The notes under the pieces: generated by a model
What the model was told of the DNA's origin: nothing
What the model saw: the letters and a program-made list of their open reading frames with translations, nothing else
Databases searched by the model: none
Translations under genes and position numbers: made by a program
Assembly (NCBI GenBank): GCA_034670305.1
Contig: JAXMNT010000020.1
Location: 1 to 64,000, forward strand
DNA from: Deltaproteobacteria bacterium
Lineage (GTDB): Bacteria > Myxococcota_A > Polyangia > Polyangiales > Houyiibacteriaceae
Reading direction: 5' to 3'
Length of the DNA: 64,000 nt
In this document: one piece after another, positions 1-64,000 of the stretch
Numbering within the stretch: position 1 is the first letter of the stretch
How the letters are laid out: each line of letters starts with the position of its first letter

Positions 1-1
1 C

Positions 2-40
2 GCGATGCTCGTCGCGCTGATCAAGCGATCTGACCGCTGA
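2..40 (+). CDS. 3' end of a gene entering from the left edge (…AMLVALIKRSDR*), possibly a four-helix-bundle protein
   Basis: Frame-2 reading ends at TGA 38-40; only 12 codons are visible, so the family guess is weak. Confidence 0.25.
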   Translation, partial: AMLVALIKRSDR

Positions 41-45
41 TCCGC

Positions 46-83
46 GGGCAAGGGCAAAGGCAAGGGCAGGGGCAAGGGGCAGG
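46..83 (+). repeat. GGGCAA/GGGCAG hexamer tract
   Basis: gggcaagggcaaaggcaagggcaggggcaaggggcagg; related tracts on the opposite strand at 11841-11865 and 44866-44899. Confidence 0.85.
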
Positions 84-124
84 CTGCGAGAACGCCCTGC
101 GGGCGTTCTTCAGCAACCTGCTAG
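79..124. repeat. Imperfect palindrome built from IS-end-like sequence (MITE-like), followed by CTAG
   Basis: gcaggctgcgagaacgccc-tgc-gggcgttcttcagcaacctgc-tag; the right arm resembles the reverse complement of the IS end at 44840 (ttttcagcgacctgcta). Confidence 0.6.
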
Positions 125-230
125 TTCGCGCCCGTCGCTGCGTGCACGTGCTCGCCGCCCATGCTCTCCGAGTAGAGTTGAAGAGCACTTGGGGCATCTG
201 GCGGCTGCGCGCGTCCTGGCGCTCCTTCTG

Positions 231-301
231 CTTGGGGGCACGGCCCCCAAACCCCGTCCCGATGACACGGCTGGCTCGCTTCGCTCGGCTGCACCGTGTC
301 G
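231..301 (-). repeat. Dispersed copy of the ~75-bp hairpin element (reverse orientation, diverged)
   Basis: cttgggggcacggcccccaaaccccgtcccgatgacacggctggctcgcttcgctcggctgcaccgtgtcg matches the reverse complement of the units at 45085-45237. Confidence 0.9.
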
Positions 302-467
302 GTTCGGCGCTCTGTGACGCACTTGGGGAGTGCACCAGTTGCTCGCCCTGTGGGCTGCGCAGGTGCACGGGCGGAGTCGCCTGACTCGCTGGTGTCATCT
401 CGTGGCCGGGCTCGCTTCGCGGCGCTGGCGGCTCGAACGGGGGGGCGAAGCGTGGCAGTGAGTCCGC

Positions 468-1559
468 ATGAAGTTGCGATTGCCGTGTGCGCCGGGGCTG
501 GAGCCGCTCCTCGCGGAGGAGATCAAGAGTCTCAAGATGGGCACGCCCGAGCTGCACCCGTTCGCGGTGGAGATGAAGGGTGGGCTGCGCAGCATCATGC
601 GCGCGAACCTGGAGCTCGGCTTGGCGAGCGCGGTCTGGGTGCAGCTCGGCGAGTTCAACTGCTCGCGGCCGAGCGAACTCGAGCGCAAGGTCGCGCGACT
701 TCAGTTCAAGGAGTGGCTGCAGGTCGGCGACGCGGTGACGGTGAAAGTCAAAGTGCGCCGTTCCCGGATGACTGCGAAGGAGATCGAAGCACGCGTGCTG
801 GCAGGGATCCGGCGGCGCCTCTCCGACGGCGGCACCGAGCCCTACACCTCCCGGGCCGCCGTCGAGATCCGGGTGCGGCTCGAGAACGACGAGTGTCAGA
901 TCTACCTCGACACGAGCGGCACGCCGCTGCACCGCCGCGCGTACCGGTTGCAGACCGGCAAGGCCCCGCTGCGCGAGGATCTCGCCTGCGCGCTCCTCTG
1001 GGCGAGTGGGTGGGACCGCGTGTCGCCGCTCGTGGACCCGTTGATGGGCAGCGGCACCATTCCGATCGAAGCCGCGGTGCTCTCCCGTCGACTGGCGCCC
1101 GGGCGACTTCGAAGTTTTGCGTTCCAGCAGTCGCCCTGTTTCGACGCGGGCGTGTGGCAGAAGACGGTCGATGCCGCGGCGGCGCGGGCGTTGCCCGAGG
1201 GCGCAACGATCTTCGGATCCGATCGCAATGCCGGGGCACTCGAGATCGCCACCAAGAACGCAGCGCGCGCGGGGGTGCAGCTCCAGCTCAGCTGTGCGCC
1301 CCTCAGCGAAGCGCCTGGCTTCGACGTCATGCGCGCGCTCGTCACCAACCCGCCCTGGGGTGGGGACGGGGACCGGCTGGAGACCGGCGACGTGCGACCC
1401 CTCTACCAGCGGCTCGCATCGGTCGCCGCCGAGCGCACGTGTGCTGGCGCGGTGATCGCAGATCCCCAGATGGGCGGACTGCTCGGGTGGACCGGCGGCT
1501 TTCAGACCCGCGCGGGCGGCCGCCGCGTCCGCTGCTTCACCCGCGCCCCCAAGTCCTGA
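468..1559 (+). CDS. THUMP-domain class I SAM-dependent RNA methyltransferase (RlmL/UPF0020-like)
   Basis: LDTSGTPLHRRAYR, APLREDLA, DPLMGSGTIPIEA and TNPPWG motifs. Confidence 0.85.
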   Translation: MKLRLPCAPGLEPLLAEEIKSLKMGTPELHPFAVEMKGGLRSIMRANLELGLASAVWVQLGEFNCSRPSELERKVARLQFKEWLQVGDAVTVKVKVRRSRMTAKEIEARVLAGIRRRLSDGGTEPYTSRAAVEIRVRLENDECQIYLDTSGTPLHRRAYRLQTGKAPLREDLACALLWASGWDRVSPLVDPLMGSGTIPIEAAVLSRRLAPGRLRSFAFQQSPCFDAGVWQKTVDAAAARALPEGATIFGSDRNAGALEIATKNAARAGVQLQLSCAPLSEAPGFDVMRALVTNPPWGGDGDRLETGDVRPLYQRLASVAAERTCAGAVIADPQMGGLLGWTGGFQTRAGGRRVRCFTRAPKS

Positions 1560-1584
1560 CCACCGGTCCAAGGTACATTGCGCC

Positions 1585-2487
1585 ATGAGCGCGTTGTTCG
1601 ATGTGGAATGGACCGAGCTTGCGGACCAGAAGCTCACCGTCCAGGTTCGCCGGGTCCACCCCGATGCCGCCGGCTTCGCCGCGCCGGACCACCGCATCGC
1701 GTGGGCGGCACTGTTCGTCGAAGCCGCTGGTCTCGCGCCGCAGGAAGTTCGTCGCGAAGCGCTGCTGGAGATCGCCCAGAACTTCGGACCGATGGCGCTG
1801 CTGGGCATCTGTGGCTACCCGGCACGGAGCCCCGACGAGTCCAGCGAACTGCGGCTCGAACTGACGCTGCGACAACCATTGGAGACGTTGTTTGCGCAAC
1901 TCGGCACGCTGGGTGGGGTGCCTCCGAGAATCCATGAGGGTTCGTGGCGCAGTCCTGGTTTCCAGACCTCGCACTTGGAGCTGCAGGACCCCGCGCCGGC
2001 CTCCTTCGACGCGTTGCTGGACCAGTACGAAGCCGCACCGCCGGACCAGCGCGCCGAGCTGCTCGCCACCGCTTGTGCGTCCGGACTCGGCGGAGAGTTC
2101 TACCCAGAGATCGAAGCGCTGCCCGATCCGGTACCGCTCTTGCTCGACCACCCGACCGACACGGGGCTGCTCGCGTCTCTCGTGGCGCGACGGGAGGACC
2201 CGCGCGTGCGTGCGGCATTCACGGTGCTCGCTGGCGGCCCCTTCACCTGCTCGCCAGCGATCCTCGCGCTCGGCCTACTCGAATCGCTCGCCCCACATGA
2301 ACGAGAGGTCGTCGAGCGCGTGGCCTACACACTCACACAACCCTCCTCGTTTGCAGCGCGGGCACGCTCCATGAACCGGGACGTCGACGCGCACGTCCGG
2401 TGGGCACGCGCGCAGCACGGCGGCCCACCCTGCCCGCCCGACGACGAGCCTGCGCTCGCCAAAGCGCGAGCCCGCTACAAACTCTGA
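1585..2487 (+). CDS. hypothetical protein (300 aa)
   Basis: Protein-like ORF filling the gap between neighbours; TACATT 5 nt before the ATG. Confidence 0.7.
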   Translation: MSALFDVEWTELADQKLTVQVRRVHPDAAGFAAPDHRIAWAALFVEAAGLAPQEVRREALLEIAQNFGPMALLGICGYPARSPDESSELRLELTLRQPLETLFAQLGTLGGVPPRIHEGSWRSPGFQTSHLELQDPAPASFDALLDQYEAAPPDQRAELLATACASGLGGEFYPEIEALPDPVPLLLDHPTDTGLLASLVARREDPRVRAAFTVLAGGPFTCSPAILALGLLESLAPHEREVVERVAYTLTQPSSFAARARSMNRDVDAHVRWARAQHGGPPCPPDDEPALAKARARYKL

Positions 2488-2503
2488 ACCGCCGTTCGAG
2501 GGA

Positions 2504-3631
2504 TCAGCGGATCTTGCCGCTGGCTCGGGCTTGTTGGCGGAGCTGCGCGACGCGGGCGCGGAGCGGCACGATGAACTCCATCGAGTAGGTGTGTTTTCGG
2601 GAGCGCTGGGCGCGGCCGGCGTGCCATTTCGAGAGCGCCAGCCGCGCGCACGCTCGTACGAACTCGGAGCCTACTTTGCCGTAGCGCATGCGAGCCTTGA
2701 ACACCCCGAACGCACTCGCGACGAGATCCACTTCGTCCTGGGTCATGTGTTGGAGGGCGACCTCGTCGACGAGGTGGGCGCGGATGATCCGCCCCCGGCG
2801 GCGCACCAGCACGATGATCAAGATCAGGAACGCAACGACCAGTCCGAACCAGAGCGGCAGCATGCAGAGGAACACCCCGGCCCCACCCTCGCCGCCCCGC
2901 TGCGCGATCGTGGCCGAGCCGTTCCAGATCGCGTGCAACATCACCGCGCCGAGGTAACCGAGGATCGGCCCCGAACGTCGAATCCATGGCTTCTCGGATT
3001 CCCGGGCGAGTCCGAAGCCGATGCCGGTCAGCGACGTGTACACCGGGTGGCCCCACGGAAAGAGGATGCCGCGCACCAGGAACGTGGTTCCGAGCTCTCC
3101 GTCGGCCGCCGCCTCGGTGTAGTAGATGATGTTCTCCACCATCGCGAAGCCCAGCGCCGTGAACGTGCCGTAGATGATGCCATCGACGATGCCGTCGAAC
3201 TCGTGGCGCAGGAAATAGAACACGCCGAAGACGCCGAGCCCCTTGAAGAACTCTTCGAAGATGGGCGCCGACACGACCGCCATGAGCGCGTCGCCGTTGC
3301 CTTCGGAGACCATCTCCGCGACCTCACCAAAGAGGCCATTGATGATCGCGGAGAAGCCACACGCCGCGATCGCCCCCCAGGAGAGACAGCCGAGCAGGGC
3401 ATACCAAGGCTCGGGATCGTAGCGGTCCAAGAGCCGGGGAACGGTGAGGTACACGGCGCCCGCCGGGAACGCCAATCCGGCCGCCAGACACATGGTCGCG
3501 CACATGTCGGGGGTGCTCCCCGCGATGAACTGGAACAGCAAGAGCGCGCCGCCCACCAACTGACCCACCACGAACAACGCGAAGCCGACGTTGCGTCGGG
3601 TGCGAAGCGCGTCGGGCAACGCGCGCGTCAC
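2504..3631 (-). CDS. PrsW-family intramembrane metalloprotease
   Basis: Multiple TM segments with APIFEEFFKG, GFAMVEN and HAIWN motifs; GTG start chosen at 3631, just after the upstream gene. Confidence 0.85.
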   Translation of the reverse strand: MTRALPDALRTRRNVGFALFVVGQLVGGALLLFQFIAGSTPDMCATMCLAAGLAFPAGAVYLTVPRLLDRYDPEPWYALLGCLSWGAIAACGFSAIINGLFGEVAEMVSEGNGDALMAVVSAPIFEEFFKGLGVFGVFYFLRHEFDGIVDGIIYGTFTALGFAMVENIIYYTEAAADGELGTTFLVRGILFPWGHPVYTSLTGIGFGLARESEKPWIRRSGPILGYLGAVMLHAIWNGSATIAQRGGEGGAGVFLCMLPLWFGLVVAFLILIIVLVRRRGRIIRAHLVDEVALQHMTQDEVDLVASAFGVFKARMRYGKVGSEFVRACARLALSKWHAGRAQRSRKHTYSMEFIVPLRARVAQLRQQARASGKIR

Positions 3632-3644
3632 GCCCCCACCCCGT

Positions 3645-4148
3645 TCACAGACCTCGTTCGCGCTCGGATCCGTCCAGCACTTCGGCCAGCTCGGCATCCT
3701 CGCCGGCCGCCACCCGCGCTTTGACCTGACGCTTCTCGCGTTTGGGGGCGTCGCTCCCGTCGTCGGTGTTGTCGAGTTCGATGACCATTCCGAACGCACC
3801 ACCGATCCCGGCCGCGGTGAGCAGAGGCACCGTCGTCCAGGGTGTGCCGGCCTCGACACCAGGAAGTGCGAACGGGATCTCGAACGCGCCCCACTTGCTG
3901 GCAAGCCAGTACAAGAGCGCGCCCACCCCGATGCCAGCCACGCCCTTGAGGACGCTCTCGATCCACGCCTGGGAACGCCACGGGGGTTTGCCGGTCAGTA
4001 CGCCTGTGGTGGCGCCGACACCCATCGCCAGGAGGTACGCCAGAAGGCCGGTCGCGGCGGTCCAACCAAGGCCGAAATGAAACGCCGCACCGATGGCGCC
4101 GCCGAGCACCAACCCTTTGACGAGGCCGAGGGCCAGGCGCTTCAACAT
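3645..4148 (-). CDS. hypothetical membrane protein (about 4 TM, acidic tail)
   Basis: Gly-rich hydrophobic helices from MLKRLALG; 13 nt from the PrsW-like gene. Confidence 0.7.
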   Translation of the reverse strand: MLKRLALGLVKGLVLGGAIGAAFHFGLGWTAATGLLAYLLAMGVGATTGVLTGKPPWRSQAWIESVLKGVAGIGVGALLYWLASKWGAFEIPFALPGVEAGTPWTTVPLLTAAGIGGAFGMVIELDNTDDGSDAPKREKRQVKARVAAGEDAELAEVLDGSERERGL

Positions 4149-4377
4149 GGGCACTCCGCGATCTGGAGACGCCAAGCCCCCGCCCGCGTGCGTGGCCTCG
4201 GTGGTCGCCCCCTCCGGCTGTCGCGGAGTCTTGGAATCATCGTCATGCGCATCCACAGTCATTGTGGATCGAATGGGCCCGTCGGTAGTGCGAAATCTTG
4301 TCGATGTCCCAGATCATGTCGTCTGGACGAGCAAGGTGGTGTCCCCCGGCCTTCGGACCAGTGTATGATGGCGGCTC

Positions 4378-5154
4378 GTGGCGGAGAGTCAGAACTTCCT
4401 GGATTGGCTGAAGGGCGTGGACCAGCCCCGGCCAGGCTTTCGTCGAACCCGGCGTCCCTCCCAGATCCCTACGGTCCTCTCGGCCGGAAGCATTCGGGTC
4501 GCGTACCAGCCGATCGTCGACCTCGCGACGCGGAAGATCTTTTCGTACGAGGCCCTGGTGCGCAGCACCTCGCCCCACTTTCAGGGACCGCCCGCGCTGT
4601 TCGCCGAAGCGATCCGCACCCAATGCTGTGGCGCACTCGGTCGGATCATTCGCGAGATCGCGACCTCCAGCTGCCCGGACTTCCCGCTCTTCTTGAACGT
4701 GCATCCGAATGAGTTCGACGAGAGCTGGTTGGTGCAGCCGGACGACCCGATCTTCAGCCACTACCACCCGATCTACCTCGAGATCACCGAGTCGGTGCCG
4801 CTCAGTCACTTCGCGCTGTGTCACTCGGTCCTCACGGAGATCCGCGGCAAAGGGATCTTCCTCGCCGTCGACGATCTCGGCGCCGGCTACTCGAACCTCA
4901 AGTACATCGTCGACCTCAAGCCCGAGTTCGTGAAACTGGACCGCGGACTGATCGCGGACATCCATCGCCAACCGCGTCTCCACACGCTCGTGCGGCACAT
5001 GGTTCGACTCTGCTCCGAGCTCGGCGCCAAGGTCGTGGCCGAGGGCATCGAGACCAACGAAGAGCTGCACATCATCGAGGACACCGGCGCCCACTACGCG
5101 CAAGGCTACCTCTTCGCGAAACCCAGCTTCCCGCCCCCCTCGCTCCTCCCCTGA
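4378..5154 (+). CDS. stand-alone EAL-domain c-di-GMP phosphodiesterase
   Basis: YQPIV, YEALVR, LEITES, DDLGAGYSNL, VKLDR, AEGIET, QGYLF. Confidence 0.92.
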   Translation: MAESQNFLDWLKGVDQPRPGFRRTRRPSQIPTVLSAGSIRVAYQPIVDLATRKIFSYEALVRSTSPHFQGPPALFAEAIRTQCCGALGRIIREIATSSCPDFPLFLNVHPNEFDESWLVQPDDPIFSHYHPIYLEITESVPLSHFALCHSVLTEIRGKGIFLAVDDLGAGYSNLKYIVDLKPEFVKLDRGLIADIHRQPRLHTLVRHMVRLCSELGAKVVAEGIETNEELHIIEDTGAHYAQGYLFAKPSFPPPSLLP

Positions 5155-5155
5155 G

Positions 5156-6016
5156 ATGCGACATTCGCTCTTCGGCGCAGCGATTCGCCAAGAAGTCCAC
5201 CTGGTCGAGGAGGTGCTCGAGAGCACCTTCTCGCGGGAGGTCGTCTCCGAGGTCCTCATGGACGCGCTCGACCGAACGACCGCGCCGGCGAGTCGGACGG
5301 ACCTCGTCGACTTCGTGCGCGGGCCACTGCGCACCGTCGTCGCCGACCGGCTCGGGACCGACGTCGCGGAAGAAATACAGGGGCGCATCGAGGCCCGGCT
5401 GGGTGTGGCGCCGAGGGCGAATGCCGCCCCCCCTTTGGCCGCCTCGCCGAGGGTGACGGTGCCGCCCCCGCTGGCCGCCTCGCTGAAGGCCCCGCCAAAG
5501 AAGACCCCGCCCCCACCTCGAATGGATTCGGGCCCCCTCGAGATCGGCGAGCTCGAGATCTCGGTGGAGTTCGACGCAGAGCCAGAGCGCCCGCGGACGG
5601 AGCGGGCGCACCGGACGACGCTTCAGGTCCCGAGCGCGGGCGAGTCCGCGGTGCCGATCCTTCTCATCGAGTCGCGGACCACGGTCAGCGAACGACTGAA
5701 GCTGGAGCTCGGCAACCTGGTGCGGGTGAGCTCGGTGTCGACCGAAGACGCGCTTCGCCGGGCCGTGTTCGCGGTGGCTCCGTTGCTGGTCGTGGTGGAC
5801 GCCGAGCAGGCGCTCGATCTGGGGCGGGGCGCGTTGGCCACCTGTCTTCGTCGGTTGCCCAACAGCGCGATGCCGGTCATCTGGGGGTGCGAGACGCCCT
5901 TCGGGCAAGGCCTCGTCTCGGCGCTCGCGGAGGCGGGCGTGGAAGCGATCACGCTCAAGGCCTCCGAAGGCTTCAGCTCACTCCGCGACCTCGCCCAGTC
6001 CCGCCGAGGCGACTAG
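5156..6016 (+). CDS. hypothetical protein with Pro-rich linker and degenerate receiver-like C-terminus
   Basis: Starts 1 nt after the EAL stop; C-terminal alpha/beta pattern (ILLIES…LLVVVD). Confidence 0.65.
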   Translation: MRHSLFGAAIRQEVHLVEEVLESTFSREVVSEVLMDALDRTTAPASRTDLVDFVRGPLRTVVADRLGTDVAEEIQGRIEARLGVAPRANAAPPLAASPRVTVPPPLAASLKAPPKKTPPPPRMDSGPLEIGELEISVEFDAEPERPRTERAHRTTLQVPSAGESAVPILLIESRTTVSERLKLELGNLVRVSSVSTEDALRRAVFAVAPLLVVVDAEQALDLGRGALATCLRRLPNSAMPVIWGCETPFGQGLVSALAEAGVEAITLKASEGFSSLRDLAQSRRGD

Positions 6017-7824
6017 AGTTCGGCGCCGGTGGCGACGAGGGCGCCCCCTTGAATCAAGAAGAGCGCTTCGGAGACCAGGCCGGCTTCGGAGGCACCGGTG
6101 ATGTGCTCGATGCCCACCACCTTCATGCCGCGGTCGACCGAGACCAAGACGTCCACCGAGCGCGCCACGATGGCTGCAATCGCCTGTTCGGAGCCGCGCC
6201 CCGACAAGGCCGCCAACAAACAGACCGTGGCACCGGCGTTCGGGCCAGGCGCGGCGTTGAACCCAAGCACTGCACCGCCGCCGTGTCCGGCCGCGGCCGC
6301 AAGGACGTCGTAGGTGCTCGCGTCGGAGACTCCGTCGACGACCAGATGATCGGCCCGCAAGCGGGCCGCTTGGAGCGCCACTTCGCCCAGGGTCACGCCG
6401 GTCGCGCCCCCTCCGGTGAGGTACGCCACGTTCGGCAGGTCGAGGGCGCCAGCGCCCACCGCAACGACGCGTTCGCTGGGATCGATCGCCGCGGCCACCG
6501 CCTCGACGAGCTGGGACACGCCGGACTCGGCCAGGCCGACGATGGCGACGTTCTTCCCCATCGCCACGGCGTTCTTCAGCGTGTGCCCCGCTTCGGCCGG
6601 GAGCACCCCTTGCGCGATGAGCCCATCAAGGGTGGCGCCACTGGATCGGCGGATCTCGACGAGCGGTCCACCGGCCGCGACCGGCGGAAGGATGACCGTG
6701 ACGTGGTGCCCGGACGGAAGCTGACTCTGCAGCACCGGCCCGTCGTTCGCGCCCACACCGCGCCCGATCAACCGTCGGGCGATGACCGCGAGCATGGCGC
6801 CGGAAGAGAAGGCAGCGTCGCTTGGGACGAGTCCCTGCCCGCGGTCCACCATCACCGAGGTGTGGCCCTGGGCGACGATGTCGCGCACCTCAGGATCGGC
6901 GAGCAATCCTTCGAAGGCTCCGAGACCCACCGCTTCGGCCATGGCGGCGGTGCGCAAGGCGGGGTCGCTGTTGCCCATGTGTTCGAGCACGGCGTCGATC
7001 GCCTTGCCCGCTCGGGCGCGGCGGCTCGAATCGTCGGCCACGACCGGGCTGGGATCGTCGCACGGGAAGGACCCCTTCAAGGTCGCCATCAAGCCGGAGA
7101 GACCGGTCGGTGGCTCGCCGATCATGGGGGGCGGTGCGGCGCTTCCCCGCTGGGGGCGCGGCGCGGCCTGGGGTTGCGCGACGGGCGCGGGGGCCTGCGG
7201 CGCGGGCGCGGGCGCAGGCTGTGGCGCTGGCTGTGGCGCTGGCTGCGGCGCAGGCTGGGGCGCAGGCTGGGGCGCTGGCTGCGGCGCAGGCTGCGGCGCC
7301 GGCTGCGGCGCAGGCTGGGGCGCGGGCATCGGTGGCATCGGCTGAGGGGCCGCAACCGGTGAGGGCTGCGGGGCCGGCTGAGGCGCGGGTTGGGGCGCGG
7401 GTTGGGGCGCGGGCGGCGGGCTCGAACGGAGCGGCGGCGGTCCGCGTCGGCCACCGGTCGGCCCGGTGCTGGGCGGTCCCGCCTGCGGTGCGGCGGCGGC
7501 GGGCGCATTGAAGTCGGCGCCCGCGCTCTGACCGGCCATCTCCTCGACGGTGAGGATGAAGTCGCCGATGTAGACCTTGTCCCCCGGCTTCACGACCAGC
7601 GGCGAGGTGATCTTCCGCCCGTTGACGTAGGTCCCGTTCGTACTCTTCAGGTCGACGACGATGAATCGAGCGTCCTTCAGGACGATGCGCGAGTGCCGCT
7701 TCGAGACGTTCCCCTTGGGAAGGATGATGTCGTTCCCTTGAACGCGGCCGATGGTGACTTCGTTCTTGTCGAACTCCATCCGCCGCTGGGCGCCGCCCTT
7801 CTCCGTGATGACGACTGCGAACAT
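6013..7824 (-). CDS. FHA-domain protein with PAPQ linker and degenerate TadA/CpaF-like ATPase domain
   Basis: FHA motifs IGR, VSKRH, STNGTYVNG; C-terminus resembles CpaF (GLGAFEGLLADPEVRDI, VILPPVA, VEIRR) but the Walker A position reads GLAESGVS. Confidence 0.8.
   Translation of the reverse strand: MFAVVITEKGGAQRRMEFDKNEVTIGRVQGNDIILPKGNVSKRHSRIVLKDARFIVVDLKSTNGTYVNGRKITSPLVVKPGDKVYIGDFILTVEEMAGQSAGADFNAPAAAAPQAGPPSTGPTGGRRGPPPLRSSPPPAPQPAPQPAPQPAPQPSPVAAPQPMPPMPAPQPAPQPAPQPAPQPAPQPAPQPAPQPAPQPAPQPAPAPAPQAPAPVAQPQAAPRPQRGSAAPPPMIGEPPTGLSGLMATLKGSFPCDDPSPVVADDSSRRARAGKAIDAVLEHMGNSDPALRTAAMAEAVGLGAFEGLLADPEVRDIVAQGHTSVMVDRGQGLVPSDAAFSSGAMLAVIARRLIGRGVGANDGPVLQSQLPSGHHVTVILPPVAAGGPLVEIRRSSGATLDGLIAQGVLPAEAGHTLKNAVAMGKNVAIVGLAESGVSQLVEAVAAAIDPSERVVAVGAGALDLPNVAYLTGGGATGVTLGEVALQAARLRADHLVVDGVSDASTYDVLAAAAGHGGGAVLGFNAAPGPNAGATVCLLAALSGRGSEQAIAAIVARSVDVLVSVDRGMKVVGIEHITGASEAGLVSEALFLIQGGALVATGAEL
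7190..7420 (-). repeat. 12-bp coding repeat encoding (PAPQ)n linker
   Basis: ggcgcaggctgc-type units; the protein reads PAPQPAPQ…. Confidence 0.9.
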
Positions 7825-8017
7825 GCTCGGACTCTCGCTCCCTGTGAAATGCGTCGGCTCTTGGCCCGACCGTGGTCCCGTGCGCCGCGCTGGGCACTTC
7901 TCGAGACGTGCCGTGCAATCGGCGGGGGCCATTGAACCGTCCGGGGCCCCTCCACGTCAAGCAATCGCGGACTCATCGTCCCAAAATGATTCGCATTCTC
8001 GGAGATGCGCCCGAGCC

Positions 8018-10804
8018 TCAGTCGACCAGCCGGAGACCCGGTGGGAGCGAATCGCCGAAGATCCGCTTCTCATCGGCCCGATCGAGGTGGGCCACCTCCC
8101 GCACCATGGTCACCCAGCTCTCTGGGTGTCCGGCCAGGATCAACCGATCCGCCACCTGTTCGCCGAGCGAAGCCTCCACATCGCGCTCTCGATCGCCCGA
8201 GCGGCGGGCCAGCATCGTCGCTGCAAACGCGGCTTCCGCACACTCGCGCCAATCGAACGTCAGAGCGAGGGCCAGCCATTGCGAAGCCACATGGCGCGGG
8301 ACCACTTTGTGGGCGCTGCCGTAGAACGGAACTCGGGCGCCGAGCCGACCAAGTGCCCACCAGGTCTGGACGTTCTCATCGTCTCCGTCGAGGCGCTGAG
8401 CCAGCCAGCCGCCAACCTTCGCCTTCTCGTCTGCGGGCACCCGTTCGAGCGCGCCGGCGAGACGGACCATGTCGTCGTACGCGAGCGCTTTCGGGCCAGG
8501 GGGCCGTTTGCGTGGTTTGCGGGTGGGCGGATGGAGGTACCACGCGATCTGGTCCCAGATGCGCCGCTGACGTTTTTCGTCGAGGCCGCCGGCGATGCGC
8601 CGCCACATGGTCCAGTACTCGGACCAGTTCTGGGACTCAGGCAAGAACTGAACCCCACCCTTGAGGACCCCATCGGCGATCTGGGTCACACGCCACTCAT
8701 CGAGCGGGTACCCGAACCCCGGTCGCAGGGTGTACCCAACGAGGTGGAACCAGACGCGCTCGTGATCGGTGGAACGGCGCCGCCGCTTCATGCCGCTGTG
8801 AAGCGCGCCGAAGAGCTCGCGCAGGAGCGGCGTGTCCCAGCCCTCCCGCGGCCCGAGGATCTTCTCGAGGTTGGCGCGCAGCCGTTTGATTTCCTTGGGC
8901 GCCACCTCGTCCTTGCTCTTGCCGAACACGAGGCGCACCCGCTCGGTCGCATCCGCGAACCGAGGATGGAGCTGTGTGACCTTCTGCGCCGCGACGTCGC
9001 GCGCGGCCGCACCACGCAACTGAAGCTCGAGTTTCCACCGACGCGAGGGCTCCTCCGCATGGAGGCAACTCATCTCGATCGTGCCGACTTCCGTGAGCGC
9101 GCTGACCAAAGTGACGGGCACTTCGTCCGCGTCGGTCTCGCCCGCCAGCACCGCGGCGATCGGCGGCAGGTCGCGGTAGCGTTCGGGGTCGTCGATGGCG
9201 ACCACCTGACCGGCGCTCACGTGTTCGACGTCCGAGGTCGTGGCCGCCAGGTGGAACCGAACCGGCCGGCCGAGGCGAAGCGAGAACGTTCGATCCCGGA
9301 GCGGGATCTCCTCCCCTTCCTCGGAACCCTTCGGCAGGATGCAGACCCCGTCCTGGGCGCCCTCCTTGCCTCGGTCCACCAGCAAGAAGTAGCTGCGGGC
9401 CGACCCACCACCGATGCGCAAGCCGACGCCTCGGCGGGCGAGCCCGTACGCGACCGCGCCATGGGCGACGGCCAAATCCGGCGTCTCGTTCTCGAGCAGC
9501 CGCGGCGCGTCGCCCCGCCACCCGCCGAGGACCGAACGCACCCGCTCCCGCAGAAGCGCACTGCGAAAGACGCCGCCGTTGAAGATCACCGCGTCCGGAA
9601 TGCTGTGGCTCGACGGGCTGGCCCCGGCGCCGCGGAGGTCTTCCGTTTCGAATGCTGTGCGCGCCAGGTCTCGGTGGCGCGAGAGAAACTCCGCGATGTG
9701 CCGGGTCACCCCCGCATCGGCCACGAAGGGCAGACCGAACTCGACGATGCCGGCGCGCCGACGTTGCGGTCCTTCATCGACCCCGACCTCTGGGAAGAAC
9801 CCATCGAGCACCGTCTGGTGCACGTGGGCGCGCTGTACCGCGATGCTCTGCGCGCCGCCGACGAGTTTTCGGCCCGACCCGAGCACCGTGACGTTCACCG
9901 ACTCGGGTGCGTCCTCGTCGAGCAGGCGCTCTTTCGCCACCCGGCACTGCTGGACCAACTGCGTGAAACGCGCGGGCCCGAGCGTCTTGCCCACCTCGGC
10001 CTCGGCCAGCTTCGCGAGCATGAGATCCATGTTGTCGCCGCCGAGCATCAAGTGGTCGCCGACCGCGAGGCGGGTGATGCGGGGTCCGGTGTCGCGCAGC
10101 TCCACTCGGATCAAGGTGAGGTCGGTGGTGCCTCCGCCCACGTCCACGACGAGTGCGAGCCGCACCGAACCGAGCGCGTCCTCCAGCTCGTCTCGGTGCT
10201 GATCGAGCCAGCGGTAGAACGCCGCCTGCGGCTCTTCGACGAGCCGCACCCGCAGCCCCGCGCGTTTGGCGGCGTCGAGGGTCAGCGCGCGCGCCGCTTC
10301 GTCGAAAGACGCCGGCACCGTGAGCACGACTTCTTGTTCGTGCATCGGCTGCTTCGGAAAACGCCGGTCCCAGTCGGCCCGCAGATGCCGGAGAAAACTC
10401 GCCGAGGCTTCGACCGGCGAGACCTTCGGCACGTCGCTCTCTTCGCTCGCGCCCCACGGCAAGATGTCGGCGGTCCGGTCCACCGCCGAGTGGCTCAGCC
10501 AGCTCTTGGCACTCGTGACCAGACGCCCCGGCACCTTGCTGCCGAGCGAGAGCGCGAACGCTCCGACCACGGCCGACTCCTCGCTCGCCCAAGGCAACGC
10601 GAGGTCTCCCGCGGGCAGTTCGCCCTCCGCCGGATGGTAACGGGCCGATGGGAGCACCGGACGCGCCACCACTTCGCCGCGCGCCACGAGTTGCTCGATC
10701 GCGAAGGGCTGGATGACGGGTTGTGGCTGCGTCGTGTCGGCGTACGCGACGACGGTGTGCGTCGTGCCGAGGTCGATGCCGATGACGTACTTGGAGCCGG
10801 CCAT
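8018..10804 (-). CDS. Hsp70-family protein with long non-canonical C-terminal domain (DUF3731-like)
   Basis: GIDLGTT, VLTVPASF, EEPQAA, VDVGGGTTD, LGGDNMD; C-terminus with GYTLRPGFG and WALGRLGAR. Confidence 0.88.
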   Translation of the reverse strand: MAGSKYVIGIDLGTTHTVVAYADTTQPQPVIQPFAIEQLVARGEVVARPVLPSARYHPAEGELPAGDLALPWASEESAVVGAFALSLGSKVPGRLVTSAKSWLSHSAVDRTADILPWGASEESDVPKVSPVEASASFLRHLRADWDRRFPKQPMHEQEVVLTVPASFDEAARALTLDAAKRAGLRVRLVEEPQAAFYRWLDQHRDELEDALGSVRLALVVDVGGGTTDLTLIRVELRDTGPRITRLAVGDHLMLGGDNMDLMLAKLAEAEVGKTLGPARFTQLVQQCRVAKERLLDEDAPESVNVTVLGSGRKLVGGAQSIAVQRAHVHQTVLDGFFPEVGVDEGPQRRRAGIVEFGLPFVADAGVTRHIAEFLSRHRDLARTAFETEDLRGAGASPSSHSIPDAVIFNGGVFRSALLRERVRSVLGGWRGDAPRLLENETPDLAVAHGAVAYGLARRGVGLRIGGGSARSYFLLVDRGKEGAQDGVCILPKGSEEGEEIPLRDRTFSLRLGRPVRFHLAATTSDVEHVSAGQVVAIDDPERYRDLPPIAAVLAGETDADEVPVTLVSALTEVGTIEMSCLHAEEPSRRWKLELQLRGAAARDVAAQKVTQLHPRFADATERVRLVFGKSKDEVAPKEIKRLRANLEKILGPREGWDTPLLRELFGALHSGMKRRRRSTDHERVWFHLVGYTLRPGFGYPLDEWRVTQIADGVLKGGVQFLPESQNWSEYWTMWRRIAGGLDEKRQRRIWDQIAWYLHPPTRKPRKRPPGPKALAYDDMVRLAGALERVPADEKAKVGGWLAQRLDGDDENVQTWWALGRLGARVPFYGSAHKVVPRHVASQWLALALTFDWRECAEAAFAATMLARRSGDRERDVEASLGEQVADRLILAGHPESWVTMVREVAHLDRADEKRIFGDSLPPGLRLVD

Positions 10805-10863
10805 GGAGACAGAGGTAGAGCGCATCTGACCGGGCCGCGCCAGTCAACCGCCGGTGCAGGAAC

Positions 10864-11646
10864 TCAGGCTTGGGGGCGCCAGGTCACTTCGGGCGGCGGG
10901 TTGGACGGCCGGCCGAGCAAGTAGCCCTGTCCGTACCGAACGCCGCAATCGATCACCGCCTGCAGTTCGTCTTGGGTCTCGATGCCCTCTGCCACGACGT
11001 CGGCACCAAGGTCCTGACAGAGCCGGTTGATGTTCGCGACGAGGATGCGTTGACGTGCGTTCTTGTCGAGTTCGCGGACAAGGGTCCGGTCGAGCTTCAC
11101 CACGCCGGGCTTGAGTTCGATGATGCGGGTCAGGTTCGAGTACCCCGCGCCGAAGTCGTCGACGACCACGACCGCACCGGTGCGGCTGCAGACTTCCGCG
11201 AGCACCCCTTTGCAGAGATCGAAATACTCGAGCGCTGCCGCCTCGGTGATCTCCAGGTAGAGCGGCCCGGAGTACAGGTAGATGGGGTCGTCGGGCCGCA
11301 CGAGCCAGCGGCTCGACAGTTCGGCCGGGTGCAGGTTGATGAAGACGCGGCGGGACTCGCCAAACGGCAGCGCCGCCTCGCGCACGAGCCGCCCCAAGTG
11401 ACCGGTGGCCTGTTCCGCAACGGCGGCCGCGAACAGGTAGTCGGGCCGCTCGAACCCAGGACGGGTGCACCGGCAGAGCGCCTCCTGCGCGAATACTTTG
11501 CCGGTCCAGAGATCGGCGATGGGCTGAAAGTGCACGCCCACTTCTTGCTGGGTCAGTGAGCGGGTGGACTTCCGCAACTCATCTGCGTGGATCCCGCCGA
11601 CATCGCCGTAGGTCCATCGCATTCGGCGCCCATCTTCATCAGCCAC
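10864..11646 (-). CDS. stand-alone EAL-domain c-di-GMP phosphodiesterase
   Basis: FQPI, QEALCR, LEITE, DDFGAGYSNL, VKLDR, AEGIET, QGYLL; start codon uncertain. Confidence 0.9.
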   Translation of the reverse strand: MADEDGRRMRWTYGDVGGIHADELRKSTRSLTQQEVGVHFQPIADLWTGKVFAQEALCRCTRPGFERPDYLFAAAVAEQATGHLGRLVREAALPFGESRRVFINLHPAELSSRWLVRPDDPIYLYSGPLYLEITEAAALEYFDLCKGVLAEVCSRTGAVVVVDDFGAGYSNLTRIIELKPGVVKLDRTLVRELDKNARQRILVANINRLCQDLGADVVAEGIETQDELQAVIDCGVRYGQGYLLGRPSNPPPEVTWRPQA

Positions 11647-11730
11647 TGAGCCCGCACTCTAGTCCCGCAAACAACCTCCCGACACCCCCATTCGGGGAAT
11701 GCCAGGGGATCCCCCGCGTTCGCACCGATT

Positions 11731-11788
11731 GCACGGCCCCCGACCCCGTCCCGGTGAAGCCCTGGCGGCCCCTCCCCGCGTCGAATAT
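11731..11788 (-). repeat. Degenerate, internally altered copy of the ~75-bp element
   Basis: gcacggcccccgaccccgtcccggtga…ccgcgtcgaatat keeps part of the hairpin region and the ATAT-bounded end. Confidence 0.7.
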
Positions 11789-11800
11789 TTCTTCCCGGCC

Positions 11801-11926
11801 TGCGGCTCTGCGGCTCCCTTGCCAGCGCCAAAGGCGCGATGCCCTTGCCCCTGCCCTTGCCCTTGGTGCGGTCCTGCAGCTCTGCGGTTCTGCAGCTCTG
11901 CGGTCCTGCAGCTCCCTTGCCAGCGC
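11801..11926. repeat. Composite simple-repeat block: 16-bp direct repeat enclosing GCCCTT and 8-mer tracts
   Basis: gctcccttgccagcgc at 11813-11828 and 11911-11926; gcccttgcccctgcccttgcccttg; ctgcagct/ctgcggt 8-mers. Confidence 0.8.
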
Positions 11927-11952
11927 GCCTTTCTGGGAAACGCTCTGGGCCC

Positions 11953-12021
11953 CGGCGAAGCCGAGCGAAGCGAGCAAGCCGTGTCACGGACGGGGTTTGG
12001 GGGCCGTGCCCCCAGCAATAT
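11953..12021 (+). repeat. Near-perfect copy of the ~75-bp element ending in ATAT at the stop codon of the adjacent gene
   Basis: cggcgaagccgagcgaagcgagcaagccgtgtcacggacggggtttgggggccgtgcccccagcaatat. Confidence 0.92.
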
Positions 12022-12548
12022 CAGAGCAGTTCGACGCCCGTGGCGGTGATCTGGAGCCGTTGGCCGATGGCCTGGGCGCCTTCCGACGCGAGGTGCGCGG
12101 CTTCGCCCGGCGGCAGGGTGCGCAGCGCCACGTGGCCCTCGACCCGCGCGCGGCGGCCCGACACGTCTTTGGGCAGGAAGAACGCGTGGCCGGCCATCGG
12201 AACCCGCACCGCCGGACCGTCGCCGTCCTTCATCTCCATCCAGCAGCCCATGCGCTGGCAGACCGCGGTGATCTCCCCTTCGGTCGAGACCACCTGGCCG
12301 TCGAACTGTTCGGGGGCTGCGGTGATGTCGCTCAACGCGACCCGTTCCCGCTCGCTGATCGGCTGGCCGAACTGGCTCGGCACGTCGGAGGGCGCGGTCG
12401 CCGTCTCTTCCGGCTCGACGCTCGGCTCGACGCTCGGTTCCACCGGCTCGGTGGCCTCAGACGCAGTGTCGACAGACGGACTGGCGCACCCGAAGAAGAG
12501 TCCCAACACGCAGGCGCAGATCAGAGTCGGCATCGTTCGCATCTCCAC
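12021..12548 (-). CDS. DUF4920-like lipoprotein
   Basis: Lipoprotein-like signal (FFGC); EGEITAVCQRMGCWMEM motif; ends ATGVELL; start may be slightly downstream. Confidence 0.75.
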   Translation of the reverse strand: MEMRTMPTLICACVLGLFFGCASPSVDTASEATEPVEPSVEPSVEPEETATAPSDVPSQFGQPISERERVALSDITAAPEQFDGQVVSTEGEITAVCQRMGCWMEMKDGDGPAVRVPMAGHAFFLPKDVSGRRARVEGHVALRTLPPGEAAHLASEGAQAIGQRLQITATGVELL

Positions 12549-12629
12549 CGCGTACCCGAGCGCCGGCGACCGTGCAAGAGCGCGCCGCCTGCTCCAAGAG
12601 CCAGAGCACCAGCAGCGGCTTCAGAAGGC

Positions 12630-13016
12630 TCAGCCGCGCTCGCCGCACTCCGAACCCACGTCGGCGGTGACCTCCGCCCGCAGCGAACGGTGGTGATCCA
12701 GCCAGGGGTCGATGATGTCGTCCGGCACCATGTGGGCGACCAAGGTCTGGCGGAGGATCTCGAGTCTGCGCTCGAAGTGTCCCCCCAAGATGGTGTGTTT
12801 GCCGTGGGCCGCGCGGATCGGGCGGCCGCTGTAGACGATGGGCGCACCGAGGTGCTCGGCCGCGTGTTCGAACTCGAACTTCTTGACGCGCTCGCGGCTG
12901 ACCCCGTGAAAATGAAACCCGATCATCAAGTCGTCGAAACAGCCGTCGACAAAGGTCTCGATGATCGCGCGCAGCGCGTGTTCGCCCCCGAGCCGCTCGA
13001 ATGCCGAATCGGGCAT
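12630..13016 (-). CDS. truncated hemoglobin (group I-like)
   Basis: FERLGGEHAL…IGFHF…LGAPIVYSGRPIRAAH…HFE; ATG overlaps the TPR gene stop (TGATG). Confidence 0.85.
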   Translation of the reverse strand: MPDSAFERLGGEHALRAIIETFVDGCFDDLMIGFHFHGVSRERVKKFEFEHAAEHLGAPIVYSGRPIRAAHGKHTILGGHFERRLEILRQTLVAHMVPDDIIDPWLDHHRSLRAEVTADVGSECGERG

Positions 13017-15523
13017 CACGCCACCGCGGTTCCGGACGACAACGTCGCCTGGATGCGGGTGCGGATGGCCTCGAAGGCTGGGCTCGCGCCGAAGGCGAGC
13101 ACTTGCTCCTCGAGCCGATGCAGGAGCGTCGTCAGTTCGCTCCGCGAGGCCTTGTCGCCGACCTGGTCGAAGATCGCGCAGGCGTCGAGCTCCCGCTCCA
13201 TCGCCACCAGGTAGAAGAGGAGTTCCAGTTTGCGCGACACTGTGTCGGCGTGTTTCTCGCTGGCCGCGCGGGCCAGTTCGACCGCAGCGCGAATGTCCGA
13301 ACGCCGGGCGACCCCGTCGGCGCGCGCATGATGAACCGCGGCGCGTGCGTGGTAGATCGCAGGACTCTCGGGCAACGTGGCGACCGCGACATCCGCGGCC
13401 TCCAGCGCTTCGTCGAGGCGTCCCGCGCGCCTCAGCACCTCCACCCGGCGGTAGAGCACTTCGGGATCGTCGGCGCGCTCGAGCATCAACGCGTCGAGGT
13501 CGCGGAGCGCGTCGTCCCAGCGCTCCATGTCGATGTAGGTCTCGGCCCGGCGCAGCGTCGCCCACGGGTCGCCCGGTGCGATTTCGAGCGCCTGATGGAG
13601 ATCCGCGAGCGCCTCCATCGTGCGGCCGAGCTGCCGCCGGGTGTCTCCGCGCCGCGCGAGCAACCACGCATCGTTGGTCGACCGCTGCACCGCATCGTCG
13701 AACCGAGCGAGCGCATCGTCGAGCGCCCCCGCCTGCCGAAGCGCATCGGCGAGACCCGAGAGCGCGGCCTGCAGATCGTCGTCCAGCTGCAGCGCCTTCT
13801 CGTAGTCCGCGATGGCGTCTCCGTAGAGACCCGCAAACCGTCGCGCGTCCCCGCGTCCCACGAACCCGAGCGGTTCGCTCGGATCGAGCGCGATGGCTTG
13901 GGTGTGGCTTCCGATCGCTTCTTCGAACCGCCCGAGCGCCGCAAGACACTCGCCCCGCCGGGTGAGTGCAACCGAGTTGGGGTCGCCGTTCGCGAGTGCC
14001 TTGTCGAGGGCGGCGAGCGCCTCAGTGTGCCGGCCGAGCAGACGCAGCACGTTCGCACGACCGAAGACGGTCTCCTGCCGGTCCGGCTCGTGCCAGAGCG
14101 CCTTGTCGTAGTCGTCGAGCGCCTTCTGGAGTTCGTCGAGCGCGACGTAGCTCTGCGCGCGCATGCGCAAGAGGCGCGGCGACTTCGGCTTGCGCTCGAG
14201 CAGCCAGCTCAGGTCGACGAGCGCCGAGTCGTGACGGTCGAGTTTCTGTCCGCAGCGGGCGCGCCCTTCGCGGGCCCACGGATAGTCCGGCTGGATCTCG
14301 AGCGCCGCGTCGAAGTCTTGAATCGCTTCTTCGTCGCGCCCGAGCATGTGGTAGGTCTCGCCGCGACTCGCGAGCGCCCACGAGTAGCGCGGCTTCATCT
14401 CGATCGCCCGATCGAACCCGGCCAGCGCTTCCTGAAACCGCTCCATCAATCGAAGCGTGTCGGCGCGGTGGGCCACGGCCCAGCCATCGTTCGGCTCGCG
14501 CTCGAGGAGCCGCTCGAAATCGCGCAGCGCTTGTTCGTAGCGGCGCATCTCGACGTAGGTCTCGGCGCGCCGCCCGATCGCAAACGGGTTGGTCGAGTCG
14601 AGCGCGATGCTCCGGTCGAGGTCCGCGAGCGCCTGTTTGTAGCGACCGAGATCGAAGAGCACCATGCCGCGGTTCGCGAGCGCCCAGGCGTACTTCGGGT
14701 CGAGGTGGATCGCTTGAGCCAGGTCCGCCCACGCTTCGGCGAGCCGGCCGTTCGAGCGGTTGGCTGCGCCGCGGCTGGCCCACGCCCACGCGTTCTTGGG
14801 ATCGAGCGCGAGCGCGAAACTCAGGTCTTTGATCGCGAGGTCGTGGTTGCCGATGAGGCGGTGGACCTCGCCGCGCTGCGCCAGCGCCCAGGGGTAGTCC
14901 GGCTGCAGTTCGATCGCGCGGTCGAAGTCGCGGATCGCGCCCTCCCGGTCGTCGAGGAGCGACTTGCTCTTGCCGCGGGATGCGAGCACCCACGAGAGGT
15001 CCGGTTCCATCTCGAGTGCGCGGTTGAAGTCCTCCAGCGCCTTCGGGTGGTCGCCTTTGAGCCGCTGGGCTTCGCCGCGGGTCGCGTACACGGACGCGCG
15101 CGGGCTCGTCTCCGCTTCGAGCGCGCGGGTCAGGTCGGCGATGGCGGCGTCGTAGCGGCCTTCGTCGAGCTGCACTTCGCCGCGGCGGAAGAGCGCCCAG
15201 GCATAGGGCTCCTTGGAGAGGTCGATCGCCGCAGTCAGGTCGACGAGGCCGAGCGCTCGGTCGCCCACCCGCGAGTGGGCATCGCCCCGGCTCGCCAGCG
15301 CGAAGGCGTAGTTCGGATCCTGGGCAATCGCCTGGTCGAGCAGATCGATCGCTTCCTTGTATCGGCCGAGCCGCCGAAGCACTTCGCCCTTCTGGCCGAG
15401 CGCATCGACCAGCTTCGGCTGCTTCTCGAGCACGACGTTGAGGTCTGCGAGCGCCTGCTCGTTGCGCCCGTGCCGCATGTGCTCCTTCGCGCGCTGAAGC
15501 AGATCTTCGACCGATTCGCTCAC
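13016..15523 (-). CDS. tetratricopeptide repeat protein (~20 TPRs)
   Basis: 34-aa repeats of type WALASRG…AI.DFDRAIEL.P; GTG overlaps the bestrophin stop. Confidence 0.92.
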   Translation of the reverse strand: MSESVEDLLQRAKEHMRHGRNEQALADLNVVLEKQPKLVDALGQKGEVLRRLGRYKEAIDLLDQAIAQDPNYAFALASRGDAHSRVGDRALGLVDLTAAIDLSKEPYAWALFRRGEVQLDEGRYDAAIADLTRALEAETSPRASVYATRGEAQRLKGDHPKALEDFNRALEMEPDLSWVLASRGKSKSLLDDREGAIRDFDRAIELQPDYPWALAQRGEVHRLIGNHDLAIKDLSFALALDPKNAWAWASRGAANRSNGRLAEAWADLAQAIHLDPKYAWALANRGMVLFDLGRYKQALADLDRSIALDSTNPFAIGRRAETYVEMRRYEQALRDFERLLEREPNDGWAVAHRADTLRLMERFQEALAGFDRAIEMKPRYSWALASRGETYHMLGRDEEAIQDFDAALEIQPDYPWAREGRARCGQKLDRHDSALVDLSWLLERKPKSPRLLRMRAQSYVALDELQKALDDYDKALWHEPDRQETVFGRANVLRLLGRHTEALAALDKALANGDPNSVALTRRGECLAALGRFEEAIGSHTQAIALDPSEPLGFVGRGDARRFAGLYGDAIADYEKALQLDDDLQAALSGLADALRQAGALDDALARFDDAVQRSTNDAWLLARRGDTRRQLGRTMEALADLHQALEIAPGDPWATLRRAETYIDMERWDDALRDLDALMLERADDPEVLYRRVEVLRRAGRLDEALEAADVAVATLPESPAIYHARAAVHHARADGVARRSDIRAAVELARAASEKHADTVSRKLELLFYLVAMERELDACAIFDQVGDKASRSELTTLLHRLEEQVLAFGASPAFEAIRTRIQATLSSGTAVA

Positions 15524-16500
15524 CGGAGCACACCGTCCTTGGGCTCGAGGAACGGGGGCAACTCTTCTTCGCCGAGACGCTCGAGCAGGTTCACCTCGAT
15601 CATCCGGGTGATCGTCGCGAGCGGGAGGTCGTTGATGTCTTCACCGAACGGATCCTCGATCTCGTCCCCGACCGCGTCCAGTCCGAAGAACGCGTAGGAG
15701 ATCAGAAGACAGACGATCGGCGTGTACTGCCCGAGGCCTTCGATCGACACCAGGCCGAGCGGCAGTGCGAAGCAGTACACGAACACGATCCGGTGCAAGA
15801 GGATGTTGTAGCTGTACGGGATCGGCGTCGCCTTGATGCGCTCGCAGCCGCCCTGCACGCCCGCGAGTTCGGTGAGCGTCGCTTCCAGGGTCGGCAGGTG
15901 AAACTCGCTGATGAGTCCGCGGTCCCACGCCACGCGCAGCTCGGCGCCGATCCGCTGAAGGATCGCGATGGGGCGGTTGCTCTCCCCCACGAGGTCCGCG
16001 AGCTCCTCGTCCTCCAAGTACGCCTTCAGATCGTCCAACGAACGGTCGCTCCGAAGGTGCAGCCGCAGGGCATGCACGTAGGCGATGGCCCGCCGCACCA
16101 CCCGGTGGTGCAGCGCGCGCACTTCGGGGTCGACGGTTCCGTCGTCGATGGCACAGGTCCGGTACGCGACGCTGGATCCCGCCGGACCGACCAACGTCAG
16201 CACCTGCCGGGTCAAGGTCCGGCTCGCGTTCACGACCCGGCCCCAGAGCTTGCGGCCCTCCCAGAAGCGGTCGTAGCTGGTGTTGTTCCGGAAGCCGAGG
16301 AAGATGCCGAGCGCGAGCCCGATGAGCGAGAAGGGCGTGACGGTGAGGTTCGTGTGCAAGAGCCCGTAGGTGTCGTGCAGATAGGTCACCAGCGTGGCGA
16401 AGACCGTCACCAAAAGAAGACGCCCCCACGTCCGGGTGAGGGAACTGCCTCGGACCGTGAACACCGTACGGAGCCACGACGCATCGTTTCGAACCATCAT
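15520..16500 (-). CDS. bestrophin-family ion channel (YneE-like)
   Basis: FLGFRNNTSYDRFWEGRKLWG, CERIKATPIP, IEDPFG, NDLPL. Confidence 0.93.
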   Translation of the reverse strand: MMVRNDASWLRTVFTVRGSSLTRTWGRLLLVTVFATLVTYLHDTYGLLHTNLTVTPFSLIGLALGIFLGFRNNTSYDRFWEGRKLWGRVVNASRTLTRQVLTLVGPAGSSVAYRTCAIDDGTVDPEVRALHHRVVRRAIAYVHALRLHLRSDRSLDDLKAYLEDEELADLVGESNRPIAILQRIGAELRVAWDRGLISEFHLPTLEATLTELAGVQGGCERIKATPIPYSYNILLHRIVFVYCFALPLGLVSIEGLGQYTPIVCLLISYAFFGLDAVGDEIEDPFGEDINDLPLATITRMIEVNLLERLGEEELPPFLEPKDGVLR

Positions 16501-16641
16501 CGCGCGAGATCCTTGCGCGAAGCGCCCGCCCCCACAACCACTTCTTTGGGTCGGCGCCCCCGCGCACCCACCCCAGCTCGGGCACGCGAGCCACCCAAAC
16601 GGGCAGTATCAATCTTGGGCATCGGCCGGTAACATCGTTCG

Positions 16642-22811
<6,170 letters not shown>

Positions 22812-22815
<4 letters not shown>

Positions 22816-25604
22816 ACCGGATGCTTCTGGCGCTGGTGGCAGTCGGTGGGCTGCTCGTTCTGAGCAGCTGCGACACCGACCCGTACTGTCTGACCTGTGA
22901 AGAAGAGGACGGCGGCTCGGACGCCGGCGACGCGGCCACGGGCGGAGACGTCTTGTTGGTCGATGCGCCGGTGGACGACGCGCCCGGAGACGTCGGCGAC
23001 GCCGGCTGCCTCGGCACCGAGCTCTGCAACGACGCGGATGACGACTGCGATGGCTTCGTCGACGAGGGCCTCTCGACCGATCGGGATCCGAACAACTGCG
23101 GCGCGTGCGGCAACGTCTGTTCGCCGCCGCACGCATTCGCGGTCTGCACCGACGGCGTCTGCATGGTGGGCGACTGCGACGTGGGGTTCCTCGACCTCAA
23201 CGGAGACCCCGCCGATGGCTGCGAGTACCGCTGCCTTCAGACGGCGGACGAAGACATCCTGTGTGACCTGCGCGACAACGACTGCGACGGGCTCGTGGAC
23301 GAAGACGTCGAGTTCGACACCGATCCGGACAACTGCGGAAGCTGCGGACGGGTCTGCCGCTTCCCACACTCGGACGCGAGCTGCGCGATGTCGGTGTGCC
23401 TGGTCGACATGTGCGAAGACGGCTTCTTCGACATCGACGGACGCGCGGACAACGGCTGCGAATACGCCTGCACGCTCGCCGATCCGGCCGAAGAGACCTG
23501 CAACGTGCGGGACGACGACTGCGACGGGATCGTCGACGAAGGCGACCCGGGCGGTGGCGAGGCCTGCGGCATCGACGTCGGGGCGTGCACCATCGGCACC
23601 ACCATGTGCGTCATGGGCCGAGTCGCGTGCACGGACTCGATCACACCGACGACCGAACTCTGCAACGGCGTGGACGACGACTGCGACGGCAACGTCGACC
23701 AGGGCAACCCCGAGGGCGGCCGCCTCTGTGGCTCACGCCTCGGCGCGTGCGTGCAGGGACGCGAAGTCTGCTCGGACGGCGCGATCAGCTGCGTCGGGGA
23801 GGTCATGGGCAGCGCGGAGACCTGTAACGCCATCGACGACGACTGCGATGGCATGATCGACGAAGGCAACCCCGACGGCGGCGCGGCCTGCGGAGAGACG
23901 ACCGGCGCGTGCGAAGCGGGTGCGCTCACCTGCAGCGGCGGTGGACTCGTGTGCATGGGCGGCGTGTCGCCGGCCTTCGAAGCGTGCAACTCCATGGACG
24001 ACGACTGCGACGGGATGGTCGACGAAGGCAACCCCGGCGGCGGTGCGCTCTGCGGCACGGACCTCGGCCAATGCCGACCCGGCACCCAGACCTGCAACGC
24101 GGGCACCGTGGAGTGCATCGGCGAAGTCACCGGGAGCATGGAGACCTGCAACAGCCTGGACGACGACTGCGATGGCAGCGTCGACGAAGGCAACCCGGGC
24201 GGCGGCGCGGCCTGTGGGCCCACGACGGGCGAATGCACGGCGGGCATGCTCGCATGTCGCTCGGGCACGTTCGTCTGCGAAGGCGGCACCGGACCAAACG
24301 TCGAGACCTGCGATGGCAGCGACGAAGACTGCGACGGCGCGACCGACGAAGCGTTCAACTTCATGAGCGATCCGCGCCACTGCGGCGGGTGCGGCAACAG
24401 CTGCGACGCGGACTTCGCCATCGGCATCTGCGACGGCGGCACCTGTGCGATCGGCGGCTGCGACGACGGCCACATCGACGCCAACGGCGACCCGAGCGAC
24501 GGATGCGAGTACGCCTGCTCGTTCGCAGGCGCGGAGGTGTGCAACGGCCTGGACGACGACTGCGACATGGTGGTCGACGAGACCCTCACGCCCCCGGCGA
24601 ACTTCTGTTTGAGCCGTGGCGTGTGCACCGGCACGACAGCGGTCTGCGGCGGGGCCGCGGGGTACACCTGCTCGTACCCCTCGACGTTCGAGGACTCGGA
24701 GACCCGCTGCGACACGCTGGACAACGACTGCGACGGACGAACCGACGAAGCGTATCCGCTGGCTGGCACCTCCTGCTCGGTCGGCATCGGCGCCTGTGAA
24801 GGCGTCGGCAGCTACGAGTGCAACGGGACCGAAGACGGCGTCGTCTGCAACGCGGTTCCGGCCGACGTGCCGGACGACGAAGAGTGCAACGCACTCGACG
24901 ACGACTGCGATGGTTTGGTCGACGAAGTCGGCGTGGACGATCTCGGCACCAGCTGGCGCGACGCGATCACCGCCGATGCGTTCGACACGGTGGAGGTCGA
25001 CCTCGGTGGCGGCTCGAGCATGTTGATGATGCAGTACGAGGCCTCCCGTCCGGACGCGAGCGCCTCGAGCGGCGGCAGCAACGAAACGCTCGCGTGTTCA
25101 CGGCCCGGGGTGCTGCCTTGGACCAGCGTCACCTGGCCTGAAGCACGCGACGCATGCTGCGCAATGAACCCAGGTGGCGCCTGTCCCGGCGCGGGCGCCC
25201 CCGGCTGGCAGCTCTGCGATGCCCCCGACTGGCAGACCTCGTGTGAGAGCGGCGCTGGCGGTTGCAACTGGGCCTACGAAGCGACGTGCTCCTCGAGCCA
25301 GCCGGTGGCCTGCAACGGCAAGGAGCGCGACAGCGACCCGGGTCTGCCGGGCGACCAGGACGCGGTGGCAACCGCGGGCGCGTTCCCGATGTGCCGCGCC
25401 ATCTGGGGCGCGGCGGGTTCCATCTACGACCTGAGCGGCAACGTGAAGGAGTGGACCCGCACCGCCGCGGGATCGAACATCTACGAGCAGCGCGGCGGCG
25501 CCTACAACACGATCGAGAACGGACGGGCGTGCGGGTGGGACTTCACGGTCGCCAACCAAGACTTCGCCCACCCGGCGACCGGCTTCCGCTGCTGCATGTA
25601 CTGA
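22812..25604 (+). CDS. Cys/Asp-rich repeat lipoprotein with C-terminal FGE-sulfatase-like (C-type lectin fold) domain
   Basis: Lipobox LSSC; 11 DD/NDCD-type repeats; 3 DPxN/HCGxCGxxC modules; YDLSGNVKEW…RGG…GFRCC; ATGA overlap with the upstream gene. Confidence 0.88.
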
Positions 25605-25677
25605 GGTACGGAGCAGCGCGGTGATGTGAACGAGGCCCGCTTTGGCGGGCCTTGGCCTTTGAGGACGCCCGAGTTCG

Positions 25678-26091
25678 CTACGGGACGCGGCGGATGCCGG
25701 AGCTGCTCGTGGCGAGCAATCGCTCGACCGCTTCGGCGACGGCCGCGAACTGGAACGGCTTGCGGAAGTACGCGTCGAACGACTTCAAGTGGGCGCGCGG
25801 AAGGTCGCTTCCGCTGACGAGGACGAGCCGCGGGCAATCGCTGCTCAGACGCTCGCGCAACATCTGGGCGAGCTCGACGCCGGTGCAGCGGGGCATCTGC
25901 TGATCCATGAACACGAGCGCCGGTGGGTTCGCCAGGATGACGTCGTAGGCGCGGTGCGGATCGACGAAACCGCGCACGTCCACGTCCTCGAACCAGACAC
26001 GAATGCACTCGGTGAGTCCTCGGACACTCGCGAGGTTGTCGTCGATGACAACGATGCGGACCGGCGGTGACTTCGGTTGTGGTGCTTGCAA
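25678..26091 (-). CDS. single-domain response regulator
   Basis: VIDDN, FMDQQMP, LVSG, RKPF. Confidence 0.85.
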   Translation of the reverse strand: MQAPQPKSPPVRIVVIDDNLASVRGLTECIRVWFEDVDVRGFVDPHRAYDVILANPPALVFMDQQMPRCTGVELAQMLRERLSSDCPRLVLVSGSDLPRAHLKSFDAYFRKPFQFAAVAEAVERLLATSSSGIRRVP

Positions 26092-26196
26092 TGGGCCCTC
26101 CTCTCGGCGTCCCTGGAAAGGGACCCCTCAGCTCTCCATGCACCAGGGTCGCATTTCCTTCACAGCGGGGGCCAGTCCCCCCATAATTTACTGCCG

Positions 26197-27873
26197 CTAC
26201 GTGGCGCCGCTACCCTTGCGGCGGCCGACGAAGGCCATCCAGAGGATGCCGAGAAGCGCCATCCAACCGGGCCAGTCGCCTACATAGGCATACACCGTCT
26301 GTCCGGTCAGGAGCGGCAGCGATGCGGCGCGCTGGCCCCGCTCCTCGACCCCGATCGTGTCGATCACCCGGCCGACCGGATCGACGAACGCCGAGACGCC
26401 GCTGTTGGTCGACCGTACGAGCGCACGGTGGTGTTCGACCGCGCGGAACTTCGCGAGTGCGAGGTGGATCCACGGTTCGTGGGTGTCGCCGAACCACGCG
26501 TCGTTGGTGATGTTCGCGAGCAGGTGGGGGTTCCCTTCGCGGACTGCGCCGCGGGTGAACCTCGGCAGCACGTCCTCGTAACAGACCAGCGTCGAGATCC
26601 GGACCTCGCCCGCGTCGGTCGGCAAGACCAGCGGGCGCACGTGATCGCCCGGGGTGAAGCGGCCGCTGTTCGGAGACCAGTCGTAGACGATCGGGAACAT
26701 CTCTCCGAACGGCAGGTACTCGCCGAACATCAAGAGGTAGGTCTTGTCGTAGGTGCCAAGAACCTCGCCGGTCGCCGAGGTCAGGTACGCGGTGTTGTAC
26801 GCGTGCAAACGCTGGCCGCCCTCCCCATCCGGACCACGACGACGCGCCAGCCCACCGAAGAGCACGGGCGTCTCGATCGGACCAAGGATCCGCTCGCGCA
26901 CGTTGGTGACCTGTTCCGGAAGAAAGAAGGTGTACGCGCTCTCGGGCCACACGAGCAGCTCGAGCTCAGGGTGTTCGGCGACCAGGTCGGCGCTCTGGGA
27001 GAGGTGACGCCGGTGCCCGAGGAAGGGGTCTCCGTGTTTGTCGAAGATCCCCATGTTGACCTGCACCATGCCGACCTCGAGGTGGCGCGCTTCGGCGGCG
27101 CGCGCGTCGACCTGGTGCATCCGGAACAGCCCGTAGCCAAGCGTCGCCACAAGTGCCGCAGCCACGACCGCCACGGTCCGGCGCGGAAGCGCGGCGTGGG
27201 CGCGGCGGGCAACGATCGTTTCGTAGAGGGCCCCGTTGATGCCCATGATCACAGCGCTGAGCAGCATCGGTCCGCCGAGGTCGGCGACCTGGAGCAGCGG
27301 GACCACGTCGTGAAAACCGGTCGCCAAGAAACTCGGAAACAGCACCGGGTACGAGAGTTCGAGGGCGAGCAACGCGGCGATGCCGCTGATCGTCACCCCG
27401 AAGCCGCGGCGGCGCGCTTTGCCATAGAGCCAGTAGATCAACATCTGCTGGCCGCCCTGGTAGAGGAAGAACACGCTGGCCATGCCCCAACAGAGGGCTT
27501 CGTTGAAGCCGGAGAAGCTCTTCAGCATCTCCACGAGCCAGTAGTAGCCGCCGGTGTAGGCGACGAAGCCGTGGGTCAGCCCCAGTCGGAGCAGACGTTT
27601 TCCGCTCGCGTTCGGTTCCGCATCGACGACGTAGAACATCGGCAGGAAGCAGAACAACGCGAACGGCCACCAGCTGAACCCCGCGTAGCCGAGGCACTGG
27701 GCTGCGCCCCCGAGGGCCACGAGCAGGAGGTGTTTGCGGGCGGTGGTCTTGTCGACCTGCGCAGGCGGCGGCTTGGAGGCGGGCGCCGCCTCCTCGGGCG
27801 GAGGCTCGGCCGCTTTCTTGCGGCGCTTCTTGGAACGCTCAGCCGATGCCGAGCGTCTTTTTGACCTTGCCAA
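26197..27873 (-). CDS. lnt: apolipoprotein N-acyltransferase
   Basis: TM region plus nitrilase-type triad WPESAY / YDK…FGEYLP / LVCYED, TNDAWFG, RSTNSGVS; start uncertain. Confidence 0.93.
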   Translation of the reverse strand: MARSKRRSASAERSKKRRKKAAEPPPEEAAPASKPPPAQVDKTTARKHLLLVALGGAAQCLGYAGFSWWPFALFCFLPMFYVVDAEPNASGKRLLRLGLTHGFVAYTGGYYWLVEMLKSFSGFNEALCWGMASVFFLYQGGQQMLIYWLYGKARRRGFGVTISGIAALLALELSYPVLFPSFLATGFHDVVPLLQVADLGGPMLLSAVIMGINGALYETIVARRAHAALPRRTVAVVAAALVATLGYGLFRMHQVDARAAEARHLEVGMVQVNMGIFDKHGDPFLGHRRHLSQSADLVAEHPELELLVWPESAYTFFLPEQVTNVRERILGPIETPVLFGGLARRRGPDGEGGQRLHAYNTAYLTSATGEVLGTYDKTYLLMFGEYLPFGEMFPIVYDWSPNSGRFTPGDHVRPLVLPTDAGEVRISTLVCYEDVLPRFTRGAVREGNPHLLANITNDAWFGDTHEPWIHLALAKFRAVEHHRALVRSTNSGVSAFVDPVGRVIDTIGVEERGQRAASLPLLTGQTVYAYVGDWPGWMALLGILWMAFVGRRKGSGAT

Positions 27874-28246
27874 GGAACGTTTCCCGGTCGAACGGTTTGG
27901 TGACGTAGTGGCGTGCGCCGGCGTTGATCCCCGTGATCATGTCGCGGGGTCCGCCCTTGGCGGTGAGCAAGATCACCGGAATGAGCTTCAAGGCTTCGTC
28001 GTGCTTCATCCGATTGGTGAGGGTCAGTCCATCCATGCGCGGCATCATGATGTCGCTGATGAGCAGATCGGGCGGGTCGTTGTGGCGGAGGTAGGTGTAC
28101 GCCTCCATGCCATCGGCCACGGACTCCACGTCGGCGAAAGACCGAAGGATCAGCGTGATCATCTTCCGCAACGCCGGGTCGTCTTCTGCCACGAGGATCC
28201 GGGGACGGCGTTCCTTTTTCGCGGGGGTCTTGGGTACGCTTCCCAT
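27839..28246 (-). CDS. single-domain response regulator
   Basis: AEDD, ISDIMMPRMDG, LLTA, TKPF. Confidence 0.9.
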   Translation of the reverse strand: MGSVPKTPAKKERRPRILVAEDDPALRKMITLILRSFADVESVADGMEAYTYLRHNDPPDLLISDIMMPRMDGLTLTNRMKHDEALKLIPVILLTAKGGPRDMITGINAGARHYVTKPFDRETFLGKVKKTLGIG

Positions 28247-28350
28247 AGCCAGATGACCTAAGCACATCTGTCCGGGGTGGGCGAGGCCGTTGAATGGACA
28301 GGCCTACAACGGGCTGCGCGACCCACGAGAAACCGGCTACCTTGCGGTCG

Positions 28351-30276
28351 ATGTTCAGCCGCTTTCGTCCGCAGTGTGTCTCCGTCGGTTGGTTCGTGGC
28401 CCTGTGCCTGACGATGTCGTCGTGTGGCGAGCCCACCTTCGAGGGCGAGGCGGTGGCGGTGTTCAACGTGCCGCGCACGGGCGCCGAGCCGTTCTTCGAC
28501 CTGCCCTGGCCGAGCGATCTTCGCGTCACCCCGGACGGCGCGATCGACATGCGCGACTTCCCGAACCCGTCGATCCCGATCCTCACGCAGTACCTCGAAC
28601 GCCTGTCGACGACGGTGCGCGGGTACAGCGTCAGCGCGCCGAACTATCTCCGGTTCGGCACGGCGATCGACGTGGACTCGCTGCCTCCGAACCCGTCCGC
28701 ATCGCTCGAGACCGACGCGTCGGTCTTTCTGATCAACGTGGACGCGGACAGCCCGTCGGTCGGCACCCGCCACCCCTCGGTCACGCACTACTACGACCCC
28801 GAATCGACCTGGTGGCCGGGACACTGCCTCGCGGTGCGTCCGGTGCACGGCGCCATCTTGCGCCCGAACACCACCTACGCCGCCGTCGTGACCCGGGCCC
28901 TGCGCGCCGCCGACGGCCGCATGCTCCAGAGGAGCGCCGACCTCGAAGCCATCGTGGACCCCAGCGTCGCGGCCGACGAAGCCGTCGTCGATGCCCGGCG
29001 CATCTACGAACCCGCGCTGGCCGCGATCGAAGCCGCAGGCTTGCCGCGCGACCAGGTGTTGAGCCTCACCGTCTTCACGACCCAGGACCCGACCGCAGAA
29101 CTCACGGCCGCCCGCGACTGGCTCGTCGATCAGCCGCCGCCCGAGTCGGTCGATCGCACCTGGGCGTTCGTCCGTGAAGAAGAGGGCTACTCGGTATTCG
29201 AAGGCCGCTACCACTCGTTGCTCTTCCAGAACGGCGAGCCGCCCTATGCCTCGAGCGGTGGTGCGATCGAGTTCGACGCGTCCGGGGACCCGATCACCCA
29301 CGGCACGTTCGAAGCCCGCTTCGCCATGACGGTGCCAGACACCGAACCACCCGCGGCGGGCTTCCCGCTCGTGCTCTACGCCCACGGCACCGGCGGCAGC
29401 TACGAGACCTTCATTCGCAACGACGTGGGACCGCGCCTCGCGCAGCTCGGCATCGCCACCATGGGCGTCGACCAGATCCACCACGGCAACCGAGCCCCCG
29501 AAGGGGTCGGACCCGAAGGGCTGGTGTTCAACTTCACGAACCCCGACGCGTTCCGAGACAACGCCCGCCAGTCCGCGCTCGACGTGGTCGAGCAGGTGCG
29601 GTTTGCGCTCTCTGAAGGGGTCTCGCGCGAGGTCATCTCGGGCGGTCGCACATTCGACCCGGACAACATCTTCTTCATGGGCCACAGCCAGGGGGGACTG
29701 AACGGTCCGCTCTTTCTCGCCATCGACGACCACACACGCGGCGGGGTGCTGAGCGGCGCCGGCGGCCACCTGCCGATCGCGCTCGTCGACAAAGTGCAGC
29801 CCATCAACATTCCGACCATCGTCGTCACGCTGCTGCGCATCCGGGACACGGAGCTCGAACATCTGGTCTACGAACACCCGGTGTACGCGGCCCTCCAGAC
29901 CTGGACCGAGGTGGCCGATCCGACCAACTACGGCCACTTCCTCTTTCATCAGCCGCGCCCGGGTTTTGCGCCGAAACACATTCTTCAGACCGAGGGCATC
30001 ACCGACCAGTACACCCCGCCGCGCGCCATCGAAGCGCTGGCGCTGGCAGCGCGGATCCCGGTGCTCGGTGAGGTCCTCACGCCCATCGACGGTGCGTCGG
30101 TGCTCGGGATCGATCCCCAGACCCGCCCCGCCAGCGGCAACATGCCGAGCGGCGTGACCGCAGGCCTGCTCCAGTTCTCCGGCGGGCACTTCGTGGCGTT
30201 CGACGACGGTCCACACGCCACCATCGATGCGTTCTTCGACTCCCTCGTACGCGACGGCGTTCCGACCATCGAGTGA
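28351..30276 (+). CDS. alpha/beta-hydrolase lipoprotein with Ig-like N-terminal region
   Basis: Lipobox MSSC; PWPSD; YAHGTGG; nucleophile elbow GHSQGG; TACCTT 7 nt before the ATG. Confidence 0.82.
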   Translation: MFSRFRPQCVSVGWFVALCLTMSSCGEPTFEGEAVAVFNVPRTGAEPFFDLPWPSDLRVTPDGAIDMRDFPNPSIPILTQYLERLSTTVRGYSVSAPNYLRFGTAIDVDSLPPNPSASLETDASVFLINVDADSPSVGTRHPSVTHYYDPESTWWPGHCLAVRPVHGAILRPNTTYAAVVTRALRAADGRMLQRSADLEAIVDPSVAADEAVVDARRIYEPALAAIEAAGLPRDQVLSLTVFTTQDPTAELTAARDWLVDQPPPESVDRTWAFVREEEGYSVFEGRYHSLLFQNGEPPYASSGGAIEFDASGDPITHGTFEARFAMTVPDTEPPAAGFPLVLYAHGTGGSYETFIRNDVGPRLAQLGIATMGVDQIHHGNRAPEGVGPEGLVFNFTNPDAFRDNARQSALDVVEQVRFALSEGVSREVISGGRTFDPDNIFFMGHSQGGLNGPLFLAIDDHTRGGVLSGAGGHLPIALVDKVQPINIPTIVVTLLRIRDTELEHLVYEHPVYAALQTWTEVADPTNYGHFLFHQPRPGFAPKHILQTEGITDQYTPPRAIEALALAARIPVLGEVLTPIDGASVLGIDPQTRPASGNMPSGVTAGLLQFSGGHFVAFDDGPHATIDAFFDSLVRDGVPTIE

Positions 30277-30974
30277 CCGGCGACGGCGACATCGACCACG
30301 ATGCGCTGGTTCGAGACGCCGCTACGACCGCGGGGCTCGACCCCAAACGAGTGGCCCGGCTCGCCGTGAAGTGGACGGGTGAGATCGTCAAAGCGCGGCT
30401 CGAGGAGATCCTCGGCGAGGACGGAGAGACGCAGCGCGGTCGGGTGCAGCGCAGCGACGTCGCCTGGAAGGGGCCACCCCTGTGGCTGGCGATGCAGAAC
30501 GAGGGCGCGGTGCCGCCCGACCTGCCGCTCGCAGTGATGCCTTTGCCCGAGGCCTACCGCGGCGCGGCGTCGCTCGGGCAGTTGCCCGGCCCCGTCCAGG
30601 ACCACCTGCGGGACACCCTCGATGGCTGGGCGCGGACCTCGGGCGGCGTGACCCCGCCGCACCGAGTGAGCGCGTGGCGTTCGGACGTCGTGCACGCGTA
30701 CGCGTCGCCGTACCACCTGTGGGTCGACCTCCACACGCGAGAGGTCCTGCTCGCGGTCGAAGAACGCACCAAGGGGAAGATCATGCGCGGCATGGCGATG
30801 ACCGGGCTCGCGGGGGCGGGCGCCGGCGGCTTCGGACTGCTGCTCGGCCCTTATGTCGCGGTCCTCTCGCTCGTGTTCGGATCGACGGTGGCCGCGGTCC
30901 AGGTTCGAGACGGCCTCAAGCGCAAGTACCGCACCGTCTACGCCGCCGATCCAAAGAGGCCTGGCGGCCCGTAG
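30273..30974 (+). CDS. hypothetical protein with C-terminal TM hairpin
   Basis: GTGA overlap with the hydrolase gene; hydrophobic C-terminal segments. Confidence 0.65.
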   Translation: MTGDGDIDHDALVRDAATTAGLDPKRVARLAVKWTGEIVKARLEEILGEDGETQRGRVQRSDVAWKGPPLWLAMQNEGAVPPDLPLAVMPLPEAYRGAASLGQLPGPVQDHLRDTLDGWARTSGGVTPPHRVSAWRSDVVHAYASPYHLWVDLHTREVLLAVEERTKGKIMRGMAMTGLAGAGAGGFGLLLGPYVAVLSLVFGSTVAAVQVRDGLKRKYRTVYAADPKRPGGP

Positions 30975-31029
30975 CGGGTGCCCGCAAGCAACGGGGGAGA
31001 TCCTGTTTGGAACGTCGTATGCTCGGGCC

Positions 31030-31281
31030 ATGACGGAAGACATCAGTGACAACGCGCTGAAGGAACTGGGTGCGCGGGTACGCACAGCGCAGCGCCGCAA
31101 CATGATGGTGCGCTTTGCTGCGGTGGTGGTCGTCATCACCGGGTTCTGTCTCGGTCTGTGGTGCCGGTCCCTTCTGGAGCACCGCGGCAGTGGACTTCAG
31201 TGGGCCGGGTTGATCGTTGGGCTGACCATCGCGGGTTTCATGGTCAACAAGCTCGAGGTCCAGGTCGAAGAAATCGAGTAG
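31030..31281 (+). CDS. small 2-TM hypothetical protein
   Basis: MTEDISDNALKELG…; two hydrophobic stretches; TATGCT 6 nt before the ATG. Confidence 0.6.
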   Translation: MTEDISDNALKELGARVRTAQRRNMMVRFAAVVVVITGFCLGLWCRSLLEHRGSGLQWAGLIVGLTIAGFMVNKLEVQVEEIE

Positions 31282-31563
31282 CCGTCTACTCGCTGCCCTC
31301 GGGGCTGAGTTGCTGATCTTCCCGAGCCCCGCCACGCCGTCGTCGAAGGACTTCTGGACGAGTGCCTCGAGGTGTTCGATGCGCGCCCGCAGGTGCGCTT
31401 TGTCGTCGCGGTACGCGTCCACACAAACAGGCTATCGAGGACCGAACTTGGGCGCGAGGCCGAACAGAGGTTGACGGGAGGGCGTGCGGGGTTCGATGCT
31501 GGCAGACCACCCGCTGCATGGCGGATCAACACACGCCGGGCGAGGCGGGACGGAGTCGACGAG

Positions 31564-32076
31564 ATGGGCCAGGACAAGAGCGAGCAAGGGAAGCTGACCG
31601 TGACGGGACGTCACTCGGAGATCCCCGCCCCGCATGTGGCCATCGACGAAGCCGGAAGCGACGTCATCATCGTCGTCACCCAGGCGTTCGGCCCGAAGGG
31701 CGACAACCTCGTGGGCCACTCCGATGTGTTGTTCGATGGGCACCCGGCGGTGAGCATTGGCGTGCGGACCCCCGACGGCCGCGAAGGCGTCGTGCATCTG
31801 AGCCCGATTCATGGCGACCCGCGCAAAGAAGGTTTCGATGCGGTCGCGCCCGGCACCCACTGCGTCCTCTTCTGCCCGGTGTCGAAAGAGCCCCTTCCGA
31901 TCCTCGGGCAGGTCGAAGACGGAAGCGGCGCGAACTACCGCGCGCTCTACCTGACGCCCAAGCTCGATGAGAGCGCAGTCGTGATGATCAGCGACGTGTG
32001 GGCGCACTTCCACTCGCGCATCGTCGACGACATGGAGCTGCTCTCGTACTGGGCAGTCACCCACGAAGACGAGTAG
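31564..32076 (+). CDS. hypothetical protein
   Basis: Globular-looking ORF with HLSPIHGD and CVLFCPVS; start chosen at ATG 31564. Confidence 0.7.
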   Translation: MGQDKSEQGKLTVTGRHSEIPAPHVAIDEAGSDVIIVVTQAFGPKGDNLVGHSDVLFDGHPAVSIGVRTPDGREGVVHLSPIHGDPRKEGFDAVAPGTHCVLFCPVSKEPLPILGQVEDGSGANYRALYLTPKLDESAVVMISDVWAHFHSRIVDDMELLSYWAVTHEDE

Positions 32077-32184
32077 CGCTTCACTGCGCCTCGAACAGCA
32101 ACACTCCGCATCGGGCAACCCGCACTGCGTCTCGACGGCTCGGTTGCGAGCAAAGGCAAGCGAGGGAGGAAGACCTTCTCCCTC

Positions 32185-33006
32185 GTGCTCCTTGCCTGCG
32201 CGTCGTTCCTCCTCCTCTGGGGATACGGACGCCGGCCAAGCCGCAGCCACGTCAGCGTCGAGTTCGAGGAAGGCGCACGCTACGAGCGCCGCATGGTCGG
32301 CGACGCGCTCGTTCACGAGCTCCGGCTCCGACTCGAACGCTTCGAGGTCGTCGTCTCTCGACCAGACTTGGCCCGCGCGCGCGGTCCCGAAGGCGGCCAC
32401 GGCTTCCCCGCGCGAACGGTGCGCGAGTTCGCGCGCAGCGAGCGCGTGTTCGCCGCCATCAACGCGAACTTCTTCCATCCGTTCCACTCGAACGCGCCCT
32501 GGGACTTCAGTCCGCGGGCCGGTGAAACCAGCTGGCCGATCGGTGACGTGATCTCGGGCGGCGTATCGTACGGAACCGTGGTGACCGATGCCGACGAGCC
32601 ATGGCCCGCCGCCTGCTTCGATCGCACCGGCGTCGCCTTCGCGCTCCGCTGCCCCGCCGGGACCGTACACGCGGTCGCCGGCCAGACCTGGCTGGTGCAG
32701 GAAGGCGCCGCCGTGCCGCACCGCTCGGACGCGGTCGCACCCCGCACCGCGCTCGGCGTCGACGGTGAGGGCCGGGTCGTCCTGGTGGTCGTTGACGGAC
32801 GCCAACCGCTCTACTCGCCCGGCCTGACGCTGGATGCGCTGGCGAGCCACCTCGCCACTCGAAACCTGGTCGACGCGATCAACTTGGACGGCGGCGGCTC
32901 TTCGGTCCTCGTGGTCGAGGGCGCGGTGTGGAGCGCGCCCATCCACACGCGCTTGCCGATGCGCATGCGCCCGGTGGCGGTGCAGCTCGGGTTCCGGGCG
33001 CGGTAG
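32185..33006 (+). CDS. phosphodiester glycosidase family protein (NAGPA/DUF2233-like)
   Basis: AINANFF, PRTALG, VVVDGRQ, AINLDGGGSS. Confidence 0.88.
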   Translation: MLLACASFLLLWGYGRRPSRSHVSVEFEEGARYERRMVGDALVHELRLRLERFEVVVSRPDLARARGPEGGHGFPARTVREFARSERVFAAINANFFHPFHSNAPWDFSPRAGETSWPIGDVISGGVSYGTVVTDADEPWPAACFDRTGVAFALRCPAGTVHAVAGQTWLVQEGAAVPHRSDAVAPRTALGVDGEGRVVLVVVDGRQPLYSPGLTLDALASHLATRNLVDAINLDGGGSSVLVVEGAVWSAPIHTRLPMRMRPVAVQLGFRAR

Positions 33007-33015
33007 GGACAGCGT

Positions 33016-33160
33016 GCTGCTGACTCTGCTGCTGACTCTACTCTGCCGCTGACTCTGCCGCTGACTCTGCCGCTGACTCTGCTGCTGACTCTGCTGCTGA
33101 CTCTGCTGCTGACTCTGCTGCTGACTCTGCTGCTGACTCTGGCTGACTCTGCCGCTGAGT
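33016..33160. repeat. 12-bp tandem repeat GC(T/C)GCTGACTCT, ~12 copies
   Basis: Read directly; intergenic between convergent genes. Confidence 0.95.
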
Positions 33161-33197
33161 CCCCCCACGAGAAGGGGCGCAGCGCTGGAGGATGAAG

Positions 33198-33416
33198 GTC
33201 GGATTCGGCGTCGGCGTCGGCTTCGGCGTCGGCTTCGGCGTCGGCGTCGGCGTCGGCGTCGGCTTCGGCGTCGGTTTCGGCGTCGGTTTCGGCGTCGGTT
33301 TCGGATTCGGCTTCGGCTTCGGCTTCGGCTTCGGCTTCGGCTTCGGCTTCGGCTTCGGCGTCGGCTTCGGATTCGGCGTCGGCTTCGGCGTCGGCTTCGA
33401 CGTCGGCTTCGGCTTC
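33198..33416. repeat. hexamer tract (GGCTTC/GGCGTC)n, ~36 units
   Basis: Read directly; same unit types as 60688-60886. Confidence 0.95.
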
Positions 33417-33429
33417 CGCCTCTCCGCGC

Positions 33430-33892
33430 CTACAGCAGGCCGAGTTCCAGCAGCGCTTCGTCCGTCATCCGGTCTTTGGTCCAGGGCGGATCCCAGACCA
33501 GCTGCACGTGGCTGCGCGCGACACCCTTCGTCCCGCCGACCTTCTCAGCCACATCGCGCACGATCTGACCTGCGACCGGACACGCCGGCGCGGTGAGGGT
33601 CATGCGCACTTCCACGTCCGCTCCGTCGACGAGGATCTCGTAGATGAGCCCGAGGTCGAAGACGTTCAGCGGGATCTCGGGATCGTAGATGGTGCGCAAG
33701 GTGTCGACGACGCGCTCTTTGAGCACCTCGGGTTCGACGACTTCGGCCGTCGAACCCGAGCCCCCGAAGGCTTCGTCGAGATCCTCGTCCCCCGCTTCCG
33801 GCGGTGGAGGCCCAGCGACCGGCAGGTGCACGCGCTTCTTCGCACCGGTCTTGGGCGGGATCTTGTGGACCTTCAGGTCCTCGATGTCGAAG

Positions 33893-33900
<8 letters not shown>
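33430..33900 (-). CDS. sufT: DUF59 Fe-S cluster assembly protein (SufT-like)
   Basis: [32 protein letters not shown]; start GTG 33900 (overlapping the sufS stop) or 33927. Confidence 0.88.
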
Positions 33901-35193
<1,293 letters not shown>

Positions 35194-35197
<4 letters not shown>

Positions 35198-36341
35198 GCC
35201 TCTGCCCCGGAGACACTGTCCTCGAGTTCGGACGCACCGCTCATCGAGAGGCCCCGGTCCACGAGCGCGCGCCGCAGCTCGGTGAGCACCTCCGGCACCT
35301 GGACGTCGTCGAGCACGGCGCGCAGAAACGCGTCGGTCAACATCGCTCGGGCGGTGTCGTGCGGGATGCCGCGCGACCGAAGGTAGAAGAGCGCGTCCGG
35401 GTCGAGCGCGCCGGCGGTGGCGCCGTGACTCGCGACGACGTCGTCGTTGTTGATCTCGAGGTGCGGCTTGGTGTGCAGCGTCGCGCGGTCGCTGAGGAGC
35501 AGGTTGCCGTTCGACTGATGGCACTCGCTGCCGGGTGCGTCCTTGCCGACGATCGACTGCCCGTCGAAGACCGCGCTGCCTTTGCCGTCGAGCACACCGC
35601 GGTAGACCTGGTGGCTCGTGTTCTTCGGTCCGATGTGGTCGATGAAGACGTGATGATCCACGTGTTCGCCGTCGGTCACGTGGTACGCGCCTTCGGTGGT
35701 CGCCTGCGCGCCGGGCCCATGAAGCGCGACGCGAAGATCGAGCCGCACGAGCGCACCGCCGAACGAGAACACCCGCGACCCGTACGACGTGTCCCGCTTC
35801 TGATGCACCGCCAGCGTGCCGACGTGTTGGTCGAGTCCGAGATGCAGCCGGGTGTGATCGACGATCGCCCCGTCTTCCAGAACGACTTCCGTCACCACGT
35901 TCACGAGTCCGGCGCCCGGCTCGTACCGTTCGACCAGCGTGAGCTCGCAGTGTTTCTCGGCGATCACCAGGATGCGCGGATGCGTGATCCGACCTTCGCC
36001 GGCCGCGCCGATGCGCAGCGTGACGGTCGCGCGGTCCGCACCGGTCGCGCGCACGACGAGCACCTTCTCGTGCCGCACCGTGTTCAGCGCGGCGAAGTGC
36101 AGCGACTCCGCGATCGTGCCGACGAGTTCATGCGCGTCCACCCACTCGGCGGTGACTCCGTCCCGCAACGTGAGGTCGATGTGCGGCGCGACTTCGACCC
36201 GGGCCGCATCGACGAGGTGCCGCACGGAGGTGAAGCGCCACGCTTCGGTCTTCTTGGTCGGCAGCCCGCTCTGAAGCGCCGCGGCCGCCTGGGCCCGCAA
36301 CGGTTCGGTGGGCGCGTCCGCCAGTACGTCGAGCAAGCCCA

Positions 36342-36342
<1 letters not shown>
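35194..36342 (-). CDS. sufD: Fe-S cluster assembly protein SufD
   Basis: EAWRFT, KPHLEINNDDVVASHGAT, FYLRSRGI. Confidence 0.92.
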
Positions 36343-37118
<776 letters not shown>

Positions 37119-37219
37119 GTTCGTTCGTTCTCTCTTCAGGGCGCGCGCACTGGAGCGGGCGCGGAAATCAGGAATGGGAAACTGGGGAGGTGCGCAGGGC
37201 ACCTCGGAAACGGTCTGGC

Positions 37220-38706
<1,487 letters not shown>

Positions 38707-38710
<4 letters not shown>

Positions 38711-39207
38711 GGTGTCCCTGTGGCGTCCGATGGGACGGACGCGGATGCTGGTGTGTGGGTCGCGCGGTCGGCGGGTTTGGAGGTGATGGTGACGAGGCGC
38801 AACGTGGAGCGGGCCATGTCGGCCAGACTGATGTGCGAGAGCGCGCTCTCGACCGCTTCGTTGATCTTCTGCCAGTTGGCGCGGACGCCGCAGTTGGTCT
38901 CGTGCATGCACGCGGTCTCGCTCAGATCGTCGGTGCACTCGGTGACCGCGATCGGTCCCTCGAGCGCCGTGATGACCTCACCGATGGTGATGGCCCCAGC
39001 CGAGCGTGCGAGCGCGTAGCCACCGAGGGCACCGCGGGTCGAGACGACCAGATCTGCGGCGCCAAGTGCTTTGAGCACCTTGGCGGCGGTCGGCTGCGGG
39101 ATGCCGGTCTCGCCCGCGAGCGCCCGCACCGAGCGCGGCCCATCGAGCCCCGCCAGGTGGGTGGCGAGCACGACGCCGTAGTCGGTCATTTTGGAGATTC
39201 GGAGCAT
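38707..39207 (-). CDS. Rrf2-family SUF system regulator
   Basis: [19 protein letters not shown], three Cys ([17 protein letters not shown]); first gene of the suf operon. Confidence 0.92.
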
Positions 39208-39224
39208 AGACGCGGCGCGGACCC

Positions 39225-39275
39225 ATAGAGGACCGCATTGGTCCGATATCTAAGCGCCCCGCCCAGGCGCGTCAA
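39225..39275 (-). promoter_or_regulatory. suf promoter (TTGACG-N17-TAGATA) overlapped by a 25-bp palindromic operator
   Basis: + strand ATAgaGGACCgcattGGTCCgaTAT at 39225-39249; -35 at 39270-39275, -10 at 39247-39252. Confidence 0.7.
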
Positions 39276-39392
39276 GCACAGTGGTGCAATGCGTCTCGCG
39301 CGCGGGTCTGGAGGGCGCGAGCCCGCAGGCTTCCTCAGGCGCATGCCGAGCACCACTGGCGCCGAAGTCGCTGGGAGCGCATCCTCGTCGCG

Positions 39393-40547
39393 ATGGGAGA
39401 ACTGGGGACTTCGCGTCGGCACGCCCGCATCGGCTTGCTCCGATTGGTTTCGATCTTCGCGGGGTGCCTGCTCGCGCACCAGGTGTCGGCACAGACACCC
39501 GCGGATCCGCCGAACCCGTTCGAATCGTCGCCGGACGGGGGCACCCCCGACGCGGGCGATCCGCCCGACGAGCACAACCCGTTCGCGGTCACGCCCGATC
39601 CCAACGCCGGCGGTGAAGGCCATGGGGACGGAACCTGCGTGCCCGACTGCGAGGCCGGGTTCGCCTGCTACCACGGGCAGTGCATCTCGCGGTGCAACCC
39701 CGCTTGCCCGCAGAACCAGGTGTGCGGCTCCGACGCCCAGTGCCACCCCGACCCAGGCGGCTGCCCCTCCGGATCGGTCCGGACCGCTTCCGGTACATGC
39801 GCGTCCACCACCCCGCCTCCGCCGCCCTGTCCGCAGGGCATGATCCGCACCGCGGCCGGCACCTGCGCGCCGGGTGGACCGCCACCGAACTACGGAACGC
39901 CGGCACCGACGTACGCACGCCCCGTGATCCGCAGCACGCCGAGGGCCACGCTTCGAAGCCGTGCGCGCACCCGCGGTGTCGTGGGGTTGGTCGGCGCCGC
40001 GCTCGTGCTCGGAACGGGCTTCGCGGCGGCCGCGTTCCACGGCCAGGCCGGTGGCTGCGACAGCCCGACCTTCGACATCTGCTATCCCCCCGACCACGTC
40101 ACGTTGCCGCAGCTGCCCCTCGTCGGCATCTCCCTGGTCTCGCAGGTGGCCTTCGGGATCCTCGCGGCCGGCGGTGGCCGCGCCGCACGACAAGGCGGCA
40201 GCACCTCCACGAAGGTGTTCGGGATCCTCGGGTGGGTGACCTGGGCCGGCAGCTTGGCCGGCAACCTCGCGGTGTTCCTCAGCCACGCCATCGCCGCCAC
40301 CGACGACGAGCCGTCGGCGCTTCCGACCGGCGTCATGTACCTGCTCAGCGCCATCGGGGGCATCTCCCTCATCCTCTTCGGCCTCGACGGATTGCTCGGT
40401 GCGAGCGGGGTGCCGGACGACGAAGCCGCAGAAGACGAGAGCGCGACGTCCGCGCAATGGACACCCCAGCTCTCCATCGCACCCGAGCTCACCAGTCAGG
40501 GCGTGCAGGGCATGCGCGGCACGCTCGGCGCGCATCTGACGTTCTGA
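39393..40547 (+). CDS. hypothetical exported/membrane protein with Cys-rich and Pro-rich N-terminus and ~4 TM segments
   Basis: Signal-like segment, CVPDCEAGFACYHGQC, poly-Pro, hydrophobic helices. Confidence 0.7.
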   Translation: MGELGTSRRHARIGLLRLVSIFAGCLLAHQVSAQTPADPPNPFESSPDGGTPDAGDPPDEHNPFAVTPDPNAGGEGHGDGTCVPDCEAGFACYHGQCISRCNPACPQNQVCGSDAQCHPDPGGCPSGSVRTASGTCASTTPPPPPCPQGMIRTAAGTCAPGGPPPNYGTPAPTYARPVIRSTPRATLRSRARTRGVVGLVGAALVLGTGFAAAAFHGQAGGCDSPTFDICYPPDHVTLPQLPLVGISLVSQVAFGILAAGGGRAARQGGSTSTKVFGILGWVTWAGSLAGNLAVFLSHAIAATDDEPSALPTGVMYLLSAIGGISLILFGLDGLLGASGVPDDEAAEDESATSAQWTPQLSIAPELTSQGVQGMRGTLGAHLTF

Positions 40548-40561
40548 GTTACCCTGTTCGG

Positions 40562-42685
40562 GTGAAGTCCACCTTGTTCGCCCGCGTGGCCGCAGCGCTG
40601 CTTGGTGTGGTGACGGCGATTGGCGGCGTGGGCTGCAGCGACGACGGCGGCCTCGAACTCTTCGTCGATCTGAAGACCGACCTCGTCGCGGCCGCGGAGT
40701 TCGATTCGGTGCGGGTCGAGCTGGTCGGCGAGGGCGCGTTCGACGACGCGAGTGCGTCCCGCGGCGACGCGTTTCAAGAGGGCCGGCGCGTGGCGGAGTT
40801 CGGCGCGCTCCCCCCGAACGAGTCCCGCAGCGTGCGGGTGCGGCTGACCCGGAGCGGTGCGCCCGTGGCAGAGCGCGTGGTCGCGTTGCGGCAACTCGAG
40901 AGCCGGAGCATCACCATCGTCGTCACCCGCAGCTGCGTAGACGTGATGTGCGGCGCGGACGAGAGCTGCCACGGTGGCCGTTGCGTGGCGCCGGAGTGTG
41001 TGACCGGTGCCGAACCGGTGTGCCCAGAACCCGAGTGTCGAACCGCAGCGGAGTGTACGGGCGCCGACGCGTGCGCCATGGGGGTCTGCGAAGACGCGGT
41101 GTGTCTCTTCGTCGACGCCGACCGATGCACGCCATCCGAGTACTGCGACCCGGACGTCGGCTGTGTGCTGCTCGACGTCGACGATGGCGGACCGGGCGAT
41201 GGTGGACCCGATGCCGGAGATGGCGGCGCGGACGCGGGCGGCATCGACGCAGGTGGCATGGACGCCGGGACGATGGACGCCGGCGCCGGCGACGTGGTTC
41301 CGCGTCCCTTCTGGCCGCCCAACGGCCACCCCACAGGCAGCGTGCACGCACCGGCCGACGCCGACGTGCTGCGCCCTACCCTCCGCTGGTCACCCGCGAT
41401 CGATGCGGTGGAGTACGAAGTCGAGGTCTCGGACGACTGCGGCGCCTCCGACGCGCTCGACTGCGCGTTTCCGACCGTGACCGAGCGGACCCGCACATCG
41501 GCCACCTCGCTGCGAACGATGACGCTGGCCGTCTCGATGGTCGTGCCGGTCGGGCGTCGCTACCACTGGCGGGTGCGCGCGTGCGATGCCGCCACCTGCG
41601 GCGCCTGGAGCGCCGTTCGATGGTTCGACGCGGGGCGACTGACCTACGACGTCAACGGCGACGGGTACGACGACATCGCGGTCGGGGCGCGGTTCGCGGT
41701 GACGCTCCACCCGGGTTCCCCGGAGAAGCGGTTCGTCACCAGCACCAACTTCCCGAACCCAGGGGCGGACGACGTGTCGGGCTACGGGGAGGCGATCCAC
41801 TTCGACGACTTCAGCGGCGACGGATTTCGCGACGTGGTGGTGGGCGCTTACGCCGACGGCGGCGTGGGCAGCGTGTTCCTGCACCGAGGCCAAGCCTCCG
41901 GGCTCGGGATCGCGACTCGGATCCCGGCGCCGGCGGGCACGGCCATCGAGGCCGAGTTCGGCCGGCGGCTCTGCAGTGGTGACATGGACGGTGACGGCAT
42001 CGCGGACCTCGCGGTGGCGGGCGCGCGGGTCAGCTGGTGGATCCCAGGGGGGCCGACGCCCTCGGCCTTGCCGCTCGGCTCGTTCGTTGTCGAGGGCTGC
42101 GCCGATCTCGACGAAGACGGCTACCAGGATCTCTTCGGCGGCGGAGACGTCCTTTGGGGCGGTCCCGGAGGTCCCGAGACCCGCCCGACGGTGGTTCCCT
42201 CGAACCTCTCGTTTGCGATTGGCGACCTCACCGGCGACGGGCACGTCGAGCTGGTGGGCCGGGGCGACTCGAACGTGCCGATCTACCGAACCGGGTCCGA
42301 GATCGTCCCACTCGGCAACTTGGACGTGGGCATGAACTGCCTCGAGCACCAGACCGGCGCGATCCTCGACATCGACGGCGACGGCCGCAACGAAGCGCTG
42401 GTCTCGGTGCCGGGCGCGTCCCCCGATCAGGGTGCGCTCTATTGGATTCGGTTCGTCGGCGTCGACTTCGTCTCCGCGCCCTTCTCGGTCTGCACCGGCG
42501 ACTGCCAGCAGGGCACCGCGCTCTCAGTCGGACTCGACCGCAACGGAGATGGTCTCGGAGACGTCGCCGTCGGCGCGCCCGGGAGAACCTGGATCACTTC
42601 CGTCTATGGGCCGGCGGTCGGCTCCCCGAACCTCGTGAACTCGATGCGGAGTGGCCTGTTCACCCACTACGGCCTAGCGCTCTAA
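40562..42685 (+). CDS. FG-GAP/VCBS repeat lipoprotein with Cys-rich and FN3-like regions (paralog 1)
   Basis: Lipoprotein-like signal (GVGC); YHWRVRAC; repeated DxNGDGxxD/AVGA. Confidence 0.85.
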   Translation: MKSTLFARVAAALLGVVTAIGGVGCSDDGGLELFVDLKTDLVAAAEFDSVRVELVGEGAFDDASASRGDAFQEGRRVAEFGALPPNESRSVRVRLTRSGAPVAERVVALRQLESRSITIVVTRSCVDVMCGADESCHGGRCVAPECVTGAEPVCPEPECRTAAECTGADACAMGVCEDAVCLFVDADRCTPSEYCDPDVGCVLLDVDDGGPGDGGPDAGDGGADAGGIDAGGMDAGTMDAGAGDVVPRPFWPPNGHPTGSVHAPADADVLRPTLRWSPAIDAVEYEVEVSDDCGASDALDCAFPTVTERTRTSATSLRTMTLAVSMVVPVGRRYHWRVRACDAATCGAWSAVRWFDAGRLTYDVNGDGYDDIAVGARFAVTLHPGSPEKRFVTSTNFPNPGADDVSGYGEAIHFDDFSGDGFRDVVVGAYADGGVGSVFLHRGQASGLGIATRIPAPAGTAIEAEFGRRLCSGDMDGDGIADLAVAGARVSWWIPGGPTPSALPLGSFVVEGCADLDEDGYQDLFGGGDVLWGGPGGPETRPTVVPSNLSFAIGDLTGDGHVELVGRGDSNVPIYRTGSEIVPLGNLDVGMNCLEHQTGAILDIDGDGRNEALVSVPGASPDQGALYWIRFVGVDFVSAPFSVCTGDCQQGTALSVGLDRNGDGLGDVAVGAPGRTWITSVYGPAVGSPNLVNSMRSGLFTHYGLAL

Positions 42686-42768
42686 CCGAGCTGGCCGGTT
42701 CCCCCCGACGCCCTCTGCCGACCGATCGAAAGTGAGCGGGGTTCGGGCGTCGCTGCTACCCTGTTCGG

Positions 42769-44841
42769 GTGAGTCGGGGGATTCGTTGGTTGGGGCTTCG
42801 CGTGCTGTGTGGCGCGCTCGCATTCGGATCCGCCAGCTGCGGCGACGACGGCCTCGAACTCTTCGTCGACCTCAAGACCGACTTGGTGCCCGACGTGGAG
42901 TTCGTCGATGTGCAGGTGCTCCTGCTCGGCGAAGGGGCGTTCGTCGAGACCCCAGCCCTCGGCGGCTTTCCCTTCGACGAAGGCCAGCGGGTCGCGGAGT
43001 TCGATGGGCTCGGCGCCAACCCGACGCGCGGCGTGCGGGTGGTGCTGCTCGACGCCGAACGGCGGACCGTCGCCGAACGCGAGATCGTCGTGCAGCACAC
43101 CGCGAGTCGAAGCGTGACGTTGCTCGTCACCCGCGACTGCCGCGACGTCACCTGTCCTGAGGGTGACACCTGCTACGGCGGACGCTGCGTCGATCCGGGG
43201 TGCGTGACCGGCAACGAGCCGGAGTGTCCGGAGCCCGAGTGCGAGCGCAACCTCGACTGTCCCAACATGGACGCGTGTGCGATCGCCCGCTGCGAGTCCT
43301 CGGTCTGCGTCTACGTGTCGGGCGGCCTGTGCGCCCCAACCGAGTACTGCGACCCCGGCCTCGGCTGCACGGCGCTGCCCGATCCCGTTGACGCCGGTCC
43401 CCGAGACGCGGGCGCCGACGCACCCTCGGCTTTGCCGGCGCCTCAGCCCTTCGCTCCACCAAACGGACACCCGACCGGCAGCGTGCACGCACCAGCGGCG
43501 GATGTTCGCCAGCTCACGCTGCGCTGGGAGCCCGTCGCCGGCGCAGCCATGTACGACGTGGAGATCACCGACGAGTGCGACCCGGGGAGCTACCGCACGT
43601 GTCCGTTCGCCTCACCAAGTTTCGGCGGCGCCATCAGCGCACCTCTCTACATCACCGCGGAGCTCCCCGTCTCGACGACGCCGCCCGTCGGCACCCGATA
43701 CTACTGGCGCGTGCGCGCGTGCCGCGTGTTCGGAGAGGCGGACACCTGCGCGGGCTGGAGCGACGTGCGCTACGTCGACGTCGGCCGACTGACCTACGAC
43801 GTCAACGGCGACGGATACGACGACCTGTTGGCGGGTGGGCGGTACGCGGTGGTCGAGTACCTCGGTGGCCCGGGCGGGCTCGGCGGCCCCCGCGTCTTGG
43901 CCAACCCCGTGCCGGACTCGACCAGTGGCTACGGACGCACCGTGCGGTTCGACGACTTCAACGCGGACGGCTACCGCGACGCATTGGTGGGCGCGCCGTT
44001 CGACCGCGGGTTCGGCGCGGTGATGCTTCACCTCGGCGGACCGACCGGGCTTGGCGCGGCGACCGTGCGACAGAACCCGCCTGCCTCCGAGCTCAACGAC
44101 TTCTTCGGCGACGAACTGTGCAGCGGAGACTTCGACGGAGACGGCTACGCCGACGTGGCGGTGGGATCCTTGAGCGGCACCTGGTGGTACCGCGGCGGCA
44201 CCGCCGTCGAGACCACGGCGCGACTCGTCGAGATGCGTGGATTCGGCGGCGGCTGCGCCGACGCGAACGGCGACGGATACCAGGACCTCCTGGGCGGGCG
44301 GGTCGCGCTCGGTGGACCGGGCGGTCCGGTGCCGAGTGCGGGCACCGTGGGGAACAATGTGCTCGGCGATCTCGATGGGGACGGTCGAGTGGAGATGAGC
44401 GGAACGGGCGATACGAACTCCCGGCTCTACACCCTCGACGGCTCGATGGACGCGACCGACCTCGGCTTCACCGGCGCGGGCATGGGTACGGTGGACCACC
44501 AGGTGGGCGCCGTGCTCGACATGGATGGCGACGGAAGCGGCGACGCGATCCTGGCTTGGCCCGGCCCGAGCGGAGACAGCCAGGGAGACGTGTGGCGGGT
44601 GCCCTTCAGCGGGCTCACCCCGCAACCCGCCGTGGTCCTCAATCCATGCACCGGCGCCTGCCGACAAGGCTGGGCGATCAGCGCCGGCGCCGACTACAAC
44701 GGCGACGGCTTCGGCGACGCGGCGGTCAGCTACCACGTGGCGGAGGGTGTGAGCGTCTACCTCGGCCGGTCCGGTGCGGCCCCCACCGAAGTGCGACTGA
44801 CCAACCCGGGCGGGTTCACGGACTTCGGCACCGCGCTTTAG
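42769..44841 (+). CDS. FG-GAP/VCBS repeat lipoprotein (paralog 2)
   Basis: Same layout; shares GLELFVDLKTDLV, PPNGHPTGSVHAP and GRLTYDVNGDGYDD with paralog 1. Confidence 0.85.
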   Translation: MSRGIRWLGLRVLCGALAFGSASCGDDGLELFVDLKTDLVPDVEFVDVQVLLLGEGAFVETPALGGFPFDEGQRVAEFDGLGANPTRGVRVVLLDAERRTVAEREIVVQHTASRSVTLLVTRDCRDVTCPEGDTCYGGRCVDPGCVTGNEPECPEPECERNLDCPNMDACAIARCESSVCVYVSGGLCAPTEYCDPGLGCTALPDPVDAGPRDAGADAPSALPAPQPFAPPNGHPTGSVHAPAADVRQLTLRWEPVAGAAMYDVEITDECDPGSYRTCPFASPSFGGAISAPLYITAELPVSTTPPVGTRYYWRVRACRVFGEADTCAGWSDVRYVDVGRLTYDVNGDGYDDLLAGGRYAVVEYLGGPGGLGGPRVLANPVPDSTSGYGRTVRFDDFNADGYRDALVGAPFDRGFGAVMLHLGGPTGLGAATVRQNPPASELNDFFGDELCSGDFDGDGYADVAVGSLSGTWWYRGGTAVETTARLVEMRGFGGGCADANGDGYQDLLGGRVALGGPGGPVPSAGTVGNNVLGDLDGDGRVEMSGTGDTNSRLYTLDGSMDATDLGFTGAGMGTVDHQVGAVLDMDGDGSGDAILAWPGPSGDSQGDVWRVPFSGLTPQPAVVLNPCTGACRQGWAISAGADYNGDGFGDAAVSYHVAEGVSVYLGRSGAAPTEVRLTNPGGFTDFGTAL

Positions 44842-44865
44842 CAGGTCGCTGAAAAGCGACCTGCT
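44840..44865. repeat. Perfect 11-bp hairpin with GAAA loop; probable IS end and possible terminator
   Basis: agcaggtcgct-gaaa-agcgacctgct overlapping the TAG stop; followed by a GCCCTT tract 44866-44899. Confidence 0.75.
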
Positions 44866-44987
44866 CCCTTGCCGTTGCCCTTGCCCGTGCCCTTGCCCGC
44901 GTCGTGGACGCCGTGTGTTTCGCGACGGCGAGGCCGCGAATCGGAGCCCGATGCCCAGCGGACGAAGCCGCCGGGCATCGGTCGGTG

Positions 44988-45375
44988 CTACGCGGCGCAG
45001 CTCCGCAGCCGCGCGACGCGTAGGAGGTTGTATGCGGCGCCGGCCAGGTAGGCGGCGAACTGTGTCTTGCGTCTGCCTCGATATTCGACGCGGCGAAGCC
45101 GAGCGAAGCGAGCAAGCCGTGTCACGGACGGGGTTTGGGGGCCGTGCCCCCAAGAATATTCGACGCGGCGAAGCCGAGCGAAGCGAGCAAGCCGTATCAC
45201 CGGGACGGGGTTTGGGGGCTGTGCCCCCAAGAAATATCGCGTGCGCCTGAGTCCCCCGACGCTCTTGAGCCATCCGAAGATCGTCTCGATGCGCATCCGG
45301 ATGCGCTGGCTGATCGCGTAGTCGGCGTGCCATGTCGTACGCCCGTCGATCGCCGAGCGTCGTCTCGCGTGCTCG
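44988..45375 (-). pseudogene. C-terminal remnant of an IS5-like DDE transposase, interrupted in frame by 153 bp
   Basis: RRSAIDGRTTWHADYAISQRIRMRIETIFGWLKSVGGLRRTR[insert]YRGRRK…AAYNLLR; N-terminal part absent. Confidence 0.85.
45081..45237 (+). mobile_element. Two tandem hairpin-rich units (75 and 78 bp) delimited by three ATAT tetramers
   Basis: ATAT at 45081, 45156 and 45234; removing 153 bp restores CGATATCG and the transposase reading RTRYRG. Confidence 0.9.
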
Positions 45376-45479
45376 CGCTTTGAACTGCCGTGTTCGAAGC
45401 GGCGCCGTTCGTTGCCCGGCTCAGCACTGAGGCGCAGCGCCGGGGCTTCGCTCCGCGTGGTTTGAGAGGTGGCTGCGCT
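45376..45479. repeat. Left ~100-bp imperfect inverted repeat of the Y1 transposase unit
   Basis: Reverse complement agcgcagccac…cgctgcgcctc…gccgggcaacgaacggcgccgcttcgaacacggcagttcaaagcg aligns with 46250-46352. Confidence 0.85.
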
Positions 45480-45489
45480 TGAAGGTTGA

Positions 45490-46197
45490 TCAGCGGCGTG
45501 GGCCGGGGACGTCGTCGATGGGGATCCTCCCGCGCTTCCTCCACCCGACCCGTAGTAACCAGGTCCCAGGTCTCGGCATCCTCGGGGCGCAATCGCCCCG
45601 ATCACGCTTTGCAGGATCGTTGGGCGTCGACTTCCATCCGTCGAAGGCGCTCGCGGTGGAGCACGGATCCACCCAGTGCGAGTCGATCTTCTGACGCGGG
45701 CCCGCGTGTTTGCGGGCGTTGTTCAGTACGTAGCGGAGCGCGTGGCGGACCTGGGTCGGGGTCTTCAACGGCTCGACGTGATAGCGGTCCGGAAACACTT
45801 GTCCGCGTCGGCCGACGTGTTTGTTGAGTCGCCTGGCCAGACGAACAAGCAGGCCCTTCATGCCGCGTTGCAGCGCCGTCGTGCCTTTGCACTCGACGAT
45901 GAGATGCACGTGATTGCTTTGAATCGAGAAGTGAACGATGCGCATGCCGTGGCGCTCGGCGGCCTCTTCCAAGACCGCAAAGCAGACCGCCCGGAGGTCG
46001 CGTCGACGCAGGTTCGGCAGGTCCCTCGCGACCTTGATGGTCACGTGCACCGGGTGCCGGTTCTGAATGGCCGGCCTCCGACGATGAGGCACACCTGCGC
46101 GTTCCCCCTTGGGCTTGCGACCCGCGCCAGCCCGACGACCACCCCACTGGCGGCACTGCAGGTCCAACTGTTTGAGTTTCCGAGCACGACGTGCCAT
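45490..46197 (-). CDS. Y1 HUH tyrosine transposase (IS200 TnpA/RAYT-like)
   Basis: HPVHVT, HUH motif SNHVHLIVE, VFPDRYH, catalytic Tyr in LRYVLNNARKH; basic N-terminal WGGRRAGAGRK. Confidence 0.9.
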   Translation of the reverse strand: MARRARKLKQLDLQCRQWGGRRAGAGRKPKGERAGVPHRRRPAIQNRHPVHVTIKVARDLPNLRRRDLRAVCFAVLEEAAERHGMRIVHFSIQSNHVHLIVECKGTTALQRGMKGLLVRLARRLNKHVGRRGQVFPDRYHVEPLKTPTQVRHALRYVLNNARKHAGPRQKIDSHWVDPCSTASAFDGWKSTPNDPAKRDRGDCAPRMPRPGTWLLRVGWRKRGRIPIDDVPGPRR

Positions 46198-46249
46198 TTG
46201 ACTAGGCTAACATATCACATCTCACCCATCATGCAGACCCTTTTTCGCC

Positions 46250-46352
46250 AGCGCAGCCACTTTCTCGGCACCGGTGACGCGGGTCGTACGCTGCGCTTCG
46301 TGCCGCCCGCCGGGCAACGAACGGCGGCCCTCCGAACACGGCAGTTCAAGCG
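46250..46352. repeat. Right ~100-bp imperfect inverted repeat of the Y1 transposase unit
   Basis: agcgcagccac…cgctgcgcttc…gccgggcaacgaacggcggccctccgaacacggcagttcaagcg. Confidence 0.85.
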
Positions 46353-46581
46353 GTGCAGCAGCATGGTGCATCTGCAAAGAAGCCCCACCGGCGCGCCGCG
46401 CCGTCGGCTGTCACCGCGGAGCCGCTGCAAGCCTGAACCCACCCGCCTTCTTAGCTACACCGCGACCTCGGCGTCCTCTGGCCCCGCAGCAGGTGACGCT
46501 CGGGGCGCTGCGTCCGGGGTTGTCCATCGGGGCGTGTCGAATGTCGCTGCACCGCCGAGACGGTGCTTGGCCGGCTCCGCG

Positions 46582-47778
46582 CTACCAGTCGACGGAGTCG
46601 CCCGCTTGGTGCGCGCGCCAGAGCGGGCTCTGGGCCCGCAGCCGATTCACCACTTCGATCGTGACCTCGGCGGCGCGATCGATCTCTGCTTCGGTGGTCG
46701 ACCGGCCGAGCCCGAATCGGATCGATTGGGACGCGCGCTCCGCGTCCATGCCCATCGCCCGCAGCACGTAGCTCGGTTCGATGCTGGCGCTCGTACACGC
46801 CGCGCCGCTCGAGACAGCGAGCTCCTTCGCGAGCTGCAGCTGCAACCCTTCGCCTTCCACGAACCCGAACGCGACGTTGAGGTTGCCTGGGTGTCGGCCT
46901 GCATCGAGCGCGGGTCCGTTCCGCTGGACCTCCGGGAGCGACTGGAGTGACTTCCACAGCCGGGCCCGCAACACTTGCAGACGGCTGGACTCGGCTGGGC
47001 CCTCGGTGCGCTGCAGCTCCGCCGCCGCGCCGAACCCCACGATGCCCGGCACGTTCAGTGTGCCCGAACGATGGCCGCGTTCGTGCCCGCCGCCATCCAT
47101 CTCCGCGATCAGCCGCACCCGCGGTTCGTCGCCGCGCACCCAGAGCGCACCGACGCCCTTGGGGCCGTAAATCTTGTGCGCGTTCAGGCTGACCAGATCC
47201 ACCGGCAGAGCCCGGACATCGAAGGGCACATAACCGAGTCCCTGCGCCGCATCGCAATGCATCCAAGCACCCACCCGGTGCGCGATTGCACCAAGCGTCT
47301 CGATCGGCTGCACGGTGCCGACTTCGTTGTTGGTCAACATGACGCTGACCAGCGCCGTGCGTTCATCGACGACGGCCTCGAGCGCCGCGGGATCCACCCG
47401 CCCCTCGCCGTCGACCGGAAGCCGCGTCACCCGAATGCCTTCGCGCTCGAGCCGGGTCGCCGAGTCCAGCACCGCCTTGTGTTCGGTCGCCTGCACGACC
47501 AAGTGGTCGCGCCCAGATGATCGTCGGTGGTGCAGCACGCCCTTGAGCGCGAGGTTGTCGCTCTCGGTCGCCCCCGAGGTGATCACGATCTCACTGGCGC
47601 GCCCGTTCACGAGCGCCGCGATCTGCGCCCGCCCCGTCGCCACCGCCTCCGACGCCCGGTGCCCAAACGCGTGACCGCGACTCGCCGCGTTCCCGAACAC
47701 CTCGGAGAAATACGGAAGCATGATCTCCAGCACGCGCGGATCGACCGGCGTGGTCGCATGGTGGTCGAGGTAGATCAT
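46582..47778 (-). CDS. iscS: IscS/NifS-type (group I) cysteine desulfurase
   Basis: YLDHHATTP, SGATESDN, AHKIYGPKGVG, RSGTLNVPG, SSGAACTSAS. Confidence 0.9.
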   Translation of the reverse strand: MIYLDHHATTPVDPRVLEIMLPYFSEVFGNAASRGHAFGHRASEAVATGRAQIAALVNGRASEIVITSGATESDNLALKGVLHHRRSSGRDHLVVQATEHKAVLDSATRLEREGIRVTRLPVDGEGRVDPAALEAVVDERTALVSVMLTNNEVGTVQPIETLGAIAHRVGAWMHCDAAQGLGYVPFDVRALPVDLVSLNAHKIYGPKGVGALWVRGDEPRVRLIAEMDGGGHERGHRSGTLNVPGIVGFGAAAELQRTEGPAESSRLQVLRARLWKSLQSLPEVQRNGPALDAGRHPGNLNVAFGFVEGEGLQLQLAKELAVSSGAACTSASIEPSYVLRAMGMDAERASQSIRFGLGRSTTEAEIDRAAEVTIEVVNRLRAQSPLWRAHQAGDSVDW

Positions 47779-47975
47779 CGGGGCACCCTCACCTTGGCGC
47801 CGCGCGGCCGCAAGCGCCACGGACAACAGGCATCGGCCTGAACTCGGCTTCGACTTCCGCGGTTCGATGGTGAGCCCCTGCTCGCTGTTCTCGTCGCCCG
47901 GGTCGAAGTCGACTCGACCCCGTTCGAGTCGGGCGCCGCGACTTGCCACTTCCGGCGGACCGTCCATCTTGGGAC

Positions 47976-48458
47976 GTGGCCGATTATCTCACGGGCTATC
48001 CGGAGGCGCTTCGCGAGCGCGCCCGCGCACTGAAGGCGAGCGGTCAGCTCGAAGAGCACATCCTGAGGCACTACCCGGGGCGACACTCGATCTCCAACAG
48101 CACCGCCCTGTACAAGTTCGCACAGGAGCTCAAACGTGCGTACCTCCGCTCGTCCCCCCCGCTGGCGAAGGTCTGCTACGACGACAAGATCAGCACGCTT
48201 CATCGAGCGCTGGGCCTTCACACCTACGCCGTGCGGGTACAGGGCGCCAAGCTCAAATCGCGCAACGAGATCCGAGTCGCGAGTCTGTTCAAAGGGCTCG
48301 CGCCCGAGTTTCTGCGCATGGTCGTCGTTCACGAGTTGGCCCATCTGCGCCACAAAGCACACGACAAAGCTTTCTATGGGTTGTGCAAGCACATGGAGCC
48401 CGAGTACGCCCGCTACGAGATGGACTTGAGGCTGCTTCTGTACGCTCGCGAAGCGTAG
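47976..48458 (+). CDS. YgjP-like zincin metal-dependent hydrolase
   Basis: VQGAKLKSRNEIRVASLF, VVHELAHL…HDKAFY; start 47976 or 47943. Confidence 0.85.
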   Translation: MADYLTGYPEALRERARALKASGQLEEHILRHYPGRHSISNSTALYKFAQELKRAYLRSSPPLAKVCYDDKISTLHRALGLHTYAVRVQGAKLKSRNEIRVASLFKGLAPEFLRMVVVHELAHLRHKAHDKAFYGLCKHMEPEYARYEMDLRLLLYAREA

Positions 48459-48582
48459 AGACCTGCAGCCCGATCTCGATCTGATCTCCGAACGCCGAGA
48501 CCAGTTCGGCCACGACACCTTGTCTGGGGATCCAGCTCTCGGGTGCTGAACGCATCGCGCGCTCTCGCAGCGTCGGCTGACC

Positions 48583-49135
48583 CTAGCGCCGCACGCAGTC
48601 TCCGGTGAACGTTCGGCGCGTCCCGCCCTCCACCATCTCGAAGTCGGTCACTTGGAGATCGCTCAAGTCGCGTGGCCCGATCAATTCGTCTGCACCCGCG
48701 TGGGCGGTGAGCGCGATCTGTCCGGCGTCCGCGAGGATCATGCCGTAGCGCTGGAGCCCGCGGGCGACCGTCCGCGCCGCGTCGTTCGGAAGCGACTCGA
48801 GCGGGTAGTCTGCGCGCAGCCGAAGCCGCGCGCCGTATGGGGGCGCCTCCGCGTCGCCGCCGGTCGCACCGGTACTGTGGGTGGCGGGCGCGACGTAGAC
48901 GCGGTTTCGGATGCGCGCGTTCGGGAGAATGAAGCGGATGGCGTGGGCGATCTCGCCGGCCTCCAGCTCTTCCCGGGTGAAGAGCAGGGGCGTGATCGGC
49001 AGACCGGCCGCGTCGGCGCTCGTGCAGTCGACGCCGCGGCCCTCGTCGCCGTAGTCGCGGCTCAGATCCCACACCGCGAGGCAGCCGCCGCGGAACGTGT
49101 CGCGAATGTCCGCGCGCCACATCTCGTACAAGCGC
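48583..49135 (-). pseudogene. Probable N-terminally truncated gene of a conserved hypothetical family
   Basis: LYEMWRA…CTSADAAGLPI…HAIRFILP…PPYGARLRL…YGMILAD looks like a C-terminal half; upstream codons are only low-complexity DAEAEADA. Confidence 0.55.
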
Positions 49136-49241
49136 TCGGCGGGACCATCGGCGTCGGCCTCTGCATCGGCTTCGGCCTCGGCATCCGTTTTGGCTTCCAC
49201 CACATCGGGACGTGCCCGGCTGGGTTTGTTAGCGTGCGGGC

Positions 49242-49841
49242 ATGAGTCGCAGTTCGGATGGGTGGCGTGTGAATCGATGGGCCTTCCTCGTGTGCCTCGC
49301 AGGCATCGGGATCACGGGGTGCACGGGCCCCGCCGACTCGGACAGCGCCGAGGACCCGAACGAAGGCGGCAGCGAAGCGGAGCTCGAGGGACCGAGCCGC
49401 GCAGACCGAGAGACCGAGTTCAACGTGGACCCGCCCCCCTCGAACGAGGATCCGAGCGAACCGCGACTCGAACTCTCTCGCAGCGACGATCCCTGGGGCA
49501 ACGACGGCCAGGGCGAATGGGTGCGCGCCACCGCACCGATGCGCTTCGATGTGCGTCAGGCCGACGGCTGGCCCGGCCGGGCGCTCGACCCGGTGCTCCA
49601 CGTCGGGGACCTGCGCCTGACCAAGTACGACTTCATCGGCATCGACGTGCTTCGGTTCGTGCTCGCGGACGTGGCGGTGGTCCCGTCGGGTGCGCCGGTC
49701 GCGCTGCAATGGGGCGACGACGCGACCACGCGCGTGGAACTGTCCGACGCGATGACGGTGCCGCAAGCCCCGCCCGAACCGGACCCCGTCGCGCCCACCG
49801 CCCCGGTCCGCAACCAAACCACCGGGACCATGGCGCCATGA
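49242..49841 (+). CDS. hypothetical lipoprotein
   Basis: Lipobox ITGC; TAGCGT 6 nt before the ATG; ATGA overlap with the next gene. Confidence 0.7.
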   Translation: MSRSSDGWRVNRWAFLVCLAGIGITGCTGPADSDSAEDPNEGGSEAELEGPSRADRETEFNVDPPPSNEDPSEPRLELSRSDDPWGNDGQGEWVRATAPMRFDVRQADGWPGRALDPVLHVGDLRLTKYDFIGIDVLRFVLADVAVVPSGAPVALQWGDDATTRVELSDAMTVPQAPPEPDPVAPTAPVRNQTTGTMAP

Positions 49842-52405
49842 GCCGGTTCACGCTCTGCGTCGCGATGGCGTCGTGTCTTGGGCTCATCGCATGCGGCGAC
49901 GACGACACCCCGCCCATCGAATGTGGCGAGACCGACCTGCCGGTGATCGCCTGCGAAGACGTCGAGCTCGGGTGCATCGACGAAGCTGGCGTCCCGGTCC
50001 CGCCCCTGTCCGCGATGGCGAACGCCTGTGGAGGGGGCGCGGTCGAGGTCACCTGCTCGACCGAGGCGGAGACCATCCTGCCCGGCACCACCGAGGCCAC
50101 CTGCGTCGCGCGCAACACCGCGGGCGAAGCACGCTGCACCATGGAGATTCGCGCCAGCGCGCCTGGTCGCCTGGCGTGCAGCGACACGATCCGGACGGCG
50201 TGTGCAGCGGAGACGACTTCGGTCGACGTGCCCGCCCCGGTCGTCGACGAAGCGTGCACCGACCTCGGTGGCGACTTGGTCAGCGACGCACCCGCCGCGT
50301 TCCCGGTCGGCACCACCACCGTGACCTTCTCCGCACCGGCCGGACCGAGCTGCAGCGTGGAGGTCGTGGTCGCGGACGACGCCCCGCCGGTGCTCACCTG
50401 TCCGGCAGACGCCACGCTCGTGGCGACCGCCCCCGACACCGACCTCCCCCTCCCCGCCGCAAGCGCCACCGATGGGTGCGACCCGGCGCCGTCGGTCACG
50501 CACGACTTCGAAGGCGCGGTCATCGAGCGCGGCGTCACCGAAGTCACGTACACCGCCACCGACGCCAGCGGTCACGCGACCTCGTGCAGCAGCACGTTCG
50601 AACGCCGCGACGCCTACAGCCCGTTCCTTCGGCTGCTGAGCGCGACCTGGAACGTGGCGGCCGAGAGCACCGACCTGACCATCGGCTGGGACACGCCGAA
50701 CAGCGGGGCCGGTGGCGACACGAGCGGTTACGCGATCGAGCGGGGCGCGTCGGCCGATGGACCCTGGAGCCGCCTCGCAGAGGTCGGTCGACGGGTGCGC
50801 ACCTACCTCGATGCCGACGTGACGATCGCACACCCGCACTACCGGGTGGTCGCACTCGCCGACGAACTCGACGGCGGGCCCAGCAACGTGGTGCAGGCCC
50901 ACCGCATCGAAGGGGACACCTACGATGTGCGCGACCAGACCGTGCCCACGATCCCGTTCGCCACCACGCTCTACGGCGCCGTGCGTTACCCGGCGGACCT
51001 CGGCGCGGGGCCCTACCCGCTCGTCGTCCTGATGCATGGCAACCATGGTATCTGCCGGCGCACGCCCACCGACGATCGCGACGCCTGCGCCGACTCGCGG
51101 GACCACGAGTGTCCTCAGCCCGGCTGGTTCACCACCCCCAACGCCGAAGGGCTCGCCTACCTCGCCGAGACCGTCGCCGCGATGGGCTACGTCGCGGTCT
51201 CGATCAGCGGCAACGCCGTCAACTGCCGGGACACCTGGATCGGGGAACGTGCGCAGCTCATCCGCAGCCACCTCGACCGCTGGCGCCGGTACGCCAGCTC
51301 GGGCGCAGCGCCGTTCTCGACCCGGTTCGCGGGCGCGGTGGATCTCTCGCGGGTGGCGCTCTTCGGCCACTCGCGGGGCGGCGAAGCGGTCGCGACCGTG
51401 CCCTCCGTGCTGCGCAGCACACCCGTCGCCGGCGTGTCGCTCGCCTCGGTGTTCTCGCTCGCACCGACCGACTACGACATGCCCACCCCGACCGACGTGC
51501 CCTACGCCGTGCTGCTTCCGGGCTGCGATGGAGACGTTCGGTTTCTTGTCGGCACCGACATCTACGACCGGGTCGTCGCGGCCGACCACCCCGGGCCGCA
51601 CGCCCAGCTTCTGTTCGTCGGCGCCAACCACAACTTCTTCAGCACCGAGTGGCGCATCGACGACAACGACGGCTCGGCCTGCGATCCTTCGCTCGAAGTC
51701 GGCGCGCCGGCACAACGCGGCGCGCTCGAGGGCGTCTTCGGCAGCTGGCTCGCCACCACCGTTCCGTCCGGCGGCACATCGATCGCGGCCGAGCCGTTCA
51801 TGCGCAACGAGAACGACCCACCCGAGAGCATCGCGACCTGGGCCGGCACCGAGCTCGACTGGCGGTGGTCCTTCGTTGCAGACCGGCAACGCATCGACGA
51901 GTTCGAAGGCGCCGGCACGCCGGACCGCAACCTGCTCGGGGGCGCGAACACCTTCGAAGGGTTCGACGAAGCGAGCCGCTGCTACGACAACGCCTGCGGG
52001 ACGCGTTACCCGCACGAGAAGGGTGCAATGCACCTCGACTGGTCGACCGGCCGCCCGATCGCGTCCTTCGAACTCGGCGGGCTCGACACCACCGGCCGCG
52101 ACTATGTGTCGATGCGCGTCGTCTCCCGCCGCTCGGGGCTCAACGCCGGACTCGACGAACAACGGTTCCTCGTCCGGCTCGTCGACAGCGCTGGTGGACG
52201 CGCCCAGGTCCGGTCCCAGTCGTGGGCGTACCTCCCACACCTCTTCCCGGCCCGCGACCCGCTCGAGATCTTCCAGACCCTCCGCATCCCCACCGCGGCT
52301 TTCGACGTCGACCTGGCCTCGGTGGACCGGCTCGAAGTCGAGATGGGCGTCGGCGGGTTCACCGAAGGTTCCCTCCTGGTCAGCGACCTGGCGCTGTCGG
52401 ACTGA
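49838..52405 (+). CDS. lipoprotein with HYR/FN3-like domains and alpha/beta-hydrolase domain
   Basis: Lipobox LIAC; FPVGTTTVT and VTYTATDASG (HYR); PLVVLMHGNH, GHSRGG, GANHNFF. Confidence 0.82.
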   Translation: MSRFTLCVAMASCLGLIACGDDDTPPIECGETDLPVIACEDVELGCIDEAGVPVPPLSAMANACGGGAVEVTCSTEAETILPGTTEATCVARNTAGEARCTMEIRASAPGRLACSDTIRTACAAETTSVDVPAPVVDEACTDLGGDLVSDAPAAFPVGTTTVTFSAPAGPSCSVEVVVADDAPPVLTCPADATLVATAPDTDLPLPAASATDGCDPAPSVTHDFEGAVIERGVTEVTYTATDASGHATSCSSTFERRDAYSPFLRLLSATWNVAAESTDLTIGWDTPNSGAGGDTSGYAIERGASADGPWSRLAEVGRRVRTYLDADVTIAHPHYRVVALADELDGGPSNVVQAHRIEGDTYDVRDQTVPTIPFATTLYGAVRYPADLGAGPYPLVVLMHGNHGICRRTPTDDRDACADSRDHECPQPGWFTTPNAEGLAYLAETVAAMGYVAVSISGNAVNCRDTWIGERAQLIRSHLDRWRRYASSGAAPFSTRFAGAVDLSRVALFGHSRGGEAVATVPSVLRSTPVAGVSLASVFSLAPTDYDMPTPTDVPYAVLLPGCDGDVRFLVGTDIYDRVVAADHPGPHAQLLFVGANHNFFSTEWRIDDNDGSACDPSLEVGAPAQRGALEGVFGSWLATTVPSGGTSIAAEPFMRNENDPPESIATWAGTELDWRWSFVADRQRIDEFEGAGTPDRNLLGGANTFEGFDEASRCYDNACGTRYPHEKGAMHLDWSTGRPIASFELGGLDTTGRDYVSMRVVSRRSGLNAGLDEQRFLVRLVDSAGGRAQVRSQSWAYLPHLFPARDPLEIFQTLRIPTAAFDVDLASVDRLEVEMGVGGFTEGSLLVSDLALSD

Positions 52406-52509
52406 AGACACCGTCTGCGCTAGCGTTGCCCTGCCCCGTCTCTCCCTCCCAAGACGGGCCTGAGTTCACTGGGGTGGACGTCGCAGCCCGGGGGCTTTAC
52501 ACCCTGGGT

Positions 52510-52878
52510 ATGCCCGCGTTCGAGATCTCGACTGAAGCTCCCGTCATCACCATCACGCCGCGCGCCGTCGAGATGGGCAAGCGGCAGCTCCAGGAAGCGG
52601 CGGGCAAAGCGGAAGAGGAGATCCTCGGCCTTCGGCTCGGCGTCAAAGGCGGCGGTTGCTCCGGCTATTACTACGTGTTCGAGCCCGCCACGAAGCAGGG
52701 CAAACGCGATCTCGTCTGGGATTACGATGGGCTCGTGGTCTTCGTGGACAACCGAAGCCTGAAGTTCCTGGAAGGCGCCACGCTCGACTGGGAGCAGAAG
52801 CTGCTCGGGTACGGGTTCAAGTGGGAGAACCCGCTGGCCAAGGGCGACTGCGGCTGCGGCATGAGCTTCAACGCGTAA
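52510..52878 (+). CDS. HesB/IscA-family A-type Fe-S carrier
   Basis: LRLGVKGGGCSG…NP…CGCGMSF. Confidence 0.93.
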   Translation: MPAFEISTEAPVITITPRAVEMGKRQLQEAAGKAEEEILGLRLGVKGGGCSGYYYVFEPATKQGKRDLVWDYDGLVVFVDNRSLKFLEGATLDWEQKLLGYGFKWENPLAKGDCGCGMSFNA

Positions 52879-52987
52879 CCTGCGGGCCATGTCGGAGGCC
52901 CGGGACGTCTTTGGCTTCTGTGGGCCCAGCCGTGCGTCGTCGAACGCCTAGAGTTCCGAAGCCACTCCGCGCTACAGTGCCCCGCTG

Positions 52988-55900
52988 ATGGCGGATCCCG
53001 AACAGCCAGACGAGACCAAGCTCGAGCGGACGAAGCCGTCGAGCATCGACCGGGCGAAACGGAGCGAAGCGGAGCGGGCGGTACCCGAGGAGGAAGCGGG
53101 CCCCGACGCGACTGTCGATCAGCCGCGCATCCCTCCGGGCAAGCAGCAACCCGGCATGCTCGTCTCCGAGCGGGTCCGGCTCGACCGGCCACTCGGCAGC
53201 GGCGGCATGGCCGACGTGTGGGTGGCCGAACATCTGACCCTGGGCACTTCGGTCGCGGTGAAGTTCTTGCGCGCGACCCACGACGAGTCGTTGCGCGACC
53301 GGTTCACCCGGGAAGCGCAACTCGCCGCCCGCATCGATCACCCCCACGCAGTGCGGGTCTTCGACCACGGCGTCACGAGCGACGGCACGCCGTACATGGT
53401 GATGGAGTACGTCGAAGGCGAGTCGCTCGCCCAGCGGATCCGACGCATGGGCGCGCTGCCGCCCGCCGAGGTCGGCCGACTCGTCGACCAGGTCGGCCAA
53501 GTCCTTCGCGACGCGCACGAGCGCGGCATCATCCACCGCGACATCAAACCCCACAACATCATGGTGCTCGAGCGCGAGCCGCTCTACTGCAAGGTGCTCG
53601 ACTTCGGGCTCGCGAAGACGCTCACCGAAGATGAGACGCTGACGCAGGCGGGCTGGGTACTCGGCACGCCCGCGTACATGGCGCCCGAACAGCTGGTCGA
53701 CGCCAAACCACCCACGAAGAAGAGCGATGCGTGGGGGCTGAGCATCGTTGCGTACGAAGCACTGGTTGGACACCGTCCGTTCCGCGGACACCACCAGGCG
53801 GCCCTCGGCCTCGGCATGCTCGTCCAGCGTTTCGATCCGGTCAGCCAGGCCCGCCCCGGGCTGCCAGAGGCACTCGACGAGTGGTTCCTCAAAGCGCTGG
53901 CCGTGGATCCCGACCACCGCTTCCCGACCGTCGAAGCGCTCACCCGCACGTTCCTGGCCGCGCTCGAAGACGCGAGCGACCAACCCCGTTCCCGGCTCGG
54001 CGCGGATGGCCGGATCCGGATCCCGAACCGGCTCTACGGCCGGGCCACCGAGATCCAGACCGTCTCGGATGCCTACGCTCGGGTGGCCGCGGGCGAATCG
54101 AGGCTCGTGCTCTTCGAAGGGTACGCGGGGGTCGGCAAGACCGCGTTGGCCGAAGAAGCCCGCCGCCTCTGCGCCGCCCAGGGCGCGATTTTCGTCGACG
54201 GAAAGTTCGATCAGTTCAACCGCGGCGCCCCGTACGAGAGCTTGCTGCAGGCGCTTGGCAAACTGGTCCGTTACATCGGCACCCAGAGCCACAGTTCGCT
54301 GGAAGGGTGGCAGGCGCGTCTGCGCGAGGCGCTCGGCGAGGTCGGCCATGTGCTGACCGATCTGATCCCGGAGCTCGAAGACATCATCGGACGGCAGAGC
54401 GAACTGCTCGAGACCTCGCCGGCCGAAGCACGCAACCGCTTCCAGAATGCGGTCGCCCGGTTGATGCGCGGGGTCGCGACCGCGGAACGCCCGTTGGTCC
54501 TCTTCATGGACGACCTCCAGTGGGCCGACCTGCCCACGATCGATCTTCTGGGAAGCCTCGCGCTCAGTCCCGACGAACATCCGCACGTGCTGGTGCTGGG
54601 CGCGTACCGCAGCAACGAGGTCAAAGAAGGGCACCCGCTCGACAGCTGCATCGCGGGGTTGCGCCAGGCCGACGCCGCCCTGGACGAAGTGTCGCTCGGT
54701 CCGCTCGGGGAAGATGCCGTGCTCGAGCTGCTGACGGACGCGCTCGGAAGCGTGCCAGGCCGGGTTCGACTCGCGGTCCTCTGCCACGAGAAGACCCAGG
54801 GCAATCCGTTCTTCCTCAAGCGGTTCCTCGAAGCCCTCCACGAAGAGCGGCTGCTCGAGTTCGACGAGTCGCGCGACGCCTGGACCTGGCAACAGAGCAG
54901 GATCCACTCACGGCCGGTCGGAGAAGACGTCGTCGCGTTCATCGCGGCCGAGATGGGCCGACTGCCTGAGTCGGCGCGCGAGGCACTGGCGCTGGCCGCG
55001 TGCATCGGGGGTCAGTTCGATCTGGGCACACTCTCGCATCTGATGAAGATCGATCGCCGACGCACCCTCGAGTGCCTGCGGCCCGTGCTGGCCGCGGACT
55101 TCATTCTTCCAGCGTCCGACGAAGTCTTCTCCGCGACCGAAGACGTCGGCCCACGGCGGGTCGCGTTCCGATTCGCACACGACCGCATCCAGCAGGCGGC
55201 GCACTCACTCTTCTCCACCGACCGCGCGGCGGAAGTGCATCTCGCCGTGGCCCATTTCCTCCTCGAGCACCTCGACGAGAGCGAACGGGAAGCGCGGCTC
55301 TTCGAGCTCGTCGAGCACCTCAACCAGAGCGCCGACATCCGGCCCGCCCTCGTCGGCGACACGCCGCAGCTCCGCTCGCTCAACCTCACCGCCGCCCGTC
55401 GGGCGACCCGGTCGGCCGCGTTCGAGCCCGCGGGTGCGTACTACGAGAAGGCGCGCGCGCTCGTCGACAGCGAGCACTGGGAGAGCGACTACGAACAAGC
55501 GCTGGCGATTCACGTCGAAGGCGCGCGCGCGGCGTACTTCAACGGCGACCGCGAGCGCATGAACGAGCTCGTCGACGCCGCCGTGGCCCACGCGCGCACC
55601 ACGCTCGATGCGGTCGAAGCGCGCGAGGTGAAGATCCACGCGCTGATCGCAGAACAACGGTTCGACGAGGCGGTCTCACTCGCGCTCGAGGTGCTCGGGC
55701 AGCTGGGCATCGACCTTCCGAGAACGCCAGGGCCGGACGACGTCGGGGCGGTGGTGGGCGCGACGATCGGCGCGCTGCAGGCCACCTCCGCCGAGAAGAT
55801 CAGTGCGCTGCCAGACGCGTCCGACCCGACCGTCGTCGCCGCCCAGCGCATCAAGCAGGGCGTCATGTCTGCGGCGTACCTGACCGCCCCGAATCTCCTG

Positions 55901-57028
55901 CCGCTCCTCACCTGCGACATCGTGCAGTCGACCCTCCGCGACGGGGTGGCGCGGCAGTCCGCGTACGGCTTCGCGGTCTTCGGCATGGTCATGAACGCGG
56001 CCGGGCTGATCGACGTCTCCTACGAGAACGGGAAGATCGCCATGGCACTGCTGGAACGCAGCCCCGATCGGTCGATGATGGCGAAGACCCAGCACATCGT
56101 GCGGGCGCACCTGAACCCCTTCGTCGAACCAATCACCGAGGTCGTGGAACACGAGCGGGCGGTGTTTCAGCTCGGCATGGACACCGGCGACCTCGAGTAC
56201 GCGGCCTGGGCACTGCACAACATCGTTGCGTACGGGTTCTACTCGGGCATGCCGCTCGAGGAGTTGCGGCAGGTGGACGAGCGGAGCCGCACGATCCTCG
56301 AGCGCCACAAACAACTTCCGGCGCTCGCCTGCACCAAGCCGTACAGCCAGACCATCACGAACCTCGGTGGCGATGGCACCGTCGCGCAGTCCACCCAGCT
56401 GCGCGGTCTGCACTACGACGAGACCGAGCACATGGCCGAGTTGGTCTCGCTCGGCTTCCGAGGCGCGGCCTACATCTTGACGGTCGCCCGCACCTTCATC
56501 CGCTTCGTCTTTCGAGACATCGAGGGGGCGCTTCGGGCCGCCGACTCCGGCGCCGAGTACGCGGATGGTGCGATCGCCACCTACCACGCGGTGTGGTGGA
56601 ACCAGTACCGAGCCTTGTCCGCCCTCGGGACGCTCGAAACCGCCAAAGAAGACGACCTCTTGATCGTCTCGGCGAAGGCCAACCTCGCAGCGCTCGAGAA
56701 GTGGTGCGCCTTCTCTCCGATCAACCACACCCATCGGGTCGCACTGGTGCAGGCCGAACTCGCACGCGCGCTCGGACAAGACACCGAGGCGGTCGGTCAC
56801 TACGAGGTCGCCATTCGCCACGCCGCCGAGGCCGGCTTCTTACACGAAGAAGCCCTGGCCAACGAACTCGCGGGACGCTTCTTCGTGTCTCGAGACAGCC
56901 GGACACAGGCGCGCGCGTTCCTGACCGAAGCACTCGACGCGTACGCCGAGTGGGGCGCCGCCGCCAAAGCCGAGCACCTCGAGATCGAGTTCACCGAAGC
57001 ACTGCGCCGCCGCCGCCGCGGCAGCTGA
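52988..57028 (+). CDS. Ser/Thr kinase-AAA ATPase-helical repeat protein
   Basis: GSGGMA, VAVK, HRDIKPHN, DFG, APE; Walker A GYAGVGKT, Walker B LFMDDLQWAD, GNPFF, FAHDRIQQAA; ends after EALANELAG…WGA. Confidence 0.92.
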   Translation: MADPEQPDETKLERTKPSSIDRAKRSEAERAVPEEEAGPDATVDQPRIPPGKQQPGMLVSERVRLDRPLGSGGMADVWVAEHLTLGTSVAVKFLRATHDESLRDRFTREAQLAARIDHPHAVRVFDHGVTSDGTPYMVMEYVEGESLAQRIRRMGALPPAEVGRLVDQVGQVLRDAHERGIIHRDIKPHNIMVLEREPLYCKVLDFGLAKTLTEDETLTQAGWVLGTPAYMAPEQLVDAKPPTKKSDAWGLSIVAYEALVGHRPFRGHHQAALGLGMLVQRFDPVSQARPGLPEALDEWFLKALAVDPDHRFPTVEALTRTFLAALEDASDQPRSRLGADGRIRIPNRLYGRATEIQTVSDAYARVAAGESRLVLFEGYAGVGKTALAEEARRLCAAQGAIFVDGKFDQFNRGAPYESLLQALGKLVRYIGTQSHSSLEGWQARLREALGEVGHVLTDLIPELEDIIGRQSELLETSPAEARNRFQNAVARLMRGVATAERPLVLFMDDLQWADLPTIDLLGSLALSPDEHPHVLVLGAYRSNEVKEGHPLDSCIAGLRQADAALDEVSLGPLGEDAVLELLTDALGSVPGRVRLAVLCHEKTQGNPFFLKRFLEALHEERLLEFDESRDAWTWQQSRIHSRPVGEDVVAFIAAEMGRLPESAREALALAACIGGQFDLGTLSHLMKIDRRRTLECLRPVLAADFILPASDEVFSATEDVGPRRVAFRFAHDRIQQAAHSLFSTDRAAEVHLAVAHFLLEHLDESEREARLFELVEHLNQSADIRPALVGDTPQLRSLNLTAARRATRSAAFEPAGAYYEKARALVDSEHWESDYEQALAIHVEGARAAYFNGDRERMNELVDAAVAHARTTLDAVEAREVKIHALIAEQRFDEAVSLALEVLGQLGIDLPRTPGPDDVGAVVGATIGALQATSAEKISALPDASDPTVVAAQRIKQGVMSAAYLTAPNLLPLLTCDIVQSTLRDGVARQSAYGFAVFGMVMNAAGLIDVSYENGKIAMALLERSPDRSMMAKTQHIVRAHLNPFVEPITEVVEHERAVFQLGMDTGDLEYAAWALHNIVAYGFYSGMPLEELRQVDERSRTILERHKQLPALACTKPYSQTITNLGGDGTVAQSTQLRGLHYDETEHMAELVSLGFRGAAYILTVARTFIRFVFRDIEGALRAADSGAEYADGAIATYHAVWWNQYRALSALGTLETAKEDDLLIVSAKANLAALEKWCAFSPINHTHRVALVQAELARALGQDTEAVGHYEVAIRHAAEAGFLHEEALANELAGRFFVSRDSRTQARAFLTEALDAYAEWGAAAKAEHLEIEFTEALRRRRRGS

Positions 57029-57081
57029 AGGTCCGGAACTTCCGGACCCGTGCGGGACGGGTTCGCGGGTACCCTCTGCGG

Positions 57082-58827
57082 ATGAAAACGGCGCTTCCCC
57101 AGAACGACTCCAACGCGGCCGCGCGCAGCGACCGACTTGCGAAGAAACAGCAGACCTATCGATTCGCGTACGACTGGCCGCCCGAGGTCGCCACGTCGGC
57201 GGAGCTGCCGAAGGCCGACAACTACGGCGCGCTCTACATCCTCGAGTCCCTCAAGACCTACGCCGCGGTGGGCGTCAACATCGCCGCGATGGCGATCAAG
57301 GGCAACGAAGCGAAGAACCTCATCTCGCTCCTCGAAGCGCGCTTTCGCGACGCGGGGGCCGATGAGTTGCACAAGCTGATCTTCACCACCCCGAAGATGG
57401 TCTCGGAGTCGTTGCCTGCGCGCTGGCCCACCTCCTGGCGAGAGTACGAAGCGTTCTTCGCCACCTGGCCCACGCCTCCGATCGTCGGCTTCTACGAGGA
57501 CCCCGACCCCACCCGCCTCAACCGCGCCTTTGCGTGGCAGCGGGTGGCGGGCGCCAACCCGATGGTGCTCGAACGCTGCGACGCGGTGCCTCCGCACCTG
57601 GCGGTCGACGACGCCATGTACACCCGCGTGATGAAGGGCGATTCGATCGCGGCCGCCATCGCGGAGGAGCGGCTCTACCTCGCGGACTACGTCGCGCTCG
57701 AAGGCATTCCCACCGGCACCAAAGAGGACTTGCCCAGGTACCTGTGTGCACCGATGGCGCTCTTCGCAGTCGAGCCCATCACCAAGTCGCTCTACCCCGT
57801 CGCCATCCAACTCGGGCAGACCCCGGACGCCGCCTGTTTCACCCCCAACGACGGCTGGCACTGGCGCATGGCGATGCAGTTCGTGCAGATCGCGGACGCG
57901 AACGTACACGAAGGCATCTACCACCTCGGCCGGACCCACATGGTCATGGAAGCGGTGAAGCTGTGCATGGAACGACAGCTCGACGACGGCCATCCGCTGC
58001 ACCGGCTCCTGGTCGCGCACGTGGAGACAACCCTCGCGATCAACCACTCCGCCAAGACCTCGCTCATCGCGCCGGGCGGCACCGTCGACCAGTGTTTCGC
58101 GCCCACGATCGAAGCGTTCGCGGGCGTCGTGAAGAAGTCGCTCGACACCTACCCGATCGCGACCGCGACGCCGGAGCACGATCTGCAAGCGCGCGGCCTG
58201 ACCAACACCGAAGTCCTCGAACACCCCTACCGGGACGACGTCCGGATCGTGCACGCCGCGGTCGAGGCCTTCGTCTCCGAGTACATCGACCTCTACTACG
58301 CGACCGACGCCGATGTCTCGGGCGACGCGGAGCTCCAAGCATTCGTGCGTGAGCTCGGCGCAACCGACGGCGGCCGGCTGGTCGGCATGCCGACGGTCCA
58401 GACCGTCGCCGACGTGGAGTCGCTCATCACCAAGTTCGTCTTCATCGCGGGTCCCGGCCACTCGGCCGTCAACTTCGCGCAGTTCCCCTTCATGGGCTTC
58501 GTGTCGAACATGGTGGGCTCGGCGTTCCAGCCGGTGCCCACGGCGGACACCCCGAACGAAGAGGCGGAACTGACCAAACTCCTGCCGCCGCTGCGCATCG
58601 CGATGGAGGGCGTGACGATGGTCTACTTCCTTTCGAACATGCGCCCCTCGAAGCTCGGGCACTACGCGCCCTTCCACTTCCGCGACCACAAGGTGAACAA
58701 GGTGGTGCACACGTTCCAGAAGGCGCTCGAGCGGGTCGAGGCGACCATCGACGAACGCGACCCGCGGCGCCTGATCTCCTATCCCTTCTTGAAGCCCTCG
58801 CTCATCCTCCAGTCCATCGCCATCTAG
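57082..58827 (+). CDS. lipoxygenase 1
   Basis: FAWQRVAGANP, HEGIYHLGRTH, HPLHRLL, HSAVNF, C-terminal SIAI. Confidence 0.93.
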   Translation: MKTALPQNDSNAAARSDRLAKKQQTYRFAYDWPPEVATSAELPKADNYGALYILESLKTYAAVGVNIAAMAIKGNEAKNLISLLEARFRDAGADELHKLIFTTPKMVSESLPARWPTSWREYEAFFATWPTPPIVGFYEDPDPTRLNRAFAWQRVAGANPMVLERCDAVPPHLAVDDAMYTRVMKGDSIAAAIAEERLYLADYVALEGIPTGTKEDLPRYLCAPMALFAVEPITKSLYPVAIQLGQTPDAACFTPNDGWHWRMAMQFVQIADANVHEGIYHLGRTHMVMEAVKLCMERQLDDGHPLHRLLVAHVETTLAINHSAKTSLIAPGGTVDQCFAPTIEAFAGVVKKSLDTYPIATATPEHDLQARGLTNTEVLEHPYRDDVRIVHAAVEAFVSEYIDLYYATDADVSGDAELQAFVRELGATDGGRLVGMPTVQTVADVESLITKFVFIAGPGHSAVNFAQFPFMGFVSNMVGSAFQPVPTADTPNEEAELTKLLPPLRIAMEGVTMVYFLSNMRPSKLGHYAPFHFRDHKVNKVVHTFQKALERVEATIDERDPRRLISYPFLKPSLILQSIAI

Positions 58828-58917
58828 CGGCAGCCGACGCGCACGTCGTCACGACGCGCCGCCGGCACTGCTTCCGACATCCTCACGCGGCATCGCGCCG
58901 CATCGAAGAGAGAGCCC

Positions 58918-60663
58918 ATGACCAGCCCGACCCTTCCGCAGAACGACCCCGCCATCGACGAGCGGAAGGCCCAGCTGGCCAATGCCCGCGTGTCGTACCA
59001 GTTCGACTTCAGCTACCAGGAGATCGTCTCCGCGAAAAAGGTGCCGCTGCGGGAGAAGTCCGATCCGCACTACTGGCTCGCCCTCGCGGAGGTCACCGGC
59101 GAACTCAAAGCCAACCAACTCGCGAGCCGGTCGCTCGAAGAGAACGTCGACGCGATCGGTGAGAAGTTCGTGCAGGGTCTGGCGGATGCCTTCGCGAAAC
59201 TCGCGCCCGGTGAGATCGCAGAGCGGCTGAAGAAGGAGACGCGCGCCTCCCCTCCGCCCGAGACCGACCGGAGCCCCGAGAGCTACGACAAGATGTACGC
59301 GCGGATCGCGCCGCCTTCGGTGTCCGCGCGCTGGGCAGAGGACGAGATCTTCGCGTGGCAGGCGCTCGCCGGCTGCAACCCGATCATGATCCACCGGTTC
59401 GCGGGCATGCCGCACTTCGGCGTGACCGCCGCCCACTTCGACAGCGCAATGAAAGCGCTGAAGGTCGAGGGCGCCGGGACCTACGAGAGCGCGCTGAAGG
59501 AGGGGCGGCTCTTCGTCGCCGACTACCAGATCCTCGACCACATCACGCCGGGGGCCTACGAAGGCGCGCCGAAGTTCATCTTCGCCCCGCTCGCACTCTA
59601 CGTGTCGCTCCCCGGCGGTCGGTTCCTGCCGGTCGCGATCCAGTGCGGACAGACCCCGGAAGCCGGCATCTTCACACCGGCCGATGGCATGAGCTGGCGC
59701 ATGGCCCGCACCGTCGTCACGAGCGCGGACGGAAACTTCCAAGGCATCATCTCGCACTTCGCTTGGTGCCACGAAGTGATGGAGTCGGTGATCCTCTCCA
59801 CCCACCGGCAGCTCGCGGACAACCACCCGCTCCACGTGCTGCTCTCGCCGCATTTCGCGAACACGATGATCACCAACGACATCGCGATGACCTCGCTCAT
59901 CGGACCGAACGGCAACATGGAGCGGTTGCAGAGCGGCACACTCGAGTCTTCGCTGGATCTCGCGAAGCGTTCGATCCGGGAGTTCCGCCTGCTCGACTCC
60001 GCCCCCGCGAAGGACTTCGCGGCGCGCGGCGTCGACGACACCGACGCGCTCGCGGCGTATCCGTTTCGAGACGACAGCCTGCGGTCCTGGGGACCGTTGC
60101 AAGCCTGGGTCCGCGGCTACCTCGAGCTCTATTACACTTCCGACGAACTGGTCGCGGGCGACCACGAACTCGCAGCCTGGGTGGACGAACTCGGAAGCCA
60201 CGAAGGCGGCCGACTGCTCGGACTCGAACGGCCGCAGACCTTTGACGCGCTCGTCGATTTCGTCGCGCAGATCATGTTCCGCTGCACCGTCTTCCACGCG
60301 GCGTTCAACTACACCTCGTACGACTTCTTCGCCTACGCCCCGAACGTCCAGGCCGCCGCGTTCGGACCCGGACCGACCGGCACCGACGCCGACACCGTCG
60401 AGACCCTTCAAGCGATGTGGCCTCCCTACCAGTCGGCGTACGAAGGCATGCACCTGTTCTACACGATCTTCAAAGTGCAGCTGAACCGGGTCGGGTACTA
60501 CCCCGACGGTCACTTCACCGACCCGCGCGTGGCGCCGCTCGAGACCGCCTTGAAGGCCGCGCTCGACGAAGCCGAAGCCGCGATCGCCAAGGACGACGAC
60601 AAGCGCATCCTCTCGTACCCGTACCTGATGCCGTCGCGGGTGAGCAACAGCATCCACGTCTGA
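58918..60663 (+). CDS. lipoxygenase 2 (divergent paralog)
   Basis: [38 protein letters not shown]-terminal SIHV. Confidence 0.9.
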
Positions 60664-60687
60664 CGTAGGGAGTTCGGCGCCTGCCGG

Positions 60688-60886
60688 CGGCTTCGGCTTC
60701 GGCGTCGGCTTCGGCTTCGGCGTCGGCGTCGGCTTCGGCTTCGGCTTCGGCTTCGGTGTCGGCGTCGGCGTCGGCGTCGGCTTCGGCTTCAGCTTCGGCT
60801 TCGGCTTCGGCTTCGGGTTCGGCTTCGGTGTCGGCGTCGGCGTCGGCTTCGGCGTCGGCTTCGGCTTCCGCGTCGGCTTCCGCGGG
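60688..60886. repeat. hexamer tract (GGCTTC/GGCGTC)n, ~33 units
   Basis: Read directly; between convergent genes. Confidence 0.95.
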
Positions 60887-60901
60887 CCTCGCCTCAGGCG
60901 C

Positions 60902-61993
60902 TCACGGCAGGGACACACCCGTCCACACCGCGAGCCCGAGGCGGCGCAGACGGACGAAGTTCATCATGTCCGTGTAGAGCGCGAGCGGCATCATGTGGTC
61001 GAGGTACGCGGTGTCCTCTCGGTAGGTCACCGTGGTGCCCGGCCGATCGAAGAACGTGGCGGCCCAGATGTTCAGAACCGCATCCACCTCGTGGGGGTAG
61101 AGCCGGTGTCCTTCGCTCGCGCGAAAGGGCGTGGCCGGGTCGCGCATCATCACGCACTCGTTGGCCCAGTCGGGCGCGGGGGGCGGCGCGGTGTCGACGA
61201 GGCGTGCCCTCAGTCGGTCTCGGGTGGCGGCCGCAAGCGCGCCCGGCGACTTCTGGTGCGACTCGAGTACGAAGCCCGCGCTTCGACCGGCGGGGATCGT
61301 CGGCGCGAAGATCACGTAGACGCGACCGCCTTCCCGGTGGGTCAGAAAAACATCGTGCACCGGATGGGTGCTGCGGTTGTGGAGCACCAGATGTCGACGA
61401 CCCGGGCGCCATTCGGGCCCGCGCTCGATCCGGATCGCGACCTGCTCCCGGGTGCTGCCTTCGTAGAAGACGAACCGTTCGCTCTCGCGTGCCCCGTTGA
61501 CCCAGAGCGCGTCGAAGCCGCGCAGCTCGTCCACCCAAGGCGTCGATGAGACATGGGGGGTGTGCGTGGCTTCGGGGTGGAGGTTCAGCCGCTCCCAGGT
61601 GAGCTGGGGCGCAGCGCCCGCACGTGGACGTAAGGTGTCGACCTGCGGATACCAGTGGCTCGCACGCCCTTGCCGGAAGCCCACCTCGATGCCGAGCGGG
61701 ACGGGTGAGGACATGCTGTTGCGCCCGTAGAAGTGCAGCACCGGCAGCGCACGTTGTCCGCTGTCGGCCGGAAGCGACCGGGCCGGCGGACCCGCCGCGT
61801 TGCCCCCACCGGCCCGTCGATGGAACCAGCCGGGCAAGTTGGCCGTCACCTGAGCGCCCGCGCCGTCGAACGCTTGCACGCCCCACTCATGGACATCGAG
61901 AGGGCTTGCGCACCAGGACTCGGCCTCGGCGTCGCTCGGGGGGGCGACCAGGAACAACAGAACGACCGTGAGCATCGAGAGACTGAAGCGCAT
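60902..61993 (-). CDS. secreted hypothetical protein with VHEWG motif
   Basis: Signal peptide; [25 protein letters not shown]. Confidence 0.75.
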
Positions 61994-62045
61994 CGTGCTC
62001 GGTTATACGTGTGTGGGCCCGGGAAGTTCTCAGGCGATCGACGCG

Positions 62046-62099
62046 TTGCCCTTCTGTCTGCGATCAGTTATGTCGGTCGGCCCGGCACTCTCGCTGGGC
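62046..62099 (+). promoter_or_regulatory. sigma70-like promoter TTGCCC-N17-TATGTC followed by a leader hairpin
   Basis: -35 at 62046-62051, -10 at 62069-62074; gcccggc-actctc-gctgggc at 62080-62099. Confidence 0.45.
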
Positions 62100-62116
62100 C
62101 CTACCCCGACCAAAAC

Positions 62117-62392
62117 ATGTACCGCTGCGAACTCTGCAAGGCCGTTCAGGCCCCGCGCACCCCGTGTATCCGCGTGACCGTGGAAACCCGACCGACCGAA
62201 TACCCGAGCCGTCCCAAAGCGCACAAAATGCGTGTGGGCCGCAAGATGAAGACGTTCGACGACTCCGGCGGGGCTGGCTACGAGATCGCCAAAGAAGCGA
62301 AAGCATGCCCGAAGTGCGCGGAAGAGTTCGTCGCGAAGCAGAAAGCCGCCGAAGCCGCGGGCATCTACGACGACGAAGTCGCCAGCGCCTGA
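62117..62392 (+). CDS. small basic protein with two CxxC pairs (putative Zn ribbon)
   Basis: MYRCELC…ACPKC, 91 aa. Confidence 0.75.
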   Translation: MYRCELCKAVQAPRTPCIRVTVETRPTEYPSRPKAHKMRVGRKMKTFDDSGGAGYEIAKEAKACPKCAEEFVAKQKAAEAAGIYDDEVASA

Positions 62393-62751
62393 CGCACTTC
62401 CGCTGATCATCCCAACGCCCCACCCGCGCCGAGTCGATCGTCGCGGCTTGGGGCGTTCGTCGTCTGGGTGAGCGCTGGCTCGATCTCGAGCACCGTTTCA
62501 CCCCTCGGGTTGGAGGGTGCGCCGCCGCCCGCAGCGCAGTCTGCTCCCCGACTCCGATTCTCATCAGCCACAAGGTGCTGATATTGCACAGCTTTCCCCG
62601 AAAGCAGCGAGCCGCATGTCTCAAGGTCCATTTGACAGCAGGTGGCCTCGCGCTCTAGGTGGGCTCGTCCATCACCCGTGAAGCGGGGTTCCGCCAGTTG
62701 GCACAGACGCCTGTCTCGCCCTGCTGAACCACCGAAAACTCAGAGGAATTC

Positions 62752-64000
62752 GTGTCGCGAACGCTCGTCATCGTAGAGAGCCCTGCCAAGGCCAAGACCA
62801 TCGGGAAGTACCTCGGAAAGGACTTCGTGGTGGAGTCGTCCGTCGGGCACATCCGGGATCTCGCCGTCCCGAAGCAGCTCTCGAAAGAGCAGCGCAAGAA
62901 GAACGTGTACATCGACGGCTACGCGGTTGACGTCGAGAACGATTTCCTGCCCATCTACGTGGTCGACGCCCGCAAGAAGTCGACCGTCGCCGAACTGAAG
63001 AAGATCCTGAAGGGTTCGGACGAACTCCTGCTCGCGACAGATGAAGACCGCGAAGGAGAGAGCATCGCCTGGCACCTCGTCGAGGTGCTCAAGCCCAAAG
63101 TGCCCGTGAAGCGCATGGTGTTTCACGAGATCACGAAGAAGGCGATCCTCGAGGCGGTCGGCAAGCCCCGCGAGATCGACCAGAACCTCGTCGACGCGCA
63201 GGAAGCCCGCCGAATCCTCGACCGGCTCTACGGCTTCGCGATGAGCAAGATGACGTGGCGCCGCACCAAAGGCCGCTCCGCGGGCCGGGTGCAGAGTGTC
63301 GCCACCCGCATCGTCGTGGAGCGGGAACGCGAGCGCATGGCGTTCCGCCGCGCGAGCTACTGGGACGTCGACGGCGAGTTCGCGGCGTCCGACGCGAAGT
63401 TCCCGGGCCACCTGCTGGAGATCGACGGCAAGCGGGTCGTCAGCGGCAAGGACTTCGGCGACGACGGCAAGTTGAAGAAGACGACGGTCGCACATCTCGA
63501 CGAGACCGCGGCCCGAAAGCTGGTGCAGGACCTCGGACAAGCCACCTTCGAAGTGGCCCAGGTGCAGAAGAAGCCGACCACCCGTCGACCCTCCCCGCCC
63601 TTCATGACGTCGACGCTTCAGCAGGAAGCGAGCCGCAAGCTCGGCTGGGGTGCGCAGACGACGATGCGGGTCGCGCAGTCCCTCTACGAAAACGGTTTCA
63701 TCACCTACATGCGTACGGACTCCACGACGCTGTCGCAGACGGCGCTCGACGCCGCGCGCACGCAGATCGCGGAACTCTACGGCAAAGACGAGGTGCCCGC
63801 GGCGCCCCGTCAGTACAACCGCTCCGTCAAGAACGCCCAAGAGGCCCATGAGGCCATCCGCCCCGCCGGCGACTCGTTCCGCACCCCGGACGACGTCGCG
63901 CGCGGTCTCGGCAAGAACGAATCCCGCCTGTACGAGCTCATCTGGAAGCGAACCGTCGCCTCGCAGATGAACGACGCCAAGGGCGAACAGGTCAGCGTGC
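62752..64000 (+). CDS. topA: DNA topoisomerase I (5' part, runs off the window)
   Basis: GTG after GAGG; LVIVESPAKAKTI, SVGHIRDL, ATDEDREGE, SAGRVQS, LYENGFITYMRTDS, QEAHEAIRP; absent from the ORF track because no stop lies in the window. Confidence 0.97.
   Translation, partial: MSRTLVIVESPAKAKTIGKYLGKDFVVESSVGHIRDLAVPKQLSKEQRKKNVYIDGYAVDVENDFLPIYVVDARKKSTVAELKKILKGSDELLLATDEDREGESIAWHLVEVLKPKVPVKRMVFHEITKKAILEAVGKPREIDQNLVDAQEARRILDRLYGFAMSKMTWRRTKGRSAGRVQSVATRIVVERERERMAFRRASYWDVDGEFAASDAKFPGHLLEIDGKRVVSGKDFGDDGKLKKTTVAHLDETAARKLVQDLGQATFEVAQVQKKPTTRRPSPPFMTSTLQQEASRKLGWGAQTTMRVAQSLYENGFITYMRTDSTTLSQTALDAARTQIAELYGKDEVPAAPRQYNRSVKNAQEAHEAIRPAGDSFRTPDDVARGLGKNESRLYELIWKRTVASQMNDAKGEQVSV

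Follow-up and report, generated by a model that had tools for sequence, protein, structure and literature searches.

Two short hairpin-bearing units stand in tandem inside the remains of an IS5-family element in the window (the whole 64,000-nucleotide stretch of DNA that was analyzed), beside the gene of a Y1 (HUH tyrosine) transposase (Table 1). The plus strand at 45079-45239 reads CG-ATAT-[71 nt]-ATAT-[74 nt]-ATAT-CG, giving periods of 75 and 78, and agrees to the base with the layout that a sequence-only reading of the same DNA had proposed: two units between ATATs, with CG outside. Deletion of 153 bp regains CGATATCG and the peptide RTRYRG, also as proposed, and the minus strand then joins ...CGA TAT to CGA GGC.... 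The ORF that the units interrupt lies on the minus strand, and both its ends match IS5-family DDE transposases. Judged by its sequence, this host gene is a dead, truncated remnant, so that the reading frame at 45081-45237 would be under no selection.

Table 1. Features at the tandem units and related features in the window (positions count from the first letter of the window)
Feature	Position	Strand	Details
E1 unit, subfamily C	231..290	-	CGACACGGTGCA...; no ATAT flanks; embedded in another repeat
Second ATAT-to-ATAT composite	11785..12021	+	ends with a 5'-truncated A1 unit (11953-12014), then GCA-ATAT
Host: end of IS5-family element	44839..45080	-	terminal hairpin TAGCAGGTCGCTGAAAAGCGACCTGCT; last transposase codons (...RGRRKTQFAAYLAGAAYNLLRVARL, then stop)
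CCCTTG hexamer run	44866-44898		inside the host IS5-family end
ATAT boundary 1	45081..45084	.	left target copy
Unit 1 body	45085..45155	+	71 nt; E1 subtype A1 (CACGGACGG, loop CGT, end AAGA)
Long-range stem P1, unit 1	45087..45123	+	GACGCGGC (45087-45094) pairs with GCCGTGTC (45116-45123)
Unit 1 terminal hairpin	45135..45153	+	TTGGGGGC-CGT-GCCCCCAA
ATAT boundary 2	45156..45159	.	common to both units
Unit 2 body	45160..45233	+	74 nt; E1 subtype A2 (CACCGGGACGG, loop TGT, end AAGAA)
Unit 2 terminal hairpin	45212..45230	+	TTGGGGGC-TGT-GCCCCCAA
ATAT boundary 3	45234..45237	.
Host continued: transposase remnant	45238..45376	-	upstream of the insertion site; DDE_Tnp_1 / IS5 match; cut at ~45376
Y1 (HUH tyrosine transposase) element	45376..46502	-	gene 45490-46197
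Inverted-repeat cores of Y1 element	45380-45420 and 46309-46349		41 nt

The two units are separated by 2 substitutions and 2 short indels, and every difference listed earlier was found: GTGTCACGG versus GTATCACCGGG, a CGT versus a TGT loop, and AAGA versus AAGAA. Both carry the perfect 8-bp stem TTGGGGGC-NNN-GCCCCCAA that had been described, and the two GCGAAGC motifs claimed for each lie at positions 45093, 45103, 45168, and 45178; this motif is not distinctive because it is common in the window (44 matches versus 26 expected). The statement that the units have no terminal inverted repeats held when ATAT was left out and failed when it was included, since the termini then read ATATTC...GAATAT. 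The hairpins of a unit are unlike each other, the left one being CGGC-GAA-GCCG within TTCGAC...GCGAA and the right one the TTGGGGGC-NNN-GCCCCCAA stem. In unit 1, P1 encloses GAA-capped mini-hairpins, and its pairs co-vary between subfamilies. Single-stranded units fold better than shuffled sequences (z-scores of -1.7 to -2.7), and an alignment of 73 distinct units yields a consensus fold in which the terminal hairpin is accompanied by an 8-bp long-range stem and, inside it, stems capped with GAA. Of the 73 sequences, 45 have GC and 24 have CG at one pair of the long-range stem; at a second pair, CG occurs in 40, TA in 4, and GG in 27. This covariation lies between subfamilies and therefore reflects few independent events. 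Region 44000-47000 had no match in Rfam at E values up to 1.

Within its own genome, unit 1 together with its ATAT is 100% identical by BLAST to copies on contigs C55, C22, and C5, and the nearest copy of unit 2 is C13:34173-34250 (77 of 78 positions identical). Because the units are of different subtypes, A1 and A2, the pair more likely arose by two separate insertions (or a conversion) than by local duplication, as far as such sequence relationships can tell. Nor does the pair resemble a minisatellite or VNTR, in which one unit is copied locally: the subtypes differ and closer relatives lie elsewhere.

Empty versions of the site were found as paralogs. The genome has 19 copies of the 21 nt that precede the first ATAT; at C5:239834 these 21 nt continue as ATATCGCGTGCG..., that is, as transposase without an insert, and C10:77 and C73:92, both at contig ends, are likewise empty, but with ATAC. 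A read-derived (Logan) contig, recovered from four sequencing runs that all belong to 1 study, passes straight from 45080 to 45234 and lacks the 153 bp. Together these paralogous sites and this contig supply the empty state that had been reconstructed from the window alone. The word depth of the joining contig was 1308, 667, 839, and 613, versus 29, 16, 18, and 15 for the flanking single-copy contig; at 41 to 47 times the latter, such depths are not copy numbers, and the excess suggests a multicopy, uninterrupted IS that was collapsed in the assembly. None of the Logan contigs of the 4 runs spans the tandem, the two units at this place being seen in the assembly alone, and at positions 45322 and 45332 every Logan contig placed there carries a letter other than that of the window.

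The units belong to a family, here called E1, with bodies of 71 to 74 nt and with subfamilies A (that of the two tandem units), B, C, and D. Their description as a small nonautonomous repeat is supported by about 120 BLAST loci and about 75 hairpin-bearing units in the genome; hairpin-like matches number 163, of which 75 are E1 units. The proposed ATAT boundary recurs in copies elsewhere, exactly on both sides in 28 of 72 complete units and on one side in a further 14. Among the 30 with ATAT on neither side are decayed forms (ACAT, ATAC) and the units of subfamily C, which lie within another repeat and lack ATAT flanks. Where flanks vary, left and right do not match except on C23 (ACAT/ACAT). 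A target duplication read from such variant flanks was considered and rejected, this one site being the only one that agrees and the other variants resembling decayed ATAT. A loose left-end pattern for a long autonomous form of E1 returned mostly noise.

ATAT is itself scarce in this genome of 68% GC: 533 occurrences in 7.93 Mb, versus about 5149 expected from base composition. Of its 8 occurrences in the window, 5 form the edges of such units; with a tetramer so depleted genome-wide, the boundary pattern is far beyond chance. There are 95 ATAT pairs spaced 12 to 260 nt apart, with peaks at 75 to 79 (30 pairs), 102 to 104 (9 pairs), and 129 to 134 nt (15 pairs), and repeated families account for 265 of 1060 ATAT flanks. 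Three further families share the boundary. E0 is a 25-nt palindrome, TTCTTGGGGGCACAGCCCCCAAGAA, essentially the terminal hairpin alone; E2 measures 98 to 128 nt and has inverted ends of about 13 bp, TTG(CTG)GTCTCTCGCG; and E3, of 187 nt, was seen twice. All of E0 to E3 lie between ATAT tetramers and read ATAT-T...A-ATAT, and the likeness among them is limited to the boundaries and, in part, to the terminal hairpin, which E0 shares with E1.

A strict classifier recognized 59 elements (24 E2, 16 E1B, 14 E1A, and 5 E0), which sit in 45 arrays and occupy 104 of the 533 ATATs. Twelve of the 45 arrays hold two or three elements, and 9 of these 12 are mixed, which fits the earlier suggestion that arrays are built by repeated insertion into a regenerated ATAT. 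Same-family elements face in opposite directions within one array at C1:256704 and C23:79624. Other arrays look more like local duplication: C70 has odd junctions, and C15 and C19 hold identical units.

Many arrays are located in a mosaic repeat, in which an antisense transposase tail meets, at one ATAT, the C-terminal 24 codons of a four-helix-bundle gene, whose Pfam family, 23S_rRNA_IVP, is matched 47 times genome-wide. On C17 nothing fills the junction, which elsewhere carries 8 different fillings, in both orientations: E0; E2; E1B-E1B-E0; E1A; E2-E2-E1B; E1B-E2; and E0 in three length variants. Sites with both the head and the tail of the four-helix-bundle gene number 18, of which 6 are empty and 12 filled. 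Many copies share flanks inside a repeated mosaic and may have been amplified passively, which surely inflates the copy numbers and makes copies outnumber independent insertions; even so, such varied fillings at a single site require repeated events. Outside this setting, 18 arrays have neither four-helix-bundle nor transposase context on either side, and several of them abut other elements.

It had been suggested that elements with lengths divisible by 3 could be tolerated in genes. In the strict count, 39 of 59 periods are divisible by 3, as are all the main length classes (75, 78, 102, 129, and 132); the bias is real as a count but comes from few independent classes. Among the 12 filled four-helix-bundle sites, 5 are in frame and open, and 7 are out of frame or contain a stop. 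ORFs span all 27 of 27 restored sites, as expected at 68% GC, and those host ORFs that were examined proved to be remnants. Inspection by eye of sites with nonrepeated flanks revealed no ordinary gene with an insertion; the recognizable proteins there start downstream. With a truncated IS remnant as host and 7 of 12 filled sites breaking the frame, the case for in-frame tolerance is weak, the 39 of 59 periods notwithstanding.

The Y1 gene lies 256 nt from the units (45237 to 45493) and looks intact. It matches Y1_Tnp, does not reach the NCBIfam threshold for REP-associated transposases, and shows the HUH motif HVH and its tyrosine in RYVLNNARKH. There are 11 full-length paralogs, with amino acid identities of 68 to 100%, plus fragments, and each copy sits between long inverted repeats in an element of about 1.1 to 1.3 kb. 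The window element is truncated at its downstream end relative to 5 paralogs and abuts the IS remnant at ~45376, where both are truncated. A 95-nt query from the Y1 flank had 21 matches, every one beside Y1 genes or fragments and unlike the units. When the units were compared by BLAST with the 11 Y1 loci and their 900-nt flanks, they were found at 3, always outside the conserved element. These are A-type units within about 400 nt of Y1; on C15 and C55 they lie about 30 nt outside the end of the Y1 element and in the same orientation, with differing intervening DNA. This proximity keeps the idea of an HUH enzyme alive at low odds. The link to the adjacent Y1 gene drawn in the sequence-only reading is nonetheless not supported, the 11 copies having inverted repeats of their own that are exclusive to Y1 loci and unlike the units, and the Y1 element is not regarded as part of the ATAT system.

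Beyond this genome, the 157-nt stretch was confined to its own genome among 41 searched (40 of them relatives, none of the same genus), save for a weak match (E value of 2.6e-4) in G006. The 25-nt hairpin core has a wider reach, with exact matches at 18 loci of unrelated phyla and on 4 viral contigs. Letter for letter, the G5C hairpin occurs in Caulobacterales, Chloroflexota, Cyanobacteria, and viral contigs, and one Chloroflexota genome has the hairpin core 91 times, with varied loops and in tandem arrays of 40 to 44 nt. Across five genomes with the hairpin core, a Y1_Tnp match is absent from four, and the fifth has one marginal match. A link between the hairpin and the four-helix-bundle gene in other phyla was rejected, with matches in 1 of the 5 genomes. 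A metagenome scan with a pattern that does not fit the common subtypes gave one match (L066), to a B-like unit without ATAT flanks. Four 15-mers from the hairpin had no occurrence in the literature searched, and a literature search on miniature inverted-repeat transposable elements in myxobacteria turned up nothing related.

Our main reading, to which we assign a probability of roughly 0.6, is that these are nonautonomous ATAT-targeting elements mobilized in trans, and that the 153 bp would represent two insertions into one ATAT in the 3' part of the dead IS5-family gene. Boundaries common to the families, paralogous sites that are empty or variously filled, arrays of mixed content, and unlike subtypes for the two window units were all observed; that the elements transpose, that the target is duplicated, and that an enzyme does this is what we infer. 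A trans-acting enzyme would insert elements at ATAT and leave the tetramer on both sides; each insertion would thus turn one target into two, and later insertions of any family would produce mixed arrays. Loss would be precise and would restore a single ATAT. The single ATAT of empty paralogs, against one on either side of filled sites, is compatible with duplication and equally with one ATAT from the target and another brought by the element, as for IS200/IS605 elements, which insert 3' of a fixed tetra- or pentanucleotide and duplicate nothing. In a palindromic site such as ATAT, moreover, the same product would be left by a 4-bp duplication, by a 2-bp TA duplication, and by a blunt insertion at AT/AT.

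The enzyme might be a staggered-cut DDE-type or piggyBac-like transposase encoded in unassembled repeat DNA, a tentative choice at a little under even odds that we slightly favor over an HUH route through single-stranded DNA, which is unlikely though not negligible. A profile search of the genome gave no match to DDE_3/IS630 and, for DDE_Tnp_1, 3 C-terminal fragments only. Among the assembled repeats inspected there was no long element with E0 or E2 ends: those of at least 400 bp are four-helix-bundle elements and Y1 elements, and 29 of 32 adjacent E2-end pairs are less than 120 nt apart, the 3 wider ones measuring 2.9, 15, and 39 kb. Because the assembly misses at least one high-depth IS, the parent IS or mobilizer may be unassembled. 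As a separate observation, the ends of E1 are not inverted repeats apart from ATATTC/GAATAT, a point that fits poorly with a DDE transposase. Reverse transcriptase was rejected as a candidate: the genome has 3 RVT_1 genes, and the closeness of one of them to a partial unit on C23 (a distance of about 600 nt) was judged a coincidence. An improbable but more far-reaching version of the main reading would have a hitherto undescribed bacterial insertion-excision system whose sole shared signal is ATAT at the base of a folded GC-rich element, with one enzyme handling E0 to E3, either orientation, stacking, and precise removal. The G5C hairpin would then be a widely exchanged recognition or stability module, an addition for which the odds, taken jointly, are just as low.

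Other explanations account for part of the same data. The units could be PATE- or REP-like and be moved as folded single strands by an HUH Y1 enzyme such as that of the neighbor, which would cut after the left target ATAT and after the element's own right ATAT, with no true duplication and with seamless excision. The nearby intact-looking gene and its 11 full paralogs speak for this, as do the A-type units at 3 of 11 Y1 loci (in the same orientation on C15 and C55), the conserved fold with co-varying pairs, the lack of long inverted ends, and the precise loss indicated by the empty chimera on C17. We nevertheless consider it improbable: the Y1 genes own distinct long inverted repeats that are found nowhere else, the two end hairpins of a unit are dissimilar, ATAT is common to three families with unrelated interiors, and same-family elements face in opposite directions in one array. 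Moreover, four of the five other genomes with the hairpin core have no Y1_Tnp match and the fifth has its marginal one, and the window's Y1 element abuts the IS remnant at a point where both are truncated.

Somewhat more doubtful still is an origin without any transposition, in which REP- or minisatellite-like structured motifs (e.g., RNA or DNA hairpins with a host function) were spread by recombination, gene conversion, and slippage, with ATAT as part of the period. It would suit the identical units or odd junctions in C15, C19, C70, and C36, the ATAT-like tandem junctions of older subfamilies (ATAC in C70:14420-14648, ACAC in C56), the mostly head-to-tail order of E1 neighbors in arrays, the many copies carried inside a larger repeat, and the 40- to 44-nt tandem arrays of similar hairpins in a Chloroflexota genome. 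It does not readily explain unrelated families mixed at single shared ATATs in 9 of 12 multi-element arrays, one site that is either empty or has eight fillings in both orientations, the 18 arrays outside a four-helix-bundle or transposase context on both sides (several abutting other elements), or window units that are of different subtypes with closer relatives elsewhere. That the tandem is an assembly artefact, two repeat copies threaded together in an all-repeat stretch, is very unlikely. Positions 44839-46502 are indeed wholly repeat DNA (IS end, units, IS remnant, and Y1 element), so that the tandem lies within about 1.6 kb of repeats, a stretch spanned by no contig of the four runs, and the Logan contigs all differ from the window at 45322 and 45332. 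Yet comparable arrays exist at 11 other loci, some with nonrepeated flanks, the four differences between the units help an assembler to resolve them, and absence from the Logan contigs carries little weight, since these omit rare variants. Insertion of elements at ATAT by an enzyme acting in trans remains the reading we prefer.

Among known systems, several share features with these elements. Correia elements of Neisseria are MITEs with a TA target, and the present elements are like MITEs in being short and nonautonomous with a short AT target on both sides, E0 being a perfect palindrome and E2 having inverted ends; they differ in that E1 is almost without inverted ends and that no parent IS with matching ends is present among the assembled repeats, with at least one high-depth IS unassembled. 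The eukaryotic piggyBac element targets TTAA, makes a 4-bp duplication, and excises precisely; what it would have in common with the present elements is an AT-only palindromic tetramer on both sides, one copy of which is precisely restored. PATEs are nonautonomous IS200/IS605 derivatives. The absence of long inverted ends, the subterminal hairpins, the fixed boundary motif, and the seamless loss recall both groups, whereas the dissimilar end hairpins of the units, a motif common to unrelated families, and both orientations within an array set them apart from IS200/IS605. IS608 and ISDra2 have circular single-stranded DNA intermediates, and their TnpA recognizes subterminal structures (PMC6006769).

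REP/REPIN-RAYT systems (PMC3116915 and PMC5581495) resemble the present case in the many-copy GC-rich hairpin repeats and in a Y1 HUH gene in the same genome, and the window Y1 gene with its long inverted flanks fits the description of a TIRYT or TIRtron (PMC3733652). However, RAYT is typically a single-copy gene (PMC5581495), against 11 copies of Y1 here; the repeats that flank Y1 differ from the dispersed units; and neither unit contains GTAG or CTAC, GTAG (or CGTC) being the conserved tag at one end of a REP palindrome. CGTC does come after the left mini-hairpin when subfamilies A and D are read on the minus strand, and TGTC takes its place in B and C. Rickettsia palindromic elements, which PMC3733652 mentions, are similar as structured repeats able to sit in ORFs, a likeness to which the 39 of 59 periods divisible by 3 would add; unlike them, no insertion in an ordinary functional gene was seen here, and 7 of 12 filled four-helix-bundle sites break the frame.

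Small structured repeats with an unknown mobilizer are a long-standing loose end that extends over CGTC-tagged REPs, Correia elements, and bcr repeats. The genome described here is an unusually clean case, with a target depleted ten-fold, about one-fifth of all ATATs serving as element boundaries, and one site known both empty and with eight fillings, so that the boundaries and the empty site are exact and the question of what cuts at ATAT can be put to a direct test. Two other kinds of mobile element, the IS5-family IS and the four-helix-bundle gene family, are broken up and recombined by the repeats, which goes some way to explaining why the repeat landscape is a mosaic and the assembly fragmented. 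The closest analog is the bcr repeats of the Bacillus cereus group, and the present families may be seen as varying that known kind. The mobility of bcr1 to bcr18, which are likewise small and structured, is linked to a TTTAT motif that is possibly duplicated, by an unknown mechanism (PMC6199540); shared with the present case are several small, structured, interspersed repeat families and a short AT-rich boundary motif. The two are likened by description and not by sequence: here the motif is ATAT, palindromic and ten-fold depleted in a genome of 68% GC, the elements measure 25 to 190 nt, and, in a further departure from the bcr repeats, mixed arrays of them are frequently found stacked within mobile elements of other kinds.

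ATAT occurs only 533 times in this genome, against about 5,149 copies expected from base composition (an approximately ten-fold depletion), and the boundaries of the small elements use 104 of these tetramers, or about a fifth of the genome's copies. Genome-wide, periods divisible by three were over-represented among elements running from one ATAT to the next (39 of 59), and the five main length classes (75, 78, 102, 129, and 132) are all divisible by three. Despite this length bias, many of the insertions break the frame of their host. One stretch of the window looks like an old, eroded array, in which a truncated unit of A1 (a subtype of the hairpin repeat family E1) lies near an inverted, decayed E1-like stretch (see table).

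The IS5-family element, whose remnant in the window is interrupted by two E1 units, ends in a hairpin and GGGCAA hexamers. It appears to be present in many copies in the genome yet unassembled, with C-terminal fragments alone in the assembly: across four runs, the word depth of the uninterrupted form was 41 to 47 times that of the flanking single-copy contig. These ends are shared with mosaic, MITE-like elements built by members of a four-helix-bundle (23S_rRNA_IVP) family with 47 matches genome-wide; the contig itself starts within the tail of one such gene. The exact 25-nt core of the E1 units' hairpin, GGGGTTTGGGGGCYGTGCCCCCAAG, was also present in genomes of Caulobacterales, Rhodospirillales, Chloroflexota, and Cyanobacteria and in viral contigs, with 91 near-copies in one Chloroflexota genome, arranged as 40- to 44-nt tandem arrays. 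Outside this genome, no association of the core with Y1 or four-helix-bundle genes was found.

Coordinates of the repeat-associated features (C, other contigs of the genome; L, loci from wider searches)
Feature	Location	Details
Four-helix-bundle gene tail	window 1-123	then GGGCAA repeats and terminal hairpin
Eroded array (apparent)	window 11727-12021	decayed inverted E1-like stretch, ATAT (11785), short tandem repeats, 5'-truncated A1 unit, ATAT (12018)
IS5-family element	window 44839-45080 + 45238-45376; C10:1-113, C73:1-128	the C10 and C73 stretches are contig ends
Y1/HUH transposase element	window 45376-46502	gene 45490-46197, minus strand; long inverted repeats either side
Hairpin core GGGGTTTGGGGGCYGTGCCCCCAAG	L011-L028, L029-L058, L067-L070	L011-L028 in other phyla

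At two Y1 elements of subgroup 2, A1 units lie ~30 nt beyond the left end in like orientation (C15:126850-127000 and C55:39091-39169), and the intervening 30 nt are unlike at the two sites; this proximity could reflect either chance clustering or a targeting relation. The Y1 element of the window, a truncated copy missing its downstream end, is of the "TIRtron" type, its gene being enclosed by long inverted repeats. Whereas typical RAYTs (REP-associated Y1 transposases) are single-copy, this gene is multi-copy, with 11 full paralogs genome-wide that share 68 to 100% amino-acid identity and fall into two subgroups.
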